NCBI GenBank assembly: GCA_965223545.1
Contig: OZ245006.1
Coordinates: 5,056,001-5,120,000, forward strand
Direction: 5' to 3'
From: Planctomycetota bacterium
Lineage (GTDB): Bacteria; Planctomycetota; UBA1135; UBA2386
DNA length: 64,000 nucleotides
The notes beneath the pieces were generated by a model. That model was given only the letters and a program-made list of their open reading frames with translations, was not told where the DNA came from and ran no database searches. This document shows positions 1 to 64,000 of the stretch, piece by piece. Position numbers and translations under genes: made by a program. The first letter of the stretch is position 1. The number at the start of each line of letters is the position of its first letter.

Positions 1-1433
1 TGCTGCAGGCGTGTCGCGGCGTGCAGGCGCTGCACGACCACTCGCTGGTGCACTTCGACCTGAAGCCGGCGAACGTCTTCCTGCACGGCGACGTGGCGCG
101 GGTCGGAGACTACGGCCTGTCGAAGCTGGTGGCGCAGTCGCGCAACACGATGTCGATGGGGCGCGGCACGCCGTACTACATGGCGCCGGAGATGCTGCAG
201 GGGCGCGGCGATGCGCGCAGCGACATCTACTCGCTGGGCATCATGCTGTTCGAGTGCGCCGCCGGGACGCTGCCGTTTCGCGGTGATTCCGAATGGGAGG
301 TGCTGCGCCAGCACGAGGAGGCGGAGCCCGAATTCCCACCGCAGGTCCCGCCGCAGCAGGCCGCCGTGCTGCGGCGCTGCTTGGCGAAGGACCCGAACCA
401 GCGCTACCAGAGTGTCGATGCCCTGCTCGCGGCGTTTCTCGACGGCGTCGACCCGAACCGCTGTGAGGTGCCGCCGCCCGCGTCGGGGCCGGAGGATGCA
501 GCGCCGGTCGACGACGGTGAGGCGTCCGATCACGCCAGAGAGCTGGCGGATTCGGCAAGGGTGTTGGCGCGCGAAGCGATGGTCGCGGCACGGGCGGTGA
601 TGCACGGGGTGCGCGGGTCGGTGCCGAACGCGGCGCGTCTGAAGGAGGCGGCGCACGCATTCGGGGGCCGGGCGCGCGTCGCCGGTGAGAAGGTCGCCGC
701 TTCGGCGGTGCGCACCGCCCGTCGCTGTGCGCGCCATCCACAGACACGGTTGGGCTTGAGCAAGCTGGCGAGCGGCGCGCCCTGGAAGGCTTGGTGCGAG
801 GGGCGTGCCGAGCGGCGCGCGCGGCGTGCCGAGGCGCGTGTCGCCGCCCGAAGCCGCCGCCGCCGGCGCTTCGCGACGCTGGCATCGTTCGCGCTGGTGT
901 TCGCGGTGTTCGTCTTCGTCGTCGATCAAAGGGACCGGTCGCGGAAGCAGAAGTTCGTGGGCGGTGCCCTGTCGGGTGCGCACGCGCGTGCCATCGCGTC
1001 GATCGCCGAGCTGCAGCTGGCTGGAATGGGCGAGCAGCAGCGCATCGATCCGAGCCAGGTGCGGCGGGCAGTGGCCGACGTGTCCGAGTGGGCGCGCACC
1101 GAGCCGCCGCCTGCGCTCGACAGCGTGCTGCGCAGCCACGGCGCCGCGGGAGTGGTCGCTGCGCAAGCGGCGCTCGAACAGCTCGACCCGGCGGCCGCCG
1201 GAGTGTTGGCGCGGGCCGAGCTCCTCGCGGCCTTCCTGCGCGAGCGGCTCGCGATCCAGACCTCGGATCACGATCCCCTGGCCGACGGTGGTCGGTCGAT
1301 CGCGGATCGCTTGGCCGACTCGGCGTGGGTTTGGCGGCAGGCGCTGCTCGAAAGTGCCGCCGATCCGACCGCGTTCTTGTGGATGCGCCAGCGGGCGTTG
1401 GCCCCGGCCGCCGTCGAGATCCGCAAACGCTGA
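1..1433 (+). CDS. Ser/Thr protein kinase with downstream TM helix (5'-truncated by window edge)
   Basis: HFDLKPAN catalytic loop, GDYG, GTPYYMAPE and DIYSLG motifs; hydrophobic segment FALVFAVFVFVV. Confidence 0.9.
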   Translation, partial: LQACRGVQALHDHSLVHFDLKPANVFLHGDVARVGDYGLSKLVAQSRNTMSMGRGTPYYMAPEMLQGRGDARSDIYSLGIMLFECAAGTLPFRGDSEWEVLRQHEEAEPEFPPQVPPQQAAVLRRCLAKDPNQRYQSVDALLAAFLDGVDPNRCEVPPPASGPEDAAPVDDGEASDHARELADSARVLAREAMVAARAVMHGVRGSVPNAARLKEAAHAFGGRARVAGEKVAASAVRTARRCARHPQTRLGLSKLASGAPWKAWCEGRAERRARRAEARVAARSRRRRRFATLASFALVFAVFVFVVDQRDRSRKQKFVGGALSGAHARAIASIAELQLAGMGEQQRIDPSQVRRAVADVSEWARTEPPPALDSVLRSHGAAGVVAAQAALEQLDPAAAGVLARAELLAAFLRERLAIQTSDHDPLADGGRSIADRLADSAWVWRQALLESAADPTAFLWMRQRALAPAAVEIRKR

Positions 1434-1460
1434 CCCTTGCGGCGCGCGTCGGTCGCGCCG

Positions 1461-2966
1461 ATGCCGGTGAATCGCTACTCTCCGGCTGTGCGGTTCTTGG
1501 CGGCGGTGTGGCTCTTGTTTGCCGTCGGCACCCCGGTGCCGACGATCGATGCGCAGGTCCCCGCGGTCGGCGAGCTCGTGGGCAGCGATGCGCTCGCACC
1601 ACGCGAGTTTCGCGCCGCGTGGGTGGCGAGCGTCGCCAACATCGATTGGCCCAGCCGCCCCGGTCTGTCCACCGAGCAGCAGCGCGACGAGCTGATGGCC
1701 GTGCTCGACCGCGCCGAGGCACTGCGCCTCAACGCCATCGTGCTGCAGGTGCGGCCGATGTGCGACGCGCTCTACGACTCACCGCTGGAGCCGTGGTCGG
1801 GATGGCTGACGGGGGTGGAGGGACAGCCGCCGGATCCGTTCTGGGACCCACTGGCGACCGCGGTCGAGGAAGCGCACGCGCGCGGTCTGCAGCTGCACGC
1901 ATGGCTCAACCCGTACCGGGCGCGCCACAGCCAGGCCAAGTGGGCGCCGAGCGCGAAGCATGTGCAGCGCGCGCAGTCGCGGGCGGTCGTGCGCTACGGC
2001 AAGCAGCAGTGGATGGACCCGGGCGAGCCGGCGGCGCAGCGCCAGACCGTGGCGGTGGTGCGCGACCTGGTGCGGCGCTACGACATCGACGGCATCCACA
2101 TCGACGACTACTTCTACCCCTACCCCGAGAAGGGCGTCGACTTCCCGGACGACCGCACGTGGCAGCTGTACCGCAGTGAAGGGGGTGGCCTGAGTCGGAG
2201 CGATTGGCGCCGGCGCAACGTCGACCGGCTGGTCGAGCGGATCTACCGCACGATCAAAGAGCTCAAGCCCTGGGTGCTGTTCGGCATCAGCCCGTTCGGC
2301 ATCGCGCGGCCGGGCGTGCCGGCGGGCATCTCCGCCGGCATCGATCAGTACGAGGCGCTGTACGCCGACGTCGGCCGCTGGTTGGACGAGGGGTGGTGCG
2401 ACTACCTGGCGCCACAGCTGTACTGGCCGATTGCGCAGAAAGCGCAGAGCTACCCGGTGTTGCTGCGCTACTGGGCGGAGCACAACCCGCGCGGCCGGCA
2501 TGTCTGGCCCGGCAGCTACACCAGCAAGACCATCACCGCGGGTTGGCCGGTGGACGAGATCGCCGACCAGATCGGCTGGACCCGTCGCGTGCCCGGAGTG
2601 AGCGGGCACGTTCACTTCAGCTTCAAGGCGTTGCGCGGCGACGTCGGCGCAGCGCTGCGCCGCCAGGTCTACGGTGAGCGCGCGTTGGTCCCGGCCGCCG
2701 ATTGGCTCGGCCGTGATCGGCCGCCGGTGCCGTCGGCGCGCGCGGTCACCGACGGTCCCGACCTTGTGATCACCCTGTCGCCGCCGGCGGGGGCGCGTTG
2801 GAGTTGTGTGTACGAACGCCGGCGCGGCCGCTGGCTGCTGGCCGCGCAGCTGCCGGTCAACCACACGCGGGCCAGTGTGCTGCGCGACGGCCTCGAGGCG
2901 GTGGCGGTGAGCGCGCTGGACGCCTTTGGCCAGCAGAGCGACGCGCGGGTCGTCTGGCGGCGCTGA
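1461..2966 (+). CDS. Family-10-like glycosyl hydrolase (YddW/DUF187 type), secreted
   Basis: REFRAAWVASVANIDWPS, QVRP, HAWLNPYR, DIDGIHIDDYFYPY and DYLAPQLYW motifs; start approximate. Confidence 0.88.
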   Translation: MPVNRYSPAVRFLAAVWLLFAVGTPVPTIDAQVPAVGELVGSDALAPREFRAAWVASVANIDWPSRPGLSTEQQRDELMAVLDRAEALRLNAIVLQVRPMCDALYDSPLEPWSGWLTGVEGQPPDPFWDPLATAVEEAHARGLQLHAWLNPYRARHSQAKWAPSAKHVQRAQSRAVVRYGKQQWMDPGEPAAQRQTVAVVRDLVRRYDIDGIHIDDYFYPYPEKGVDFPDDRTWQLYRSEGGGLSRSDWRRRNVDRLVERIYRTIKELKPWVLFGISPFGIARPGVPAGISAGIDQYEALYADVGRWLDEGWCDYLAPQLYWPIAQKAQSYPVLLRYWAEHNPRGRHVWPGSYTSKTITAGWPVDEIADQIGWTRRVPGVSGHVHFSFKALRGDVGAALRRQVYGERALVPAADWLGRDRPPVPSARAVTDGPDLVITLSPPAGARWSCVYERRRGRWLLAAQLPVNHTRASVLRDGLEAVAVSALDAFGQQSDARVVWRR

Positions 2967-2973
2967 CCAAAGC

Positions 2974-3441
2974 CTACGCGTCGTCCTCGGGATCGTCGTC
3001 GATGCGCTCGCCGAGCAGCTGGAACCGAACCCAGGCCTCGCCGCGCTCGGTGAGCCGCCAGCGTCGGTTGTCCACCGCGAACAGCTTCTTGCGCGCCTTC
3101 TGGTTCAAGGTGTCGGTGATGTTGGCCGGCGCCGACTCGCCCGCCTGCTCGAGGATCTCGACGATGTCGCCGCTGCGCCACCGCGACCAGCCCTTGTACT
3201 CCTGCAGCCAGAGGGCGACGACCCCGGCCTTCTCGCCGTAGGTCCGTGCCGAGGAGCGCTCGAGCAGCGACTTCGCGGTCGGTACCGGCTTCTCGGGCTC
3301 GAACTCCTGCAGCAGGTCGCCCCACTGCGCGCGCACCGCGCCCAGCAGTGCCTCGAGCTGGCCGCGGTCGAAGCCAGTCGGGACCGAGACCTCCACCTGA
3401 TTCTTGTGGAAGCGGATCGTGGCGCCTGACGGGTCGGCCAT
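2974..3441 (-). CDS. Hypothetical protein, possible C-terminal winged helix
   Basis: 155 aa ORF with protein-like composition; WRLTERGEAWV resembles a wHTH wing. Confidence 0.65.
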   Translation of the reverse strand: MADPSGATIRFHKNQVEVSVPTGFDRGQLEALLGAVRAQWGDLLQEFEPEKPVPTAKSLLERSSARTYGEKAGVVALWLQEYKGWSRWRSGDIVEILEQAGESAPANITDTLNQKARKKLFAVDNRRWRLTERGEAWVRFQLLGERIDDDPEDDA

Positions 3442-4161
3442 GACAGATCCATCGGCAGAAGAGAAGCGCGACCTGAGCCCAGAATAGGTTTTCTCGTCTG
3501 GGCTCGTGGTCGGCGGAGCCCTTGCCGCGACGCGGGGTGGTCATCGCGCCGAGCAAGCGGGTCCACAGGGCGAGCAGGTGGACCTGGCTCAGATCGACGG
3601 CGAAGCCGCTGTCGGCCAGGGTGGGGGCCACGTGGGCACCGATCAACGCGATCAGCGGCCCGAGCGGCAGGCGGCGTTCGGCTTGGGGGTGAGTCTCCAT
3701 GGTCTCTCTCGTGTCGTTCCCCGCGGGGTTGCGCGGATACGAGATGCTTCGAGAACCCGGAGGGTCGACCTGAAGAGGTCTTGCTAGAAATCGTCGGCGG
3801 AAGCTCTTCCCGCCTAGTTTCTTCCGCGGGGTGTGGTCTCCGCGGCGCCGAACGCGGACAGCTCCTCGACATCGGCCGTCACGAACAACGGACCATCCCG
3901 CGGCCGACGTCGATCGGCGCGATCCCCGTCCGCCCGGGTCTCGGTTGTAGTGCCGGCGCGTCGCTCCGGTCGCGCCGTTCCCCCAGTGCCCTCGGTGTGG
4001 GTTCACCATCACGGTTACTGGCCCGTTGGGAATCTCTCAAGAAAGGGGGACGGGCGAGCACCCTTGGCGGAATGAACTTCGCTGGCCAGCCGAACTCCTT
4101 TGTCACCACAACCAGATCAACGACAGAAGCGCCATGAAGCGAACCCTCCTTGCACGGCGCT

Positions 4162-5406
4162 TCAGGAATCTGTGTGGGTAGCTGAAGCTGGATAGAGGTC
4201 GAGGCCGCCGAGATGGAAGAGGATGGCGTTGCGAAAGCGGTGGCGGTTGCGGAAGCCGCAGGCCATCTTCTTGACACGCTGAATCTTGGCATTGATCGAC
4301 TCGCTGAGGGCGTTGGACACGCCCTGGGTCACGGCGTTGACGATGCCCCAGAGATGATCGCGGATCATCCGGGCCGCTTGCTTCATCGGTTCGATGCGAC
4401 TGCGCATGGCCCAGCCGATCCACTTCTTCCAGGCTCTGCGTGCGTTGCCGGGCCTGAGGTATGTCCAGAGCTTGGTGGCGGCCTCCTTGATGGCCCAAGC
4501 CTTGGCGGTCTTCAGGCCAGCCTGGCGCAGGATGTCGACGATCTCCTCCTGATGGTCGTCGAGCGAGTCGCCGCGTCGCAGCAGGAGGTGCTTGGTTCGC
4601 GTGAGGGTCATGTCGCCCATTGCCGACAGAGCCTTGTGCTCGTCGCACCGGACCTTGTTCAAGGCATCGCCGAGAGCCTTGGAGACATGGAAACGATCGA
4701 AGGCGATCTTGCGATCGGCGTCGGGGACGTGATCCCTGGTCGACGCGATGTAGGACTTGCTCATGTCCATCGCGACGATCTCGAGGCCGGCCAGCCGCTC
4801 TGCGCCTTCCGCCTTGTAGAAGCCGTCCAGGGACGACTTTCGGCGGTGGTCCGCGACATAGATGACATCGGAGGTCGTGAGATCCGTGACGACCGTGACG
4901 TACTCGTGCCGCTTCTGGAACGAGGTCTCGTCGACGGCAATGGCGATGAGGTCGCGCTTCTCGCGCCGTGCGAGGCCACGGTCGACCGCCCGTTTCATCA
5001 CGCCATCGACTTCGTCCCAGGTCAGATCGAGCCGTCGAGCGACCGCCGAGATCGTGGCCTCCTTCAGCCAGTCGATGATCAGAGCCTCGTAGAGCGCCGT
5101 GAAGGGAGAGCCAGGAGCTGCCCACGGAACGTCGATCTGTCGGACGCCGTGTTCCGCGCATTCCACCCGCGGCACCTCCGCTTCGAGGATGGTCTGGTAC
5201 TGACAGGTGTCGAGGTGGCGCCAGCGGCGATGCCGCGTGTCATACCCCGGGCAGTCCTTGCCGCATTCCGGGCAGATCAGCACAGACCGATTGCCTGCCT
5301 CGACCTTCACCGCGACCAGCTCGAGCTTCGGGTCCAAGTCGACGTCGGTCACCTTCCACGGTGCCTTCAGCCCAAGAATCGTGGCGTAGAGATCACGGTC
5401 GCGCAT
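4162..5406 (-). CDS. ISL3 family transposase
   Basis: CPECG zinc finger, RRWRHLD, AVDETS, AMDM, FDRFHV, SESINAKIQ and GFRN motifs. Confidence 0.95.
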   Translation of the reverse strand: MRDRDLYATILGLKAPWKVTDVDLDPKLELVAVKVEAGNRSVLICPECGKDCPGYDTRHRRWRHLDTCQYQTILEAEVPRVECAEHGVRQIDVPWAAPGSPFTALYEALIIDWLKEATISAVARRLDLTWDEVDGVMKRAVDRGLARREKRDLIAIAVDETSFQKRHEYVTVVTDLTTSDVIYVADHRRKSSLDGFYKAEGAERLAGLEIVAMDMSKSYIASTRDHVPDADRKIAFDRFHVSKALGDALNKVRCDEHKALSAMGDMTLTRTKHLLLRRGDSLDDHQEEIVDILRQAGLKTAKAWAIKEAATKLWTYLRPGNARRAWKKWIGWAMRSRIEPMKQAARMIRDHLWGIVNAVTQGVSNALSESINAKIQRVKKMACGFRNRHRFRNAILFHLGGLDLYPASATHTDS

Positions 5407-5509
5407 CCGTGCAATCTACCGGCGCACGCCACCAGCATCGCTCCTCGCTCACCCGCAGCTCCGTCACCCTCGGCGTCGGTCGCACCCTCCAAGGCCGGCG
5501 CCGAGGGTG

Positions 5510-7542
5510 TTGCGCCTGGCATGGGCGCAGAGTTGAAGATGAAAGTTCTTTATGGATCCGTACTGGAGGAAACCATGAGTCGAAGGCAGCTGCACGAGGC
5601 AGAAAGGGGAGCCGTGTGCCGTCCGAGAGGGCGGTGCGCGGTGTTGATCCGGGATGCCAGAACAGGACGGACACCGTGCCGTGCTGTTCCCGCGAGGTCG
5701 TGTGGGATGGAAGCCCTAGACGCAGCGCAGCACCGAGCGAAAGCGAAGTTCCGTAAGGCTCTCGAGGTCTGGGTCAGCGTGCCATCCAACGTGACGCCCG
5801 ATATCCAGTCGCGACCTCGGAGTACTGGAACCGGCGGCGGCGCGAAACTCTGCGTTCTTACCCAGGGAGATCTCTGTGTGTCCGCTTCGAGCGGTAGGTG
5901 GGGAGGAGGCAACGACGACCCACCAAGGCATGCAGCGAAGTCGGATCACCCCGTAGTAGTGATGAAGCCGGGTAATGCCGGTGGAGCGAAGGGGGTGACA
6001 GGATGAGAAAGCCGAAACCACGGCAACTGCAGTTCGCTTTCGCCGAGAGCCCGCAAGGGGACGGCGTGGCCGGAAGGGCAGACGAATCTGCCACGAAGTC
6101 CACGTCGGTGCCTACGACGGATTGCAGCCATCGATCGGAATCGGCTCCACCGCCAGCGGACGGCTACTGCCATCTGCTGGAGCTGGTCGCGGAGCAGGGC
6201 AACCTGCGAAGCGCACTGGCACATGTCGTAAGCAAGAAGGGCGCCCCGGGCGTCGACGGACAGACGGTGTCAGAGGTCAAGCGTCATGCGAAACACCTGC
6301 TCCCGAAACTCCGCGATGCTCTGCTCATGGAGACCTACGCGCCCGGCGATATTCGTCGGGTGTGGATCCCGAAGCCCAGTGGTGGGCAGCGGGGTCTCGG
6401 GATTCCAACCGTGATCGACCGCTGGGTCCAACAGGCCGTGCGCCAGATTCTGGAGCCGATCTACGACCCGACGTTCCACGACAGCAGCCACGGCTTCCGG
6501 CCGAGGCGGGGAGCCCACACAGCGATCGCCGAAGCAGCGGGTTACGTGAAGCAGGGTCGGCGGTACACGGTGGACATCGATTTGGAGAAGTTCTTCGACC
6601 GTGTCCATCACCAACGCCTCCTGGACCGGCTGGCTCAGAAGGTGAAGGACCGTCGGGTGCTGCGGATCATCCGCCTGATGCTGAAAGCGAACGTGGTTCT
6701 TCCAGATGGCACCCGCGTCATCACGGAAGAAGGAACGCCCCAGGGCGGCCCGCTATCACCTCTGCTGTCCAACATCGTCCTGGACGAACTGGACTGGGAG
6801 TTGGAACGACGCGGGTTGCGTTTTGTGCGCTACGCCGACGACTGCAATATCTACGTCGGTAGCGAGCGCTCAGGACACCGGGTCATGGCTTCGATTCGCA
6901 GGTTCATCGAACGTCGCGTGCGACTGAAAGTGAACGAAGCGAAGAGTTCCGTCGACCTGGCCCATCGCCGGCACTTCCTCGGGTTTCGCGTAGGCGCAAC
7001 TCGAAAGGGCTGGCTGACGGTGCAGTTGTCCCGTCGCACTCTGGATCGCATCGACGCCCGAATCCGTGAGCTTACGCCGCGGTCCTGGGGTGGTCGGCTG
7101 TCCTGGTGCATCGAACGACTGAACCGTTACCTCCGTGGTTGGATCGGCTACTTCAAGCTGATCACGAAGGCCGCGTGGCGGACCTTGCGGAATCTCGATG
7201 GCCATATTCGACGACGCCTGCGGGCGATCATCATTCGGCAGAAGAAGAGACCGCGATACCTCTTCCGAGACCTTGTCGCCCGTGGGTGCAGCTGGCAGTC
7301 GGCTGCACGCACCGCGTTTGGCCGGCGTGGCACGTGGTGGCAGAGCAACTCGGGAGCGATCAAACGCGCTTATCCCAATCAGTGGTTTGCTGAGCGGCTG
7401 GTGTCGCTTTCCAAGCTCTGGGACGAGCGCCGCTACGACTGGCGGCCCCTTTGGGGGATACCGTCCTGAAGAGCCGGATGTGTGACCCACAAGTCCGGTT
7501 CTGTGAGAGCTGCGGGGGGGCAACCCCCCGCGGCTACTCGGC
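5510..7542 (+). mobile_element. Group II intron
   Basis: 5' end TTGCGCCTGGCATGGGCGCAG; RT ORF; DV GAGCCGGATG...CAAGTCCGGTTC at 7471-7501; DVI hairpin with bulged A ending CTACTCGGC; excision restores a long flanking hairpin. Confidence 0.9.
6003..7469 (+). CDS. ltrA: Group II intron reverse transcriptase/maturase, no evident HNH domain
   Basis: APGVDG, RGLGIPT..DR, SHGFRP, DIDLEKFFD, GTPQGGPLSPLLSNI and RYADD motifs; thumb region LRGWIGYF. Confidence 0.95.
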   Translation: MRKPKPRQLQFAFAESPQGDGVAGRADESATKSTSVPTTDCSHRSESAPPPADGYCHLLELVAEQGNLRSALAHVVSKKGAPGVDGQTVSEVKRHAKHLLPKLRDALLMETYAPGDIRRVWIPKPSGGQRGLGIPTVIDRWVQQAVRQILEPIYDPTFHDSSHGFRPRRGAHTAIAEAAGYVKQGRRYTVDIDLEKFFDRVHHQRLLDRLAQKVKDRRVLRIIRLMLKANVVLPDGTRVITEEGTPQGGPLSPLLSNIVLDELDWELERRGLRFVRYADDCNIYVGSERSGHRVMASIRRFIERRVRLKVNEAKSSVDLAHRRHFLGFRVGATRKGWLTVQLSRRTLDRIDARIRELTPRSWGGRLSWCIERLNRYLRGWIGYFKLITKAAWRTLRNLDGHIRRRLRAIIIRQKKRPRYLFRDLVARGCSWQSAARTAFGRRGTWWQSNSGAIKRAYPNQWFAERLVSLSKLWDERRYDWRPLWGIPS

Positions 7543-9432
7543 GCGGAGCGAAGGGTGAGCGCCCGTCAGCTCTTGATCCTGAGGAAGAGGGAGTCACCGT
7601 CTACCCACACGAATTCCTGAAGACCCCCTTGCACTCGCTGTCCTTTCGTCGACTGCCACCGCGCAATACCAACCCACGCAGGTCTACAACATGGAGACCG
7701 AGCCCATTCTCGGCTCGGGAACGCCGAGTACGACCAGCTTGGGGGCTGCGCTCGACGCGGACATCGTCCGAACAGGTCTCACGTCGCCCCGGTTTATCGG
7801 GTTGGCTGCCTTCGCTAGCGGGCTATTCCCATTCACCTGGGATGGGCCGACCACGGCGCCGAATTTTGGGTCAGCTCTGGCGGGGTCCGGGTCGGGCGCG
7901 GTGGGCGTCACCATTCTCCCTCGACAGACGAACGTCGCGCCCGGCTCGCGGCTGACTGGCTTCGCGTACTTGTTTCCCGGCGGCGTGCCCAGGCCAACGC
8001 TCTTCGACGTCTTTATCGGCAGTTCCAACGTGCCTCCGTCAACGGCCAACTCTCGGGGTGCGAACGTGCCGACAACCTCGCTGGATCTCACGGCGGAGTT
8101 GGTTTGGCTCCAAGGTGCCTCAGTCCCATATGTGATCTACTGGGGTGCGAGCCAGTCACCGAGCCAGTTGGTTGCGGCTACGATCGATATGGTGACTGGT
8201 TCCGTAGGCTCGGCGTTCCCGGTGGCCGAGCCGCCCTCAGGCATGGGCACCCACCTTTATCTTGATACTCTTGTCGATGAGGATGGGCGGGCGCGGGCCT
8301 TGATCACTTCCGAACTCAGGACCGGGGGAAGAGACATTCACTTCTGGCCGAACTTCAGCACTCCCGGTGCCTCAACTCAACCATCTGTCCAATTCTTGAC
8401 GGGCCTCTATTCATCGGTTGCCGCGGTCGATGGCACTGTATTGGTTCGCAATGACTCCCTGCCGAACCCTCTATGGGAGCGCTACGGGATGTTCATGCTA
8501 TCGGGCCCCGATGCCGATACCTCGGCGTTTGGCACGACGGTCAATCAGTTCGCCTGGATTCCGCCAGACTACTCTCCCCTTTCGCTGTCTTTGTTGCTCG
8601 ACCCGGTGCTGAACTCCACCGGGACTCCAATGTTCGTGCTCTATCCTAATCGTCAGCATGCTAAGGGAGTTTTTCATTTGACCCACCTGGCCTACCCGGT
8701 CCCAATGGCGAACATGGGGGGTGTCTATCGCGGGAGCTGGGTCGTCCCCGCCTTGGCGCAGGGTGTTTCAGGGTGGTACAGCCAGGCGATCGGCCTCGAC
8801 CCAGTTACGGCTTGGGCGCCCAACGTCGCGGATCTCTGAGTGTTGGCCGGCGGCGAAGGCCCATCGCCTACGACGGCCGGCGGGCGAGGCCGACCACGGC
8901 GCGCACGGTGATCCACAGGCCCGTGGTCCACCAGATTGCGTCGAGCGCGGTCGGCGCCGACGTGTCGACCGAGGCAAGCGTCCCGATGCCGATCGCGCTG
9001 GCGGCGAGCATCCCGTTGCGCATGTAGGCGTAGTGGCGGGAGCCCCAGTGGATGCCGTCGGTGACGAAGCTGACCGCGTTGAGTGGTTGGGCTACGGCCG
9101 CGATCCACCAGGCCGAGGCGAAGACGCCGTGCGCGGCCGCGGGGACGAGCTCGGCCGCGACCCAGTCGGTCGAGGCCCACATCGCGGCGGTGAGCATGGC
9201 TCCGGTGAGCACGCCCCACGCCAGCGAGGTGCGGGCAGCGCGGCGGGCGAGGTCGAGCCGAGCAGCTCCGGCGAAGGCGCCGACCAGCACCTGCGCCGCG
9301 GTGGCGAAGCCGTAACTGTTCCGGCACGCACGTTCTTCGCGCCGCGCCGAACCGGCGCATGAACAGAAACTTCGGCCACCGGGTGTCGGCACCGGCGCCG
9401 GCCACGACGGTGACCGTCCGTAGCTGGCTGGG

Positions 9433-11055
9433 CTACGAGCCCACGAACAACTGACGCACGATGTTGTCGATCGCGTTGTCGGCTTTGGCGATCTGGGCAC
9501 GCCGTTGCCGTCCCAGCATCCAGCCACGCGGAGTCAGCTGACCGACCTGGGAGGCAGGAGTGGTCGAGATCGCGTGAAGCACATCCCGCAGGTAGAGCAG
9601 CGGGCTGATGCCATGCTCTCGACACGACTGGACGAGACTCAAGAGGATGAGTGAAGCTTGGGTGCCGTCCTCGGATCCGAAGAAGAGCCAGTTCTTCTTG
9701 CCGATCACGACTGCACGCAGAGCACGCTCGCAACCGTTGTTCGAGATCTCGCGGATGCGGCCATCGGTCAGGAAGCGCTCGAGAGCAGGCCACTGGTTGA
9801 GCCCGTAGCGAACTCCCTCCATGAGCGGCCCCTTCGGGAGGCTCGGCTGGTCGATGTGCATCTGCTCGAGCCAAGCCTTGAGCGCGTTCGCAATCGGGCG
9901 AGAGTCGCGCTGACGGACCTCGACCAGCTCGTCATCCGTGAAGGGTCGACCATCTTTGCCCTTCTTGGCGACGCTCTCGATCGCGAACAGCTTGCCGATC
10001 CAGCCCAGAGCCTTCTCCGTGGTCGAGTCGCCGAGCTTCCGCGCATTCACGAAGTAGCGACGAAGGTGTGCCCAGCATCCGATGCGCGCGATGCTGGTTG
10101 GATCGAGATCGCTGTAGCAGTCATGGCCATCGCACTGCAACCGACCACCGCGGTCGCCCAAGACCTCTTTGGGGCTGCCGCGATTGCGTGAGTCCGTAGC
10201 GGTGTAGAAAACCCCGGCGTGTTGATCGCGCCACGCCCACACGTGGATCTTTTTCTGTCCGGGGTTTCGGCCGTTGCGCTGGTTGCCGTAGGTGTCGTCC
10301 ACCTGCAGGACGGAGGTGTCGAGGCTCTCGAGAACTTGCTCGACATGGGCATCGAACACGGGCTTCAGGAGCTCGGCACAGCGCATCGCCGAAGTGCATA
10401 GGACGCTACGCGACAGGCTGAGCCCCTCGGCTGCGTACTTCTTCTCCAACCGCGCGTACGGCATGTGGTTGGCAAAGCGGTCGAAGATGATCTGCGCAAG
10501 GAAGCCGGGGCCGAGGATGCTTTTGTCGAGGACTCGGGTGGGGCCCGCGGCGACGACGACGTAGCCCTGACAGGTCGCGCAGGAGTACTTCTTCCTCACG
10601 ATCTGGTGGACGAACGAGAGCTCGATGCGCTCGAGCTCCTGCGAGACCTCTTCGCCGAACTCCCGACGGCCGTTGCCGCAGCAAGGGCACAGCAGGTCCT
10701 CGCCCTCGATCGTGAATACGGAGCGTTGCCGCGGAAGATGCTCTGGGAAGTCCTTGCGTCGCTTGGTGCGCTTGCGCTTGTGCTCGGGGACGGTGATCTC
10801 TTCGGCCTCTTCTTCGGCCGCCTTGGCGTCGGCTCCCGCTTCCTCTACAGCCTCTTGCGCGAACGGCAGCAGCTGTCGCGGGTCGATGTAGCGGCTCTTC
10901 TCCGAGCGGCGACCGAACAGCATGCGCTGAAGGTCGGACATCTGCGACTTCAGCGACGAGATCTGCGTGAGCAGATCCGGGATCAAGGCACGTAGCTGCG
11001 CCTCATCCAGTGCGTCGACGTTGACCGTTTGCTTGCGACCGCCCATCGCGACCAT
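9433..11055 (-). CDS. tnpC: IS66 transposase TnpC
   Basis: LFGRRSEK, CPCCG..CATC zinc finger, QVDDT, CWAHLRRYF and SNNGCERALR motifs. Confidence 0.93.
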   Translation of the reverse strand: MVAMGGRKQTVNVDALDEAQLRALIPDLLTQISSLKSQMSDLQRMLFGRRSEKSRYIDPRQLLPFAQEAVEEAGADAKAAEEEAEEITVPEHKRKRTKRRKDFPEHLPRQRSVFTIEGEDLLCPCCGNGRREFGEEVSQELERIELSFVHQIVRKKYSCATCQGYVVVAAGPTRVLDKSILGPGFLAQIIFDRFANHMPYARLEKKYAAEGLSLSRSVLCTSAMRCAELLKPVFDAHVEQVLESLDTSVLQVDDTYGNQRNGRNPGQKKIHVWAWRDQHAGVFYTATDSRNRGSPKEVLGDRGGRLQCDGHDCYSDLDPTSIARIGCWAHLRRYFVNARKLGDSTTEKALGWIGKLFAIESVAKKGKDGRPFTDDELVEVRQRDSRPIANALKAWLEQMHIDQPSLPKGPLMEGVRYGLNQWPALERFLTDGRIREISNNGCERALRAVVIGKKNWLFFGSEDGTQASLILLSLVQSCREHGISPLLYLRDVLHAISTTPASQVGQLTPRGWMLGRQRRAQIAKADNAIDNIVRQLFVGS

Positions 11056-11416
11056 TGATACGAACAGAGCGCGAGTAATGCCGACGAAACTTGGCGGATT
11101 TCAGATCAATCCCTTCGAGCAACATCACGAGCTGTGCGCGCTCGACTTCGACATGTGTGGCGTCGCCGCTCTTGGGACGCCAACTGTCAAACGTGCCGCG
11201 CTCGAGTCGCTTCATCGAGATCCAGAAACCGTTGCGATCCCAGAACAAGATCTTCACGCGATCGCGACGCCGGTTGAAGAACGCGAAGACGTCGCCATCG
11301 AACGGATCCCGATGAAAGCTGTGCTGGACGATCGCGCTCAGCCCGTCGAACGACTTCCTCATGTCGGTTGGCTCGTTGGCGACGTACACGCGCACGCCCG
11401 CTGGGAAGGCCAGCAT
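11003..11416 (-). CDS. tnpB: IS66 accessory protein TnpB
   Basis: PTDMRKSFDGL, FFNRRRDRVKILFWD and KRLE motifs. Confidence 0.93.
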   Translation of the reverse strand: MLAFPAGVRVYVANEPTDMRKSFDGLSAIVQHSFHRDPFDGDVFAFFNRRRDRVKILFWDRNGFWISMKRLERGTFDSWRPKSGDATHVEVERAQLVMLLEGIDLKSAKFRRHYSRSVRINGRDGRSQANGQRRRTG

Positions 11417-11745
11417 CAGTCGGCCACAGAGTCCAGCAAGCGGTACGCGATGTCTTGAGCAATCGCGCCCTCGAACTCCGCGACGACGCCCGCCGGGAAC
11501 CTGAGCCGCACAAGGCTCGAGCTCTCGCCCTCGTCGTTACTCGTCCGGCCCCGACCATCGCGATCGACGACTCGGACCTCCGCGAACCCAGTGCTCTCCT
11601 CCGATCGCAACCGATGCGACCACCAACTCAGCGTCCCGATCGGGATACCGAACCGCTCCGAGAGCGCACGCAGCGAAAACCCTTCCTGCTCGCGGAGCGC
11701 GAGAACCTGCCGGATCTCACGGCGACGACTTGCTCGCTTCGACAT
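11416..11745 (-). CDS. tnpA: IS66 accessory protein TnpA (HTH)
   Basis: HTH-like SLRALSERFGIPIGTLSWW; position upstream of tnpB inside the IRs. Confidence 0.8.
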   Translation of the reverse strand: MSKRASRRREIRQVLALREQEGFSLRALSERFGIPIGTLSWWSHRLRSEESTGFAEVRVVDRDGRGRTSNDEGESSSLVRLRFPAGVVAEFEGAIAQDIAYRLLDSVAD

Positions 11746-12676
11746 GGCCGCATCGTGGCGAACGACTCGAGCGTTTGCAGACGTGGTTGCCGGAACAGTT
11801 ACGCGAAGCCGTCGAGGGCCAGGGCGGTGAACATCCACACTTGGCGGATTGCGTGGTGGGCAGCGCCGGCGTCGTCGCCGGCCTGCTGGGCGGTGCGCGT
11901 GGTCGCCACCAAGAACACCATCAAGAGGCACGTGCGCAGGATCATGTCGCGGCCGACGACGAGCAGCTGTCCGGCGTCGGCGAGACCGAGGCGGTCCGGG
12001 CGGCCGAGTCGAGCGAAGATGGCGGACAGCGACCACGCGCACGCCAGCCACTGGCTGGCGACCGTTGCCCAGGCGGCGCCGGCGATGCCGAATGCGGGGA
12101 TCGGGCCGAGGCCGGGGATCAACAGCGCGTTGAGGCCGACGTTGACGAGGTTGCTGAGGATCGCGATCCGCAGTGGCGTGCGCACGTCGCGGCAGCCGCG
12201 CAGCGCGCCGCTGGCGGTGAGGGTCAGCAGGATCGCCGGGGCGCCGAGGGCGGTGATGCGCAGGTAGGTCGTGGCGGCGTCGAGGGTCGTGCCGCGTGCC
12301 TCCATCCAGTGCGCGATCGGCCGCGCGGCGAGCATGCCGCACAGGGCGAGCACGGCGCCGCCGATCGCGGCGAGCAGAAGGGCGGTGCCGGTGATCGAGC
12401 GCGCGCGCGCGGCGTCGCCCTCGCCGTCGGCGCGGGCCACTTCGGTCTGTGCGCCGGTGGCGGTGAACTGGAATACCCAGAGGACCGCGGGGAGCACGGT
12501 CGTGCCGACGCCGAGGGCGGCCACCGAGGCGACGCCGAGCGGGGCCACGAAAGCGGTGTCGACGAGGCCTTTGAGCGGCTCGGCGACCAGCGCGGCGGTC
12601 ACCGGCACGGCGAGCCCGATCGTCGTGCGGTGCGGCGCGCGCTCGAACGCGTCGGCGGTGTCGCGCTCGGTGCCGG

Positions 12677-13525
12677 TCACCACGCCCGCAGGCCGCGCAC
12701 GAGCGGCAGGAACTCGGGCGCGTCGGCGGCGATCGCCCCGTGCCGCAGCAGAAAGTCGATGATCACCAGGTTGCAGTTGAACTTGAACTGCCGGCCATCG
12801 CGCACGAGGGCTGCGACCCGGTCCAGGGGCCAGCGGTGGAAGCTCTCGGCCTCGCCGTCCGCCGGCCGCGGCACGAAGTCGTCGGGCAGCTCGAGATCGA
12901 AGCAGAACATGCAGTCGGGCTTGAGCCCGGTGTCGTTCTCGTGCACGTAGGTGACCGCACTGACGGGCTTGGCGCCGCGCGCCAGTGCTGCGGGGACCGC
13001 GGCCTCTTCGCCGCATTCCTTGACGACGTTGTCGTGCAGCGACAGGCCGATCGGTTGGCCGCCGGCGGCGAGGTTGTCGAGCAGGCCCGGATAGGTCGGC
13101 TTGTCCCTGGACCGGCGCGCGATCCACATCTCGAGGCCGCCGGCCGTGCGCACGAAGCCGTTGACGTGCACGCCGTAGGCGTGCGCGCCAAACCAGGGCA
13201 CCGCGGCGCGCTCGATGTGGGCGAGCGCCGGCGCGCCCCATCGCGTCCCGATCGGATACCGCTCGCCGCGCCAGGCGCGGATCTCACCGCGCTGCATCAG
13301 CCGGTCGACGGTCTCGCCGAGCGCCGCGCTGCGCGCATCCACCGTGGTCAACCCGGGGTCGAGCTGGACGCCACCGGGGCTCGTGTGCAGGTCGCGGCCG
13401 CACTCCGCCAGGATCGCGAGACGGTCTTGCCGCACCCAGCCGACGCGGGTCTCACCGATCGAAAACGGCACGTAGCGGCGCAGGTCGTGCGCGTTGCACT
13501 CGGCGATGCGATCGGCGAAGCCCAC
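12677..13525 (-). CDS. NUDIX hydrolase with DUF4743 domain
   Basis: IERAA..FG..YGVHVNG, WIARRS..K.TYPG.LDN.AAGG and KECGEEA Nudix box. Confidence 0.88.
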   Translation of the reverse strand: MGFADRIAECNAHDLRRYVPFSIGETRVGWVRQDRLAILAECGRDLHTSPGGVQLDPGLTTVDARSAALGETVDRLMQRGEIRAWRGERYPIGTRWGAPALAHIERAAVPWFGAHAYGVHVNGFVRTAGGLEMWIARRSRDKPTYPGLLDNLAAGGQPIGLSLHDNVVKECGEEAAVPAALARGAKPVSAVTYVHENDTGLKPDCMFCFDLELPDDFVPRPADGEAESFHRWPLDRVAALVRDGRQFKFNCNLVIIDFLLRHGAIAADAPEFLPLVRGLRAW

Positions 13526-13630
13526 CGCGGCAGCGTAGCCGGCTGGCCGCCCGGCGGCGACGGGCGAGATCGGCGGTTGGGTGGCGGTCGGGACGCGGTT
13601 ACTGTCGGCGCCGGAGGTTGATCCAGACCC

Positions 13631-14587
13631 TTGCAACGAGAGCTCCAAACAGCCATCGACGCCGTCATGCAGGCGTCCTTCGTCTGCCGGTCGGTGCAGC
13701 AGCAGCTGGCCGGTGCGGTGTTGGAAAAGAACGACCGCAGCCCGGTGACGGTGGCGGACTTTGCCAGCCAAGCGCTGATCTGTCGGGCGCTGCGCGAGGC
13801 CTTTCCGGACGACGTCGTCGTCGCTGAAGAGGCCGCGGATGCGTTGCGCTCCGGCGAGCACCAGGCGCTCGCCGACCGGGTCGTCCGGCACGTCGCCGAA
13901 GTGCGGCCCGAGGCCGACGCCGGCGCGGTGTGTGACTGGATCGACCACGGCGGTGGCACGCCGTCGGGCAGGTTCTGGACACTCGATCCGATCGACGGCA
14001 CCAAGGGCTTCTTGCGCGGCGAGCAGTATGCGGTCGCGCTGGGACTGATCGTGGACGGCCGCGTCGAGGTGGCGGCACTCGGCTGCCCCAACCTCGAGGT
14101 GGGCGGCACGCGTGGCGTCGTGTTCGGCGCGGTGCGCGGCCAGGGCGCCACGCGCCGCGGGCTCGACGACGATGGCCCGCCGCAGCCGGTGCGCGTCAGC
14201 GGCGTGACCGACGTCAAAGGCGTCCGCTACTGCGAGTCGGTCGAGAAGGCGCACAGCTCGCACAGCCGCGCCGCGCGCGTGGCCGAGGCGTTGGGCACGC
14301 AGGCCGAGCCGGTCCGCTTGGACAGCCAGTGCAAGTACGCGGTCGTCGCCTGTGGTGACGCCGAGGCCTACATGCGGTTTTCGCGCGGCGACTACCGCGA
14401 GAAGATCTGGGACCACGCCGCGGGCTTGCTGGTCTGCACCGAGGCCGGCGGTCGGGTCACCGACGTGCACGGCGCGCCACTCGACTTCTCGTGCGGCCGG
14501 CAGCTGGAGCGCAACCAAGGGGTGATCGTCACCAACGGTGCGATCCACGACGCCCTGCTGCGCGCCATCGCGGAGGTGCCCGAATGA
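13631..14587 (+). CDS. 3'(2'),5'-bisphosphate nucleotidase (HAL2/CysQ, inositol monophosphatase superfamily)
   Basis: SPVTVADF, WTLDPIDGTKGFLRG, DSQCKY and EKIWDHAAG motifs. Confidence 0.92.
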   Translation: MQRELQTAIDAVMQASFVCRSVQQQLAGAVLEKNDRSPVTVADFASQALICRALREAFPDDVVVAEEAADALRSGEHQALADRVVRHVAEVRPEADAGAVCDWIDHGGGTPSGRFWTLDPIDGTKGFLRGEQYAVALGLIVDGRVEVAALGCPNLEVGGTRGVVFGAVRGQGATRRGLDDDGPPQPVRVSGVTDVKGVRYCESVEKAHSSHSRAARVAEALGTQAEPVRLDSQCKYAVVACGDAEAYMRFSRGDYREKIWDHAAGLLVCTEAGGRVTDVHGAPLDFSCGRQLERNQGVIVTNGAIHDALLRAIAEVPE

Positions 14588-15597
14588 GGCCGCCCGCGCG
14601 TTCGCTACTCTGCCTGCTGACGCTGTGGTGCGCGATCGCCTGCGGGCAGCCCGCAGCACCCGGCGCCGCCGGTGCGGCGGCGCCGCGCGTGGCCTACGTC
14701 ACCAACGGGCCGGTGGACTTCTGGTCGATCGCCGCCGCCGGTGCGCGCGCCGCAGCCGCCGAATTCGCCTGCGAGGTCGACGTGCGCATGCCCAACGGTG
14801 TCGTCGAGCAACAGCGGGTCATCGAGGACCTGCTGACCCAAGAGATCGAAGGCATCGCGGTCAGCCCGATCGACGGGGACAACCAGGCCGCGCTGATCGA
14901 CAAGGCGTGCGCGGCGACGCCCGTCATCACCCACGATTCGGATGCGCCGTCCACCAAGCGACTCGCGTACGTGGGGATGGACAACTACGACGCCGGGCGG
15001 ATGTGCGGCAAGCTCGTGCGCGAAGCACTCCCGGACGGCGGCGAGATCATGCTCTTCGTCGGCCGCCTCGAGCAGGACAACGCCGCGGGCCGGCGGCAGG
15101 GCGTCATCGACGAGCTCTTGGGGCGCCCGCACGACCCGTCGCGGCGCGATCCGCCGGGCCAACAGCTGACGGGCAACGGCTTCGTCATCCTCGACACCCG
15201 CACCGATCAGTTCGAGCAGGCCAAGGCCAAGACCAACGCCGAGGACGCGTTGTCGGCGTATGCGGACCTCGACGGCATGGTCGGTCTGTTCGCCTACAAC
15301 ACGCCGGCGTGTCTCGAAGCGCTGCGCGGCGCGGGCAAGCTCGGCGAGGTCGTCCTGGTCGCGTTCGACGAGGACGATGCCACGCTGCAGGGCATCGTCG
15401 ACGGCCACGTGCACGGCACGGTCGTCCAAAACCCGTATCGCTACGGTTACGAGTCGGTGCGCATCCTCGCTGGGCTGGCGCGTGGCGAGGACGTGCTGCC
15501 CGACGGTGGCTTCCTCGAGATCCCGGCGCGCGCGATCCGCAAGGACAACGTGCGGCAGTTCTGGGACGAGCTCCGCGCGACGTTGGCCGGCGGCTGA
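14584..15597 (+). CDS. Sugar ABC transporter substrate-binding lipoprotein
   Basis: Lipobox-like IAC; GIAVSP, YVGMDNY.AG and VVQNPY.YGY motifs. Confidence 0.88.
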   Translation: MRPPARSLLCLLTLWCAIACGQPAAPGAAGAAAPRVAYVTNGPVDFWSIAAAGARAAAAEFACEVDVRMPNGVVEQQRVIEDLLTQEIEGIAVSPIDGDNQAALIDKACAATPVITHDSDAPSTKRLAYVGMDNYDAGRMCGKLVREALPDGGEIMLFVGRLEQDNAAGRRQGVIDELLGRPHDPSRRDPPGQQLTGNGFVILDTRTDQFEQAKAKTNAEDALSAYADLDGMVGLFAYNTPACLEALRGAGKLGEVVLVAFDEDDATLQGIVDGHVHGTVVQNPYRYGYESVRILAGLARGEDVLPDGGFLEIPARAIRKDNVRQFWDELRATLAGG

Positions 15598-15598
15598 G

Positions 15599-15778
15599 TC
15601 AGCAGGCGGCGCGCGCCCGCCCGCCGCGGCGGCGGCACGCTCTCGCCGGAGCGGTGCTGGTCGCGGTGGCGGTGGTGCGGCGCCGCGGAGCGCCCATCGC
15701 GCGGTCCTTGTGCACCGACAGCACGGCAGCGGTCAGCAGGCAGAAGAACGCGACGATCCAGCAGCAGATCTCGAACAA
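15599..15778 (-). CDS. Possible 59-aa small membrane protein
   Basis: TTG-start ORF FEICCWIVAFFCLLTAAVLSV plus a basic tail fills the intergenic gap; not listed in the ORF track. Confidence 0.3.
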   Translation of the reverse strand: MFEICCWIVAFFCLLTAAVLSVHKDRAMGAPRRRTTATATSTAPARACRRRGGRARAAC

Positions 15779-15950
15779 CCCATCTCGGTTACCCCCACCA
15801 GAACGGGAGCACGTCGCGTGCCAACTTGGTCCTAGCGGACGCGAGCCCTCGCTGCGATGGACGCCAGAGCCGCGCCCTGCGCTGCGCCGGTCGGTCCTGT
15901 GTTGCGCAAACCCAACGTCGGCGTCGCGCTGCGACGACGCCGGTGCCGCG

Positions 15951-16526
15951 TCAGCGCGACGCCGCGCGCCCCTCGATGCCGAGCTCGGCGGCCACCGGCC
16001 GCAGCGCCTCGATCACGAACTGGATGTGGTCGCGCAGCTCGACGCCCAACATCTCGGTGCCGGTATGGACCTCGTGGCGCTCGACCTTGGCGGCGAAGGC
16101 CTTGTCCTTCAGCTTCTTGATCACGCTCTTCGGCGTCAGCGTGGCGACGCCCTCGGGGCGGACCAGACTGCAGGCCATCACGAACCCGGTCAGCTCGTCG
16201 CACGCCAGCAGCGCCACGTCGAGCTTGGACTCGTAGGCGACGCCCCACTGCGTGTAGTGCGCCGAGATCGCGTGCGCGAGCTCGGGCTCACCGCGCTCGC
16301 GCAGCCAAGCGACGATCTTCTGCGGGTGCTCGTCCGGCCACTTCTCGTAGTCCGCGTCGTGCAGCATCCCGGCGATCCCCCACCGCTCGACGTCGGCCTC
16401 ACCGGCACCGTAGCGGTGCGCCGCCGCGCGCATCACCACCTCGACCGCCCGCGCATGCTTGCGCAGCGAAGCCGTCTCGGTCCAAGAACACAGGTGCTGC
16501 CAGGCAGCTTCGCGGTCCAAGCTCAT
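15951..16526 (-). CDS. HD-domain protein
   Basis: LRKHA, GMLHDADYE, ACDELTG and KKLKDKAFAA motifs. Confidence 0.88.
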   Translation of the reverse strand: MSLDREAAWQHLCSWTETASLRKHARAVEVVMRAAAHRYGAGEADVERWGIAGMLHDADYEKWPDEHPQKIVAWLRERGEPELAHAISAHYTQWGVAYESKLDVALLACDELTGFVMACSLVRPEGVATLTPKSVIKKLKDKAFAAKVERHEVHTGTEMLGVELRDHIQFVIEALRPVAAELGIEGRAASR

Positions 16527-16547
16527 GCGCCAACCGAGAGTACCGAG

Positions 16548-18743
16548 TCAGGCTCGATTTTCTCGCAAGCGCGCGGCCAACCCACTGTGGCGCGTCGATT
16601 CCTCGGCGTTGTCGACCGCCATCTGCACCGCCCGCGGTGCCGCGACCAGCACCACCAGCTGCTTGCCGCGGGTGATGGCGGTGTAGAGCAAGCTGCGCCG
16701 CAGCATGAGGTAGTGGTCGGTGACCACGGGGATCACGACCGCCGGGTACTCGCTGCCCTGCGAGCGATGCACGGTGATGGCGTAGGCCGGGACCAGCGCA
16801 TCGAGATCGGCGAACGCGTAGTCGAGCTCGCGCTCGCCGAACCGAACGCGCACGCGACGGCTCTCGGGGTCGAGGTGCACGATCCTGCCGGTGTCGCCGT
16901 TGAAGACGTCGAGGTCGTAGTCGTTGCGCACTTGCAGGACCTTGTCGCCGAGGCGGAACCGGCGGCCGCCCTGTGAAAGCTCGGGCCGGTCGGGGTTGAG
17001 CGCGTCCTGCAGCTCCTCGTTGAGCGCGTCCGCGCCGGCATCGCCGCGGTACATCGGGCAGAGCACCTGCACGTCCTGCACGGGGTCGAGACCGAACGCC
17101 CGCGGTGCGCGGCGCGTGACGATCTCCCGCACCAGCTGCCGCGCGTGCGCGCTGCTCTTGGCCTCGACGACGAAGAAGTCGGAGCTCGAGCCGTCCGCGG
17201 CCGGGCATTCGCCGCGCAGCAGACCGTGCGCGGTCTGCACGATGCGCGAGTCCTGCTTCTGGCGGAAGATCTCGGTCAGCGCGGTGACCGGCACCGCGGC
17301 CGAAGCGATCACGTCCGCCAGCACGTTGCCGGCGCCCACCGCGGGCAGCTGGTTCTGGTCGCCGACCAGCACCACGTGCACGCCCGGCGGAACCGCGCGC
17401 AGCAGGTTGTAGGCCAGGCTCACGTCGAGCATCGACACTTCGTCGAGGACCAAGACGTCCCCTTCGAGCGGCGTGTCCTCGTCGCGCGTGAAGCGGTGCA
17501 CGCCGGGCTGGAACTCCAGCAGCCGATGGATCGTGCTGGCCGGGTGGCCGGTGGCTTCCTCGAGCCGTTTGGCGGCCCGGCCGGTGGGGGCGGCGAGCAG
17601 AATGCGCAGCTCGTGGCGCACGCACAGCGCGTGGATCGCGCGGATCACCGTGGTCTTGCCGACGCCCGGCCCACCGGTGATCACGCTCACCGGGTGCGCG
17701 AATGCGTGCCGCACGGCCTGCCGCTGCGCGTCGGGCAGAGCCAGGCTGTCGGTCTCGGCAAACCACGCCAGCGCCTGGTCGAGGTCGAAGCGCGGCGCCG
17801 CGCGCGTCGCGAGCAACGCACGCAGCGCCCGCGCCACGCCCGCCTCGGCTTGGTACAGGGCACGCGGGTAGATCGCGCGGTCGCCCTGCGCGCCGGCACG
17901 CACCAGCACGACCTTGTTCTCCGCTGCGAGCGCCGACACTTGGGCGGCGACGGCCTCCGGCTCACAGCGCAGCAGCGCCGCGGCCCGCTCGCACAGGGCC
18001 GGCTCCGGCAAGAAGCAGTGGCCCTCGCGCATCGCGGCCTGCCCGAGCGCGTGCAGCGCGCCGGCTTGGATCCGCTCGGGCGCGTCGGCGGCGATCCCCA
18101 GCTTCATCGCCAGCTGGTCGGCGGTGCCGAAGCCGATGCCGATGACTTCGTCGGCGAGCCGATACGGGTTGGCTTGAATCAGCGCCGAGGCGCCCCGCCC
18201 GTAGCGCTGCACGATGCGCACGGCGAGACCCTGCCCCAGCCCGTGCGTGCGCAAGAACACCATGACGTGCTGGACGTCGCGCTGATCCCGGATCGCGCCG
18301 ACCAGCTCGTCGATGCGCTTGTGCCCCAGCCCCTTGATCTCCCGCAGCCGCTGCGGCTCCTCTTCGATCACCCGCAGCGCATCCGCGCCGAACCGATCGG
18401 TGATGCGCTCGGCCATGGCCGGCCCGACCCCCTTCACCAGGCTGGACGCCAGGTACGCCCGGATGCCCTCCACCGAGGAAGGCACCACGCTCTCGGCCGC
18501 CTCCACCTCGATCTGCGCCCCGAAACGAGGGTGCTCGACCCGCTTGCCGAACACTCTAACCCTCTGCCCTTCAGCAAGTTGTGCGAGGGTCCCTACGGCG
18601 CTCACGGCGTTGCCCCGGTCCGGCTCGAGCCGCACGACCGCGAACCCCGTATCGGTATTGCGAAAATAGAACCGCTTGATCGTGCCGATGAGCTCGATGC
18701 GATCGGAGCTGCGGTCCGGGGCTTTCTGGGGCTTTTGTGTCAA
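16548..18743 (-). CDS. recD2: ATP-dependent RecD-like DNA helicase
   Basis: HhH repeats, GGPGVGKTT, APTGRAAKRL, DEVSM, VGDQNQL, AYAITVHRSQGSE and YTAITR motifs. Confidence 0.95.
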   Translation of the reverse strand: MTQKPQKAPDRSSDRIELIGTIKRFYFRNTDTGFAVVRLEPDRGNAVSAVGTLAQLAEGQRVRVFGKRVEHPRFGAQIEVEAAESVVPSSVEGIRAYLASSLVKGVGPAMAERITDRFGADALRVIEEEPQRLREIKGLGHKRIDELVGAIRDQRDVQHVMVFLRTHGLGQGLAVRIVQRYGRGASALIQANPYRLADEVIGIGFGTADQLAMKLGIAADAPERIQAGALHALGQAAMREGHCFLPEPALCERAAALLRCEPEAVAAQVSALAAENKVVLVRAGAQGDRAIYPRALYQAEAGVARALRALLATRAAPRFDLDQALAWFAETDSLALPDAQRQAVRHAFAHPVSVITGGPGVGKTTVIRAIHALCVRHELRILLAAPTGRAAKRLEEATGHPASTIHRLLEFQPGVHRFTRDEDTPLEGDVLVLDEVSMLDVSLAYNLLRAVPPGVHVVLVGDQNQLPAVGAGNVLADVIASAAVPVTALTEIFRQKQDSRIVQTAHGLLRGECPAADGSSSDFFVVEAKSSAHARQLVREIVTRRAPRAFGLDPVQDVQVLCPMYRGDAGADALNEELQDALNPDRPELSQGGRRFRLGDKVLQVRNDYDLDVFNGDTGRIVHLDPESRRVRVRFGERELDYAFADLDALVPAYAITVHRSQGSEYPAVVIPVVTDHYLMLRRSLLYTAITRGKQLVVLVAAPRAVQMAVDNAEESTRHSGLAARLRENRA

Positions 18744-18905
18744 CGGCCGTTGCTCACCGGTCGATGAAGGCTATCCTTTCGCCCCCTTCACTGGGCCCCT
18801 TCGCGGGGGCGGGGGGCTGAGTGATGCGCCGCGTCGCGGATGAAGCGCGTCATCGTCTCCGCTCCAAGGCCCGAAACCAAGCTGTACGAAGCACACAAGC
18901 TCCAC

Positions 18906-19319
18906 ATGATTCGTGTCCAGGTCCGCCCGAACGAGACTCTCGAAACCGCGCTGAGACGCTTCAAGCGACAGTGCAATTATGCGGGCATCTTTCGCCTGGC
19001 CAAGAAGTACAGCAACCACGAAAAGCGCAGCGACCAGCGCCGTCGCGAGGAGCGCGAGCGGATCAAGGCGATCCAGCGCGCGGCCCGCAAGGCTCAGGGC
19101 CCCAAGCGCTCGCGGCCGATGCGTCGCTCCAAGGTGCGCGCCGGCGAGAGTGGTGAGACCAGCGAGGCCAGCGAGTCGACGGCGACCAGCCAGACCGCGA
19201 CCAACAGCCCCGCCGCGGAGGCACCGGCGCAGCCGGCGACCGCCGAGGCCGTGCGCGGCGCGCTGACCGGCCAGCCGAGTGTGCCGGCCAAGACCGACGG
19301 CGCCGAAGTGCAGGCGTGA
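18906..19319 (+). CDS. rpsU: 30S ribosomal protein S21 with long C-terminal extension
   Basis: MIRVQVRPNETLETALRRFKRQC...HEKRS..RRR matches the bS21 pattern. Confidence 0.85.
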   Translation: MIRVQVRPNETLETALRRFKRQCNYAGIFRLAKKYSNHEKRSDQRRREERERIKAIQRAARKAQGPKRSRPMRRSKVRAGESGETSEASESTATSQTATNSPAAEAPAQPATAEAVRGALTGQPSVPAKTDGAEVQA

Positions 19320-19341
19320 TTCCGACGCCGGGCCGCTGGCC

Positions 19342-20361
19342 ATGCTGCCGCGTTTCCCTGGCAAGCCGCCGCGTGACCTGAGCCGCCCCCTCGAGCAGCT
19401 CGAGATCCTGATCCCACCGGAGCGCGACGGCGAACGCCTCGACGTCGCGCTGGCGAGCGTCTTGCCGTGGCGTTCGCGCGCCAGTGTGCGCCGGCTGATC
19501 GAGGGAGGATACGTGCGCCTCGACCGCGCCGGCGCCCGTCCTTCGCGCCGGGTCCAGAGTGGCGACGTCGTCGTCGTGCGCATCCCCCGCCCGATCGACC
19601 CGGGGCCGGCGATGCCGGCAGTGGACGCGGTGCCGGTGATCTACCGCGACCGTTGGATGGTCGCCGTGGACAAGCCGGCGGGGATGGCGGTGCACCCGGC
19701 GGGCCGCACCGTCGATGGCACCTTGATCCACTTCCTGCACCGGCAGTACCACCGCGAGGCCGCGGGTGATGGCGAAGTCGCTGTGGTGCCGCGGCTGATG
19801 CACCGGATCGACCGGGAGACCTCGGGAGTCGTCGTGGTCGGTCTCGACGAGCAGTTCCACAGCGCAGTCGCGCGGCAGTTCGAGGATCGCGAGGTCGAGA
19901 AGGAGTATCTGGCGGTGGTGCACGGGCAGCCGACGCCGGCGCAGGGGACGATCGACTTCGGCATCGGACCCGCGGCGCGTTCGGCGGTCCGCCTCAAGCT
20001 CGAGGCGCGGCGCGACGGCACCGGCCTTCCGTCGCTGACGCACTATCGCGTGCTGCGCAGCACCGGCCGCTTCAGCTTGGTCGAGCTGCGGCCGAAGACC
20101 GGTCGCACTCATCAGCTGCGGGTGCACATGGCGGCGATCGGCAACCCGCTGGTGGGCGACAAGATTTACGGTGAGGACGAACAGCTGTTCCTCGCGCACC
20201 TCGAGGGGCGCTTGGCCGCCGAGGACCGCGAGCGGCTGATCCTCGACCGGCACGCGCTGCACGCCCACCGCCTGCGGCTGTACCACCCCTTCGCGGAGCG
20301 GTCGCTCACGCTCGAGGCGGCCCTGCCCGTCGAGCTCGCCCAGCTCGTCTCGCTTCAGTGA
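19342..20361 (+). CDS. RluA/RluD family pseudouridine synthase with S4 domain
   Basis: GERLD, VDKPAGMAVHP, HRIDRETSG and TGRTHQLRVH motifs. Confidence 0.93.
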   Translation: MLPRFPGKPPRDLSRPLEQLEILIPPERDGERLDVALASVLPWRSRASVRRLIEGGYVRLDRAGARPSRRVQSGDVVVVRIPRPIDPGPAMPAVDAVPVIYRDRWMVAVDKPAGMAVHPAGRTVDGTLIHFLHRQYHREAAGDGEVAVVPRLMHRIDRETSGVVVVGLDEQFHSAVARQFEDREVEKEYLAVVHGQPTPAQGTIDFGIGPAARSAVRLKLEARRDGTGLPSLTHYRVLRSTGRFSLVELRPKTGRTHQLRVHMAAIGNPLVGDKIYGEDEQLFLAHLEGRLAAEDRERLILDRHALHAHRLRLYHPFAERSLTLEAALPVELAQLVSLQ

Positions 20362-20582
20362 GCGGATGCGTCGTGTCGGCCCAGGTCGCGGCTCGACGAG
20401 AAGTACGGCGTCACCAGACGGTAGCGATCCGTCCTCCACATCGGGTCGACGCTGCAAACCTCTTCCGTCGGGGGGGTCCCGTCGGTTGCACTCGCCGCGG
20501 GCGGAGGCGCGGCGGGGCGTGGTTGGAGGTGCTCGGCGAGGGCGACGAGCACCCGGTCCTCCGTGTTCTTTGCGTTGGGCAT
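20355..20582 (-). CDS. Small hypothetical protein
   Basis: 75 aa ORF with AGGAG upstream of the ATG. Confidence 0.45.
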   Translation of the reverse strand: MPNAKNTEDRVLVALAEHLQPRPAAPPPAASATDGTPPTEEVCSVDPMWRTDRYRLVTPYFSSSRDLGRHDASAH

Positions 20583-20685
20583 GGCAAGGCTCCTGAGGAC
20601 GAACTCCGCATAGGCTAGGTGAGTGCGGCCGCGGGAGTCAAGAGGTTGGTGGGGGTGAGACCCCCGTCCCGACGGGCGTTTGCGG

Positions 20686-22386
20686 TCAAGAGCACGTGGT
20701 GCCGATGAGGATCGGTACGATCGAGAGGAAGCCGTAGAGCGCCAGGATCGCCCAGCGCTCGCGGCGGAGATCGGTGGCTGGCGCGGCCTGTCGCGGGGTG
20801 CGCGCCGGCGGGCCGTCGCCCGAATCGGCGGGTTCGGCGGGTTCGGCGGGCTCGGTGGTGGTGCCGGAGTCGGCTGGCGTCCGCGCTACGGGTGCCGTGG
20901 TCTCGGTCACCGGGCGGCGGAGGCATCGCTGCAGGCCGAACGCCCCCGCCGCCAGTGCGATCACCGCCCCGACGGAGGAGTCCGCGACCGTGGCGAAGCC
21001 GCCTCCGATCAGGCCGAAGATCGCAGCGAAGCCGAACAGGGCATTGCTCTCGATTGGGGGCGCGTTGCCCTCGTCGGTGAACGGCAGGGCTCGCAGTCCG
21101 CGGGCCGCGAGCGCGGCGGCGACCGCACCGCTGCCGAGCGAGAACAGCGCGAGGTTGGCCGCGGTGAGCGGCGCGATGCCGGCGGCGGCCATCGCCACGA
21201 CGCCGATCGCGTGCAGCGGCAGCAGCACCCGGGTGACCAGCACGACGGTGGTCGCTTGCCGCGCCAGGCCGAGACACTCGCCGGGGGGGCTCGTGGCAAA
21301 CACCCACCGTCCGCGCTCCTGGTCGGCATGCGCCAAGAACGCCACCAGCAGCGGTGAATAGATCGCCGGAAACTGCATCGCGATGCCGATCAGGATCAGC
21401 TGGCCGCGGGCCTCGGCGCCGGCCAGCGACAGGCCGATCATCGCGGCGGGCAAGCCGAACAACGGCAGCACCTTGGCCCGGAAGCTGGCGCTGCGGTACA
21501 GCATCGTGGCGGTGAAGGCGGTCACGCCGAGCAGAGGGCCTTCGCCGACCAGCCAGCGCTCGAGTCGATGCAGGCCGTTCCATCGCCGGCTGCGCCCCGC
21601 GCGCCGGCGTCGGGTCGGTCGCTGGAGGAAGATGGAAAGCAGGTAGAGCACAGCGCCGCAGCCGGCCAGCCGCAGCGTGTTGAGCGCCGGGTCATGCCCC
21701 GCGAGGAGGCGACCCGCCCAATACGGCGGCCATAGGTCGGCGGCGGCGCGGCCGCCGGGGATGTCGTCGGCGGTGCCGCCGAGGTGGCGCAGGCACAGCG
21801 CGAATCCGACGAAGCCCAACGCCAGGAGCACGGCCTTCAGCGTGCCGCCGAGCAGCGCCGCCTGGCCGGCGCCGAGCCAGCGCGCGGCCGCGGCTTGCAG
21901 GCATGACAGCGCGCCGGCGGCGATCGCGGCGAGCGCGCACGCGAGCGCCAGATAGCCGCCCACCGCCAGCAGGCTTCCGTCTGCCACCCAGAACATCAGG
22001 ATGGCCGGGGCCAGCGAGATGCCGATTGCGATGCCGAACAGGGTGAAGCTGGCGTGCGCGGCGCGCGCCAGGGCGATCGCGTAAGGGCTCAGTGGGGCCG
22101 TGCGCAACAGTGCGTGGTCGGCGCGTTCGCGCTGCAGGCGGTCGGTGTCGCCGAGGACCGACAGGCCCATCAGCAGCGTCGAAAGGCTGAGGTTGGCGGT
22201 GGCGTACGCGACCAGCGCGTGCTCGCCGTGCTCGTCGAACAACAGCCCCGCCATTGCCAGTCCGAGAAACGACTGGCCGAAGATGGTCGTCGTCAGGCTA
22301 CTGCCGGGGCTGCCCGTGCGGCGGCTGTCGCCGAAGAAGTCGAGCAGCAGCCAGGTGTGGACCAGGGCTTTGACCTGTCGCATCAC
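20686..22386 (-). CDS. Multi-pass membrane protein (ABC-2 permease-like)
   Basis: Many TM segments in two blocks; start overlaps the stop of the FIST gene. Confidence 0.7.
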   Translation of the reverse strand: MMRQVKALVHTWLLLDFFGDSRRTGSPGSSLTTTIFGQSFLGLAMAGLLFDEHGEHALVAYATANLSLSTLLMGLSVLGDTDRLQRERADHALLRTAPLSPYAIALARAAHASFTLFGIAIGISLAPAILMFWVADGSLLAVGGYLALACALAAIAAGALSCLQAAAARWLGAGQAALLGGTLKAVLLALGFVGFALCLRHLGGTADDIPGGRAAADLWPPYWAGRLLAGHDPALNTLRLAGCGAVLYLLSIFLQRPTRRRRAGRSRRWNGLHRLERWLVGEGPLLGVTAFTATMLYRSASFRAKVLPLFGLPAAMIGLSLAGAEARGQLILIGIAMQFPAIYSPLLVAFLAHADQERGRWVFATSPPGECLGLARQATTVVLVTRVLLPLHAIGVVAMAAAGIAPLTAANLALFSLGSGAVAAALAARGLRALPFTDEGNAPPIESNALFGFAAIFGLIGGGFATVADSSVGAVIALAAGAFGLQRCLRRPVTETTAPVARTPADSGTTTEPAEPAEPADSGDGPPARTPRQAAPATDLRRERWAILALYGFLSIVPILIGTTCS

Positions 22387-23555
22387 TGCGCGGGCGAGAA
22401 CAACGCGAACGAGGAGGTGTAGCCGTGCAGGTGTGTCGTGCCGCCGACCGGGCCGATCTCACCGTTGCAGAAGAACCCGCCCAGCGGTGTGCCGGCGAAA
22501 CGGGAGTGAAACACGCGCGAGTCGTGGTCCGCGTCGCCGTAGAACTTCTGCCCGCGTCCGGTGCACGAGAACATCAGCGCGCCGGCCGGGCTGGTGCGCG
22601 CTTCGGCCAGCACCTGCTCCAGGTCGCTGTGGCTGGCGTCGGCGTCCCGCAAGTGGAACTGCACGGCCTTGCCGGTGCCGAGTTCGCCGGCGACGCGCAG
22701 GCGGCGCGAACGCTCGTCGTAATCGGTGATGAAGCGGAGCAGGTAGTCGCCGGCTGCGGGCGGCGACGCGGCAAACGGATCCATCGCGATGCCGAGAAAC
22801 AGCGGCGCGCTGCGCGCGAGCTCGAGATCGCGGGCGCCCAAGCCGTCGAGTTGGGCGTGCAAGAACTTGCCGGCCGGCACGCGGTCGATCTCGATCAGCT
22901 CGTGGCCCTCGCAGCGGGTGATCCGGCCGACCTTGCCGAACGGCTTGCAGCCCTGCGCGACGCGCGCCTCGACAACTGCCGCGCCGCGCACCGCCAGGAC
23001 GGCGGCGCCGGCGCGGGCCACGCGACGGTCGATGGCCAGGGCGTGGCCGCCCGCCACTCGGCTGCCGCTCGCCAACCCGCCGATCACCGGCGCCTCGGGG
23101 TAGGCGAAGTCCAGCCCCGCCAGCAGCTGGGGCACCGCAATGCTGAACGGGTCGGCGAGCACGACGAGTGCTCGGGTGTCGTCGCGCGGACTGCCGACGC
23201 GGTCGGCCCAGCTGTCGGGCGGGGCATCGGGACTGGGCAGGTCGGCGTGTTCGACGTGGGCGGTGTGCAGGGTGCACCGAGGCAGTGACGCCAAGGTCAG
23301 GCTCACGGCCCGCTCGGTCTCCACCTCTCGCCCTCCGCCGACGACCCCAGCGCCGCTGCAGCCGATGACGCGGGCCGCCCCGGTGTGCTCGGCGATCAGG
23401 ACACCGGCGGCTTCGAGGTTTTGGTAGCTCGCGGAGAAGAAGGCGAAGCAGACGTCGGTGCTGACCCCCTGCATCCCGGCCCGCGCGTCCGCGGCGGCGG
23501 CGGCGCAGGCTTCGTCGAGCTCTGTCGCCGTGCTGATCGCCGAGCTGAAGCGCAT
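22383..23555 (-). CDS. FIST domain protein
   Basis: IGCSGAGVVG, LADPFS, IGGLAS, AQGCKP, FSCTGRG and GFFCNGEIGP motifs. Confidence 0.9.
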   Translation of the reverse strand: MRFSSAISTATELDEACAAAAADARAGMQGVSTDVCFAFFSASYQNLEAAGVLIAEHTGAARVIGCSGAGVVGGGREVETERAVSLTLASLPRCTLHTAHVEHADLPSPDAPPDSWADRVGSPRDDTRALVVLADPFSIAVPQLLAGLDFAYPEAPVIGGLASGSRVAGGHALAIDRRVARAGAAVLAVRGAAVVEARVAQGCKPFGKVGRITRCEGHELIEIDRVPAGKFLHAQLDGLGARDLELARSAPLFLGIAMDPFAASPPAAGDYLLRFITDYDERSRRLRVAGELGTGKAVQFHLRDADASHSDLEQVLAEARTSPAGALMFSCTGRGQKFYGDADHDSRVFHSRFAGTPLGGFFCNGEIGPVGGTTHLHGYTSSFALFSPAQ

Positions 23556-23699
23556 GGCCGCGGCACGATACCGAGTTGGGGTCCCCGTTGCGATTGCCGC
23601 CGCGCTTCTGAACACTGACATTCGAGCGCGTTCGCGAAACTCCGCCGGCTTCCGGCCGTTGACCGCGTCCTTCTGTTGACCATGGACGGGAGTGTTGGC

Positions 23700-24329
23700 A
23701 TGTCCCGATTGCTTGGCCTGGCCGGGGTGGTGACCCTGGCGGTGACCCTGTTTCGTCTCTTCGCGGAGCTCAACGGCTGGAGTGCGCTCTGGGCGTCGAG
23801 CGAGGGCGGCGGGCCCGGTGCGCTGATCGGCATCGTCTGGCTCATCTTCGTGTTCGGGGCAGTCTTCGGAGCGCGCCTGGCCCGACAGGGGCGCGCGCCA
23901 GAACGTCCCGGTCGCGCCGCCGGCATCGTGGCCGCGATCAGCGTCGGCGCCGTGGCGCTGGGCGTGGTGTCGTTGGGGGCGCTCGGTGGCCCCGAGCAGG
24001 CGTTCCCGCAGGTGTTGCCCATCAACTTCGCGATCTACGTGGTCGCCGCGGTTCTCGTTGCGCGGGTCTGGCCCGCGCTGGCCCGCGTCAATGCGATCTA
24101 CGGCGTGATCGCGCGCGTACCGGTGGTGGTCCTCACCGTGATCGCGGTCTCCCAGAACTGGGGCACGCACTACGAGAAGCTCGGTGGCGGCGATGGCGTG
24201 GTGATGGAGCCGGTCGCACGGACGGCGTGGCTCTGTGCGGCGCAGCTCTTCGTTTGGATTCCGTTCACCATCAACTTCGGTGGACTCGCCGGGTGCGTCG
24301 CGGCGTGGTGGGTGTCGCGTCGGCGGTGA
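23700..24329 (+). CDS. Hypothetical membrane protein
   Basis: About 6 hydrophobic segments; start approximate. Confidence 0.7.
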   Translation: MSRLLGLAGVVTLAVTLFRLFAELNGWSALWASSEGGGPGALIGIVWLIFVFGAVFGARLARQGRAPERPGRAAGIVAAISVGAVALGVVSLGALGGPEQAFPQVLPINFAIYVVAAVLVARVWPALARVNAIYGVIARVPVVVLTVIAVSQNWGTHYEKLGGGDGVVMEPVARTAWLCAAQLFVWIPFTINFGGLAGCVAAWWVSRRR

Positions 24330-24395
24330 GCTCCGCGGTGCGCGGGGCCACCCGGGCTTGGCCCACCTGACGCCAACGGCTACGGTCCGCCCGCC

Positions 24396-25172
24396 GTGGA
24401 TGTTCTGTTGGTCAGTGGGCGCACCTCGGGCGGGCCGTCGGCCTGTCAGCGGCGCGCGGCGCGGTTGGCGACTGCCTTGGTCGGCGCGGGGCACGCAGTG
24501 CGTTGGTTGCGTCCGGTGGGCTCGAACGGTTCCGTCGAGCGTGCCGACGACCTTGCCGAGACGGTGGAGGTGCTCGACGTGCCCACCCGCATGCCGCCGT
24601 TCGCCGCGGTGCAAGCGCGCGTGTCGGATCCGGCCACCGAGCGGGAGTTCGGCCGTGCCGTCCGCGCCCGGCTGCCCGACGTGGCGCACGTCCTCGCGCT
24701 CGGCGCGGGCAGCTCGGCGTTGCTGCCATGGATCGCCGAACGGCTCGGCGTGCCGTGCCTCGCCAGCGTCGACGTCGCCAGCCTGTTGTGCCACCGGGGA
24801 ACACTGGTCGACGAGACCGGCGCCGCCTGCGCCGCGTGGCGCGACCCCGCGCGGTGCGCCGAGTGTTGCACGACGCCCTGGGAGAACGGTCTCGACCCGA
24901 CGGCAGCGCGGCGCGCCCGCTCGTGGCCTTGGACCTGGTCGCGGTTTGCGGCGTGGTCGCCCTACCCCAAGCCCTACGACTTCATCAATCGCCTCGACGT
25001 CGCGATCGGCGGCTGCCAGTCCGCACTCCTATCGCTGGTCGCGACCGAAGCCGAGGCCGACCGACTCACGGCAGCTGGTGTCGATCGCCGGCGGATCGAG
25101 GTCGTCGCCGGCCTGGACGACGTCACCCACGTCCTCCCGCACTACCACCGCATCGCGAAGGCGACCGTCTAG
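24396..25172 (+). CDS. Glycosyltransferase family 4 N-terminal-like protein
   Basis: LATALVGAGHAV, PDVAHV and Cys-rich LCHRG..C..CAEC segment. Confidence 0.55.
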   Translation: MDVLLVSGRTSGGPSACQRRAARLATALVGAGHAVRWLRPVGSNGSVERADDLAETVEVLDVPTRMPPFAAVQARVSDPATEREFGRAVRARLPDVAHVLALGAGSSALLPWIAERLGVPCLASVDVASLLCHRGTLVDETGAACAAWRDPARCAECCTTPWENGLDPTAARRARSWPWTWSRFAAWSPYPKPYDFINRLDVAIGGCQSALLSLVATEAEADRLTAAGVDRRRIEVVAGLDDVTHVLPHYHRIAKATV

Positions 25173-25276
25173 CACGTACGGAGCCAGGCTCGCAATCATC
25201 ACTTCGCGGTGCCTCGCCGGCCGATGGCCGGCGAGGCACCGCGAAGTGATGATTGCGAGCCTGGCTCCGTACGTGC
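25172..25276. repeat. Perfect palindrome with 51-bp arms and a 3-nt loop
   Basis: 25172-25222 is the exact reverse complement of 25226-25276; loop GAT. Confidence 0.95.
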
Positions 25277-25286
25277 ATTCTGCGTC

Positions 25287-27143
25287 ATGCGCGATTCCTC
25301 CCGCCGCCGCTACCTGCGTTTTCGTCGTGACTTCTTCGAGAAGCGGTTGGCGACCATGCTGCCGCAAGCGGAGTCGGCGCGCGGTGGGCTGCGCCGCTAC
25401 TTTCGCTGGTTGAAGGGGCACTGGGGGGCGATCAGCGGCAACGTCACTCTGGCGCTCGTCGTCGCCGGGCTCGAGTCGCTGCATCCGCTGTTCCTCAAAC
25501 ACATCGTCGACGGCGTGCTGCTGCCGGTCGAGATGACGACCGAGCAGCGCCTGCGTGCGCTGCACTGGGCCGGCGGGATCTTCTTGGCGGTGGTGGTCGT
25601 CGGCCAGCTGCTGCAGTTGATGCGGAACTACCACCAGCGCCAACTCAACGTTCGCCTGACCCTGTCGCTGCGGCGCCAATTGTACGAGCGCATCCTGCAC
25701 CTGCCGGTGCGCACGCTGCACGAGATGAAGACCGGGGGCGTGATCTCGCGGGTCACCAGCGACGTCGACACGACGACGGGACTGTTGCAGCTCGCCTTGA
25801 TCTCGCCGGGCGTGTCGGCGGTGCGGTTGTTGATCGCGTTCGGCATCCTGTTCGCGCTGAACTGGCGCTTGGCGCTGACCGCACTGGCGGTGTTGCCAGG
25901 GATCGCGTTGGTCAGCTTCTGGTCGGCGCGCCGGATCCGCCCGATCTACCGGGATCTGCGCAAGGACGCTGCCGCGGTCGACGCCAGAGTCAGTGAGGCG
26001 GCGGGGGGCATCCGCGTCGTGCGCGCGTTCCAACGCGAGCGACGCGAGCTGTTGGCGTTCTCGGTCGGGCGACACACGATGGTGCGCAAGCAGCTGTTCG
26101 CGCACCGCCGAGAGCTCGTGTTGTGGACCGCGTGGGGGCTGATGCTCGCGGCGGTCAACGTGATCATCGTTTGGTTCGGCGGCTATCTGCAGATCACCTC
26201 GACGGCGAGCGTCGGTGACATCATGGCGTTTCAGTGGTACACGTTCATGCTGCTGACACCGGTGTGGCAGATCGTCAACTCCTTCTCCGAGCTGCAGCGG
26301 TCACTGGCGGCGATGGAGCGCGTGTTCGAGATATTGGCGATGCCGCCCGAGATGCCGGATCAGCCCGCTGCGCGGCCGGCGCCGACTGTCGTCGAGGAGC
26401 TCCGTTTCGAAGGCGTGAGCTTCGGCTACGGCGATGGAGAGGCGGTGTTGCATGACATCGACGTCGCGGTGCCGGGTGGGTCCGTGGTTGCGCTGGTCGG
26501 GCGTAGCGGAGCGGGCAAGAGCACGATGGTCGACCTCGTGGCGCGGTTGCATGATCCGACCCGGGGCCGCGTCACGCTCAACGGCACCGACCTGCGCGAC
26601 TACACGCTGCGCTCATACCGCGAACGGCTCGGTGTCGTGCAGCAAGACGTGTTCTTGTTCGACGGCACGATCGCCGAGAACATCCGCTACGGGCGGCAGG
26701 GGGCAACCGACGCCGAGATCGAGGAGGCGGCGCGGCGCGCCAATGCGGACGAATTCGTCACCGCGTTGCCGGATGGCTATGACACCGTGGTCGGCGAGCG
26801 CGGCGTCAAGCTCTCCGGCGGGCAGTGCCAGCGGTTGTCGATCGCGCGCGCGATCTTGGCGGCTCCACAGATCCTGATCTTGGACGAGGCGACCAGCGCG
26901 TTGGATACCGAGAGCGAGCAGGCGATCCAAGGCGCGTTGCGCGCGGTGTTCCGCGGGCGGACGACGTTCGTCGTCGCGCATCGGCTGTCCACGATTACCA
27001 CTGCGGATCTGATCCTCGTGCTCGACGGCGGTCGGATCGTCGAGCGTGGCCGGCACGCCGACTTGATGGCGCGGCGCGGTGCGTACTACCAAATGGTGCA
27101 ACGCCAGCACCGCGCGACGCGCGGCGACCCGGCACACTCCTGA
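25287..27143 (+). CDS. ABC transporter fused permease/ATP-binding protein (MsbA/MdlB-like)
   Basis: TM domain followed by GRSGAGKST, LSGGQCQR, LILDEATS and VAHRLST motifs. Confidence 0.93.
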   Translation: MRDSSRRRYLRFRRDFFEKRLATMLPQAESARGGLRRYFRWLKGHWGAISGNVTLALVVAGLESLHPLFLKHIVDGVLLPVEMTTEQRLRALHWAGGIFLAVVVVGQLLQLMRNYHQRQLNVRLTLSLRRQLYERILHLPVRTLHEMKTGGVISRVTSDVDTTTGLLQLALISPGVSAVRLLIAFGILFALNWRLALTALAVLPGIALVSFWSARRIRPIYRDLRKDAAAVDARVSEAAGGIRVVRAFQRERRELLAFSVGRHTMVRKQLFAHRRELVLWTAWGLMLAAVNVIIVWFGGYLQITSTASVGDIMAFQWYTFMLLTPVWQIVNSFSELQRSLAAMERVFEILAMPPEMPDQPAARPAPTVVEELRFEGVSFGYGDGEAVLHDIDVAVPGGSVVALVGRSGAGKSTMVDLVARLHDPTRGRVTLNGTDLRDYTLRSYRERLGVVQQDVFLFDGTIAENIRYGRQGATDAEIEEAARRANADEFVTALPDGYDTVVGERGVKLSGGQCQRLSIARAILAAPQILILDEATSALDTESEQAIQGALRAVFRGRTTFVVAHRLSTITTADLILVLDGGRIVERGRHADLMARRGAYYQMVQRQHRATRGDPAHS

Positions 27144-27174
27144 CCGGCGTGACGCGTCTTTCGTGCGCCCGCCG

Positions 27175-28533
27175 TCATTTGGCGTCGAGCAGCTTCTGCA
27201 GCTGGAACTCGATGTGTTGCAGCTGTGCTTCGATGCGATCCAGGCGGTCGCTGTCCGCCCCCGGTGTGACTGCCGGATCGGGCATCCGTGGCTCTGGTTG
27301 GGGTGGGCCGGAGGGCTGCACTTTGTTCAGGTCTTCGCGCACGACGAAACCCGGTGGTTGTGTTCTCCAGGCTTCCTGCCGTTGCATGAATCCCGCTCCG
27401 AGCAGGAACAGCCGATCCGTGTCCTCTGGCGTGAAATTGTCGACGGCGAGCTCGAGTCCGTCCGGCATGGTGACGAAGCGGAACTCGGCTCCCCACGCCC
27501 GCGACAGCAGGTAGAGATGGAGCACGTGCTCGGACACCATGGTGTAGCTCATCATGGTCACCGTGCGCAGCGCGATGCCGAGGGTGTCGCGTTGGACGTC
27601 GACCGGGCACGGACGCAGTGAGCCGTTGTGGATCACGTACATGGTCACGTCCACGTCGTCCCACGAGATACCGGCGCGCTCCGCGGACAGGTAGCCGTCG
27701 AACACGTTCTGCGGGACGAACAGCGGGCGCATCACCGCCCCATCGGCGTGCAGCTCGTCGCGATCGTCGTGCGTGAACCGGACCGGCGGATAGACCACTG
27801 GAATCGACGCCGAAGCGGTCAACACGCGCCGGAACAACTCCAAGGCTTCGTCCGTGCGCCGCACGGCGATCGCGCCCATGTCCCAGACGACGAAGTCGCC
27901 GACATCGAGGTTGGTCGATCCGACGAACAACCGGCGGCCTTGTTCGTGCTTGGTGGCGACGGCTTCGAGCAGGGACCGGTCGACCGCCTCGGCGATCGAA
28001 GCGCGTAGCGGTCGATTGTCGGCGAGCGACTCGTCCCACAGCACCGAGGCGAGCAGCCCCTTCTCGCGGTGCATGTCCTGCGGCTCGATGCGACGGAACA
28101 GCTGCTCGATGCGCGCATCGAAAGCGGGTCCAGCGAACGCGAACGGAGCCAGCAAGGCACCGACGCTGACGCCCGTGACGAGCCAGAAGTCGGGCCGGTC
28201 CCCCCGCCGCGACCACTCGGTGAGGATGCCGGCGCCGAAGGCGCCGTTGACCCCGCCAGAGCTCAGCACGAGCATGTCGTAGGCGCGCCGCCCGCGCAGA
28301 CCGGGATCCGTGCGCGCCAGCTCGGCAACGGCCGCGTCGAAGTTGGCCTGGATCGCGTCGCTGGGGTAGCCGTCGATGCCCCGGACATCTTCGAAGCCGG
28401 CGATCGGTGCGACGACGCCGTGCCGTTCCGACACGATCGCGGTGCGCAGCGGCCATCCACAGCCTGCCGCTACGACGAGTGGGGCACTCACCAACAAGGC
28501 GAAGCCAGGCGCGAAGCCGAGTTTGGACAGCAT
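27175..28533 (-). CDS. Patatin-like phospholipase lipoprotein
   Basis: SSGGVNGAFGAG, GVSVG and DGA motifs; lipobox AAGC. Confidence 0.88.
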   Translation of the reverse strand: MLSKLGFAPGFALLVSAPLVVAAGCGWPLRTAIVSERHGVVAPIAGFEDVRGIDGYPSDAIQANFDAAVAELARTDPGLRGRRAYDMLVLSSGGVNGAFGAGILTEWSRRGDRPDFWLVTGVSVGALLAPFAFAGPAFDARIEQLFRRIEPQDMHREKGLLASVLWDESLADNRPLRASIAEAVDRSLLEAVATKHEQGRRLFVGSTNLDVGDFVVWDMGAIAVRRTDEALELFRRVLTASASIPVVYPPVRFTHDDRDELHADGAVMRPLFVPQNVFDGYLSAERAGISWDDVDVTMYVIHNGSLRPCPVDVQRDTLGIALRTVTMMSYTMVSEHVLHLYLLSRAWGAEFRFVTMPDGLELAVDNFTPEDTDRLFLLGAGFMQRQEAWRTQPPGFVVREDLNKVQPSGPPQPEPRMPDPAVTPGADSDRLDRIEAQLQHIEFQLQKLLDAK

Positions 28534-28644
28534 GCGCGCAGCTTAGCCAGCCACGTGGCGTCCCGGCAATTCACTCCGCGAACGGGCGCGACTGGGCCGC
28601 GCAAAACGCGTAACTTGCCCCGGTCCTTCGCCGATGGAGTCCAC

Positions 28645-29253
28645 ATGGCCTCGCTGACCAAGTACTTCCTGCGTGGCACGCTGGTGCTGATCCCACTCCT
28701 GGTGACCGGCTACGTGATCTGGTTGGTCGCGACCACGATGGGCCCACTGGTCAAGTGGGTGGGTGATGCGGTCGGTGGCCCGGCAGTCAGCGACGTGATG
28801 CAGTACGTGCTCGGCACACTCGTCACGTTGGCTGGAGTCACCCTGCTGGGACGGTTCGCCTCGAACTACCTCGGCGCCAAGCTGATCACCTGGCTCGAGC
28901 AGCTGGTCGAGAAGGTGCCACTGGTCAAGCTGCTGCACGGCTCGGTGCGGGATCTGCTCGGCGCGTTCGTCGGCGACGAGAAGAGCTTCGACCGGCCGGT
29001 GATGGTGCGCCTCGACGGCGGCGCGGCGGTCGTGGGGTTCGTCACCCGCGACGACCTGAGTTTCCTCGGCGCGACCGATCACGTCGCCGTGTACCTGCCG
29101 CAGTCCTACAACTTCGCCGGCAATCTCATCGTCGTGCCCGGCGATCGCGTGCAGAGCCTCGACGCGCCGAGCTCGGCCGTCATGGCGTTTCTGGTGTCAG
29201 GCGGCGTCTCTGCCAAGAAGGAGGACGCCGCCGGCAAGGCGACGGCCTCTTGA
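28645..29253 (+). CDS. DUF502 family membrane protein
   Basis: YFLRG..IPL, KVPLVK, GFVT, VYLPQSYNFAG and VSGG motifs. Confidence 0.88.
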   Translation: MASLTKYFLRGTLVLIPLLVTGYVIWLVATTMGPLVKWVGDAVGGPAVSDVMQYVLGTLVTLAGVTLLGRFASNYLGAKLITWLEQLVEKVPLVKLLHGSVRDLLGAFVGDEKSFDRPVMVRLDGGAAVVGFVTRDDLSFLGATDHVAVYLPQSYNFAGNLIVVPGDRVQSLDAPSSAVMAFLVSGGVSAKKEDAAGKATAS

Positions 29254-29759
29254 GCGTCCGGCGCCTCGAATCGTCGAGCTGCGACAACATTTTCGAGGCG
29301 ACGTCGCTGCCATGGCGACAATGCCGCCGCGCCGGAGGCTCGGAGAGACAGTGCCTCCTGGCTCAGCGCGGCGGCGGATGGGTCGGACCTTCCAAAGCGC
29401 TCCGGCAAGAGCGGCATCCGAGTTTGGTTGCGGCCGTGGCCGCGCTGAGCCTCCGGCGCCTCGAATCTTCGAGCTTCGACAACATTCTCGAGGCGACGTC
29501 GCTGCCATGGCGACAACGCCGCCGCGCCGGAGGCTCGGAGAGACAGTGCCTCCTGGCTCAGCGCGGCGGCGGATGGGTCAGGCCTTCAAAGCCGCTCCGG
29601 AAAAAGCGGCATCCGAGTTTGGTTGCGGCCGTGGCCGCGCTGAGCCTCAGGGTCCGCAAATCTTCGCGCGGCGACAACCTTTCGGAAGGCTCGATGCCGC
29701 TGGAACTTCGACCACGCAGCTCCCGGAGGCTTCCATGAGAGGGGCGATCCCGTCAACAG

Positions 29760-30050
29760 CTCTTTGTCTGTGGATCTGTTCTTCTTGAGAATCTGGGCGC
29801 CTTGGCGCCGCCCTGCGCGACAAGCTTCGGACTCCGCAGGCTTCCATACGCACTCTGATGGCCTCGTCCGAGACCGGTGCACGATGAGATCCGTCCGACC
29901 CGGCGCAGCTTTCTCGATAACGGCCTCGAGGGCCAAGCCTCCGGTCGCTGTCGCCGGGATCGGGCGGTGAGTCTTCAGCAGTGCAGGAGCGGCATCACGC
30001 CAGGTTCCTCCACGGTATTCGGTTGGTTGGGGGTGGGGCGATCATGGTTG
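29760..30050 (-). ncRNA. Putative bridge/seek RNA of the IS110 element (boundaries approximate)
   Basis: Two stem-closed loops containing sequences that match the target flanks and the donor junction. Confidence 0.65.
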
Positions 30051-30052
30051 GG

Positions 30053-31129
30053 TCATACCGCGGTGTGGGCAGCTACGCGGTCGCTGTTGTGGAGTGGGTC
30101 GTAGACCAAGCCATGACGCCACAGCCGATGCAGCAGTAGCGCGAGCTTGCGGGCAACCGCGACCGCCGCGCGTTTCCTCGCGCCGCGGCCGCCGCGGGCG
30201 ATCAGGCGTTGCCCGAAGCGCCGGAGGTCACAGTCCTTGCCGAACGGGCCGAGGATGTAGTGCGCACACTGCACCAGAAGCCGTCTCAGATAGCCGTCGC
30301 CAGCCTTGCTGATCGACAGCTCCGGATTGCTGTCGCCCGACGCGAAGCTCTTTGGGCACAAGCCGAGCCAGGAGCCCACGCGGCGGCTTTCGGCGAATCG
30401 TGTCGGATCCTCGATCGTCAGCACGAACGCGGTCGCTGTGACCGGCCCCACGCCGTTGACTTGCTGCACGACGGCGACCTCGGGGTATCGCTCGCGGCTC
30501 GCCTCGACGAGCGCCTTGTCGAGCTCGTCGATCCGGCGGGACAGGTCGGCGATCAAGTCCAGCAGCGGCTCCGCCGCAGTGAGTAGCAGGACCGGCATGG
30601 ACTCGCGAGCTCGCTTCGGGAACGCCGCGGTCGATGCCGACGGCAGCCGGACGCCGAAGCCCTTCGCCAGGCTCCGGACCTGCTGCACTGCCATCGTCCG
30701 CATCCTCACCAGCAGGTCGCGCGCACGAATGACCGACAGGTCGGCCTGTGCCTGCTCGCTGCGGTGGTGGATCGTGCCGAGCAACTCGGGCATCCCTGCC
30801 TCCAGGCGAGCCAGGGTCTCGGCATCGCGCCGGTCGGTCTTGCGAGGATCCTTGGCGATCAGCTGCACTCGGCGCGGGTCCACGACGTGAACGTCGTAGC
30901 CCTCCGAGCGCAACCGCCGAGACATCCAGGCCGACTGCGAGCCGGCCTCGAGAGCGACTCTGGCGCCCGGGAAGTCGCTCAGCGCCTTCGAGAGCGCTGT
31001 CGGCGTCGTCGGGAAACTGCCCCGCGCAACGACCGTCCGCGACGCGTCCAGTGCGCAGTAGTGGATGTTCCGATCGCCAATGTCGAGACCGATGGTCACG
31101 GGGGAGGTCTGAGCGGTAACTTTGGTCAT
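30053..31129 (-). CDS. IS110 family DEDD recombinase/transposase
   Basis: IGLDIG, ALEAG, KTDRRDA, GVGP and LGLCP..ASG motifs; AAAGGAG RBS upstream of ATG 31129. Confidence 0.93.
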   Translation of the reverse strand: MTKVTAQTSPVTIGLDIGDRNIHYCALDASRTVVARGSFPTTPTALSKALSDFPGARVALEAGSQSAWMSRRLRSEGYDVHVVDPRRVQLIAKDPRKTDRRDAETLARLEAGMPELLGTIHHRSEQAQADLSVIRARDLLVRMRTMAVQQVRSLAKGFGVRLPSASTAAFPKRARESMPVLLLTAAEPLLDLIADLSRRIDELDKALVEASRERYPEVAVVQQVNGVGPVTATAFVLTIEDPTRFAESRRVGSWLGLCPKSFASGDSNPELSISKAGDGYLRRLLVQCAHYILGPFGKDCDLRRFGQRLIARGGRGARKRAAVAVARKLALLLHRLWRHGLVYDPLHNSDRVAAHTAV

Positions 31130-31267
31130 GGGTCGATCTGCTCCTTTGATTTTGCAGCGCCATTGTGTGGCGACTGCGTCGGAGGGATCGACCCTCTCAT
31201 CCCATCTCGAAGACAACACTGGCCTCTGGGGTTTGGTTGCGGCCGTGGCCGCGCTGAGCCCTCCGCC

Positions 31268-32782
31268 TCAGCAGCCAATCGTGAAGTCCAGCGCGTTGCA
31301 GAGCCCGAGCAACGACATTTCGTTGCCGACGACGGCCTGCACGGTGCCGCCCAACCCGAACAGGCCGGTGCTGGCTGGCACGGGGACTCCGATCTGCACC
31401 GGATTGCCGCCGGCCGGAGCCGAAATCGAGAACAACAGCGGGGTGAACGGGTCGATCAGCACTTCGCCGAACGAGACGACCGGGCCGTTGCCGGCGCCAG
31501 TCGTCGCCACCACTGCGGCGAACTGGGCGCGACCAAGACCGGTCGTGTCGATCTGCAGCGGCCAGTCCTGGCCGATCGAGGGCGTCGCGGTGCTGCTGAG
31601 GCAGGTCATGTTCACGCCACTGCCATTGCGCGGCGTCGCCGTGGCCAGCACGAAGCCCGGGGCGCGGGCCAGCTTGATCTCCACTTGCGCGCCGCTCGCG
31701 GTGACGTTGACGCGCACGTCCTGCGTGATGTAGCAGGGGTGGGAGACGCGCAGCGTGTGCGTGCCGGTCGGCAAGAACGCGTGGTAGCGGCCGAAGCGGG
31801 GCTCACTGCGGTTCTGCTCGCCCAGGGTGAACGGGTTCTCGACGTAGCGGATGTCGGCCTGGATCGGCGCGCCCGACGTTGCGTCGGTGACGTGTCCCGA
31901 GACCGGGATCGGCCGCTGAATGAACCAGACCGTGCCCGGCCAGAGCCGCGTCGCCTCGCTCTGCGCGCTGCTGATCGACGGCGACTGCGTCGTGCTGATC
32001 TCGGTCAAGAACGCGTAGTTGCTGTAGTTGCCGAGCTGCCATTGGTAGTGCTCGCCGTTGGAACTGGGCCCGCGGTTGCGGCCGCCGTAGCTGGAGGCGT
32101 TGGACAGCGCGATCGCCTCGGCTTGCAGGTAGGAACCGAGGACGTGTTGGCCGCAGCTGGGCACGTAGCCCCACAAGGTCTCGCGCCCGGAGCTGTGGAA
32201 GTCGAGGACCTTGGTGAAGCGTTGATCCTCCGACCAGGCGACCATGGCTTGCGTCTCCGGCTCGGAGGCGGGTGCCCTACCCTTGATCCCGGTGTTGCAC
32301 CGCGACGACCACAAGAACGGATAGTTGCGGTTGAGATCGATGCCGTTGCCGTTGGTCCGCGAGCGCCAGTAGCCGTCCGGGTTCCACACCGGTGCGACCC
32401 AGATCTCGTTGTCATCGACCAGTCGGGTGATCTCGGGGTCCACGCCGTAGCCGTTGGTGAGCCGGCTGATCGTGTCGAGCGCCACGATTGGAGTGCCGTA
32501 CTCGTTGCCGTGGTGGGCCGAGACGATCATGACCGAGGGCTCGTCCTCCTCCTGTCCGACGTTGTCCGAGATCTTGACCGCGTACAGGCGGTTGCCGCGA
32601 ACGGTCAGCGGCGTGCCGTAGGTCGCGTTCAGATCGAACAGCTGGCAGATCGCGGGGAAGTTGTTGGCCGCGGCGGTCATCTGCTGAACGATCCCGTTGT
32701 AGTCGGGAAAGCCCGACGGCTGCGCGAGAGCCGCGGTGGACAGAGTGGCGGTGACGATGGTGGAGACGCAGAGTTGCTTCAC
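31268..32782 (-). CDS. Secreted M14 zinc carboxypeptidase with C-terminal domain
   Basis: Signal ALA-Q; HHGNE, NPDG, DLNRNY, SEPET and DFHS motifs. Confidence 0.9.
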   Translation of the reverse strand: MKQLCVSTIVTATLSTAALAQPSGFPDYNGIVQQMTAAANNFPAICQLFDLNATYGTPLTVRGNRLYAVKISDNVGQEEDEPSVMIVSAHHGNEYGTPIVALDTISRLTNGYGVDPEITRLVDDNEIWVAPVWNPDGYWRSRTNGNGIDLNRNYPFLWSSRCNTGIKGRAPASEPETQAMVAWSEDQRFTKVLDFHSSGRETLWGYVPSCGQHVLGSYLQAEAIALSNASSYGGRNRGPSSNGEHYQWQLGNYSNYAFLTEISTTQSPSISSAQSEATRLWPGTVWFIQRPIPVSGHVTDATSGAPIQADIRYVENPFTLGEQNRSEPRFGRYHAFLPTGTHTLRVSHPCYITQDVRVNVTASGAQVEIKLARAPGFVLATATPRNGSGVNMTCLSSTATPSIGQDWPLQIDTTGLGRAQFAAVVATTGAGNGPVVSFGEVLIDPFTPLLFSISAPAGGNPVQIGVPVPASTGLFGLGGTVQAVVGNEMSLLGLCNALDFTIGC

Positions 32783-32916
32783 GACGGATTCCTCTGAGCG
32801 AGGCAAGAGGGTGGGGCGCGGGGAGCGTCCGCGCGAGCCCGAATGTAGCGCCCGCGGCTGGGTGGCGCCTCACGCGGGCGCTGCAGACCGAGTACCAACG
32901 CGGTACCAAGCAGGTA

Positions 32917-35883
32917 TCAGCGGGCTTGCAGATCGATGCGCAGCGGCGCGCACTCCGCGATGACAATGCGGTTGCCCGCCACTGCACCCCAGCTGGTGTC
33001 GGCGCGCAGGGTGTAGTTCCCGGGTGGAAGGAGCGCTCGAAAGGCGAATTGGCTGCCGGCCGTAGAGGTCGCCCGCAGGTCTTCGATCAGTTCTCCGCCG
33101 GGCGCGAAGATGCGCAGCCGCGCTCGCCGCGGCGGCGCCGCGGCGGGTCCGTCGCCGGTGCGCAGGACGATGTCGCATTGCGCTGCCGGCCTGAGAGTGA
33201 CAGAGCGTCGGGTTTCGCGGTGCGGCTCGATGATCAGCGTGTGCGGGCCCGTGGTGTGTCCGTCCGCGCGTGCTCTCAATCGGTACTCACCGGCAGCGAG
33301 CCGGAGGTCGATCGCCGGAGCACCGAGCTGCGCGCGGTGGGCGGTGCGGCCGTCGAGGTCGCGCACGCACAGCTCCACTCCGCGCAATGGCGCCGATCCC
33401 GATGGAGCCAGCACTCGGATACAGGCCACGCCGAACTGAAGGGGCGACAGCTCGCCGAAATCGTGGGTGTCGCCGGGGCCGAGCTCGATGGTGCCGAGGT
33501 GTCGTTCGCCGCCGATGCCGCACAGCCATGCGCGGTACGCGCCGGCGGGTACTCGTTCGATCTCGAGGGGTGCTTCGACCGAGAGCGGCCACGCCCGAGG
33601 CCACGGGTAGCCGATCGGCTCGAGTCGCAGACTGAGTCCTTGGCTCCCCGCCCGGCTCTCGACGAGGGCTGCGCGCACACGGCCGGTCGGCCGGGCCTCG
33701 GTCGCGGTCAGCTGGAGCGGGGTCGAGGGGGCTTGCAGCGCAAGCCAAACCACCGGCAAGTTGCCGCCGCGGGGTCCGCGCCCGGGACTGAAAGCGGCGA
33801 GGACGAAGTCCGAGCCGCGCGGCAGCGGGAGCTCGAACTCGCCGTTGGCGTCGGTCGTCGTCATTGCCGTGCACCGGCGCAGGCCGCCGTCGATGCGGAT
33901 CGCCTGCACCACGCTGCCCGCGAGGCGCTCTCCGCCGACGGCGTCGACAGTGCCACGCACGGATGCGATGTCGATCGCGACGTCCCAGTGGTTGTCACCG
34001 CGATGCAGTTCGCGGCGCTCGGTACCCCAAACGCTGTCTCCAGCCGCGTCGCCGACGACCAGAAGCGCGTCACCGGCTGGCACTGCGGCCACCGAATAGC
34101 GCCCATCGGAGTCCGTGGTGGCCGTGCGCCACAAGAGGTTGGCGTCGCTGTTCTCGAGAGCGCCGCCGGCCGGTCGTACCGCGACCGAGAGGTCGGCGAT
34201 GCCACGGCCGGTCGGGTCGGTGACGCGGCCGGCCAGCGCGCCGTTGCGATGTAGCTGGACTCTCGTCGAGGTTCGAGTGCCGTCCACGCGGAGCGCTTGC
34301 CAGCCGAGCGCGTCGCCGGCACCGACCGCGACGAGGACGTAGTCGCCGGCGGCGATCCCATCGAACCGAGCCCGCCCCTGCGCGTCGCTACGGCTCAGCG
34401 CGGGGGCGTCGACCAGGCGGGCGTCACCGCTCGGGTAGAGGCCGAGCGTGGCGTTCTCCAGCGGTGCGCCGCCGGCGTCGACGACGTCGGCAAGCACGCG
34501 GCACGGCCGCTCACGCAGTTGTAGGTCGAGGTCGTGGTGGGCGGCGGAAGTCAGGGCGACCGACGCCATCGGCGAGGCCGCGGCGCCGCCGGCTCGGGCC
34601 CACAGCAGCGTGTCGGCGCGGTGCACGAACGTGGCGGCGTAGCGGCCCCGAGCATCGCTGCGGGCGATCAACGCCGCGGGCATGGCGGCGGCGGGGCCGG
34701 TCGCGCTCCACACCTCGGCGCCCGCCCGCGGCCGACCCTCCGCGTCGACCACCCGCCCGGTGACGGTCGCGGCGAAGCCGATCTCGATGCGGTGGTGTCC
34801 ACTCCGTTCGACGGTGAAGCGAGTGAACCCGGTGTCGCCGTAGCGCAGCCGCACCAGACCGGTTGGTACGCCGTCGAACACAACTCGCCCCTCGGCGTCG
34901 GTCGTGGCGTGCCGGAGGCTCTCGAGCGTCGCCGCGGGGGACTTGTCGTGGCGTCCGTCCCACTCCTCGAGGGCGACCGTGGCTCCGGCGATGGGGCGTC
35001 CGTCGGTGGCGCGCACCAGCGAGAACTCGAGTGCATGGCCGCGTCCTGGTCCGCTTTCGTCCCTGCCGACACCGGGGTGCGCGGGTTGTCGCGCCGTCGC
35101 TGCGGCCACGGCGGTGGAAGTGGACCCGGGCGATTCCGGTTTCGGCGTGCGCCCGGTGGCCGGTCGTCGGTCATCGGCCGAGTACCAAACGGAGACTCCG
35201 AGCACCGCCAGCAGCGCCAGGGCCATCCATCGCGCGCTGTTGGTTGGCACCCGAGGGGCGGGTGCCGCGGTGCTCGGCGCGCCGGCCTCGGCTGGACCGC
35301 GCGACTGCGCGGTCAGGTGCGGCAACGCCAGCAAGACCAGGACTCCCGGTGGTGCGTGGCGGCCCAATCGATCGCGCAGCCGCGCAGTGCCGCGTTGGAT
35401 CTGCGTGCGGACCGTACTCGCCGGCCGGTCGAGCCGCGCCGCGATGTCGTCGGCCGACAGTGCCTGCAGGTAGTGGAGACGCAGGACCTCGGCGTACTTC
35501 CGAGGCTGTGCCTCGATCGATGCGGACAAGTCGGCCAGCAGCTCGCGGGTCGCGGCTTCGTCACGATCGGCGCGGACCTCGTTGCAGTTCAGGCGCGTGG
35601 GGTCGAGCTTGCGGCGGGCTCTGCGTCGGCGGGCGTCGAGAACCTTGTGGCGCAGGATGCCCTGCAGCCAGTGAGCGAAGGCCTTCGTTGTGTCGAACTC
35701 GTCGGCGTGCAAGAAGGCGGCGATGAACGTCTCTTGCACGACGTCTTCGACGTCCGCCCCCGGGACCCGGAGTTTCAACGCCGCACTGTGGACTCGGTGG
35801 GCGGTGCGGTGGAACAGATGGGCGAACGCGTGCGGGTCACCGGCGCGAAACCTGGCAAACAGGTGCTCGTCGGTGGGGCGCAT
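32917..35883 (-). CDS. ECF sigma-70 factor fused via a TM helix to carboxypeptidase-regulatory-like repeats
   Basis: EDVVQETF and WLQGI (sigma2); IAARLDRPASTVRTQIQRG (sigma4); TM segment; repeated GRVVD..G.P motifs. Confidence 0.85.
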   Translation of the reverse strand: MRPTDEHLFARFRAGDPHAFAHLFHRTAHRVHSAALKLRVPGADVEDVVQETFIAAFLHADEFDTTKAFAHWLQGILRHKVLDARRRRARRKLDPTRLNCNEVRADRDEAATRELLADLSASIEAQPRKYAEVLRLHYLQALSADDIAARLDRPASTVRTQIQRGTARLRDRLGRHAPPGVLVLLALPHLTAQSRGPAEAGAPSTAAPAPRVPTNSARWMALALLAVLGVSVWYSADDRRPATGRTPKPESPGSTSTAVAAATARQPAHPGVGRDESGPGRGHALEFSLVRATDGRPIAGATVALEEWDGRHDKSPAATLESLRHATTDAEGRVVFDGVPTGLVRLRYGDTGFTRFTVERSGHHRIEIGFAATVTGRVVDAEGRPRAGAEVWSATGPAAAMPAALIARSDARGRYAATFVHRADTLLWARAGGAAASPMASVALTSAAHHDLDLQLRERPCRVLADVVDAGGAPLENATLGLYPSGDARLVDAPALSRSDAQGRARFDGIAAGDYVLVAVGAGDALGWQALRVDGTRTSTRVQLHRNGALAGRVTDPTGRGIADLSVAVRPAGGALENSDANLLWRTATTDSDGRYSVAAVPAGDALLVVGDAAGDSVWGTERRELHRGDNHWDVAIDIASVRGTVDAVGGERLAGSVVQAIRIDGGLRRCTAMTTTDANGEFELPLPRGSDFVLAAFSPGRGPRGGNLPVVWLALQAPSTPLQLTATEARPTGRVRAALVESRAGSQGLSLRLEPIGYPWPRAWPLSVEAPLEIERVPAGAYRAWLCGIGGERHLGTIELGPGDTHDFGELSPLQFGVACIRVLAPSGSAPLRGVELCVRDLDGRTAHRAQLGAPAIDLRLAAGEYRLRARADGHTTGPHTLIIEPHRETRRSVTLRPAAQCDIVLRTGDGPAAAPPRRARLRIFAPGGELIEDLRATSTAGSQFAFRALLPPGNYTLRADTSWGAVAGNRIVIAECAPLRIDLQAR

Positions 35884-35904
35884 GCGGTTCGGTCAGCGCG
35901 CAGA

Positions 35905-37533
<1,629 letters not shown>

Positions 37534-37663
37534 TGCTCGAGAGGGGTTGAACAGTGTGCGGCGAAACCGCGGTCGGCGGATCAATGGTAACCGCGTCCAC
37601 CGTCGTGCAAAGCACCGTGCCCCGGCGGAATCGACACGCCGGCGCCGCCGCGCCGGCATGCGC

Positions 37664-39298
37664 TCACGCGGGATCTTCGGCGGGTAGGTCCCCGGCGCGC
37701 TGCATGCGCTGCCGGCGCCGGTCATCGGCTCCCTGCTCTGCGTCCATCCGGCCGAGGAACGCGCTGCCGATCTGCGCGCGGATCAGGCTGGCGAACAGGG
37801 GTGAGACGCGTTCGACGGCGCGGAACATCTCGATGGCGATGTGCCGGTAGGCGAAGTGACCCTCGGGGCCCGAGCGCAGCTCGATGAAGTACGCCACCTG
37901 ACGGGGGTCGAACAGCAGCCGCACTCGTTGGAGGAAGGCGAAGGGCGTCACGTAGCCGCTGGCGGCGCCGTGCGCGCGCGCAACCACGGTTGCGTCTGCC
38001 GCGGCTTGCTCCAGAGTTGCGCGGAACTCGTCGCCCAAACCGGCGTCGTCGATCAACGGCGGCACGACGAAGCCGTGCTCGGTGGTCAGGGGTTGCTGCT
38101 GTTGCAGGCCCTTGCGGTGCCGGCCGATGTCCCGATAGGCGCCGAAGTCGACCATCAGCTCGAACTCGAACGGCTGTGCCCCTTCGAACGCGAGTGGCAG
38201 CGGATCGCGTCGGCCGCGCCGGGCGAGGGCGCGGGCGAAGACCGCTTTGCGTTCGGCGTCGGTCATCGACCGGGCGTATTGCTGCAAGACGGCAAACGAT
38301 CGGTGGTCGCTCTCGTAGAGCAGCGATGCCAGCAGGCGCGTATCCAGCTCCGGATCGAACGTGAGCAGTGTCGCCGCCGGGACCCCGGCGCTGCTTGCTG
38401 ACGCCGCCACAGCGCACTCCGCGGCCAGGCCCGGCAAGACCTCGTACAGCGACGCGGTGAACTCGTCCGCTCTGGCGTGCGCCAGCAAGGTGCGCACCGC
38501 GTGGTCTCCCTGTTCTTTGAGCCGCTCGCCGACCAGGCGGAACTCGTGCAATGGGTGGCTCTTGAGCTCGCTGATCATGTCCGACAGCGTGCGCGCGTCG
38601 ACGACCATCCCCCATTTGGTGAGCAGCGCCGGCGTGAGCAGATAGCGCGCCGCGTCGAACGCCTCGGCCTTGATCGCGCGCCGATACGCTCCCGGCTTCT
38701 CGTCGGGGCGCAGCGGCCGCTTGCGCTCGAGGTGGCCGAGCAACATGTCGGTGGCGCGCTGATAGAGCGCGAAGGTGGTGTCGATGGTCCGTTCGTATGC
38801 GGCGGCCGCCGGTCCACCGGCTGCCATCACGTCCGGGTCGCGCCAGTGGCTCTCGTTGCTGAACGAGATGTAGCGCGTCGACGACTCCTCGAAGCTACAA
38901 CGCCGCTCGCGCTGGATGAAGCGGGTGACCAGCTGCGAGACGTTCTCGACCGCGATGTGCAGCACCGACCCTTCGCGCAGCGAGTTGTGGCCGTGATCGA
39001 TGGCGTAGGTCTTGAGAAAGGTGCCGGACTTGTCGGCCAGCACGTCCGTCAGCACGTCGCGGGGCGCCTCGCCGACGTCGAGGTCCTCGAGCGTGCGTCC
39101 GGCCTCCTGCAGCCCCTTCTTCAGCCGGGTGAGGAAGTTGTCACGCATCGACAGCTGGCTGCGGGAGTAGACCCCGTTCAGCGTCGCCGCGACCTCCGGT
39201 GGCAGATTGCGCACCAGATAGACGTCGGCGTGTGCACTCTTGTCGACGACCGAGAAGTAACGGGACAGGAGCCGGCGTTCGTGGGGCGAGTAGCTCAT
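37664..39298 (-). CDS. thyX: FAD-dependent thymidylate synthase, tandem-domain type
   Basis: GHNSLRE, RERRCSFEESSTRY and FDAARYL in domain 1; DFGAYRDIGRHR and ELRS..GH.YR in domain 2. Confidence 0.82.
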   Translation of the reverse strand: MSYSPHERRLLSRYFSVVDKSAHADVYLVRNLPPEVAATLNGVYSRSQLSMRDNFLTRLKKGLQEAGRTLEDLDVGEAPRDVLTDVLADKSGTFLKTYAIDHGHNSLREGSVLHIAVENVSQLVTRFIQRERRCSFEESSTRYISFSNESHWRDPDVMAAGGPAAAAYERTIDTTFALYQRATDMLLGHLERKRPLRPDEKPGAYRRAIKAEAFDAARYLLTPALLTKWGMVVDARTLSDMISELKSHPLHEFRLVGERLKEQGDHAVRTLLAHARADEFTASLYEVLPGLAAECAVAASASSAGVPAATLLTFDPELDTRLLASLLYESDHRSFAVLQQYARSMTDAERKAVFARALARRGRRDPLPLAFEGAQPFEFELMVDFGAYRDIGRHRKGLQQQQPLTTEHGFVVPPLIDDAGLGDEFRATLEQAAADATVVARAHGAASGYVTPFAFLQRVRLLFDPRQVAYFIELRSGPEGHFAYRHIAIEMFRAVERVSPLFASLIRAQIGSAFLGRMDAEQGADDRRRQRMQRAGDLPAEDPA

Positions 39299-39362
39299 CG
39301 GGCGCCGCCCAAGAATGCCGTGCACGTCGGCTCGGGTCGAGATCCGAAGGCGGTTGGCTCGA

Positions 39363-41309
39363 TCACTGTTTCTTGCCCCCGGCGGCCTCTGAGGGTGTGG
39401 GGAGTAGCAGCACTCGCGCCAGACCGGCGATGCCCGGGTGGTTGGCACCGGGACTGCGCTCGGAAAACGCGATCTCGAGTCGCTTGATGCGGGTGAGCCG
39501 CTCGAGGTCGAAGTAGGTCGGCTGGCTGGGATGGGCGACCGCCTCGACTTCGACCGGCGCTCGGTTGTTGACGGTGATCCGGTATCGGCGCGGGAGGTCG
39601 AAGCGCGACGCCTGATCGGCGTGCGCCGCGGGTGGCTCGAGGACGAGAACGCGCGCCCGTATTGGCTTGCGCAGATCGATACGCAGCCGCGGCTCGGCGT
39701 CGTCCGCAGCGCTCAGCCAGCTGCTGCTGGTCATGCCGTCGAAGGCCTTGCCCGCGCTGTGCTCCTTCTTCCATTCGCTGCTGGCCTCGATCTCGGCGAC
39801 CTCCGCCTTCTGCAGAACATCGGCGGCGGCGTCGCCGGGCACGCGCAGCATCCAGGGTTCGAGGACGTGCTTGGCGGCGACCTCGATGGTCTGTCGCAGA
39901 GTGGCCGCGCCGTCGGCCTCGCCGTTCGCGGAGACCGATGCCACGATTTCGTATGTCTGGTTGCCGTTGCGCTCGGGCACGTGGCGTGCGGCGTAGGCCT
40001 CGCCTTGCCAGGGCTGGCTGGCGTTCCCCTCGAGCGCCGCCAGCGGCTCTCCGTTCGCGAAGTACTCGACTCGATGCACGTGCCACACGTCGCCGGCATC
40101 CGCCGTCGGTGTAGGTCCGATTCTCGAGAGCCACAGGTCGACCGGAGTCCCGTCGCCGCCGCCGACGGCGCGCACGCCGAGCTCGTTCTCCGGGGCTTCG
40201 GCCACGACCTCCGGCCGTTTCCGCCCGCGCTTGCTGCCGGTCACCGGGGCCGACGCCCGTTCGAGGAACAAGAGAGCGAAGCAAGTGTCCGTTTCGGCGT
40301 GGCGCGAGCGCCAGCTGCCGTTGTCGGCTTGGCCGTCAACCAGGAACTCGGCGCCGTCCCGATACCAATCGTGGTCGCCGAGCTTGTCGAGCTCGAGCAG
40401 CGAGCACACCCGTTCGAGGCCGTACAGGTAGTAGTGGAGGTTCAGGGCGGCGCCGCCGGGGTTGGTGCTGACGGAGTAGTTGTGCGTCAGCCAGGCGACG
40501 GCGAGTTGGGTCGACTGTTCGATCGCCCGGCGTTGGCTGCGGCTCAGTCTCGGCGCATGCGTGGAGATCAGCGTGAGCGCTGTGATCCCGGCGGTGGTCA
40601 TCGAGGCCGTCTCGGCGACGTCCGTCAGCTTGTAGTGGAAGCCAGCGATCTCCACACCGTCGACGGTGGTCGGTCGGTGTTGGTAGTCGAAGGTCGCTGA
40701 CAGCGACTCGAGCCAGTGTTTGCCCGGCACTGCGATGCCGATGGACGCGGCGGCGCGCATCGCGAGCAACGCGAACTGGGTGATCGACAGGTCGACGACG
40801 CGGTGCAGTGCACCGGCTCCGCCGTTGGGGTAGTCCCATGAGCCGCGCGTCTGCAGTGCGAGAATGGTGTCGAGCTGTTCTTCGATGAGCGCGCGATCTT
40901 CGCTGTGACCTGCCTGCGCCAAGGCCATCACTTGGGTCGCGATCGCGTAGATGCGCGTGGGGCGGCAGGTCCGCAAGTACGCCAGTCCGCGCTGGATCGT
41001 CGCGTGCTCGCCGTCGACGCCGGCTTTCAGCAGTGCATAGACGCACAAGCCCGTCTGTCCACCGCGGAACAGCTGCTGTTGGTATGCCCAAGACCCGTCG
41101 CGCTGCTGGCGTGAGAACAGGTACTCGATGCCGCGCTGGACGCTCGCGTCGATGCGCGCGCGCAGCGGCGCGACCTCTTCGGTGGGCGTCGGCTCTTCCT
41201 GTGCGAAGACTGGCTCGGCCGCCAACCATGGCGACAGGGCGGCGAGAAGCGTGGGGGCGAGCGCGTCGACGGGCGGGTGTCGCGGGGCGCGGCGGGCGGG
41301 ACCGGGCAT
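39363..41309 (-). CDS. Secreted prenyltransferase/squalene-oxidase repeat protein with C-terminal discoidin-like domain
   Basis: QQRDGSW, DLSITQFALL, SMTTAG, YYLYGLER, DWYRDGA and TCFALLFL motifs; ASSE..AFDG..W in the C-terminal part. Confidence 0.8.
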   Translation of the reverse strand: MPGPARRAPRHPPVDALAPTLLAALSPWLAAEPVFAQEEPTPTEEVAPLRARIDASVQRGIEYLFSRQQRDGSWAYQQQLFRGGQTGLCVYALLKAGVDGEHATIQRGLAYLRTCRPTRIYAIATQVMALAQAGHSEDRALIEEQLDTILALQTRGSWDYPNGGAGALHRVVDLSITQFALLAMRAAASIGIAVPGKHWLESLSATFDYQHRPTTVDGVEIAGFHYKLTDVAETASMTTAGITALTLISTHAPRLSRSQRRAIEQSTQLAVAWLTHNYSVSTNPGGAALNLHYYLYGLERVCSLLELDKLGDHDWYRDGAEFLVDGQADNGSWRSRHAETDTCFALLFLERASAPVTGSKRGRKRPEVVAEAPENELGVRAVGGGDGTPVDLWLSRIGPTPTADAGDVWHVHRVEYFANGEPLAALEGNASQPWQGEAYAARHVPERNGNQTYEIVASVSANGEADGAATLRQTIEVAAKHVLEPWMLRVPGDAAADVLQKAEVAEIEASSEWKKEHSAGKAFDGMTSSSWLSAADDAEPRLRIDLRKPIRARVLVLEPPAAHADQASRFDLPRRYRITVNNRAPVEVEAVAHPSQPTYFDLERLTRIKRLEIAFSERSPGANHPGIAGLARVLLLPTPSEAAGGKKQ

Positions 41310-41458
41310 GGGCCGGCCCAGGGTATCGGATCGGCCGCCCGCGGCGCGTGCCTTCCCAGGGTGCTGGGCGCGACGCGTACAAACCGAGAGCCGGCCCTCG
41401 TGGCCGGCTCGCGGTCGGGAGGGTCCGAACAAGACCCTCGACTTGATCTCCAGACCAG

Positions 41459-41677
41459 CTAACCCACCATACTCACGGCGACCAGGGTGTTGCCCTGACG
41501 CTCGATCGCCAGCCCGTCTGCCATGGCGAGGCGACCGATCTCATCGAGCAGTGCCGCGCGCGCGTCCTCGACCCAAGGCGCAGGGCCCCGGGCCGATCGG
41601 TCGCGCCGCGCACGGCTCTCGAGATGCGCCAGGCACCCCAGAAGCGCGACGATCTGTGGATCGGTTGATGGTCTCAT
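41459..41677 (-). CDS. Small hypothetical protein
   Basis: 72 aa ORF with GGAG upstream, co-oriented with neighbours. Confidence 0.4.
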   Translation of the reverse strand: MRPSTDPQIVALLGCLAHLESRARRDRSARGPAPWVEDARAALLDEIGRLAMADGLAIERQGNTLVAVSMVG

Positions 41678-41720
41678 TCGTGTCTCCCACCACCGAATAG
41701 TCCCGCCGCCGGGCGAAGTT

Positions 41721-42656
41721 TCAGCCCTGCTCTTCGAGCCAGCGCTCGGCCTCGATCGCGGCCATGCAGCCGGTGCCCGCCGCGGTCACCGCTTGGCGGT
41801 AGTAGCTGTCCTGGCAGTCGCCGCAGGCGAACACGCCGGCGACGTTGGTCGCCGTCTTACCGGGAACCGTGCGCAGGTAGCCGTTGTCGTCCATGTCGAG
41901 CTGGCCCTTGAACAGGTCGGTGTTGGGCTTGTGGCCGATCGCCAAGAACAGCCCGTCGGAGTCGACCCGCTGCTTCTCACCGGAGGCCGAGTGGGTCAGC
42001 TCGAGGCCGTCGACGGCGCCCTTCTCCACGTCGAAGACGTCGGTGACGTTCTGCTGCCAGAGGACCTCGATCTTGGGGTTGTCGATCGCACGTTGCGCCA
42101 TGATCTTGCTGGCGCGCAGCTCGTCGCGGCGCACGACCATGTAGACCTTGCTGGCGTACCGCGTGAGAAAGGTCGCCTCTTCGCAGGCCGAGTCGCCGCC
42201 ACCGACGACGTGGACTACCTTGTCCTTGAAGAAGAAGCCGTCGCAGGTGGCGCACGCCGAGACGCCGCGGCCCTGCAGCTTGGTCTCGTTCTCCAAGCCC
42301 AGATACAGGGCCGACGCACCCGTGCTGATGATCAGCGTCTCGCATTCGAATGTGGAATCGGCGCTGGTGCGCACGGTGAAGGGACGCTTGGCGAGGTCCA
42401 CCGATTCGGCGTTCTCCTGGACGACTTCGGTGCCGAAGCGCTCTGCCTGGCGGCGAAACTGCTCCATCATCTCCGGCCCCATGATGCCGTCCGGGTAGCC
42501 CGGGTAGTTCTCGACATCGGTGGTGATGGTGAGCTGGCCGCCCGGTTGGTTGCCGCTCAGCAAGAGCGGGTTCAGCATGGCCCGGGCCGCGTAGATCGCT
42601 GCAGTGTAGCCGGCCGGGCCGGAGCCCAGGATGAGGGTCTTTCTTGGATCGCTCAT
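41721..42656 (-). CDS. trxB: Thioredoxin reductase
   Basis: GSGPAGYTAA, GGQL, CATCDG, GGGDSA and GVFACGD motifs. Confidence 0.97.
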   Translation of the reverse strand: MSDPRKTLILGSGPAGYTAAIYAARAMLNPLLLSGNQPGGQLTITTDVENYPGYPDGIMGPEMMEQFRRQAERFGTEVVQENAESVDLAKRPFTVRTSADSTFECETLIISTGASALYLGLENETKLQGRGVSACATCDGFFFKDKVVHVVGGGDSACEEATFLTRYASKVYMVVRRDELRASKIMAQRAIDNPKIEVLWQQNVTDVFDVEKGAVDGLELTHSASGEKQRVDSDGLFLAIGHKPNTDLFKGQLDMDDNGYLRTVPGKTATNVAGVFACGDCQDSYYRQAVTAAGTGCMAAIEAERWLEEQG

Positions 42657-42702
42657 GGTGCTGCGGTTGCGTCACGCCGCAAGGGCGCGCGAGCCGCGCA
42701 CC

Positions 42703-43167
42703 TTACCGGATCGGCCTGGCCGGCAGAGAGGGGATTCTGGCGAGCTCGTCCGGCGTCATGCGGCGCGGGTCGATGCGCACGCTGCCGTTCGGGTTGAAGC
42801 GACGCTCGTGGTTGAACGCGGTGGTGGCGACGAGGTCGACGCGCAGCTGGCCGTCCTCGCGCACCAAGACGAAGGTGCGCTCGGCGTCGCCGCTGTTGGG
42901 GTCGCGCACGGTGAGCAGGATCTCGGGATCACGGCGCTCGTGCGCGACGACCACGAGCCGTTGTTTCCCGGTCGTGCGGTGCATCGGCAAGTGGGGAATC
43001 AGCTGGCGCGACTCGCGGCTGAGCACCGCGCGCAGGCCGGCGCGGTCGCCCGCGAACAAGGCGTCCTGATAGCGGGCGAACACCAGCTGTGATTGTTCGA
43101 ATGCGTGATGATCGGCGCAGCCGAGCAGCGGCAGCAGGGCGAGGACCGCGGGGAGAGGAGCGCGCAT
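42703..43167 (-). CDS. Hypothetical lipoprotein
   Basis: Signal peptide with lipobox LLGC. Confidence 0.65.
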   Translation of the reverse strand: MRAPLPAVLALLPLLGCADHHAFEQSQLVFARYQDALFAGDRAGLRAVLSRESRQLIPHLPMHRTTGKQRLVVVAHERRDPEILLTVRDPNSGDAERTFVLVREDGQLRVDLVATTAFNHERRFNPNGSVRIDPRRMTPDELARIPSLPARPIR

Positions 43168-43358
43168 ATCGCTTGCATCGGCCCGCTGGCAAGGGCGCTT
43201 GAGTCGACCGGTTCCGGCTCGTCGGAATGGGGCCCGAAAGGCACCGAGCGCCATCGGTCGGTTGCGGTCAACCGGACAGGGGCGTGACGCGGCGGGCTGC
43301 GGCGGCTATCGGTATAGGGGCCCGGGAATCGTTCCGTTACCGCGCGCCGGGGCACCGC

Positions 43359-45017
43359 ATGCACCGTCTCCTACTCGTCGCCCTCTGCTTGGTCACCGCC
43401 TGCGGCGGCTCGTCGCGGACCGGGGGCGGGCCGCCGCCGCCCGGCCCGGGCGGCCCGCCGGGCACCGGCGGACCGCCGCCAGTGGCATCGGGAGTGACGT
43501 ACTGGGTCGACGCGGCGCGCGGCTCGGACGACGCCGACGGGAGATCGCCGGCTTCGGCGTTCCAAACGCTGCACCGGGGGGTGCGCGCGCTGGACGCGGC
43601 GGGTGGCGACGAGCTTTGGCTGTCCGGGACGTTTCGCGAGACCCTGACCTTGAGCGGCATCAACGGTGGTGGGTCTGTGCCTCCGGATCCCAGCCGGCCG
43701 ACGATCATCCGGTGTGCGGAAGATGGCGCGGGTCGACCGGTGCCGGCGGTGATCGATGGCGGTGTGGTGGGCGCGGCGGCGTTCCCCTTCGACCAGCGCG
43801 GACTACCGCCGGGCTTCGGTCCGGGCCAGGGAAACTATCTGGACCGCGGTATCTCGATTGCACAGTGCAACTACATCACGGTCTCGGGCATTCGTGTGCG
43901 CGGCATCGCGGGGGACGCGGTCTACGCCTGGCGGTCTTCGCACCTGCGGTTCGAAGGGCTCACCACCGAGTGGAACGCGTTGTCGGCGATCAAGGTGGTC
44001 AACGGCAAGCGCGTCGACCCACCGGTGTTCGACATCACCGTCGCCCACTGTGACGTGCGGCAGTCGAACCTCGGGCTCTGGGCCAACAAGGCCCTCGGTC
44101 AGGGCTTCAGCATGCAGACCGAAACGGTGTCGTTGGCCGAAGTGCACGGCTTCTCGGTCTACGGCAATCGGTTGCGCAACTCGTTGATGGCGGGGATCGA
44201 CTTCAAGTTCAGCTCGCGCGACGGGCTGATCTACGACAACGACCTCGAGAACATGCGCGCCGCGGCGATCTACGCCAACGAGGGGGACGCCACGCGGATC
44301 TTCCACAACGTGGTCCGACACGTCGGCTACTACGATCCGGAGGATGGCTCTGGCCTGCAGAACGCCAACCAATATCTCGGCCAACGCGGCGGCACCGCCG
44401 CGGGCAGCGAGGACGGTGCGGTCGGAATCCTCATCGCGAACGGAGACCTGCCGCCGTTCGTCGAGTACGAATCGGGCCGGAGCTCGGGCATCGAGGTGTT
44501 CGAGAACACGGTCAGCTGGACGCGGCGGGGCGGCATCGTGGTCTGGAACCAGTGGCTGCGGCAGGGTCGTTCGGGTTGGCAGCTCGACGACCTGCACATC
44601 TACAACAACGTCGTGCACGGTGCCTGCCAGGCGCCCAACTCGGCCACGTTCGGCATCTTCGTCGACGACGGGGTCAGCAACTCGCTGGTCGCCAACAACA
44701 TCGTGACCGCGTGCCCGTCCCCGGCGATCGGCGTCGGCACCGCGGTCTCGCCGATCCTCGCCAGCACCGTACGGGTCACGCACAACCTGTTGTGGGGCAA
44801 CGTCGCGGGCGGCGCTCCCGGCGCCAGCGCCGTGTTCGCCGACCCGAGATTCGTGCGCAGGCCGGGCGCGGTGGGGGCTGCCGAGGACTTCCGGTTGCTA
44901 CCGGCGAGCCCTGCGGTTGGCGCCGGGACGTCCGTGCCACTCGCCAGCGTGGTCGGCGGCGTGGTCGACATCGGCGCGTTTCAGGTCAACGCGCCACCGT
45001 GGCGTCCCTCGCCGTGA
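43359..45017 (+). CDS. Right-handed beta-helix lipoprotein (pectin-lyase-like fold)
   Basis: Lipobox TAC; Pro/Gly linker; YWVD..GSD..DG.S..AFQT; repeated N-rich beta-helix rungs; DFRL..SPA..AG and DIGAF. Confidence 0.8.
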   Translation: MHRLLLVALCLVTACGGSSRTGGGPPPPGPGGPPGTGGPPPVASGVTYWVDAARGSDDADGRSPASAFQTLHRGVRALDAAGGDELWLSGTFRETLTLSGINGGGSVPPDPSRPTIIRCAEDGAGRPVPAVIDGGVVGAAAFPFDQRGLPPGFGPGQGNYLDRGISIAQCNYITVSGIRVRGIAGDAVYAWRSSHLRFEGLTTEWNALSAIKVVNGKRVDPPVFDITVAHCDVRQSNLGLWANKALGQGFSMQTETVSLAEVHGFSVYGNRLRNSLMAGIDFKFSSRDGLIYDNDLENMRAAAIYANEGDATRIFHNVVRHVGYYDPEDGSGLQNANQYLGQRGGTAAGSEDGAVGILIANGDLPPFVEYESGRSSGIEVFENTVSWTRRGGIVVWNQWLRQGRSGWQLDDLHIYNNVVHGACQAPNSATFGIFVDDGVSNSLVANNIVTACPSPAIGVGTAVSPILASTVRVTHNLLWGNVAGGAPGASAVFADPRFVRRPGAVGAAEDFRLLPASPAVGAGTSVPLASVVGGVVDIGAFQVNAPPWRPSP

Positions 45018-45051
45018 CGTGACACCTCGTGCCGGCTGTCCGGCAACCGCG

Positions 45052-46287
45052 CTACAGGCCGGCGCTGCCGGCACGGCGTTGTCTGTAGCGGCCCACCATA
45101 TGGCGAACGCGTTCGATGACGGCGGGATCGTGGATCAACCGGACGTCGTTGTTCGTGTTGTTGACGTGGCCGAACCTGACTTCACCGCGGACGATCGTCA
45201 CGCCGCGAATCTGGATCTTCGCGTCGCCGGCGCGAAACCTCCCAGTGACGTAGACCACACCGTTCAAGTGCGCCACCGACCCCGCGTCGTCGTCGAGATC
45301 GCCGTCCACGACGAGAAGGGTGTCGTCGAGCGTCAGGTCGCCCATGAACCGCAGACCGCCGGCGACGAACACCAGCTTGCCCTCGCCGTTCTGCTCGTTG
45401 GTGTGCAGCCATTCGACGAGCTTGTGCATGTTGGCGCGCTGGCTGCCGGCCTCGATGATCGCATCGCTGTAGGCGCGAAGCTCGTCGAGCCGCATGCCGA
45501 ACACGGCGCCGCTGCCGGCGTCGTAGACCGGTGCCGCGAGTTCGCTCGGGCTCCCCGTCACCGTGGTCGGGTCGGCGATGGTCGTGGAATCGACGATCGC
45601 GACCGGCAGAGTCGCCGGATCTCGGTAGGCGATCGCGGCGCCGCTCGTTCCATCGATGAAGCCCTGCGGCCCGATGACCACGTCGCCGGGTGCATCTACG
45701 CAGAGCGCGGCCGGGACCGGCGGGTTGACGTGCAGCCAACGCAGCTCTGATGTGATGCTCGTGCTGCCGACCTGCTGGTTGGGCTCAGCGTCGAACGGGA
45801 CGGACGGATCACGCCGCCGGTAGACGTAGCTACGCACCCCGATCTCCCACGCGCTTCCCGGGGCCAAGTCTCCGCGCTGGGTGCTGATATCGCTCACCTC
45901 GCCGTGCCGCACTTCGTAGCGGCCCCACAGGTCGCCGCGAATCTCGAACTCGCGCACGAGACCCACCGTCGGATCGATGGTCTCGATGCGCGGTGGGTTG
46001 GCGGACGGGTCGAGTGCTGGGTCGAAAGCGGAGATCGGTTGGCTCGACCGGCTGCGGAACCAACCGACGGCATCTTGCAGCCCCGAGCGGGCGAACGTCT
46101 CCGCCAGCGATGCGCGGTTGTAGCGGGCGTCGCGCTCGCCGCGACGCGCCGCCATGAACGCGGTGTGGCTGACCACCATGCTGGTGGTGATGATCACGAA
46201 CAGGAGCGCCCAGATCAGCGCGCTGCCGCGTTGGGCAGTCGGTGCCCGCAATTGGCTACAACTGGAATGATGCGCGCCTCGCTCCAT
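45052..46287 (-). CDS. PilX-like pilin-associated protein (copy 2)
   Basis: QRG-SALIWALLFVII prepilin-like start; AETFARSGLQDA; C-terminal beta-solenoid-like LVVDGDL/GVVYVTG. Confidence 0.72.
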   Translation of the reverse strand: MERGAHHSSCSQLRAPTAQRGSALIWALLFVIITTSMVVSHTAFMAARRGERDARYNRASLAETFARSGLQDAVGWFRSRSSQPISAFDPALDPSANPPRIETIDPTVGLVREFEIRGDLWGRYEVRHGEVSDISTQRGDLAPGSAWEIGVRSYVYRRRDPSVPFDAEPNQQVGSTSITSELRWLHVNPPVPAALCVDAPGDVVIGPQGFIDGTSGAAIAYRDPATLPVAIVDSTTIADPTTVTGSPSELAAPVYDAGSGAVFGMRLDELRAYSDAIIEAGSQRANMHKLVEWLHTNEQNGEGKLVFVAGGLRFMGDLTLDDTLLVVDGDLDDDAGSVAHLNGVVYVTGRFRAGDAKIQIRGVTIVRGEVRFGHVNNTNNDVRLIHDPAVIERVRHMVGRYRQRRAGSAGL

Positions 46288-46293
46288 CGCCGA

Positions 46294-47256
46294 TCACTCC
46301 TCGCGGAACCCGATCTGGCGGGTCGCTTCCGCGGCGGCGATGCGCTGCTGCGGCCCCTCGGGAGTGGACGCCACCAGGCGCACGATCAGCAGGCCGCCGG
46401 ACGCGTCGCCGCTGATCTTGGTCTCGAAGCCGTGCGGAAACGTCGCCGTCGCCCGCGCGAACGCCGGCACCTGCGCGGCGACGCAGCCGTTGCGCGCGAC
46501 GATCAGGTTGCGGCGGCTGAACATGCCGAGCTCGGTCTCGGTGGGGTCGCCGGCGAGCCGCTCGTCTACAGGCATCAGCAGTGTGCTGCCGTCGGGCTCG
46601 ATCGTGCGGAACGCGGTCGCCGCCGGCTCGTGCGGGTCCCAGGTGTACCGGACGCCCTGTTGATACAGACCCAGCGCCAGCCGGGTGCGCCGGTCGACGG
46701 GAGTGATCGCCATCAGGTCCGGAAGGCGAGCCATCGGAGCGCTGGTCCAGCGGCTGAGATCCGGTTGGCCCGCGGGTCCGGCCTCGGGGAACCAGCAGAC
46801 CAGGCGAAGCACGTCCACCCGGAGCAGGTCCGTCGGTGCTCCGACGTCGGCGGCGTCGACCAGGGCGTGGCCGTCGCGAACACCGAGGAACAACACGTTG
46901 CCGGTGTAGACCGCGTCGGGTGGGTCGATCCCGAAGCTGGCGTCGGGCGACAACACCGGCATGCGGTTGCCGCTCAACGGTGTGCGGTCGCCGAGTCCCA
47001 TCCGCGCCAGGTAGGCGCGAGACGCACCGTCCTCGGTGTACAGCTGCATCGCCCGGCCCGCGTCGTTCTCGATCATGGCGGCGACGCGCTCGACCAGGGA
47101 GGCGGCCCGCATCTTGTCCTTGACCAAGTTCTGCGAGGCGGCGAGACCGCGCAGGGACTCGACGATCACGGCCGACATCACCACGAGCGCGACGCAGACC
47201 GCGGAGATCTCGACCAGGGACAGTCCGTGTTCGGATTGACGGCGATGGTGGATCAT
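46294..47256 (-). CDS. Prepilin-type N-terminal cleavage protein (PilW/PulJ-like)
   Basis: HG-LSLVEISAVCVALVV type IV prepilin motif; ATGA overlap with the upstream gene. Confidence 0.75.
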   Translation of the reverse strand: MIHHRRQSEHGLSLVEISAVCVALVVMSAVIVESLRGLAASQNLVKDKMRAASLVERVAAMIENDAGRAMQLYTEDGASRAYLARMGLGDRTPLSGNRMPVLSPDASFGIDPPDAVYTGNVLFLGVRDGHALVDAADVGAPTDLLRVDVLRLVCWFPEAGPAGQPDLSRWTSAPMARLPDLMAITPVDRRTRLALGLYQQGVRYTWDPHEPAATAFRTIEPDGSTLLMPVDERLAGDPTETELGMFSRRNLIVARNGCVAAQVPAFARATATFPHGFETKISGDASGGLLIVRLVASTPEGPQQRIAAAEATRQIGFREE

Positions 47257-50200
47257 GGCGTGGTCCTCCGCACGGTGAACTCCAACTCGTGGTGCGACGG
47301 GTGAAGCTCGCCGCTTGCGTGGAAGCAATCGACCCGAGCGACGTAGTCTCCTGCCGGGAAGTTATCGGCACTCAGCACCATCAGATATGACTCGTCGCCC
47401 GGCCCCGCGTCGGCGAAGCGGCGCAGGATGGCGTCGGGCGGCGATCCCGGTGTCGCCGGTGTCTGATCGATGGCGTGGAACCAAAGGCCGTTGGCGACGT
47501 TCTGATAGGAGATCACGTAGTAGAGATCCGGCTCCTGCTCGTCGGCCGGGTCCGGGTAGGCAGCCGTGAACGGCTCGCGGTCGAACCGCACGAACGACGT
47601 CGACCACGTCAGTGGCAGGACGCTCGGGTTGACGAGGATCTCGTCGGGATCGGGGGTAACGAACTCGACCACCGGCGTGTGGTTCGCGACCGTGGCCAGC
47701 GGACGCGGCGCACCCGCGACGTGCAGTGCCCGCAGCCCGTAGAGGAACGCGCGGAAGCACGCGGCCTGGTGGTCGGCGGCCGACGCCGGCGACTCGCCGA
47801 ACGGCACGAAGTAGGCGGTCAGTCCGGTGGTCACCGGGTGGTCGAGCGCGATCACGGCGGCGCCGTGTCCTTCGGCCCCGGCGGTGGAGAAGCTCTCGAG
47901 CAGTGCCGCCGAGTGGTCCGGGTAGACGTCGGGGAAGGCGCGCTGCGGCAGGATCGAAGTGATCGTGCCGGCGAGAGTGAACGGCAGCTCGGCACTGACT
48001 GACGACGGCGTCATCACACCGAGCCGATCGGCCAGGGTGTCGACGTCGGCGACGAGCGTGGCGGCGCCACCGGCCGACAGGGTCGCGGCCAGTGCGTTGT
48101 CCGGCGCCCCCTTCTGCAAGAGGCTGGCGGCGCCGGCGTCCCCGAGGGTGCTGCCACTGGGCTGCTCGAAGCTGGTCCCCATCGGCAGTCCCGAGAGGCT
48201 CGTCGTGCAGCGGACCTCGCGGTGGATACCGCTGCTGGTGCGCAGGTTGCCGTCGGCACGGAAGGCGAGCAGGTCACTCGGCCGGAACAGCTCCGCCATC
48301 CACGGCTTGACCCAGAACGGCGAGGTGGAATCGACCAGGACTGGTCGGCCGAAGCGCTCGCTGGCGCCGAAGGTCGATGGGCTGCTGATGTCGTCGACGG
48401 CGACCGGGCTGGCGGCGCCGTAGAAGTCACCGTGCACCAGCACCGGGTTGACCGCGTCGGTGCCGCCGGGCAGCGCGATCTCGCCTCCGAGCAAGAGTCG
48501 GCCGGCGAGGCGTCCACCCGGGTTGATGAACACCGCCCCCGTCTGCTGCAGGACGTCGCGCCAGACTTGCAGCATGCGCGGCGCGTCTTCGATCACGCCG
48601 TTCAGACCGTCGGCCAGGCGCGAGCCGTCGAGCGACGGCCAGACGCCCTGCATGTTGCCGTTGGCGGGCGACTCGAGATCGTCGAACCACCAGTTGTGGC
48701 CGTTCTTGAACGCGGTGCCGAGCTGGGTGTTGTCGATGTACGGGTTGTGGCGCGGGTCGCCGAGGAACTGGTAGCGCTCGGTGATCGGCACGTCGTTCGG
48801 GTCGGTGCTCCACCAGGCGTATGTGATCGTCACGTTCTCCGGCTGGTTCGGCGTCGGCCAGACGCGGCCGGTCGTGGCGTCCGTGCCGATGCGGGTCGTG
48901 CCGGTGATCACCGACGCGTTCGGCATCTCGCGCTCGAGCGCGGTCTGCGGAATGCGGATGCGCCAGCGCATCGTGTTCTTCGGCTGCGACGGCGACGCCT
49001 CGTTGAGCAGGTTCATGTAGCCGCCGGTGTTCCACACCGGCGACGGCACGTAGTCGGTGCCGTAGAGCCACGAGTTGGAGGCCATGCCCTCGGCGCCGAC
49101 ATCCGGGCAGGCGAGTGGCGTGTTGTAGAGCTTGATGAACGTGTGCGGCGTCGGGACGGCGCTGTATCCGACCTCGTAGTACATCTCGTAGGCGCGGGCC
49201 GCGGCGGCAGAGCTCAGCGCCGTGCCGAACCCGTACTTTCCGCCGGCCGGGGTGCCGGCGGCCCCCGTATCGGGGTGCACACCGCCGGTCTGGTTGTCGA
49301 CGACCAAGTCGCCGCTGAAGTCGCCACCGGCGATCTCCAGCACGATGGGCTCGCCGAGCACGAGCGCTCCCGCGGTCGGGTCGGTCTTGTACGCGTGCAC
49401 GCGGAATTCGACCGGGTTGCCGCCACCTTGGCGAATGGTGTGCAGGCGCCGTGTGTGGGTGGCGACCCTGACGTCGGGCATGTCCTCGCGGACCGCCGGG
49501 TCGGAGTAGTTGCGCACCGGCGGGAACGGCAGTCCCTCGCCGTGCAGGTTGATGATCAGTGCGTTCTTGAAGCGCGTCGGGTCGGCCGCCATGTCGGCCA
49601 AGAGCAGCTGCAACGGCGGCTCGTCCTCGTTCTCGAGGCCGGCGAGGACGCGCTGCTCGAACAGGGCGCGCGCTTCTGGTTCGCGCATGCAGTGGTTGAA
49701 GCGGTCGGCGACCGCGTGTGGGAACGGATTGACCTCGACGTCGTAGCCGTTGAGGACTCCTGTCTCGGTCCGCACGCGGCCGCTGAACAGCTCGGCGGCG
49801 TACAGGGTGCTCGCGCCGTTGCCGGCGGCGAGCTTGCCCGGGTACCAGTACGCCCACGGTGCCGCGGCATCGGCCGCGGTCTGCTGGTTGACGTAGGGCA
49901 CGTACAGCTCGTTGCGGCCGTAGCCCATCTTGCTGATCCAGTGCAGGCGGAAGCGCACGTTCGGATTGGCGCTCTCGATCGAGCTGGCGGTGGTCTGCAG
50001 CTGGGCGCGCAGGGCGGGGAGCGGCATCCACAGCGATGGGGCCTCGGCGAGCGCCAGCACGTACACGTCGTAGTTCTTGACCGAGGGGTTGTGGGTGACC
50101 GGCACACTGACGATGCCCGCGGTACCGCCGGCGACGAGCACGGTGCCGCGGTCATTCATCCGGTGCAGCTCGATGCGGGCGTAGCGGCTGCGGTCGACGC

Positions 50201-50573
50201 CGGGGATCACCTCCAGCTCGATGGTCCGGTACCACCGCCACTCGCCCTGCGCAGTCTTGCTGTTGCCGGACATGATGTCGGCCGGCGATGCCACGGGGCG
50301 CGTGGTGAGGAACGGGTCGAGCACCGGCCGCGCCATGGCATCCAGGTCGGCCAGGGTGGTGATCCGTCGCTGGTCGATGTCGGACTGCAGCTCGGCGAGC
50401 AGGCCGATGGCCTTGCCGTACGCAAACTGCAGCTCGGCGTCCTCGTTGACCTCGCGCACCGAGATCGCGACCTGCTGCACCAGCAGGGTGACCGACACGC
50501 TGACCATCGCGATCGCGAACAGCAGCTCGATGAACGAGCTGCCTGCGATGCGCCGTCGCGAGCCGGCTCTCAC
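47253..50573 (-). CDS. Large (about 1106 aa) prepilin-motif protein of unknown function
   Basis: AG-SSFIELLFAIAMVSVSV motif; GTG start overlaps the stop of the upstream gene. Confidence 0.75.
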   Translation of the reverse strand: MRAGSRRRIAGSSFIELLFAIAMVSVSVTLLVQQVAISVREVNEDAELQFAYGKAIGLLAELQSDIDQRRITTLADLDAMARPVLDPFLTTRPVASPADIMSGNSKTAQGEWRWYRTIELEVIPGVDRSRYARIELHRMNDRGTVLVAGGTAGIVSVPVTHNPSVKNYDVYVLALAEAPSLWMPLPALRAQLQTTASSIESANPNVRFRLHWISKMGYGRNELYVPYVNQQTAADAAAPWAYWYPGKLAAGNGASTLYAAELFSGRVRTETGVLNGYDVEVNPFPHAVADRFNHCMREPEARALFEQRVLAGLENEDEPPLQLLLADMAADPTRFKNALIINLHGEGLPFPPVRNYSDPAVREDMPDVRVATHTRRLHTIRQGGGNPVEFRVHAYKTDPTAGALVLGEPIVLEIAGGDFSGDLVVDNQTGGVHPDTGAAGTPAGGKYGFGTALSSAAAARAYEMYYEVGYSAVPTPHTFIKLYNTPLACPDVGAEGMASNSWLYGTDYVPSPVWNTGGYMNLLNEASPSQPKNTMRWRIRIPQTALEREMPNASVITGTTRIGTDATTGRVWPTPNQPENVTITYAWWSTDPNDVPITERYQFLGDPRHNPYIDNTQLGTAFKNGHNWWFDDLESPANGNMQGVWPSLDGSRLADGLNGVIEDAPRMLQVWRDVLQQTGAVFINPGGRLAGRLLLGGEIALPGGTDAVNPVLVHGDFYGAASPVAVDDISSPSTFGASERFGRPVLVDSTSPFWVKPWMAELFRPSDLLAFRADGNLRTSSGIHREVRCTTSLSGLPMGTSFEQPSGSTLGDAGAASLLQKGAPDNALAATLSAGGAATLVADVDTLADRLGVMTPSSVSAELPFTLAGTITSILPQRAFPDVYPDHSAALLESFSTAGAEGHGAAVIALDHPVTTGLTAYFVPFGESPASAADHQAACFRAFLYGLRALHVAGAPRPLATVANHTPVVEFVTPDPDEILVNPSVLPLTWSTSFVRFDREPFTAAYPDPADEQEPDLYYVISYQNVANGLWFHAIDQTPATPGSPPDAILRRFADAGPGDESYLMVLSADNFPAGDYVARVDCFHASGELHPSHHELEFTVRRTTP

Positions 50574-51772
50574 AGGCTCGCTCCTCCGGCGCGCCGCTGG
50601 CGGTAGCGGCCGACGCTGGCGCGCACGCGCTCGATCGCCGCGGCGTCGTAGCGCAGCACTATATCCGCGACGTCGCGGTAGTCGCCGAGCTTGACGAACC
50701 CACGGGAGATCATCACGCCGTTGACCTTGAGGATCCCCTCGCCGCTCTTGGTCTCGCCGGTCACGTACAGCACGCCGTCGATCACCGTCTGGTGGCCGAG
50801 GTGGTCGTAGAGCGGGCCGTCGACGACCAACAGGACGTCTTCGAGCGCGATCGTGCCGATCAGGGTCAGGCCGCCGGCGACATAGACCAGCTTGCCGCTG
50901 CGCCGGGTCTCGTCCTCTTCGAGCCACTTGACCAGCGCCCAGGCGTTGGCATCCGGGCCACCCTCGTCGAACAGGGCGTCGCTGTAGGCGCGCAGCTCGT
51001 CCAGACGCATGCCGAACACCGCGCCGGAGTTGGCGTCGTACACGGTCGTCGCCAGTTCGGCAGGGCTTCCGGTCACAGTCGCCTCGGCGTCGAGCGAGGT
51101 GGTGTCCAGCGACATGGTCACGGCCGGGTCGAGGTAGGCGATGGCGGCGCCCCCGCTGCCGTCGATCTCGGCCTGCGCGCCGATGCGCACGTCGGCCGGA
51201 CTGTCGACACACAGGGCGGCCGGCGCCGGCGGGTTGACGTGCAACCAGCGCAGCTCGGAGGTGACCGAAGTGCTGCCCACCTGCAGGTTGGGCTCGGCAT
51301 CGAACGGCGCGGCCGGGTCGCGGCGGCGAAAGATGTAACTGCGCACGCCGATCTCCCAGGCGCTGCCCGGAGCCAGGTCGCCGCGCTGCGAGCTGATGTC
51401 GCTCACTTCCGTGTGCCGGATCTCGTAGCGACCCCAGAGGTCGCCGCGGATCTCGAACTCGCGCACCAGCCCGATGGTCGGATCGATCGTCTCGATCCGC
51501 GGTGGGGTGGCGGTCGGATCGAGGGTCGGATCGAAGGCCGAGATCGGCTGACTCGAGCGGCTGCGGAACCAACCGATCGCGTCTTGTAGCCCGGAGCGGG
51601 CGAAGGTCTCCGCCAGCGAGGCGCGGTTGAAGCGCGCGTCGCGCTCGCCGCGCCGCGCCGCCATGAAGGCGGTGTGGCTCACCACCATGCTGGTGGTGAT
51701 GATCACGAACAGCATCGCCCAGACCAGGGCGCTGCCGCGCTCGTTCGCTCGGTATTGGTTGTGGGCGTTCAG
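50570..51772 (-). CDS. PilX-like pilin-associated protein (copy 1); start uncertain, possibly CTG
   Basis: ERG-SALVWAMLFVII; paralog of 45052-46287. Confidence 0.7.
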   Translation of the reverse strand: MNAHNQYRANERGSALVWAMLFVIITTSMVVSHTAFMAARRGERDARFNRASLAETFARSGLQDAIGWFRSRSSQPISAFDPTLDPTATPPRIETIDPTIGLVREFEIRGDLWGRYEIRHTEVSDISSQRGDLAPGSAWEIGVRSYIFRRRDPAAPFDAEPNLQVGSTSVTSELRWLHVNPPAPAALCVDSPADVRIGAQAEIDGSGGAAIAYLDPAVTMSLDTTSLDAEATVTGSPAELATTVYDANSGAVFGMRLDELRAYSDALFDEGGPDANAWALVKWLEEDETRRSGKLVYVAGGLTLIGTIALEDVLLVVDGPLYDHLGHQTVIDGVLYVTGETKSGEGILKVNGVMISRGFVKLGDYRDVADIVLRYDAAAIERVRASVGRYRQRRAGGASL

Positions 51773-52094
51773 CTTGCGCTCCGTCGGGTCCCCGTGGCGC
51801 AGATCGGCCAGCCCGGGCGGTCACTGAAGCGGAATCGCCGGCGCTGCAGCCCCGGCCCGACGGCGCGTTGCGATCCGCGGTCGGGTGTCGCGAAAGGAGA
51901 CTGTGACTCGGCGCGTCGAGGGCTATCGCGGCCCCCTCCGGGAAGCTCCGCCCTACCGCTGGGTGGTTGCGGGCTGTCCTGAATCGGGACGCCAACGGCA
52001 CCGCGATCGTCGCGAACCGAGCGCGCGCATCGAGAGGTCCCGGTCTCGGACCGGGACCGAGAAAAAGTCGCCAGTCGCGTGGACTGGCGGGGCG

Positions 52095-53519
52095 TCAGCG
52101 CACGCCGATCACGGCATCGCCGCGGGCGCTCGTCGCGATGCCGCCCGGATTGGCGCCCGGATCGAGCACCGCCGCTTGGAGGAAGAATCCGACCCCGCCG
52201 AGCGCGGTGTTGGCCGGCACCGGGATGGCGAGCGTCGGGCCGGGCAGTGCCGGCAGGATCAGCGGGTTGCCGACGTGCAGGAAGCAGCCCACGGCCCCGA
52301 TGGAGGTCAGTGGCAGTGAGAGAGCTTGGACTCCGATGATGTTGGCTCCAGGGGCCCCGGCGGGCACGTTGCCGACCGCGACCTGCGCAACTTCACCGAC
52401 CCACGGCAGCGCGTTCGCGGTCAGGGTCGGCGGCGCGCCCAAGCTGGTCGGACAGCCGAGCGCGGTGGCGCTCTCCTGGAACGCCGCGATGGCGTTGGTC
52501 TGGTACTCCCAGAGCTGGTTGTCGATCGTCGCCACGACGGGGTTGGGGAATGGCCCGGAGCTGTTGAAGCCGCCGAACAGGTAGCTCCGCTGCAAGGCCG
52601 GCACGTAGACCGACTCCGCGCCGGCGCGCGCGGCAAAGCCCGAGAAGGTGCCGCGGTTGATCCAGTCGGTGCCGTCGTACTCCCAGGTTTGGTCGAGATA
52701 GCCGTTCGGCGTGCTGGTCGCGGCGCTGTTGAAGCCGCCCGCCATGACGAAACGGCTGCGGATCAGGTCGTAGCTCATGGCCGCCTGCAGGCAGCCGGAC
52801 CGGTAGGGAATCGTCGACGTCGGGGCCTGCGTCCAGTTGCCGCCGCTCCACAGCCACGTGTCGCGCAGCGCGTTGGGGTTGTTGTCGGTCCCCCCGAACA
52901 AGAGCGCGCGGCCGCCGGCGAGGTCGTAGGCTATGGCGTGGCGCGCGCGGGGGCCCGGCGACGTCACCGGGGTGGCCAACGTCCAGTTGACACCATCCCA
53001 CAGCCACGTGTCGGCGTAGTAGTTGGTGTTGTCGTAGCCGCCGAACAAGACGGTCCGCCCCATGCGCGAGTCGAAGAACATCCGCGTCCAGTAGCGCGGG
53101 CTCGGGTTGACCGCAGGCACGCGCTGGGTCCAACCGCCCGCGGGGCTCCATTCCCAAGTGTCGTTGAGCGGTGTGTCGGCGAGGTCGCGCCCGCCGAACA
53201 CCACCAGCACCCCGCGCCGCAGGTCCCAAGTCATCGCGTGGCGCTCGCGCGCCGGCGGTGAGCCGCTCGCCGGCGTCAGGTTGGTCCATTGCACGCCGTC
53301 GTAGCGCCACAGCTCGTTGGAGCGGTTTGGGCTGATCGCCGACGCCGGTCCCAGGTGGCCGCCGAAGAAGTAGAAACTCGTGCCATCGGTGGCAGCACCT
53401 CCCAGCGTGGCTCCCGTCGGCCCATTGGCCTGACCGGGAGACAGCAGCCAGGCGGGCTGGGCGGCGGCGGCCGCGGCGAGGAGGGAGGCGCAGATCACGG
53501 TGCAGGGGGCAAGTCTCAT
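52095..53519 (-). CDS. Secreted Kelch-repeat protein with C-terminal domain
   Basis: Signal AAA-Q; six LFGG....DTW.WDG..W-type repeats. Confidence 0.88.
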   Translation of the reverse strand: MRLAPCTVICASLLAAAAAAQPAWLLSPGQANGPTGATLGGAATDGTSFYFFGGHLGPASAISPNRSNELWRYDGVQWTNLTPASGSPPARERHAMTWDLRRGVLVVFGGRDLADTPLNDTWEWSPAGGWTQRVPAVNPSPRYWTRMFFDSRMGRTVLFGGYDNTNYYADTWLWDGVNWTLATPVTSPGPRARHAIAYDLAGGRALLFGGTDNNPNALRDTWLWSGGNWTQAPTSTIPYRSGCLQAAMSYDLIRSRFVMAGGFNSAATSTPNGYLDQTWEYDGTDWINRGTFSGFAARAGAESVYVPALQRSYLFGGFNSSGPFPNPVVATIDNQLWEYQTNAIAAFQESATALGCPTSLGAPPTLTANALPWVGEVAQVAVGNVPAGAPGANIIGVQALSLPLTSIGAVGCFLHVGNPLILPALPGPTLAIPVPANTALGGVGFFLQAAVLDPGANPGGIATSARGDAVIGVR

Positions 53520-53606
53520 CGGCGAGATCGTAGCGGCGGTCGTGGACCCGGCGATCGGGTGCCTCCTCGATGCCGCGGACCGGTGACGCCCTGCCGTAAC
53601 GTTGCT

Positions 53607-54374
53607 TCAGCTCTGCCAGTCCAACAGCTGCCGCGCGCGGGTCGCGGGATCGGCAGTCGTGGTCAGCTGCTGGAACAGTTGCTCCAGCCGGGCGTCGTCG
53701 GTGCCGCCCGCTGCGCGCAGCTCTGCCATGGTGCCCAGGGCGCGTAGCCGGCCGCGCTCGAGCACGGCGACCCGGTGGGCCAGCGTCTCGACGACATCGA
53801 GCAGGTGGCTGCAGTACAGCACGGTGCCGCCGCGCTCGGCGAAGGTGCGCAGCACCTCCTTGACGATCAGGGTGGTTTCGACGTCGAGTCCCGAGAGGGG
53901 CTCGTCGAGCACCATGACGCGGGGGCGCGTGAGCAGGGCAGCGGCGAGGGCGACCTTCTGCGTCATCCCCTTGCTGAACTCGTACATCGCGTCGTGGCGG
54001 CGCTCCAGCAGTCCGAAGCCGTCGAGCAGCTCGGGAATGGCGTCGGCGATCTCTGCTTCGGTCACCCCGAACAGCCGCCCCTTCAGCGCCAAGAACTCGT
54101 CGGGCGTCAAGGCCTGGTAGAGGTTGGCGACCTCGGGAACGTAGGCAAGGAGTCGTTTGGCCCGCGATGGCTCGGCAGTGGTGTCGACGCCGCAAATGCG
54201 GACCGTGCCCGAGGTCGGCGGTTGCAAGCCGACGATGGCGCTGACGGTCGAGGTCTTGCCGGCGCCGTTCGGTCCGAGCAGCGCGACGATCTCGCCCTCG
54301 GCCGCTTGCAGTGACAGGCGGTCTACCGCGACGAACGCACCGTAGCGAACGGTCAGCTCCTCGACCTGCAGCAT
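53607..54374 (-). CDS. ABC transporter ATP-binding protein
   Basis: GPNGAGKTS, FSKGMTQK, LDEPLSGLD and SH motifs. Confidence 0.92.
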   Translation of the reverse strand: MLQVEELTVRYGAFVAVDRLSLQAAEGEIVALLGPNGAGKTSTVSAIVGLQPPTSGTVRICGVDTTAEPSRAKRLLAYVPEVANLYQALTPDEFLALKGRLFGVTEAEIADAIPELLDGFGLLERRHDAMYEFSKGMTQKVALAAALLTRPRVMVLDEPLSGLDVETTLIVKEVLRTFAERGGTVLYCSHLLDVVETLAHRVAVLERGRLRALGTMAELRAAGGTDDARLEQLFQQLTTTADPATRARQLLDWQS

Positions 54375-54385
54375 TGGCCGCGAGG

Positions 54386-55633
54386 CTATCCCGAAGCGGG
54401 CGCCGATCGAAGCGCGCCTTCCGGTCCACTGCGGCGGCGCGCGCGTGCGGCGTCGATGACCGCGTCCATGCGCTCGTACATGTGGTCCCAGCGGTAGTGC
54501 GCGCGGACCCAGTCGGCGGCGCGCCGGCCCATGGCGCGCGCCGCCGGCGGGTCGGCCAGCAGGGCGCAGACGCGGTCGACCGTTGTCTGCCGGTCGTCGG
54601 CCACGTGCAGCACGTCCTCGGGCACCGCCCCGAGTCCCTGCACCGCCTGCGGCGAGCCGACCACGGGCAAGCCCATGCTGAGGGCCTCCAGCACCTTGTT
54701 CTGCACCCCCCGTGCCAACCACAGCGGGGCGATCGCGACCGCCGCCCGGTCGAAGTAGGGCGGGGTCTCGGGCACCCGCCCGGTGACCTCGATGCCGTCG
54801 TGCCGGGCGAGGTCGAGCACCGCGCGGTTCGGGCGCGCGCCGACGATGCACAGGCGTGCCCGGGGAAAGCGCGCCCGGACCGCGGGCCAGCACTCGCGCA
54901 CGAACCAGCAGACCCCGTCGACGTTCGGCTCGTAGTCCATCACGCCGGTGAAGATCAGGCCGTGTGGGTCGCGCTCGCCGTCGCCGTGCGAACGAAAGTG
55001 GTCGACATCGACCCCGTTGGGCACGACCGCCGGCTGGATGCCCGGAATCTGCTCCTCGAACAGCGCGCGTTCGACCTCCGACACCACCAGTGAGGCGTCG
55101 AACGCGGCCGCGACCCGGCGCTCGAACTCGAGCAAGAGCCGTGCCTCGCGGCCGTACAGCCAGCGCGCGGGGCCACGGCACTTCGCCGCGAACTGGCGCC
55201 ACTTGTCCGAGTCGAGCTCGGCGAACTGCATGATGCGCAGCGGTGCGGGGTGTTGCAGGCTGTACAGGGCCATGTACGCCGAGTAGTGGTAGACCAGGTC
55301 GGGCGGGTCCTCGGCGAACCAGCGCTCGACCGCCGTCGCCAGAGTCGGGTGGCGGAAGTAGGTCAGGCTGATCGCGCGGCCGCGCGCGAGTCCGCGCAGG
55401 CTGGCCGCCTTGCGGCGGCCGGGGTGGACCAGCGGGGCGCAGACCTCCAAGACGCGCGGCTCGCGCCGCCGCAGCTCGGCCGCGGCTTCGAGATCGCGTG
55501 CTTCCTCGGCGAAGCAGCCGACGCGCAGCTCGTGGCCGGCTGCTGCAAAATGCCGCAGGAAGTGGTGCGTGGTGATCCGGTCACCGCGGTCTGGCGGGTG
55601 TGGCACGCGCTGGCAGAGGAACGCGATTTTCAC
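54386..55633 (-). CDS. GT4 glycosyltransferase (TIGR03087-like)
   Basis: VPHPPDRGDRI, DSDKWRQ, PNGVD, FTGVMDY.PN and ARGVQNKVLEA motifs. Confidence 0.88.
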   Translation of the reverse strand: MKIAFLCQRVPHPPDRGDRITTHHFLRHFAAAGHELRVGCFAEEARDLEAAAELRRREPRVLEVCAPLVHPGRRKAASLRGLARGRAISLTYFRHPTLATAVERWFAEDPPDLVYHYSAYMALYSLQHPAPLRIMQFAELDSDKWRQFAAKCRGPARWLYGREARLLLEFERRVAAAFDASLVVSEVERALFEEQIPGIQPAVVPNGVDVDHFRSHGDGERDPHGLIFTGVMDYEPNVDGVCWFVRECWPAVRARFPRARLCIVGARPNRAVLDLARHDGIEVTGRVPETPPYFDRAAVAIAPLWLARGVQNKVLEALSMGLPVVGSPQAVQGLGAVPEDVLHVADDRQTTVDRVCALLADPPAARAMGRRAADWVRAHYRWDHMYERMDAVIDAARARRRSGPEGALRSAPASG

Positions 55634-55835
55634 GGGGCGTTCGGGCGTTGGGGTGGCTTGGTCTCGGGCGAGTCGGAGAGTGAGAGGCGAGAAGCGCGAG
55701 GCCGAGCATCATTGGAGAGCGTTTCCCCGGTTGCAAACCGAGGCTGCGCTGAGTCGTCGATCGTCCCAGCGCCGGCCTCAAGGGATGCGCCACACCGTTC
55801 CGATCAAGGGAGGAAGAGGGGCGTTAGGAGACTCC

Positions 55836-56705
55836 ATGACTATCGAAGGCCGTACCAGCTCGATCCTGGATCTGGTCAACAAGACCATCGACCTACCGAC
55901 GATTCCGGAGGTGCTGGTCAAGCTCAATCAGGTCATGGCGGATCCGGATTCCTCCGCGGAGGACGTCGCCAAGGTGATCGAGGTCGACCCCGCGGTCGCT
56001 ACGAATCTCCTACGCCTGGTGAATTCGGCCTACTTCGGGCTCCAGATCCGCGTGTCGCAGGTCAGCCAAGCGGTGTCCATCATGGGCTTCCGCATGACCA
56101 AGAAGGCCGCGCTCAAGGCCGCGGTGTTCAGCGTCTTCGCGCGCAGCCGCGACGTCGACGACCACTTCGATCCCGAGGCGTTCTGGAAGCACTCGATCTT
56201 CACCGCGGTGGCCGCGCGGTGCATCGGGCGCGCGAGTCCGCGCTACTCCGGGGTCGATGTCGAGGATCTGTACATCTGTGGTCTGCTGCACGACATCGGC
56301 AAGATCATCCTCTACGAGTCGGCGCACGACGCGTACATGGACGTGCTCGAGCACGCGCACCGCGCGGCCCGCCCCGACCTCGAGGTCGAGCGCGAGATGC
56401 TCGGCTTCACCCACGCCGACATCGGCAGTGTGCTCGCCATCAAGTGGCTGCTGCCCGAGGACCTGACGATCGCCATTCGCTACCACCACTCGCCGGAGCG
56501 CGACCCCTTCCACCAGTCGCTGTCCTCGCTGATCCACGTCGCCGACCACCTGGCGTGGAGCGCCGGCAGCGGCTCGACCCAAGGGCTGACGCCGCCCACC
56601 TTGCTCGAAGACGCGTACGACCGGATCGGGCTCGACCCGCAGCAGGTCGAGGATATTTTGCCGGCGATCCGCGAGGAGTACGTCGGCACGAACCTGCCCT
56701 GGTGA
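55836..56705 (+). CDS. HDOD domain protein
   Basis: LPTIP, DPAVATNLLRLVNSA, FWKHS, GLLHDIGK and W.LP..L..AIRYHH motifs. Confidence 0.92.
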   Translation: MTIEGRTSSILDLVNKTIDLPTIPEVLVKLNQVMADPDSSAEDVAKVIEVDPAVATNLLRLVNSAYFGLQIRVSQVSQAVSIMGFRMTKKAALKAAVFSVFARSRDVDDHFDPEAFWKHSIFTAVAARCIGRASPRYSGVDVEDLYICGLLHDIGKIILYESAHDAYMDVLEHAHRAARPDLEVEREMLGFTHADIGSVLAIKWLLPEDLTIAIRYHHSPERDPFHQSLSSLIHVADHLAWSAGSGSTQGLTPPTLLEDAYDRIGLDPQQVEDILPAIREEYVGTNLPW

Positions 56706-56801
56706 GCGGCCCAGGGGGTGCGGCGGCGCACCTCTCGATGCGCTTCGGCGCATATGCTTTCGTGGCGACGGGTGCGGGCCGCGCCTATAGTCGCGCGGCT
56801 C

Positions 56802-57878
56802 ATGCAGATCTCCGATATCCCCGTCGAGGGCTACGAGCGTGTCGTCCGTGCCGTCGACCCCGATTCCGGGCTGCACGCCATCATCTGCGTGCACGACACC
56901 ACCCTCGGGCCCGCCTTGGGTGGCCTGCGCATGTGGCCCTACGCCAGCGAGGACGACGCGCTGTTCGACGTCAAGCGGCTGGCGCGGGGGATGACCTACA
57001 AGTCCGCGGTGGCCAAGACGGGCCTGGGCGGCGGCAAGGCGGTGATCATCGGCGATCCCGCGGTCGCCAAGTCGGAGGCCCTCTACCTCGCGATGGGCCG
57101 GTTCATCGATGCGCTCGGCGGGCGCTACATCACCGCCGAGGACGTCAACACGACGGTGGCGGATCTGGAGATCATCCGCCGGGCGTCCCGCCACGTCACC
57201 GGCGTCTCGCGGGATGCCGGCGGCTGTGGCGACCCCTCGCCGTTCACCGGCTACGGCGTGTTCCTGGGGATCCGCGAGGCGCTCCAGTGGCAGCGCGGTG
57301 ACGGCGCGCTGCAGGGCGTGAAGGTGGCGGTCCAGGGCGTTGGCTCGGTCGGATCCGCGCTGGTGCGTCTCCTGGTCGGGGCGGGCGCCGAGGTGTTCGT
57401 CGCCGATCGGCGCCGCGATCGGGTCGAGGCTCTGGTCGGCGAGCTCGGGGTCACCGCCGTCGGCGAGAACGAGGTCCTCGAGCTGGACGTGGACGTGCTG
57501 GCGCCGTGCGCGCTCGGCGCGGTGATCAACGACCAGACGCTGCCCCGGCTGAGTTGCAAGATCGTGGCCGGTGCCACCAACAACCCGCTGCTGCGGCCCG
57601 AGCACGGCCGTCGGCTGGAAGAGCGGGGGATCCTCTACGCCCCAGACTACGTCATCAACGCCGGCGGCATCATCCACATCGCGGTGTCGCTGCAGCGCGG
57701 CGGCTACGACGAGGCGGCCAGCAACCGCCGGGTCGAGCGGATTCCGGAGGCATTGCGCGAAGTGTGGAGCATGGCGCGCGATACCGGAATCCCGGCGAGC
57801 GATGCCGCCGACCGGGTGGCCGAGCAGATCCTCGGCGAAGCCGAGGCGACGCCCGACATGAGCGCCGCGCCGAGCTGA
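56802..57878 (+). CDS. Leu/Phe/Val dehydrogenase
   Basis: HDTTLGPALGG, LARGMTYK, GGGKAV, TAEDV, QGVGSVG and PDYVINAGG motifs. Confidence 0.92.
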   Translation: MQISDIPVEGYERVVRAVDPDSGLHAIICVHDTTLGPALGGLRMWPYASEDDALFDVKRLARGMTYKSAVAKTGLGGGKAVIIGDPAVAKSEALYLAMGRFIDALGGRYITAEDVNTTVADLEIIRRASRHVTGVSRDAGGCGDPSPFTGYGVFLGIREALQWQRGDGALQGVKVAVQGVGSVGSALVRLLVGAGAEVFVADRRRDRVEALVGELGVTAVGENEVLELDVDVLAPCALGAVINDQTLPRLSCKIVAGATNNPLLRPEHGRRLEERGILYAPDYVINAGGIIHIAVSLQRGGYDEAASNRRVERIPEALREVWSMARDTGIPASDAADRVAEQILGEAEATPDMSAAPS

Positions 57879-57887
57879 CGGGCGGCG

Positions 57888-58550
57888 CTACTCGCCGTAG
57901 CCGATGCGCTCGACCGGGTTGACGATCGAGGACACCAAGTTCTTCGAGTGCGCGCTGATGCGCTTCAAGAAGCGCACGTAGAGTGCCAGAGTGACCGCGT
58001 CGGCGACGCCGAGCGACGTGTCGCCGCGCACCATCTGTTCCTCGATTTGCCGGCACTGCTTGGAGACGTCGGCTTTGTACGCGTTCATCAGATTGCGCGC
58101 TTCGGCTTCGTCACCGGAGCGAAACGCCGGCACGGTGCGCTCGAACAGCCCCAGCGCGGCGCGCTCGATGGCGACCAACTCGTCTTCGTGCTCGGCGACC
58201 TGCAGCCGCTCTTCGTGGTCGCGCGCCAGGTCGACGATGTTCTTGCAGTAGTCGCCGATGCGCTCGATGTCGATCACGATCGAGGCCAAGGTCAAGCCGG
58301 CGGCGCTGTCGGCGCGGTGTCCCAGCACGAGGTGGGTCAACACCTTGCGGCGCACTTCGCGCTCGAATGCGTTGATGCGCTTGTCGAGCTCGTAGACGTC
58401 GTCGCCGTCGTGCGCGACGTCCTTGTTGCGCAGGGTGTCGACCGAGGTCTGCACCATGGAGCCGCACAGGTCGAGCATGTCGTAGCACGACTGCAGCGCC
58501 TGCTCGATGAAGCTGTCGCGGCGCAGGAGGTTGAGGAGTTCACGAAACAT
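57888..58550 (-). CDS. PhoU domain protein
   Basis: DKRINAFE, DIERIGDY and KRISAH motifs; downstream of the Na/Pi transporter gene. Confidence 0.85.
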   Translation of the reverse strand: MFRELLNLLRRDSFIEQALQSCYDMLDLCGSMVQTSVDTLRNKDVAHDGDDVYELDKRINAFEREVRRKVLTHLVLGHRADSAAGLTLASIVIDIERIGDYCKNIVDLARDHEERLQVAEHEDELVAIERAALGLFERTVPAFRSGDEAEARNLMNAYKADVSKQCRQIEEQMVRGDTSLGVADAVTLALYVRFLKRISAHSKNLVSSIVNPVERIGYGE

Positions 58551-58553
58551 GGA

Positions 58554-59702
58554 TCAACGCCCGAGCCAAACGACGAAGAACGGAATCAGATAGAACACGG
58601 TGATGATGTAGACCGCCGGGATCGCGCGGTTGCGCATCGTCAGCCGCGCGAACGTCTGGGCGATGGCAACGGGGATTCCTCTTATCGGCCAGACCAGGGC
58701 CACGCCAAAGACGTTGAACAGGACGTGGTGGAATGCCAGGCGGATCCCGGCCTCCGCCTTGCTCAGGTCGGCGCCGCTGTCGACGGCGGCGTAGGCCGCC
58801 AGAGAGGCCAGGACGGCCGTGCAGGTCGTGCCGATGTTGGCGCCCATGGTGTAGGGAAACGCCTGGCGGATCGTGAGCACACCGGCGCCGACCAGGGGGA
58901 CCACGACTGATGTGGTGATCGAGCTGCTTTGCACGAGGATGGTCAGCAAGAGCCCGAACACCAGGGCGACCGGGGCGTTGCGAAACACGGTCCGGTCGAA
59001 CAGGGTCTCGATGCGCGTCAGCATCATCGACTTGAGCAGGCGGACCAGCATGAACAGGCCGAAGAAGGTCAAGACGACGCCGGCGATGGCCAGCGCCGGC
59101 TTGTTCTCCAGCACCAGGCCGTCGACGACGCCGATCGCGGGCTTGGTGATGGCCTTGATCGGGTTGGAGAGCACCGTTCCGCCGGCACCCTCGAACGCCG
59201 CGGTCGCGTGATCCGCGGCCCACGTCAAGAAGCCGGTGCCGACTTCGAGCGGAAACAGCACCACCAGCACGATCAGGTTGAAGAAATCGTGCACGGTCGC
59301 GGCGGCGAACGCGCGCTCGTACTCGGCCGAGCGGGTGATGTGGCCGAGCGAGACGATGGTGTTGGTGACGGTGGTGCCGACGTTGGCTCCCATCACCATG
59401 TAGATCGCCGCTTCGAACGGCAGCGCGCCGGCCGCCACCAGACCGACGACGAGCGAGGTCGTGGTCGACGAACTCTGCACCAGGGTCGTCGCGAGGATGC
59501 CGGCGAACAGACAGACGAGCGGCGAGGTGTCCGCGCCGATGTTGAGCAGCTCCTCGGAGAAGCCCTTGCCCATGCCCTTGAACGCGGTGCCCATGGCGCC
59601 GATGCCGACCAAGAACAGGTAGAGCACGGCGAGGACGCCGAGAATCTGGGTCAGGAGCTGGACGGTCGACGGGGACTTGGGTGTCTCGAGGCGGGCAACC
59701 AC
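58554..59702 (-). CDS. Na/Pi cotransporter family protein
   Basis: Duplicated VQSSS.TTS and MGAN(V/I)GTT motifs; start approximate. Confidence 0.9.
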   Translation of the reverse strand: MVARLETPKSPSTVQLLTQILGVLAVLYLFLVGIGAMGTAFKGMGKGFSEELLNIGADTSPLVCLFAGILATTLVQSSSTTTSLVVGLVAAGALPFEAAIYMVMGANVGTTVTNTIVSLGHITRSAEYERAFAAATVHDFFNLIVLVVLFPLEVGTGFLTWAADHATAAFEGAGGTVLSNPIKAITKPAIGVVDGLVLENKPALAIAGVVLTFFGLFMLVRLLKSMMLTRIETLFDRTVFRNAPVALVFGLLLTILVQSSSITTSVVVPLVGAGVLTIRQAFPYTMGANIGTTCTAVLASLAAYAAVDSGADLSKAEAGIRLAFHHVLFNVFGVALVWPIRGIPVAIAQTFARLTMRNRAIPAVYIITVFYLIPFFVVWLGR

Positions 59703-59809
59703 GCCGCTTTTGGTAGCTGCTTCTGCGGTTGGATGCGAGCGTTGCCGCCCCTTTTGATCCGCGCTCGAGACCCGCGGCTCCGGGAGCGGTGGTTGCCGTG
59801 TTCGCGCGC

Positions 59810-59930
59810 GTGCCAGAAGTCGTGGCCGGCGTCCGCGACCGCATGACGGTCGAAGGGGATCCGCTCGACGCGGTTTAGCGATTCCCTCGGGGACCAAGTC
59901 GGCCCGGCGCAAATGGCCGGGCTGCGCCTA
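59810..59930 (-). pseudogene. Frameshifted remnant of a DUF2723-gene paralog
   Basis: Nucleotide similarity to about 62192-62310; HLRRADLVPEG and PFDRHAVADAG.FW lie in different frames here. Confidence 0.7.
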
Positions 59931-60052
59931 GCGCCCGACCACCAGGTCGAGTGCCGGCGCCAACGCGTCACGGATGGATTCTCCCCGCCCCTCCACTCCT
60001 CCCGACCACTCTCCCGGGCGGGGCGAGGGTAAAGTCTTCACCAGCAACCGAC

Positions 60053-61021
60053 GTGAATCCTCCACCCGCATCGCACTCCTGGCCGGCTCTGCCGTTCGAC
60101 GACTGGACCGATACCCTCGAAACCCTGCATCTCCGGACGCAGATCGTCGGCAAGATCCGCATGGTGCAGTCGCCTTGGCTGAATCACAGCTGGAGCGTGC
60201 CGCTCTACGTGTCCTCGTGCGGCCTGACGACGTCACTGGTGCCGTACGGTGCGGAGGGCTTCGAGCTCGAGTTCGACTTCCTCGCCGATGAGCTCGTCCT
60301 GACGACCACGACGGGCCAGCGCCGTGCAATCGCGCTCTCGCCTCGTTCCGTCGCTCGCTTCTACACGGAGGTGATGGAAGCGATGGCGGCGGTGCAGATG
60401 CCGGTGGAGATCCATCCGGCACCGAACGAGATCGCGAATGCGACCCCGTTCCCGGAGGACACCGAGCACGATTCCTACGACGGAGAGCAGGTGCGTGCTC
60501 TGTGGCGGGCGTTGTTGCAGGCCAATCGCGTGTTCCACCGTTTTCGCTGCGCCTATCTGGCCAAGGCGAGCCCGGTGCACTTCTTCTGGGGCAGCCTCGA
60601 CCTGGCTGTGACCCGGTTTTCGGGGCGTCCCGCGCCGGCCCACCCGGGCGGGATCCCGAACTTTCCGGACGTGGTCGCGCGGGAGGCTTACTCGCACGAA
60701 GTGACGAGCTGCGGGTTCTGGCCGGGCAATCGCGAGTCGAAGACGCCGATCTTCTACGCGTACGCATATCCGGCACCCGATGGCTTCGCCGAGGCGGAGG
60801 TCGAACCCGCGGCGGCTTACTGGCTCGCGAAGCTGGGCGAGTTCGTCCTGCCCTACGACGCCGTGCGGAATGCCGCGGATCCGGACGCCGAGCTCTTGTC
60901 GTTCCTCGAGAGTACCCACGCCGCTGCCGCGAAGCTGGCGGGCTGGGACCGCACCGCGCTCGAGTGCACGGCGCCGCGTGGCCCCGATTGGTGGCGCGAG
61001 AAGGTCGGTCCGGGGTCTTGA
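60053..61021 (+). CDS. DUF5996 family protein
   Basis: TLHL.TQIVGK, NHSW, SPVHFFWGS.DLAVTRFSG, EAYSHE and GFWPG motifs; start approximate. Confidence 0.85.
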   Translation: MNPPPASHSWPALPFDDWTDTLETLHLRTQIVGKIRMVQSPWLNHSWSVPLYVSSCGLTTSLVPYGAEGFELEFDFLADELVLTTTTGQRRAIALSPRSVARFYTEVMEAMAAVQMPVEIHPAPNEIANATPFPEDTEHDSYDGEQVRALWRALLQANRVFHRFRCAYLAKASPVHFFWGSLDLAVTRFSGRPAPAHPGGIPNFPDVVAREAYSHEVTSCGFWPGNRESKTPIFYAYAYPAPDGFAEAEVEPAAAYWLAKLGEFVLPYDAVRNAADPDAELLSFLESTHAAAAKLAGWDRTALECTAPRGPDWWREKVGPGS

Positions 61022-61142
61022 AGCGACGGGTTCCCGAGTCGCTGCCTCGTCAAACTTTACGCCGTGACCCGATGCAGAGCCGTGTTACTCGGCCAGTCGA
61101 CCGACGCTTCACGGCGAGACCGAGTCACCGCGGGCCGGCGCC

Positions 61143-61382
61143 TCAACGCACGCGATCCTGCGCCTCGTGCACGCCCTGCTGCTCGGCGCAGTGGGCGCAG
61201 CAGAAGATCCTCTCCTGGGGAGCCTCGATTCCGTGGCCAATGATCCGGCATCCGCACTGTGCGCAGGTCGGCGCGAGCGCGTGGATGGCGCACTCGAGGG
61301 AGTCGAAGGTGTGCTCGCTCCCGTCGTGAGTGGTCACGGTGAAAGACTTGTCGTATCGGTTGCCACAAGTGTCGCACGTCAT
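61143..61382 (-). CDS. Small Cys-rich metal-binding (metallothionein-like) protein
   Basis: CDTCGN.YDK.F, FDSLECAIH, CAQCGC and FCCAHCA motifs. Confidence 0.8.
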   Translation of the reverse strand: MTCDTCGNRYDKSFTVTTHDGSEHTFDSLECAIHALAPTCAQCGCRIIGHGIEAPQERIFCCAHCAEQQGVHEAQDRVR

Positions 61383-61556
61383 CGAGGTTCCTCGGTTGGT
61401 TCGGAGAGTCGGAGGTGCAAAGTCCGTGCCACACCCGGGGAGCCAGCGTGGGGCCGCGGGAGCACGGCGCGCGCTCGAGAGAGTGCATGCTACCGGGCCT
61501 GCATGTTGCGACTCGGCGTGCAAGAAGTGCAGTGCATCATCGGTCCGGGCACGCGA

Positions 61557-61682
61557 TCAGCGCGGCCACGGCCGCAACCAAACTCGGATGCTGCTTGTGC
61601 CGGAGCAGCTCGGAAGACCTGACCCATGCGCCGCCGCCTCGAGAATGTTGTCGCTGCTCGACGATTCGTGGCGCCGCAGGCT
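61557..61682 (-). repeat. Inverted, internally deleted copy of the 195-bp repeat
   Basis: Reverse complement matches the unit head and tail (CATCCGAGTTTGGTTGCGGCCGTGGCCGCGCTGA) but lacks the central segment. Confidence 0.85.
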
Positions 61683-61879
61683 TCCATCTCAACCCGCTGC
61701 CGAGCTCAACTCGGTCCCGAGGCGCGCCAGTGCGCGATGCAACCCGACCCGGGTGGCAACCTTTGGCTCTCCGGTTTCGTGGTCGCCGCGACTACTCGGT
61801 GTAGCCGTCGGCAAGTGTCAGACAGAAGCGCGCCCCTTCGTGGACATGGGTGCAACCCAACAACTCTCAACCATGGTGA

Positions 61880-63763
61880 CTAGCGCAGACCGCCCAGGAC
61901 TTGGGGCGGGCTGGCCCCCGCGCGCAGGGCGGTGGCTGCCGTGCGCGCGCGCGCGGCGTAGCGCCGCGGCTGCAGGTCGCGGCCGATCGTCCGATAGGCG
62001 CCCGCAACGACCTCTTCGAGCGGGTCGGTGTCGCGTGCGGCGACTGCGTCGAAGGCAGCGGCCGCCGCCGGCACCCGATTCTGGCGCAGCAGCTCGATGC
62101 CGAGCAGCATCCGGGCCCTCGCGTAGTGCACCGGCAGGATCAGCAACTGGGGATCCTGCCGGCCGGTGTCCAGGGCGGGAATCGGGCGTCTGCGCCAGAA
62201 CTCTTGGCCGGCATCGGCGACCGCATGACGGTCGAAGGGCATCAGCACGATGCGGTTCAGCAGGCCCTCGGGCACCAGGTCGGCCCGGCGCAAGTGGTCG
62301 GGCTGCAGCAAGCGGTCGAGGTGGGCGTCTCCGGGGCTGCTCAGGTAGACCGGGTCCCCGGCCTCGAGCTGGCGCTGCACCAGGCGCTGCAACCACACCC
62401 AGGGCTCGACGCGGGGGTCGAGCGCGGGGAGGTCGAAGCGCGGGGCGCGCGCGCGCACCTCGTCGATGTGCCAGGGCAAGAGCATCGTGGGGGTGAGGAC
62501 CGCGACGTCGGGGCGAAGCCCGTTCACCGCCTGCAGGTAGGACGTCGTCGCCCGGCCGGTGTCGGATTGCAGGAGGATCAAGGCGTTGGGGGCGGCGCCG
62601 GCCAGCAGGTCGCGGCCGTAGCGCTCCGCCGCGTCGACGCCGGACAGGTCCATGACCCGGTAGGTCCACAGCACCGGCAGCAGGGCCAGGGCCGGGAACG
62701 CCCAGCGCGAGGTGACCGACCACCGGGTGCCGACGAGGTCCCAACCGAACGCGGCGAGCGCTGCGAGGCCGAGCAGCGCGGGCTGAAAGAAGCCGTCGTC
62801 GTCGAGGATGTGGTAGGTGCTGGTGAAGGCGAAGTTGATGGCGATGGTCAGCACCGCGCCGCGCAGCAGCCACCGATGACTCGGCGCGCAGCGGCGGATG
62901 CCGAGGATGCCGACAGCGGCGGCCAGTGCGCTGACGCCGAGCTGCGCCGGCATGCGTGCCAGGGCGTGTCCCAGCCGCTCGAGCGACAGCGGATCGGTCA
63001 AGCCGTGCACGTGGCGCTGATAGGGGGCCGCGGTGATCACCTGCCACAGCTGCTCCCAGCTGTCGGGATCCCCCATGTTGAGGGGCGGGTCGCGCAGCGC
63101 GGCCAGCGGCAGATAGAGGAACACCGAGCCGCTGGCCGCGACCGCCAAGAGCGCGCGTCCCCAGCCGCCGGCAGGAGCTCCCGCGGCGCGCCACTGCCGC
63201 TCCAACCACAACGCGAGCAGCAGCAGATAGAGGGCGTTGACCGGGCGGTGGCCGCAGCACAAACCGGCCAGCACGCCGGTCAGCACCCACGCCCCGCCGG
63301 ACCACCCGGGCGGCGGACGCTGGCCCAGCCGCAACACGGCGCAGACGCTGGCAGCCAGCAGCAGGCCGTCGAGCGCGTAGACCTCGACGCTGACGGCTTG
63401 GTACCAGAACTGCCGCGCGACCGCGACGCCGACGGCGGCCGCGGCGCTCGCCGGCCGAGAGCGCCCCAGCTGCCGGCAGATCAGGAAGATCAGTGCGACC
63501 GTCGTCGCCGATACCCCAGCCGACAGGGCGTTGCAAACCAGGGCAGGCTCCAGGAACGGCAGCAGGTGAACCGCGGCTCCGTACAGGAGGGTGAACAGCG
63601 GATAGCCGGGCGGATGGGCCACGCCGAAACAGTGGGCCACCGCCGCCAGCTCGCCGGCGTCGCCGATGTAGATCGTCGGGCAGAGGGTGAGCGCGTAGAG
63701 CGCCAGCGCGGCGATGCCCAGAGCCGCCGCGACCTGCCGGTCGGTGTGCGGCCTGTCGGGCAC
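61880..63763 (-). CDS. DUF2723 family GT-C glycosyltransferase (TMEM260-like)
   Basis: GDAGEL, GVAHPPGYPL, QAVSVEVY and YLPL..DPPLNMGDP motifs; many TM segments. Confidence 0.88.
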   Translation of the reverse strand: MPDRPHTDRQVAAALGIAALALYALTLCPTIYIGDAGELAAVAHCFGVAHPPGYPLFTLLYGAAVHLLPFLEPALVCNALSAGVSATTVALIFLICRQLGRSRPASAAAAVGVAVARQFWYQAVSVEVYALDGLLLAASVCAVLRLGQRPPPGWSGGAWVLTGVLAGLCCGHRPVNALYLLLLALWLERQWRAAGAPAGGWGRALLAVAASGSVFLYLPLAALRDPPLNMGDPDSWEQLWQVITAAPYQRHVHGLTDPLSLERLGHALARMPAQLGVSALAAAVGILGIRRCAPSHRWLLRGAVLTIAINFAFTSTYHILDDDGFFQPALLGLAALAAFGWDLVGTRWSVTSRWAFPALALLPVLWTYRVMDLSGVDAAERYGRDLLAGAAPNALILLQSDTGRATTSYLQAVNGLRPDVAVLTPTMLLPWHIDEVRARAPRFDLPALDPRVEPWVWLQRLVQRQLEAGDPVYLSSPGDAHLDRLLQPDHLRRADLVPEGLLNRIVLMPFDRHAVADAGQEFWRRRPIPALDTGRQDPQLLILPVHYARARMLLGIELLRQNRVPAAAAAFDAVAARDTDPLEEVVAGAYRTIGRDLQPRRYAARARTAATALRAGASPPQVLGGLR

Positions 63764-63764
63764 G

Positions 63765-64000
63765 TCAGCTCCGCGCCAACGTGAGCACCTCGGCGCCGCC
63801 TTCGCCGATGAAGATGGTGTGCTCGGTCTGCGCGACGCGCACGCCGTCGTGCTCGACCAGCGGCGGGTACTCGATCAGCAGCTTCTGCTTCTTCAGCAGG
63901 GCGAGACTCTGCTCGACGCGGGCGGGATCGGGCAGGTGCCGCAGCAGCGTGCGGCGGGCGAAGGGCAGCCCGGCGCAAGCGTCGAGCGCGGCCTGGATGT
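63765..64000 (-). CDS. map: C-terminus of methionine aminopeptidase, type II-like (5'-truncated)
   Basis: Manual translation ...GLPFARRTL...YPPLVEHDGVRVAQTEHTIFIGEGGAEVLT. Confidence 0.75.
   Translation of the reverse strand, partial: IQAALDACAGLPFARRTLLRHLPDPARVEQSLALLKKQKLLIEYPPLVEHDGVRVAQTEHTIFIGEGGAEVLTLARS

Follow-up and report, generated by a model that had tools for sequence, protein, structure and literature searches.

Can the insertion specificity of a mobile element be read from the RNA that lies next to its recombinase gene? The question is raised by a locus in the window, by which the whole analysed stretch of 64,000 nucleotides of a Planctomycetota genome is meant. The answer reached here, held at a probability of about 90%, is that the locus contains an insertion sequence of the IS1111 group which is intact, has been mobile recently and moves by RNA-guided recombination, and the predicted guide positions, the ends, the core, the target and the recent spread are all supported by comparison of sequences. 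The core of the original prediction, an intact IS1111-type recombinase followed by an RNA with decodable guides, is thereby supported, with one of the four guides having been misplaced.

The element, its ends and its target repeat

The element spans 29730-31207 and is bounded by CT at 29730-29731 and CT at 31206-31207. It lies within a host repeat, and its parts and flanks are:

29251..29729, plus strand: left part of the host repeat array, with units of ~195 bp at 195-bp spacing and REP/BIME-like palindromes
29730..29731, plus strand: CT core of 2 nt at the right end of the element, which reads AG on the element strand
29732..29751, minus strand: right end, made up of a 3-nt terminal extension and the 17-bp inverted repeat arm 29735-29751
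30053..31129, minus strand: IS110-family recombinase of 358 aa, with PF01548 and PF02371 and with D16, E61, D99, D102 and S264 intact
31184..31207, minus strand: left end, made up of the inverted repeat arm 31184-31200 and a 7-nt extension including the core 31206-31207
31208..31260, plus strand: right part of the host repeat, which starts with the target arm CGAAG (31208-31212)

The 17-bp inverted repeats are subterminal, with 29735-29751 and 31184-31200 complementary at 16 of 17 positions, and outside them lie extensions of 7 nt on the left and 3 nt on the right; IS1111 elements are defined in PMC11187229 by inverted repeats of 7-17 bp that begin 7 nt inside the left end and 3 nt inside the right end. 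Non-coding DNA amounts to ~320 nt downstream of the transposase gene as against ~78 nt upstream. Judged by its sequence, the element has those features of the IS1111 group for which the outcome was clear (ends, inverted repeats and downstream RNA region).

The recombinase scored 230 bits against the NCBIfam model of IS110 RNA-guided transposases (NF033542, cut-off 140), and the five residues of the DEDD/serine active site (D16, E61, D99, D102 and S264) were invariant across 18 of 18 aligned sequences. Named homologs at 60-62% identity were from Planctomycetota assemblies, the best plasmid matches were 32-34% identical and annotated merely as IS110 family, and the alignment with the IS621 protein (E 5e-08) was confined to residues 189-347. 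A search of the openly accessible literature listed no publication on the element or its subfamily and no IS1111 structure. The neighbouring gene (31268-32806, minus strand) encodes an M14 zinc carboxypeptidase, and both the repeat and the element are located just downstream of it.

The genome carries four copies of the element, three whole and one split by an IS66-family element, and over the length of the element these show 100% identity. Each of the four occupies one and the same site of the repeat, in one orientation and with a common left flank, and the four loci differ in the repeat variants around them. The interrupting IS66-family element (C1 about 7065012-7067501), which lies in the recombinase gene of that copy, has ~8 copies in the genome, another of them at about 9309-11803 of the window.

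The flanks and core of the prediction were found as described: the left repeat part terminates in CCGGAGG (29723-29729), followed by CT at either end of the element and by CGAAG. The empty site CCGGAGG-CT-CGAAG that had been reconstructed from them was borne out by the genome itself, where the exact 14-mer occurs 54 times, every time within repeat context, and where 89 of 225 BLAST matches span the joined site. The empty form was also present on one contig of sequencing run X5. Empty sites contain a single CT, so insertion proceeds without target duplication beyond the core. As for the circle junction, itself a reconstruction, 0 copies were found in the assembly and none among the joints listed for the contigs of three runs, contigs being prone to drop rare forms.

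The repeat is dispersed genome-wide in units of ~195-200 bp (313 matches in 147 clusters, ~30 kb in total), and targeting it supplies dozens of landing sites. An origin of the repeat from a REP-associated tyrosine transposase was considered and rejected, with 0 of 14 PF01797 matches lying within 6.8 kb of the repeat motif. The same repeat family also hosts a second, unrelated IS110-family element of 500 aa (L138:510-2012, C1 about 8011750-8013690; NF033542 209 bits) which has a 373-nt non-coding region upstream. Its 11 copies are all at one different site of the repeat, and one of them directly adjoins a copy of the IS1111-group element.

Target guides in the predicted downstream RNA

The predicted RNA and the guides discussed below lie downstream of the recombinase gene, on the element strand:

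29829..29967, minus strand: predicted bridge/seek RNA core of ~140 nt with approximate ends, in which a conserved scaffold carries variable guide slots in 45 homologs
29936..29944, minus strand: long target guide CCGGAGGCU, 7 nt plus core, with a 7/7 match in the window
29921..29935, minus strand: target-loop inner hairpin, in which 29934-29931 pair with 29922-29925 (35-44 of 45 homologs; compensatory pair types occur)
29913..29919, minus strand: short target guide, a 5-nt slot plus core, of which the window matches 3/5 plus core (UCGAG)
29911..29912, minus strand: putative target-loop handshake dinucleotide, AA in the window and AU in most homologs
29883..29890, minus strand: donor guide for the left end, AUCUCAUC, with one G:U wobble and covariation in homologs
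29841..29847, minus strand: donor guide AUGGAAG for the right end plus core, with covariation in homologs
29839..29840, minus strand: putative donor-loop handshake dinucleotide, CC

Homologous loci were fetched in three sets (31 + 80 + 18), four own-genome loci were set aside and the window was added, giving 126 sequences. A transposase match was obtained in 125 of these, and both ends, the inverted repeat and an RNA anchor in 78, 7 of them short-flanked; three with unequal cores were dropped, and the remaining 68 were reduced to 45 non-redundant homologs at 85% RNA identity. In L092, L052 and L023 an extra left-end base shifts the register of the core, and these were excluded from the counts. 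The subfamily is widespread, and the number of matching metagenome stretches was estimated at roughly 13000. The 45 homologs carry 44 distinct targets, and with nearly all targets differing, kinship is an unlikely source of target covariation. For each slot, matches to cognate partners were compared with matches to swapped partners over 10000 shuffles, which ignore kinship; trees were a quick tree and one from FastTree. Chance matches within the window alone were estimated from 5000 dinucleotide shuffles of the downstream region.

The motifs named in the prediction were all present at the coordinates given for them, and they fared very differently by chance. The 9-nt match to the left target plus core arose in only 0.3% of shuffles and AUGGAAG in 2.4%, whereas UCGAG arose in 43% and CCAUC (29861-29857) in 42%; with two 5-mers each in more than 40% of shuffles, it is homologs alone that can decide on matches of this length.

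In the alignment of homologs, the two target guides vary with the flanks of the element that carries them and match both strands of the target, as in bridge/seekRNA systems. The long guide matched on average 4.27/7 positions of its cognate target against 1.89 of swapped ones and the short guide 4.27/5 against 1.42, and in either case 0 of 10000 shuffles were as high. The long match thus kept its assignment, and so did UCGAG, common by chance in the single window, yet in a slot that covaries across all 45 homologs. The short-guide position adjoining the core matches in 45/45. When all flank and end positions were set against all RNA columns, the ten strongest DNA-by-RNA pairs all lay on the two target-guide diagonals, namely 29919-29915, identical to one target arm, and 29942-29938, complementary to the other.

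For 32 of 45 elements no other target scored higher than their own, and for 13 one did, owing partly to slips in the alignment of the long guide and partly to natural mismatches. The window scored 10/12 for its own target and at most 6 for any other. The closest homolog, with a protein 70% identical, has a different target and correspondingly different guides. By the prediction's own standard, a loop left unchanged in homologs whose targets differ would have refuted it; the loops were found to change with the targets. The core is AG in 44 of the 45 homologs and GG in one, with a matching change in the RNA. In that homolog (L057), both of the RNA guides that include the core are altered to match, which amounts to a natural core change.

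Donor guides, putative handshake bases and predicted RNA fold

The donor side also showed a signal in the expected direction. AUGGAAG, predicted as the guide for the donor junction, matches the right end in 45/45 homologs, and the RNA base at 29845 is the same as the base at -3 of the right end in all 45 (37 G/G, 8 A/A), with 7 changes on the tree, so that this assignment was retained. In contrast, CCAUC as the other donor guide turned out to be a chance match: its slot scored 1.44/5 for cognate and 1.47 for swapped ends, 7013 of 10000 shuffles reached that value, and the motif itself is at the slot in 1/45 homologs. Position 29887, instead, tracks left-end base 4 in 39/45 homologs, and since the CCAUC slot carries no signal, the second donor guide is placed at 29890-29883, for which the left-end match is 4.69/6 cognate against 4.06 swapped (0/10000 shuffles).

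The donor signal rests on few events because there is little variation in the ends, of which 2 and 10 distinct sequences occur. Phylogeny-corrected independent pairs were concordant in 4/4 (p 0.125) and ~4.5/6 cases (median p 0.06), in the expected direction and not significant. Furthermore, the homolog filter demanded an RNA anchor containing one donor guide, and the conservation of donor guides is therefore partly by construction.

The RNA likely also carries handshake dinucleotides, as judged from its sequence. The putative target-loop dinucleotide equals left-end base 1 in 36/45 and base 2 in 42/45 homologs, and 3 of 3 elements with an unusual first left-end base show the same base in the RNA. 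For the donor loop, the first handshake base equals the adjoining target base in 25/45 homologs against 14.9 expected, and independent pairs gave no support (1.5/5). Handshake pairs are more numerous after than before strand exchange in 42 of 45 homologs (means 2.64 vs 0.56), a result largely driven by near-constant bases. The window has three such pairs after exchange and none before; IS621 has three after and one before (PMC13626964), and a post-exchange bias of this kind is reported for it (PMC11208158, PMC13626964).

An Rfam search of the RNA region returned 0 matches at E up to 1, and folding the whole downstream region as a single sequence was uninformative (z -0.52). The target loop consists of an internal loop and the inner hairpin, and the stem that closes it pairs 29957-29947 with 29900-29909 and includes compensatory pairs; one of these is A29949-U29907 in the window, where 43/45 homologs have U-A. 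Compensatory changes also uphold the inner hairpin at 29921-29935 as originally drawn. Of the predicted outer stem, however, only the proximal part (29957-29947/29900-29909) was retained, and the distal part (29891-29899/29958-29967) gave no cognate signal (reached in 2206/10000 shuffles), so that the true outer stem probably differs from the version proposed.

In the donor region, which contains the longest invariant RNA stretch (29854-29841), the inner stem pairs 29881-29876 with 29849-29855 and gives little covariation because it is nearly invariant. The 5' segment of the RNA pairs with the segment past the donor guide at -6.8 kcal/mol for cognate against -5.6 kcal/mol for swapped partners; 1 of 10000 shuffles reached the cognate pairing, as compared with 1580/10000 for a control. 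This closure places the donor guides in a multiloop, an arrangement noted for many IS1111 RNAs in PMC11208160. Scanning the linear element for promoters and terminators gave 0 sites, and the candidate for a promoter formed by the joined ends is:

29751..29756, minus strand: putative -35 box TTGACG of a circle-junction promoter, with TTGAC conserved

TTGAC occurs within the final 45 nt in 40/45 homologs (36 of them at 27-28 nt from the end) and in 6/364 control windows. The -10 box that would span the circle junction is poor, matching at 3/6 positions.

Proposed mechanism, competing readings and a duplication in one copy

The target loop comes first and the donor loop second, as in IS621. On the plus strand of the window, each loop also follows an IS621-like order: first a guide identical to the top strand, next an inner hairpin, then a guide complementary to that strand, and last the putative handshake dinucleotide. 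IS621 further shares the DEDD plus serine site, the CT core and a REP-type target (PMC11208160, PMC11208158, PMC13626964). Its protein is distant from that of the window, however, and the window element differs from it in having its RNA downstream rather than upstream, long inverted repeats, a target-donor frame inverted relative to the gene, and donor guides in a multiloop. ISEc11, ISPa11 and ISKpn4 are closer in architecture, with subterminal inverted repeats, 7-/3-nt extensions, RNA downstream of the gene, a top-strand match 5' of the bottom-strand match and a GL-P----SG motif (PMC11187229). The window element, known here from its sequence, differs from these three in target and scaffold, and it has a donor-matching region covarying with both ends, such as is not assigned in the accessible text of PMC11187229. 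Targeting of REPs was already known for IS621 and ISPa11 (PMC11187229). ISPpu9 of Pseudomonas putida is likewise a multi-copy IS110-family element in repetitive extragenic palindromes with a small RNA downstream of the transposase, but it has free-standing copies of the RNA gene (PMC12288879), none of which were found for the present element in its genome. Given that PMC11208160 predicts a bridge RNA for 93% of the catalogued elements of the IS1111 group, and that five members with seekRNA data are covered in the review PMC13604230, this element is a further IS1111 bridge/seekRNA system with decoded specificity, and established knowledge of the family is unchanged.

By analogy with IS621 and ISEc11, the element would leave as a circle, its joined ends would complete a promoter transcribing the gene and the downstream RNA, and the recombinase would bind this RNA. 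The target loop would pair with CCGGAGG-CT-CGA of the host repeat on both strands, and the donor loop likewise with the circle junction on both strands, whereupon the composite DEDD/serine site would cut at the CT core and the strands would be exchanged; the handshake bases, with 0 pairs before and 3 after exchange, would favour insertion. Expression of the RNA and programmability would follow the example of other family members (PMC11187229, PMC11208160).

Three other readings have to be weighed against this. The matches could be chance or relics, with the repeat chosen by the protein or by DNA structure such as palindromes: two of the four matches originally proposed are as common in shuffles as stated above, and the target does lie in a palindrome-rich repeat. 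However, guide slots that follow 44 distinct targets with 0/10000 shuffles as high, and a closest homolog whose different target is matched by different guides, are hard to square with it, and covariation in homologs largely refutes this reading, which is barely credible. It is also quite improbable that the element is genuine and this copy or its RNA is no longer active. Four copies are few next to 54 exact empty sites, there are two short-guide mismatches and one handshake mismatch, and no circle was found in the assembly or among the joints listed for the three contig runs. Against inactivity, the copies show 100% identity at four loci whose surrounding repeat variants differ, the reading frame and catalytic residues are intact, and the RNA stem holds the compensatory pair A29949-U29907.

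The seekRNA model, in which the target loop alone (about 29957-29900) works as the guide, the protein recognises the ends mainly through the inverted repeats and the region that matches the donor plays an accessory role or belongs to a precursor, is the least easily dismissed of these and still unlikely. An 82-nt RNA with target matches sufficed for transposition of ISEc11 (PMC11187229), the element does have long inverted repeats, and the phylogeny-corrected donor tests fell below significance. On the other hand, the longest invariant RNA stretch is in the donor region, and that region follows the right end in 45/45 homologs over 7 changes and the left end in 39/45, which is unexpected of an accessory stretch. 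RNA-guided recombination with both target and donor guides remains the preferred reading, and the element allows a direct test of the point on which seekRNA and bridge RNA differ, namely whether a donor-binding loop is needed in the IS1111 group. Its recombinase is compact, covariation in nature across 44 targets has mapped all four of its guide positions, and its subfamily lies far from the bridge recombinases solved so far, so that a reprogramming test could start from it directly.

In one copy of the element, 183 bp of the right end are duplicated exactly (C1:7063615-7063982), and the junction falls on the CT of the short target guide in that copy's own RNA gene. The join site has a full short-guide match and 1/7 for the long guide. 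Insertion at half matches has been described for IS621 (10.64898/2026.08.31.748434), and the duplication looks like a natural case of it, with assembly error as the alternative. An unbroken contig of run X1 at this locus gives the duplication no support; in run X3, a separate contig ends at it with a depth of 70.5 vs 57.6, near the expected 5:4.

I lean slightly towards a wider interpretation, in which the IS1111-group RNA would be a full four-guide bridge with handshake, of IS621-like geometry inverted relative to the gene, and the 183-bp duplication a half-match self-insertion. If true, the inverted four-guide bridge would explain why guides are reported in reversed order for IS1111 and would argue for one mechanism in both groups, and RNA-guided IS elements would carry an inherent risk of targeting themselves, their RNA gene by design holding half of the target. 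A similar join, at a site with a clear fit to no guide, was seen in one of 70 homolog loci (L024:2357-2408), where 52 of 52 nt repeat the element's own downstream region from an AG to the end of the contig.
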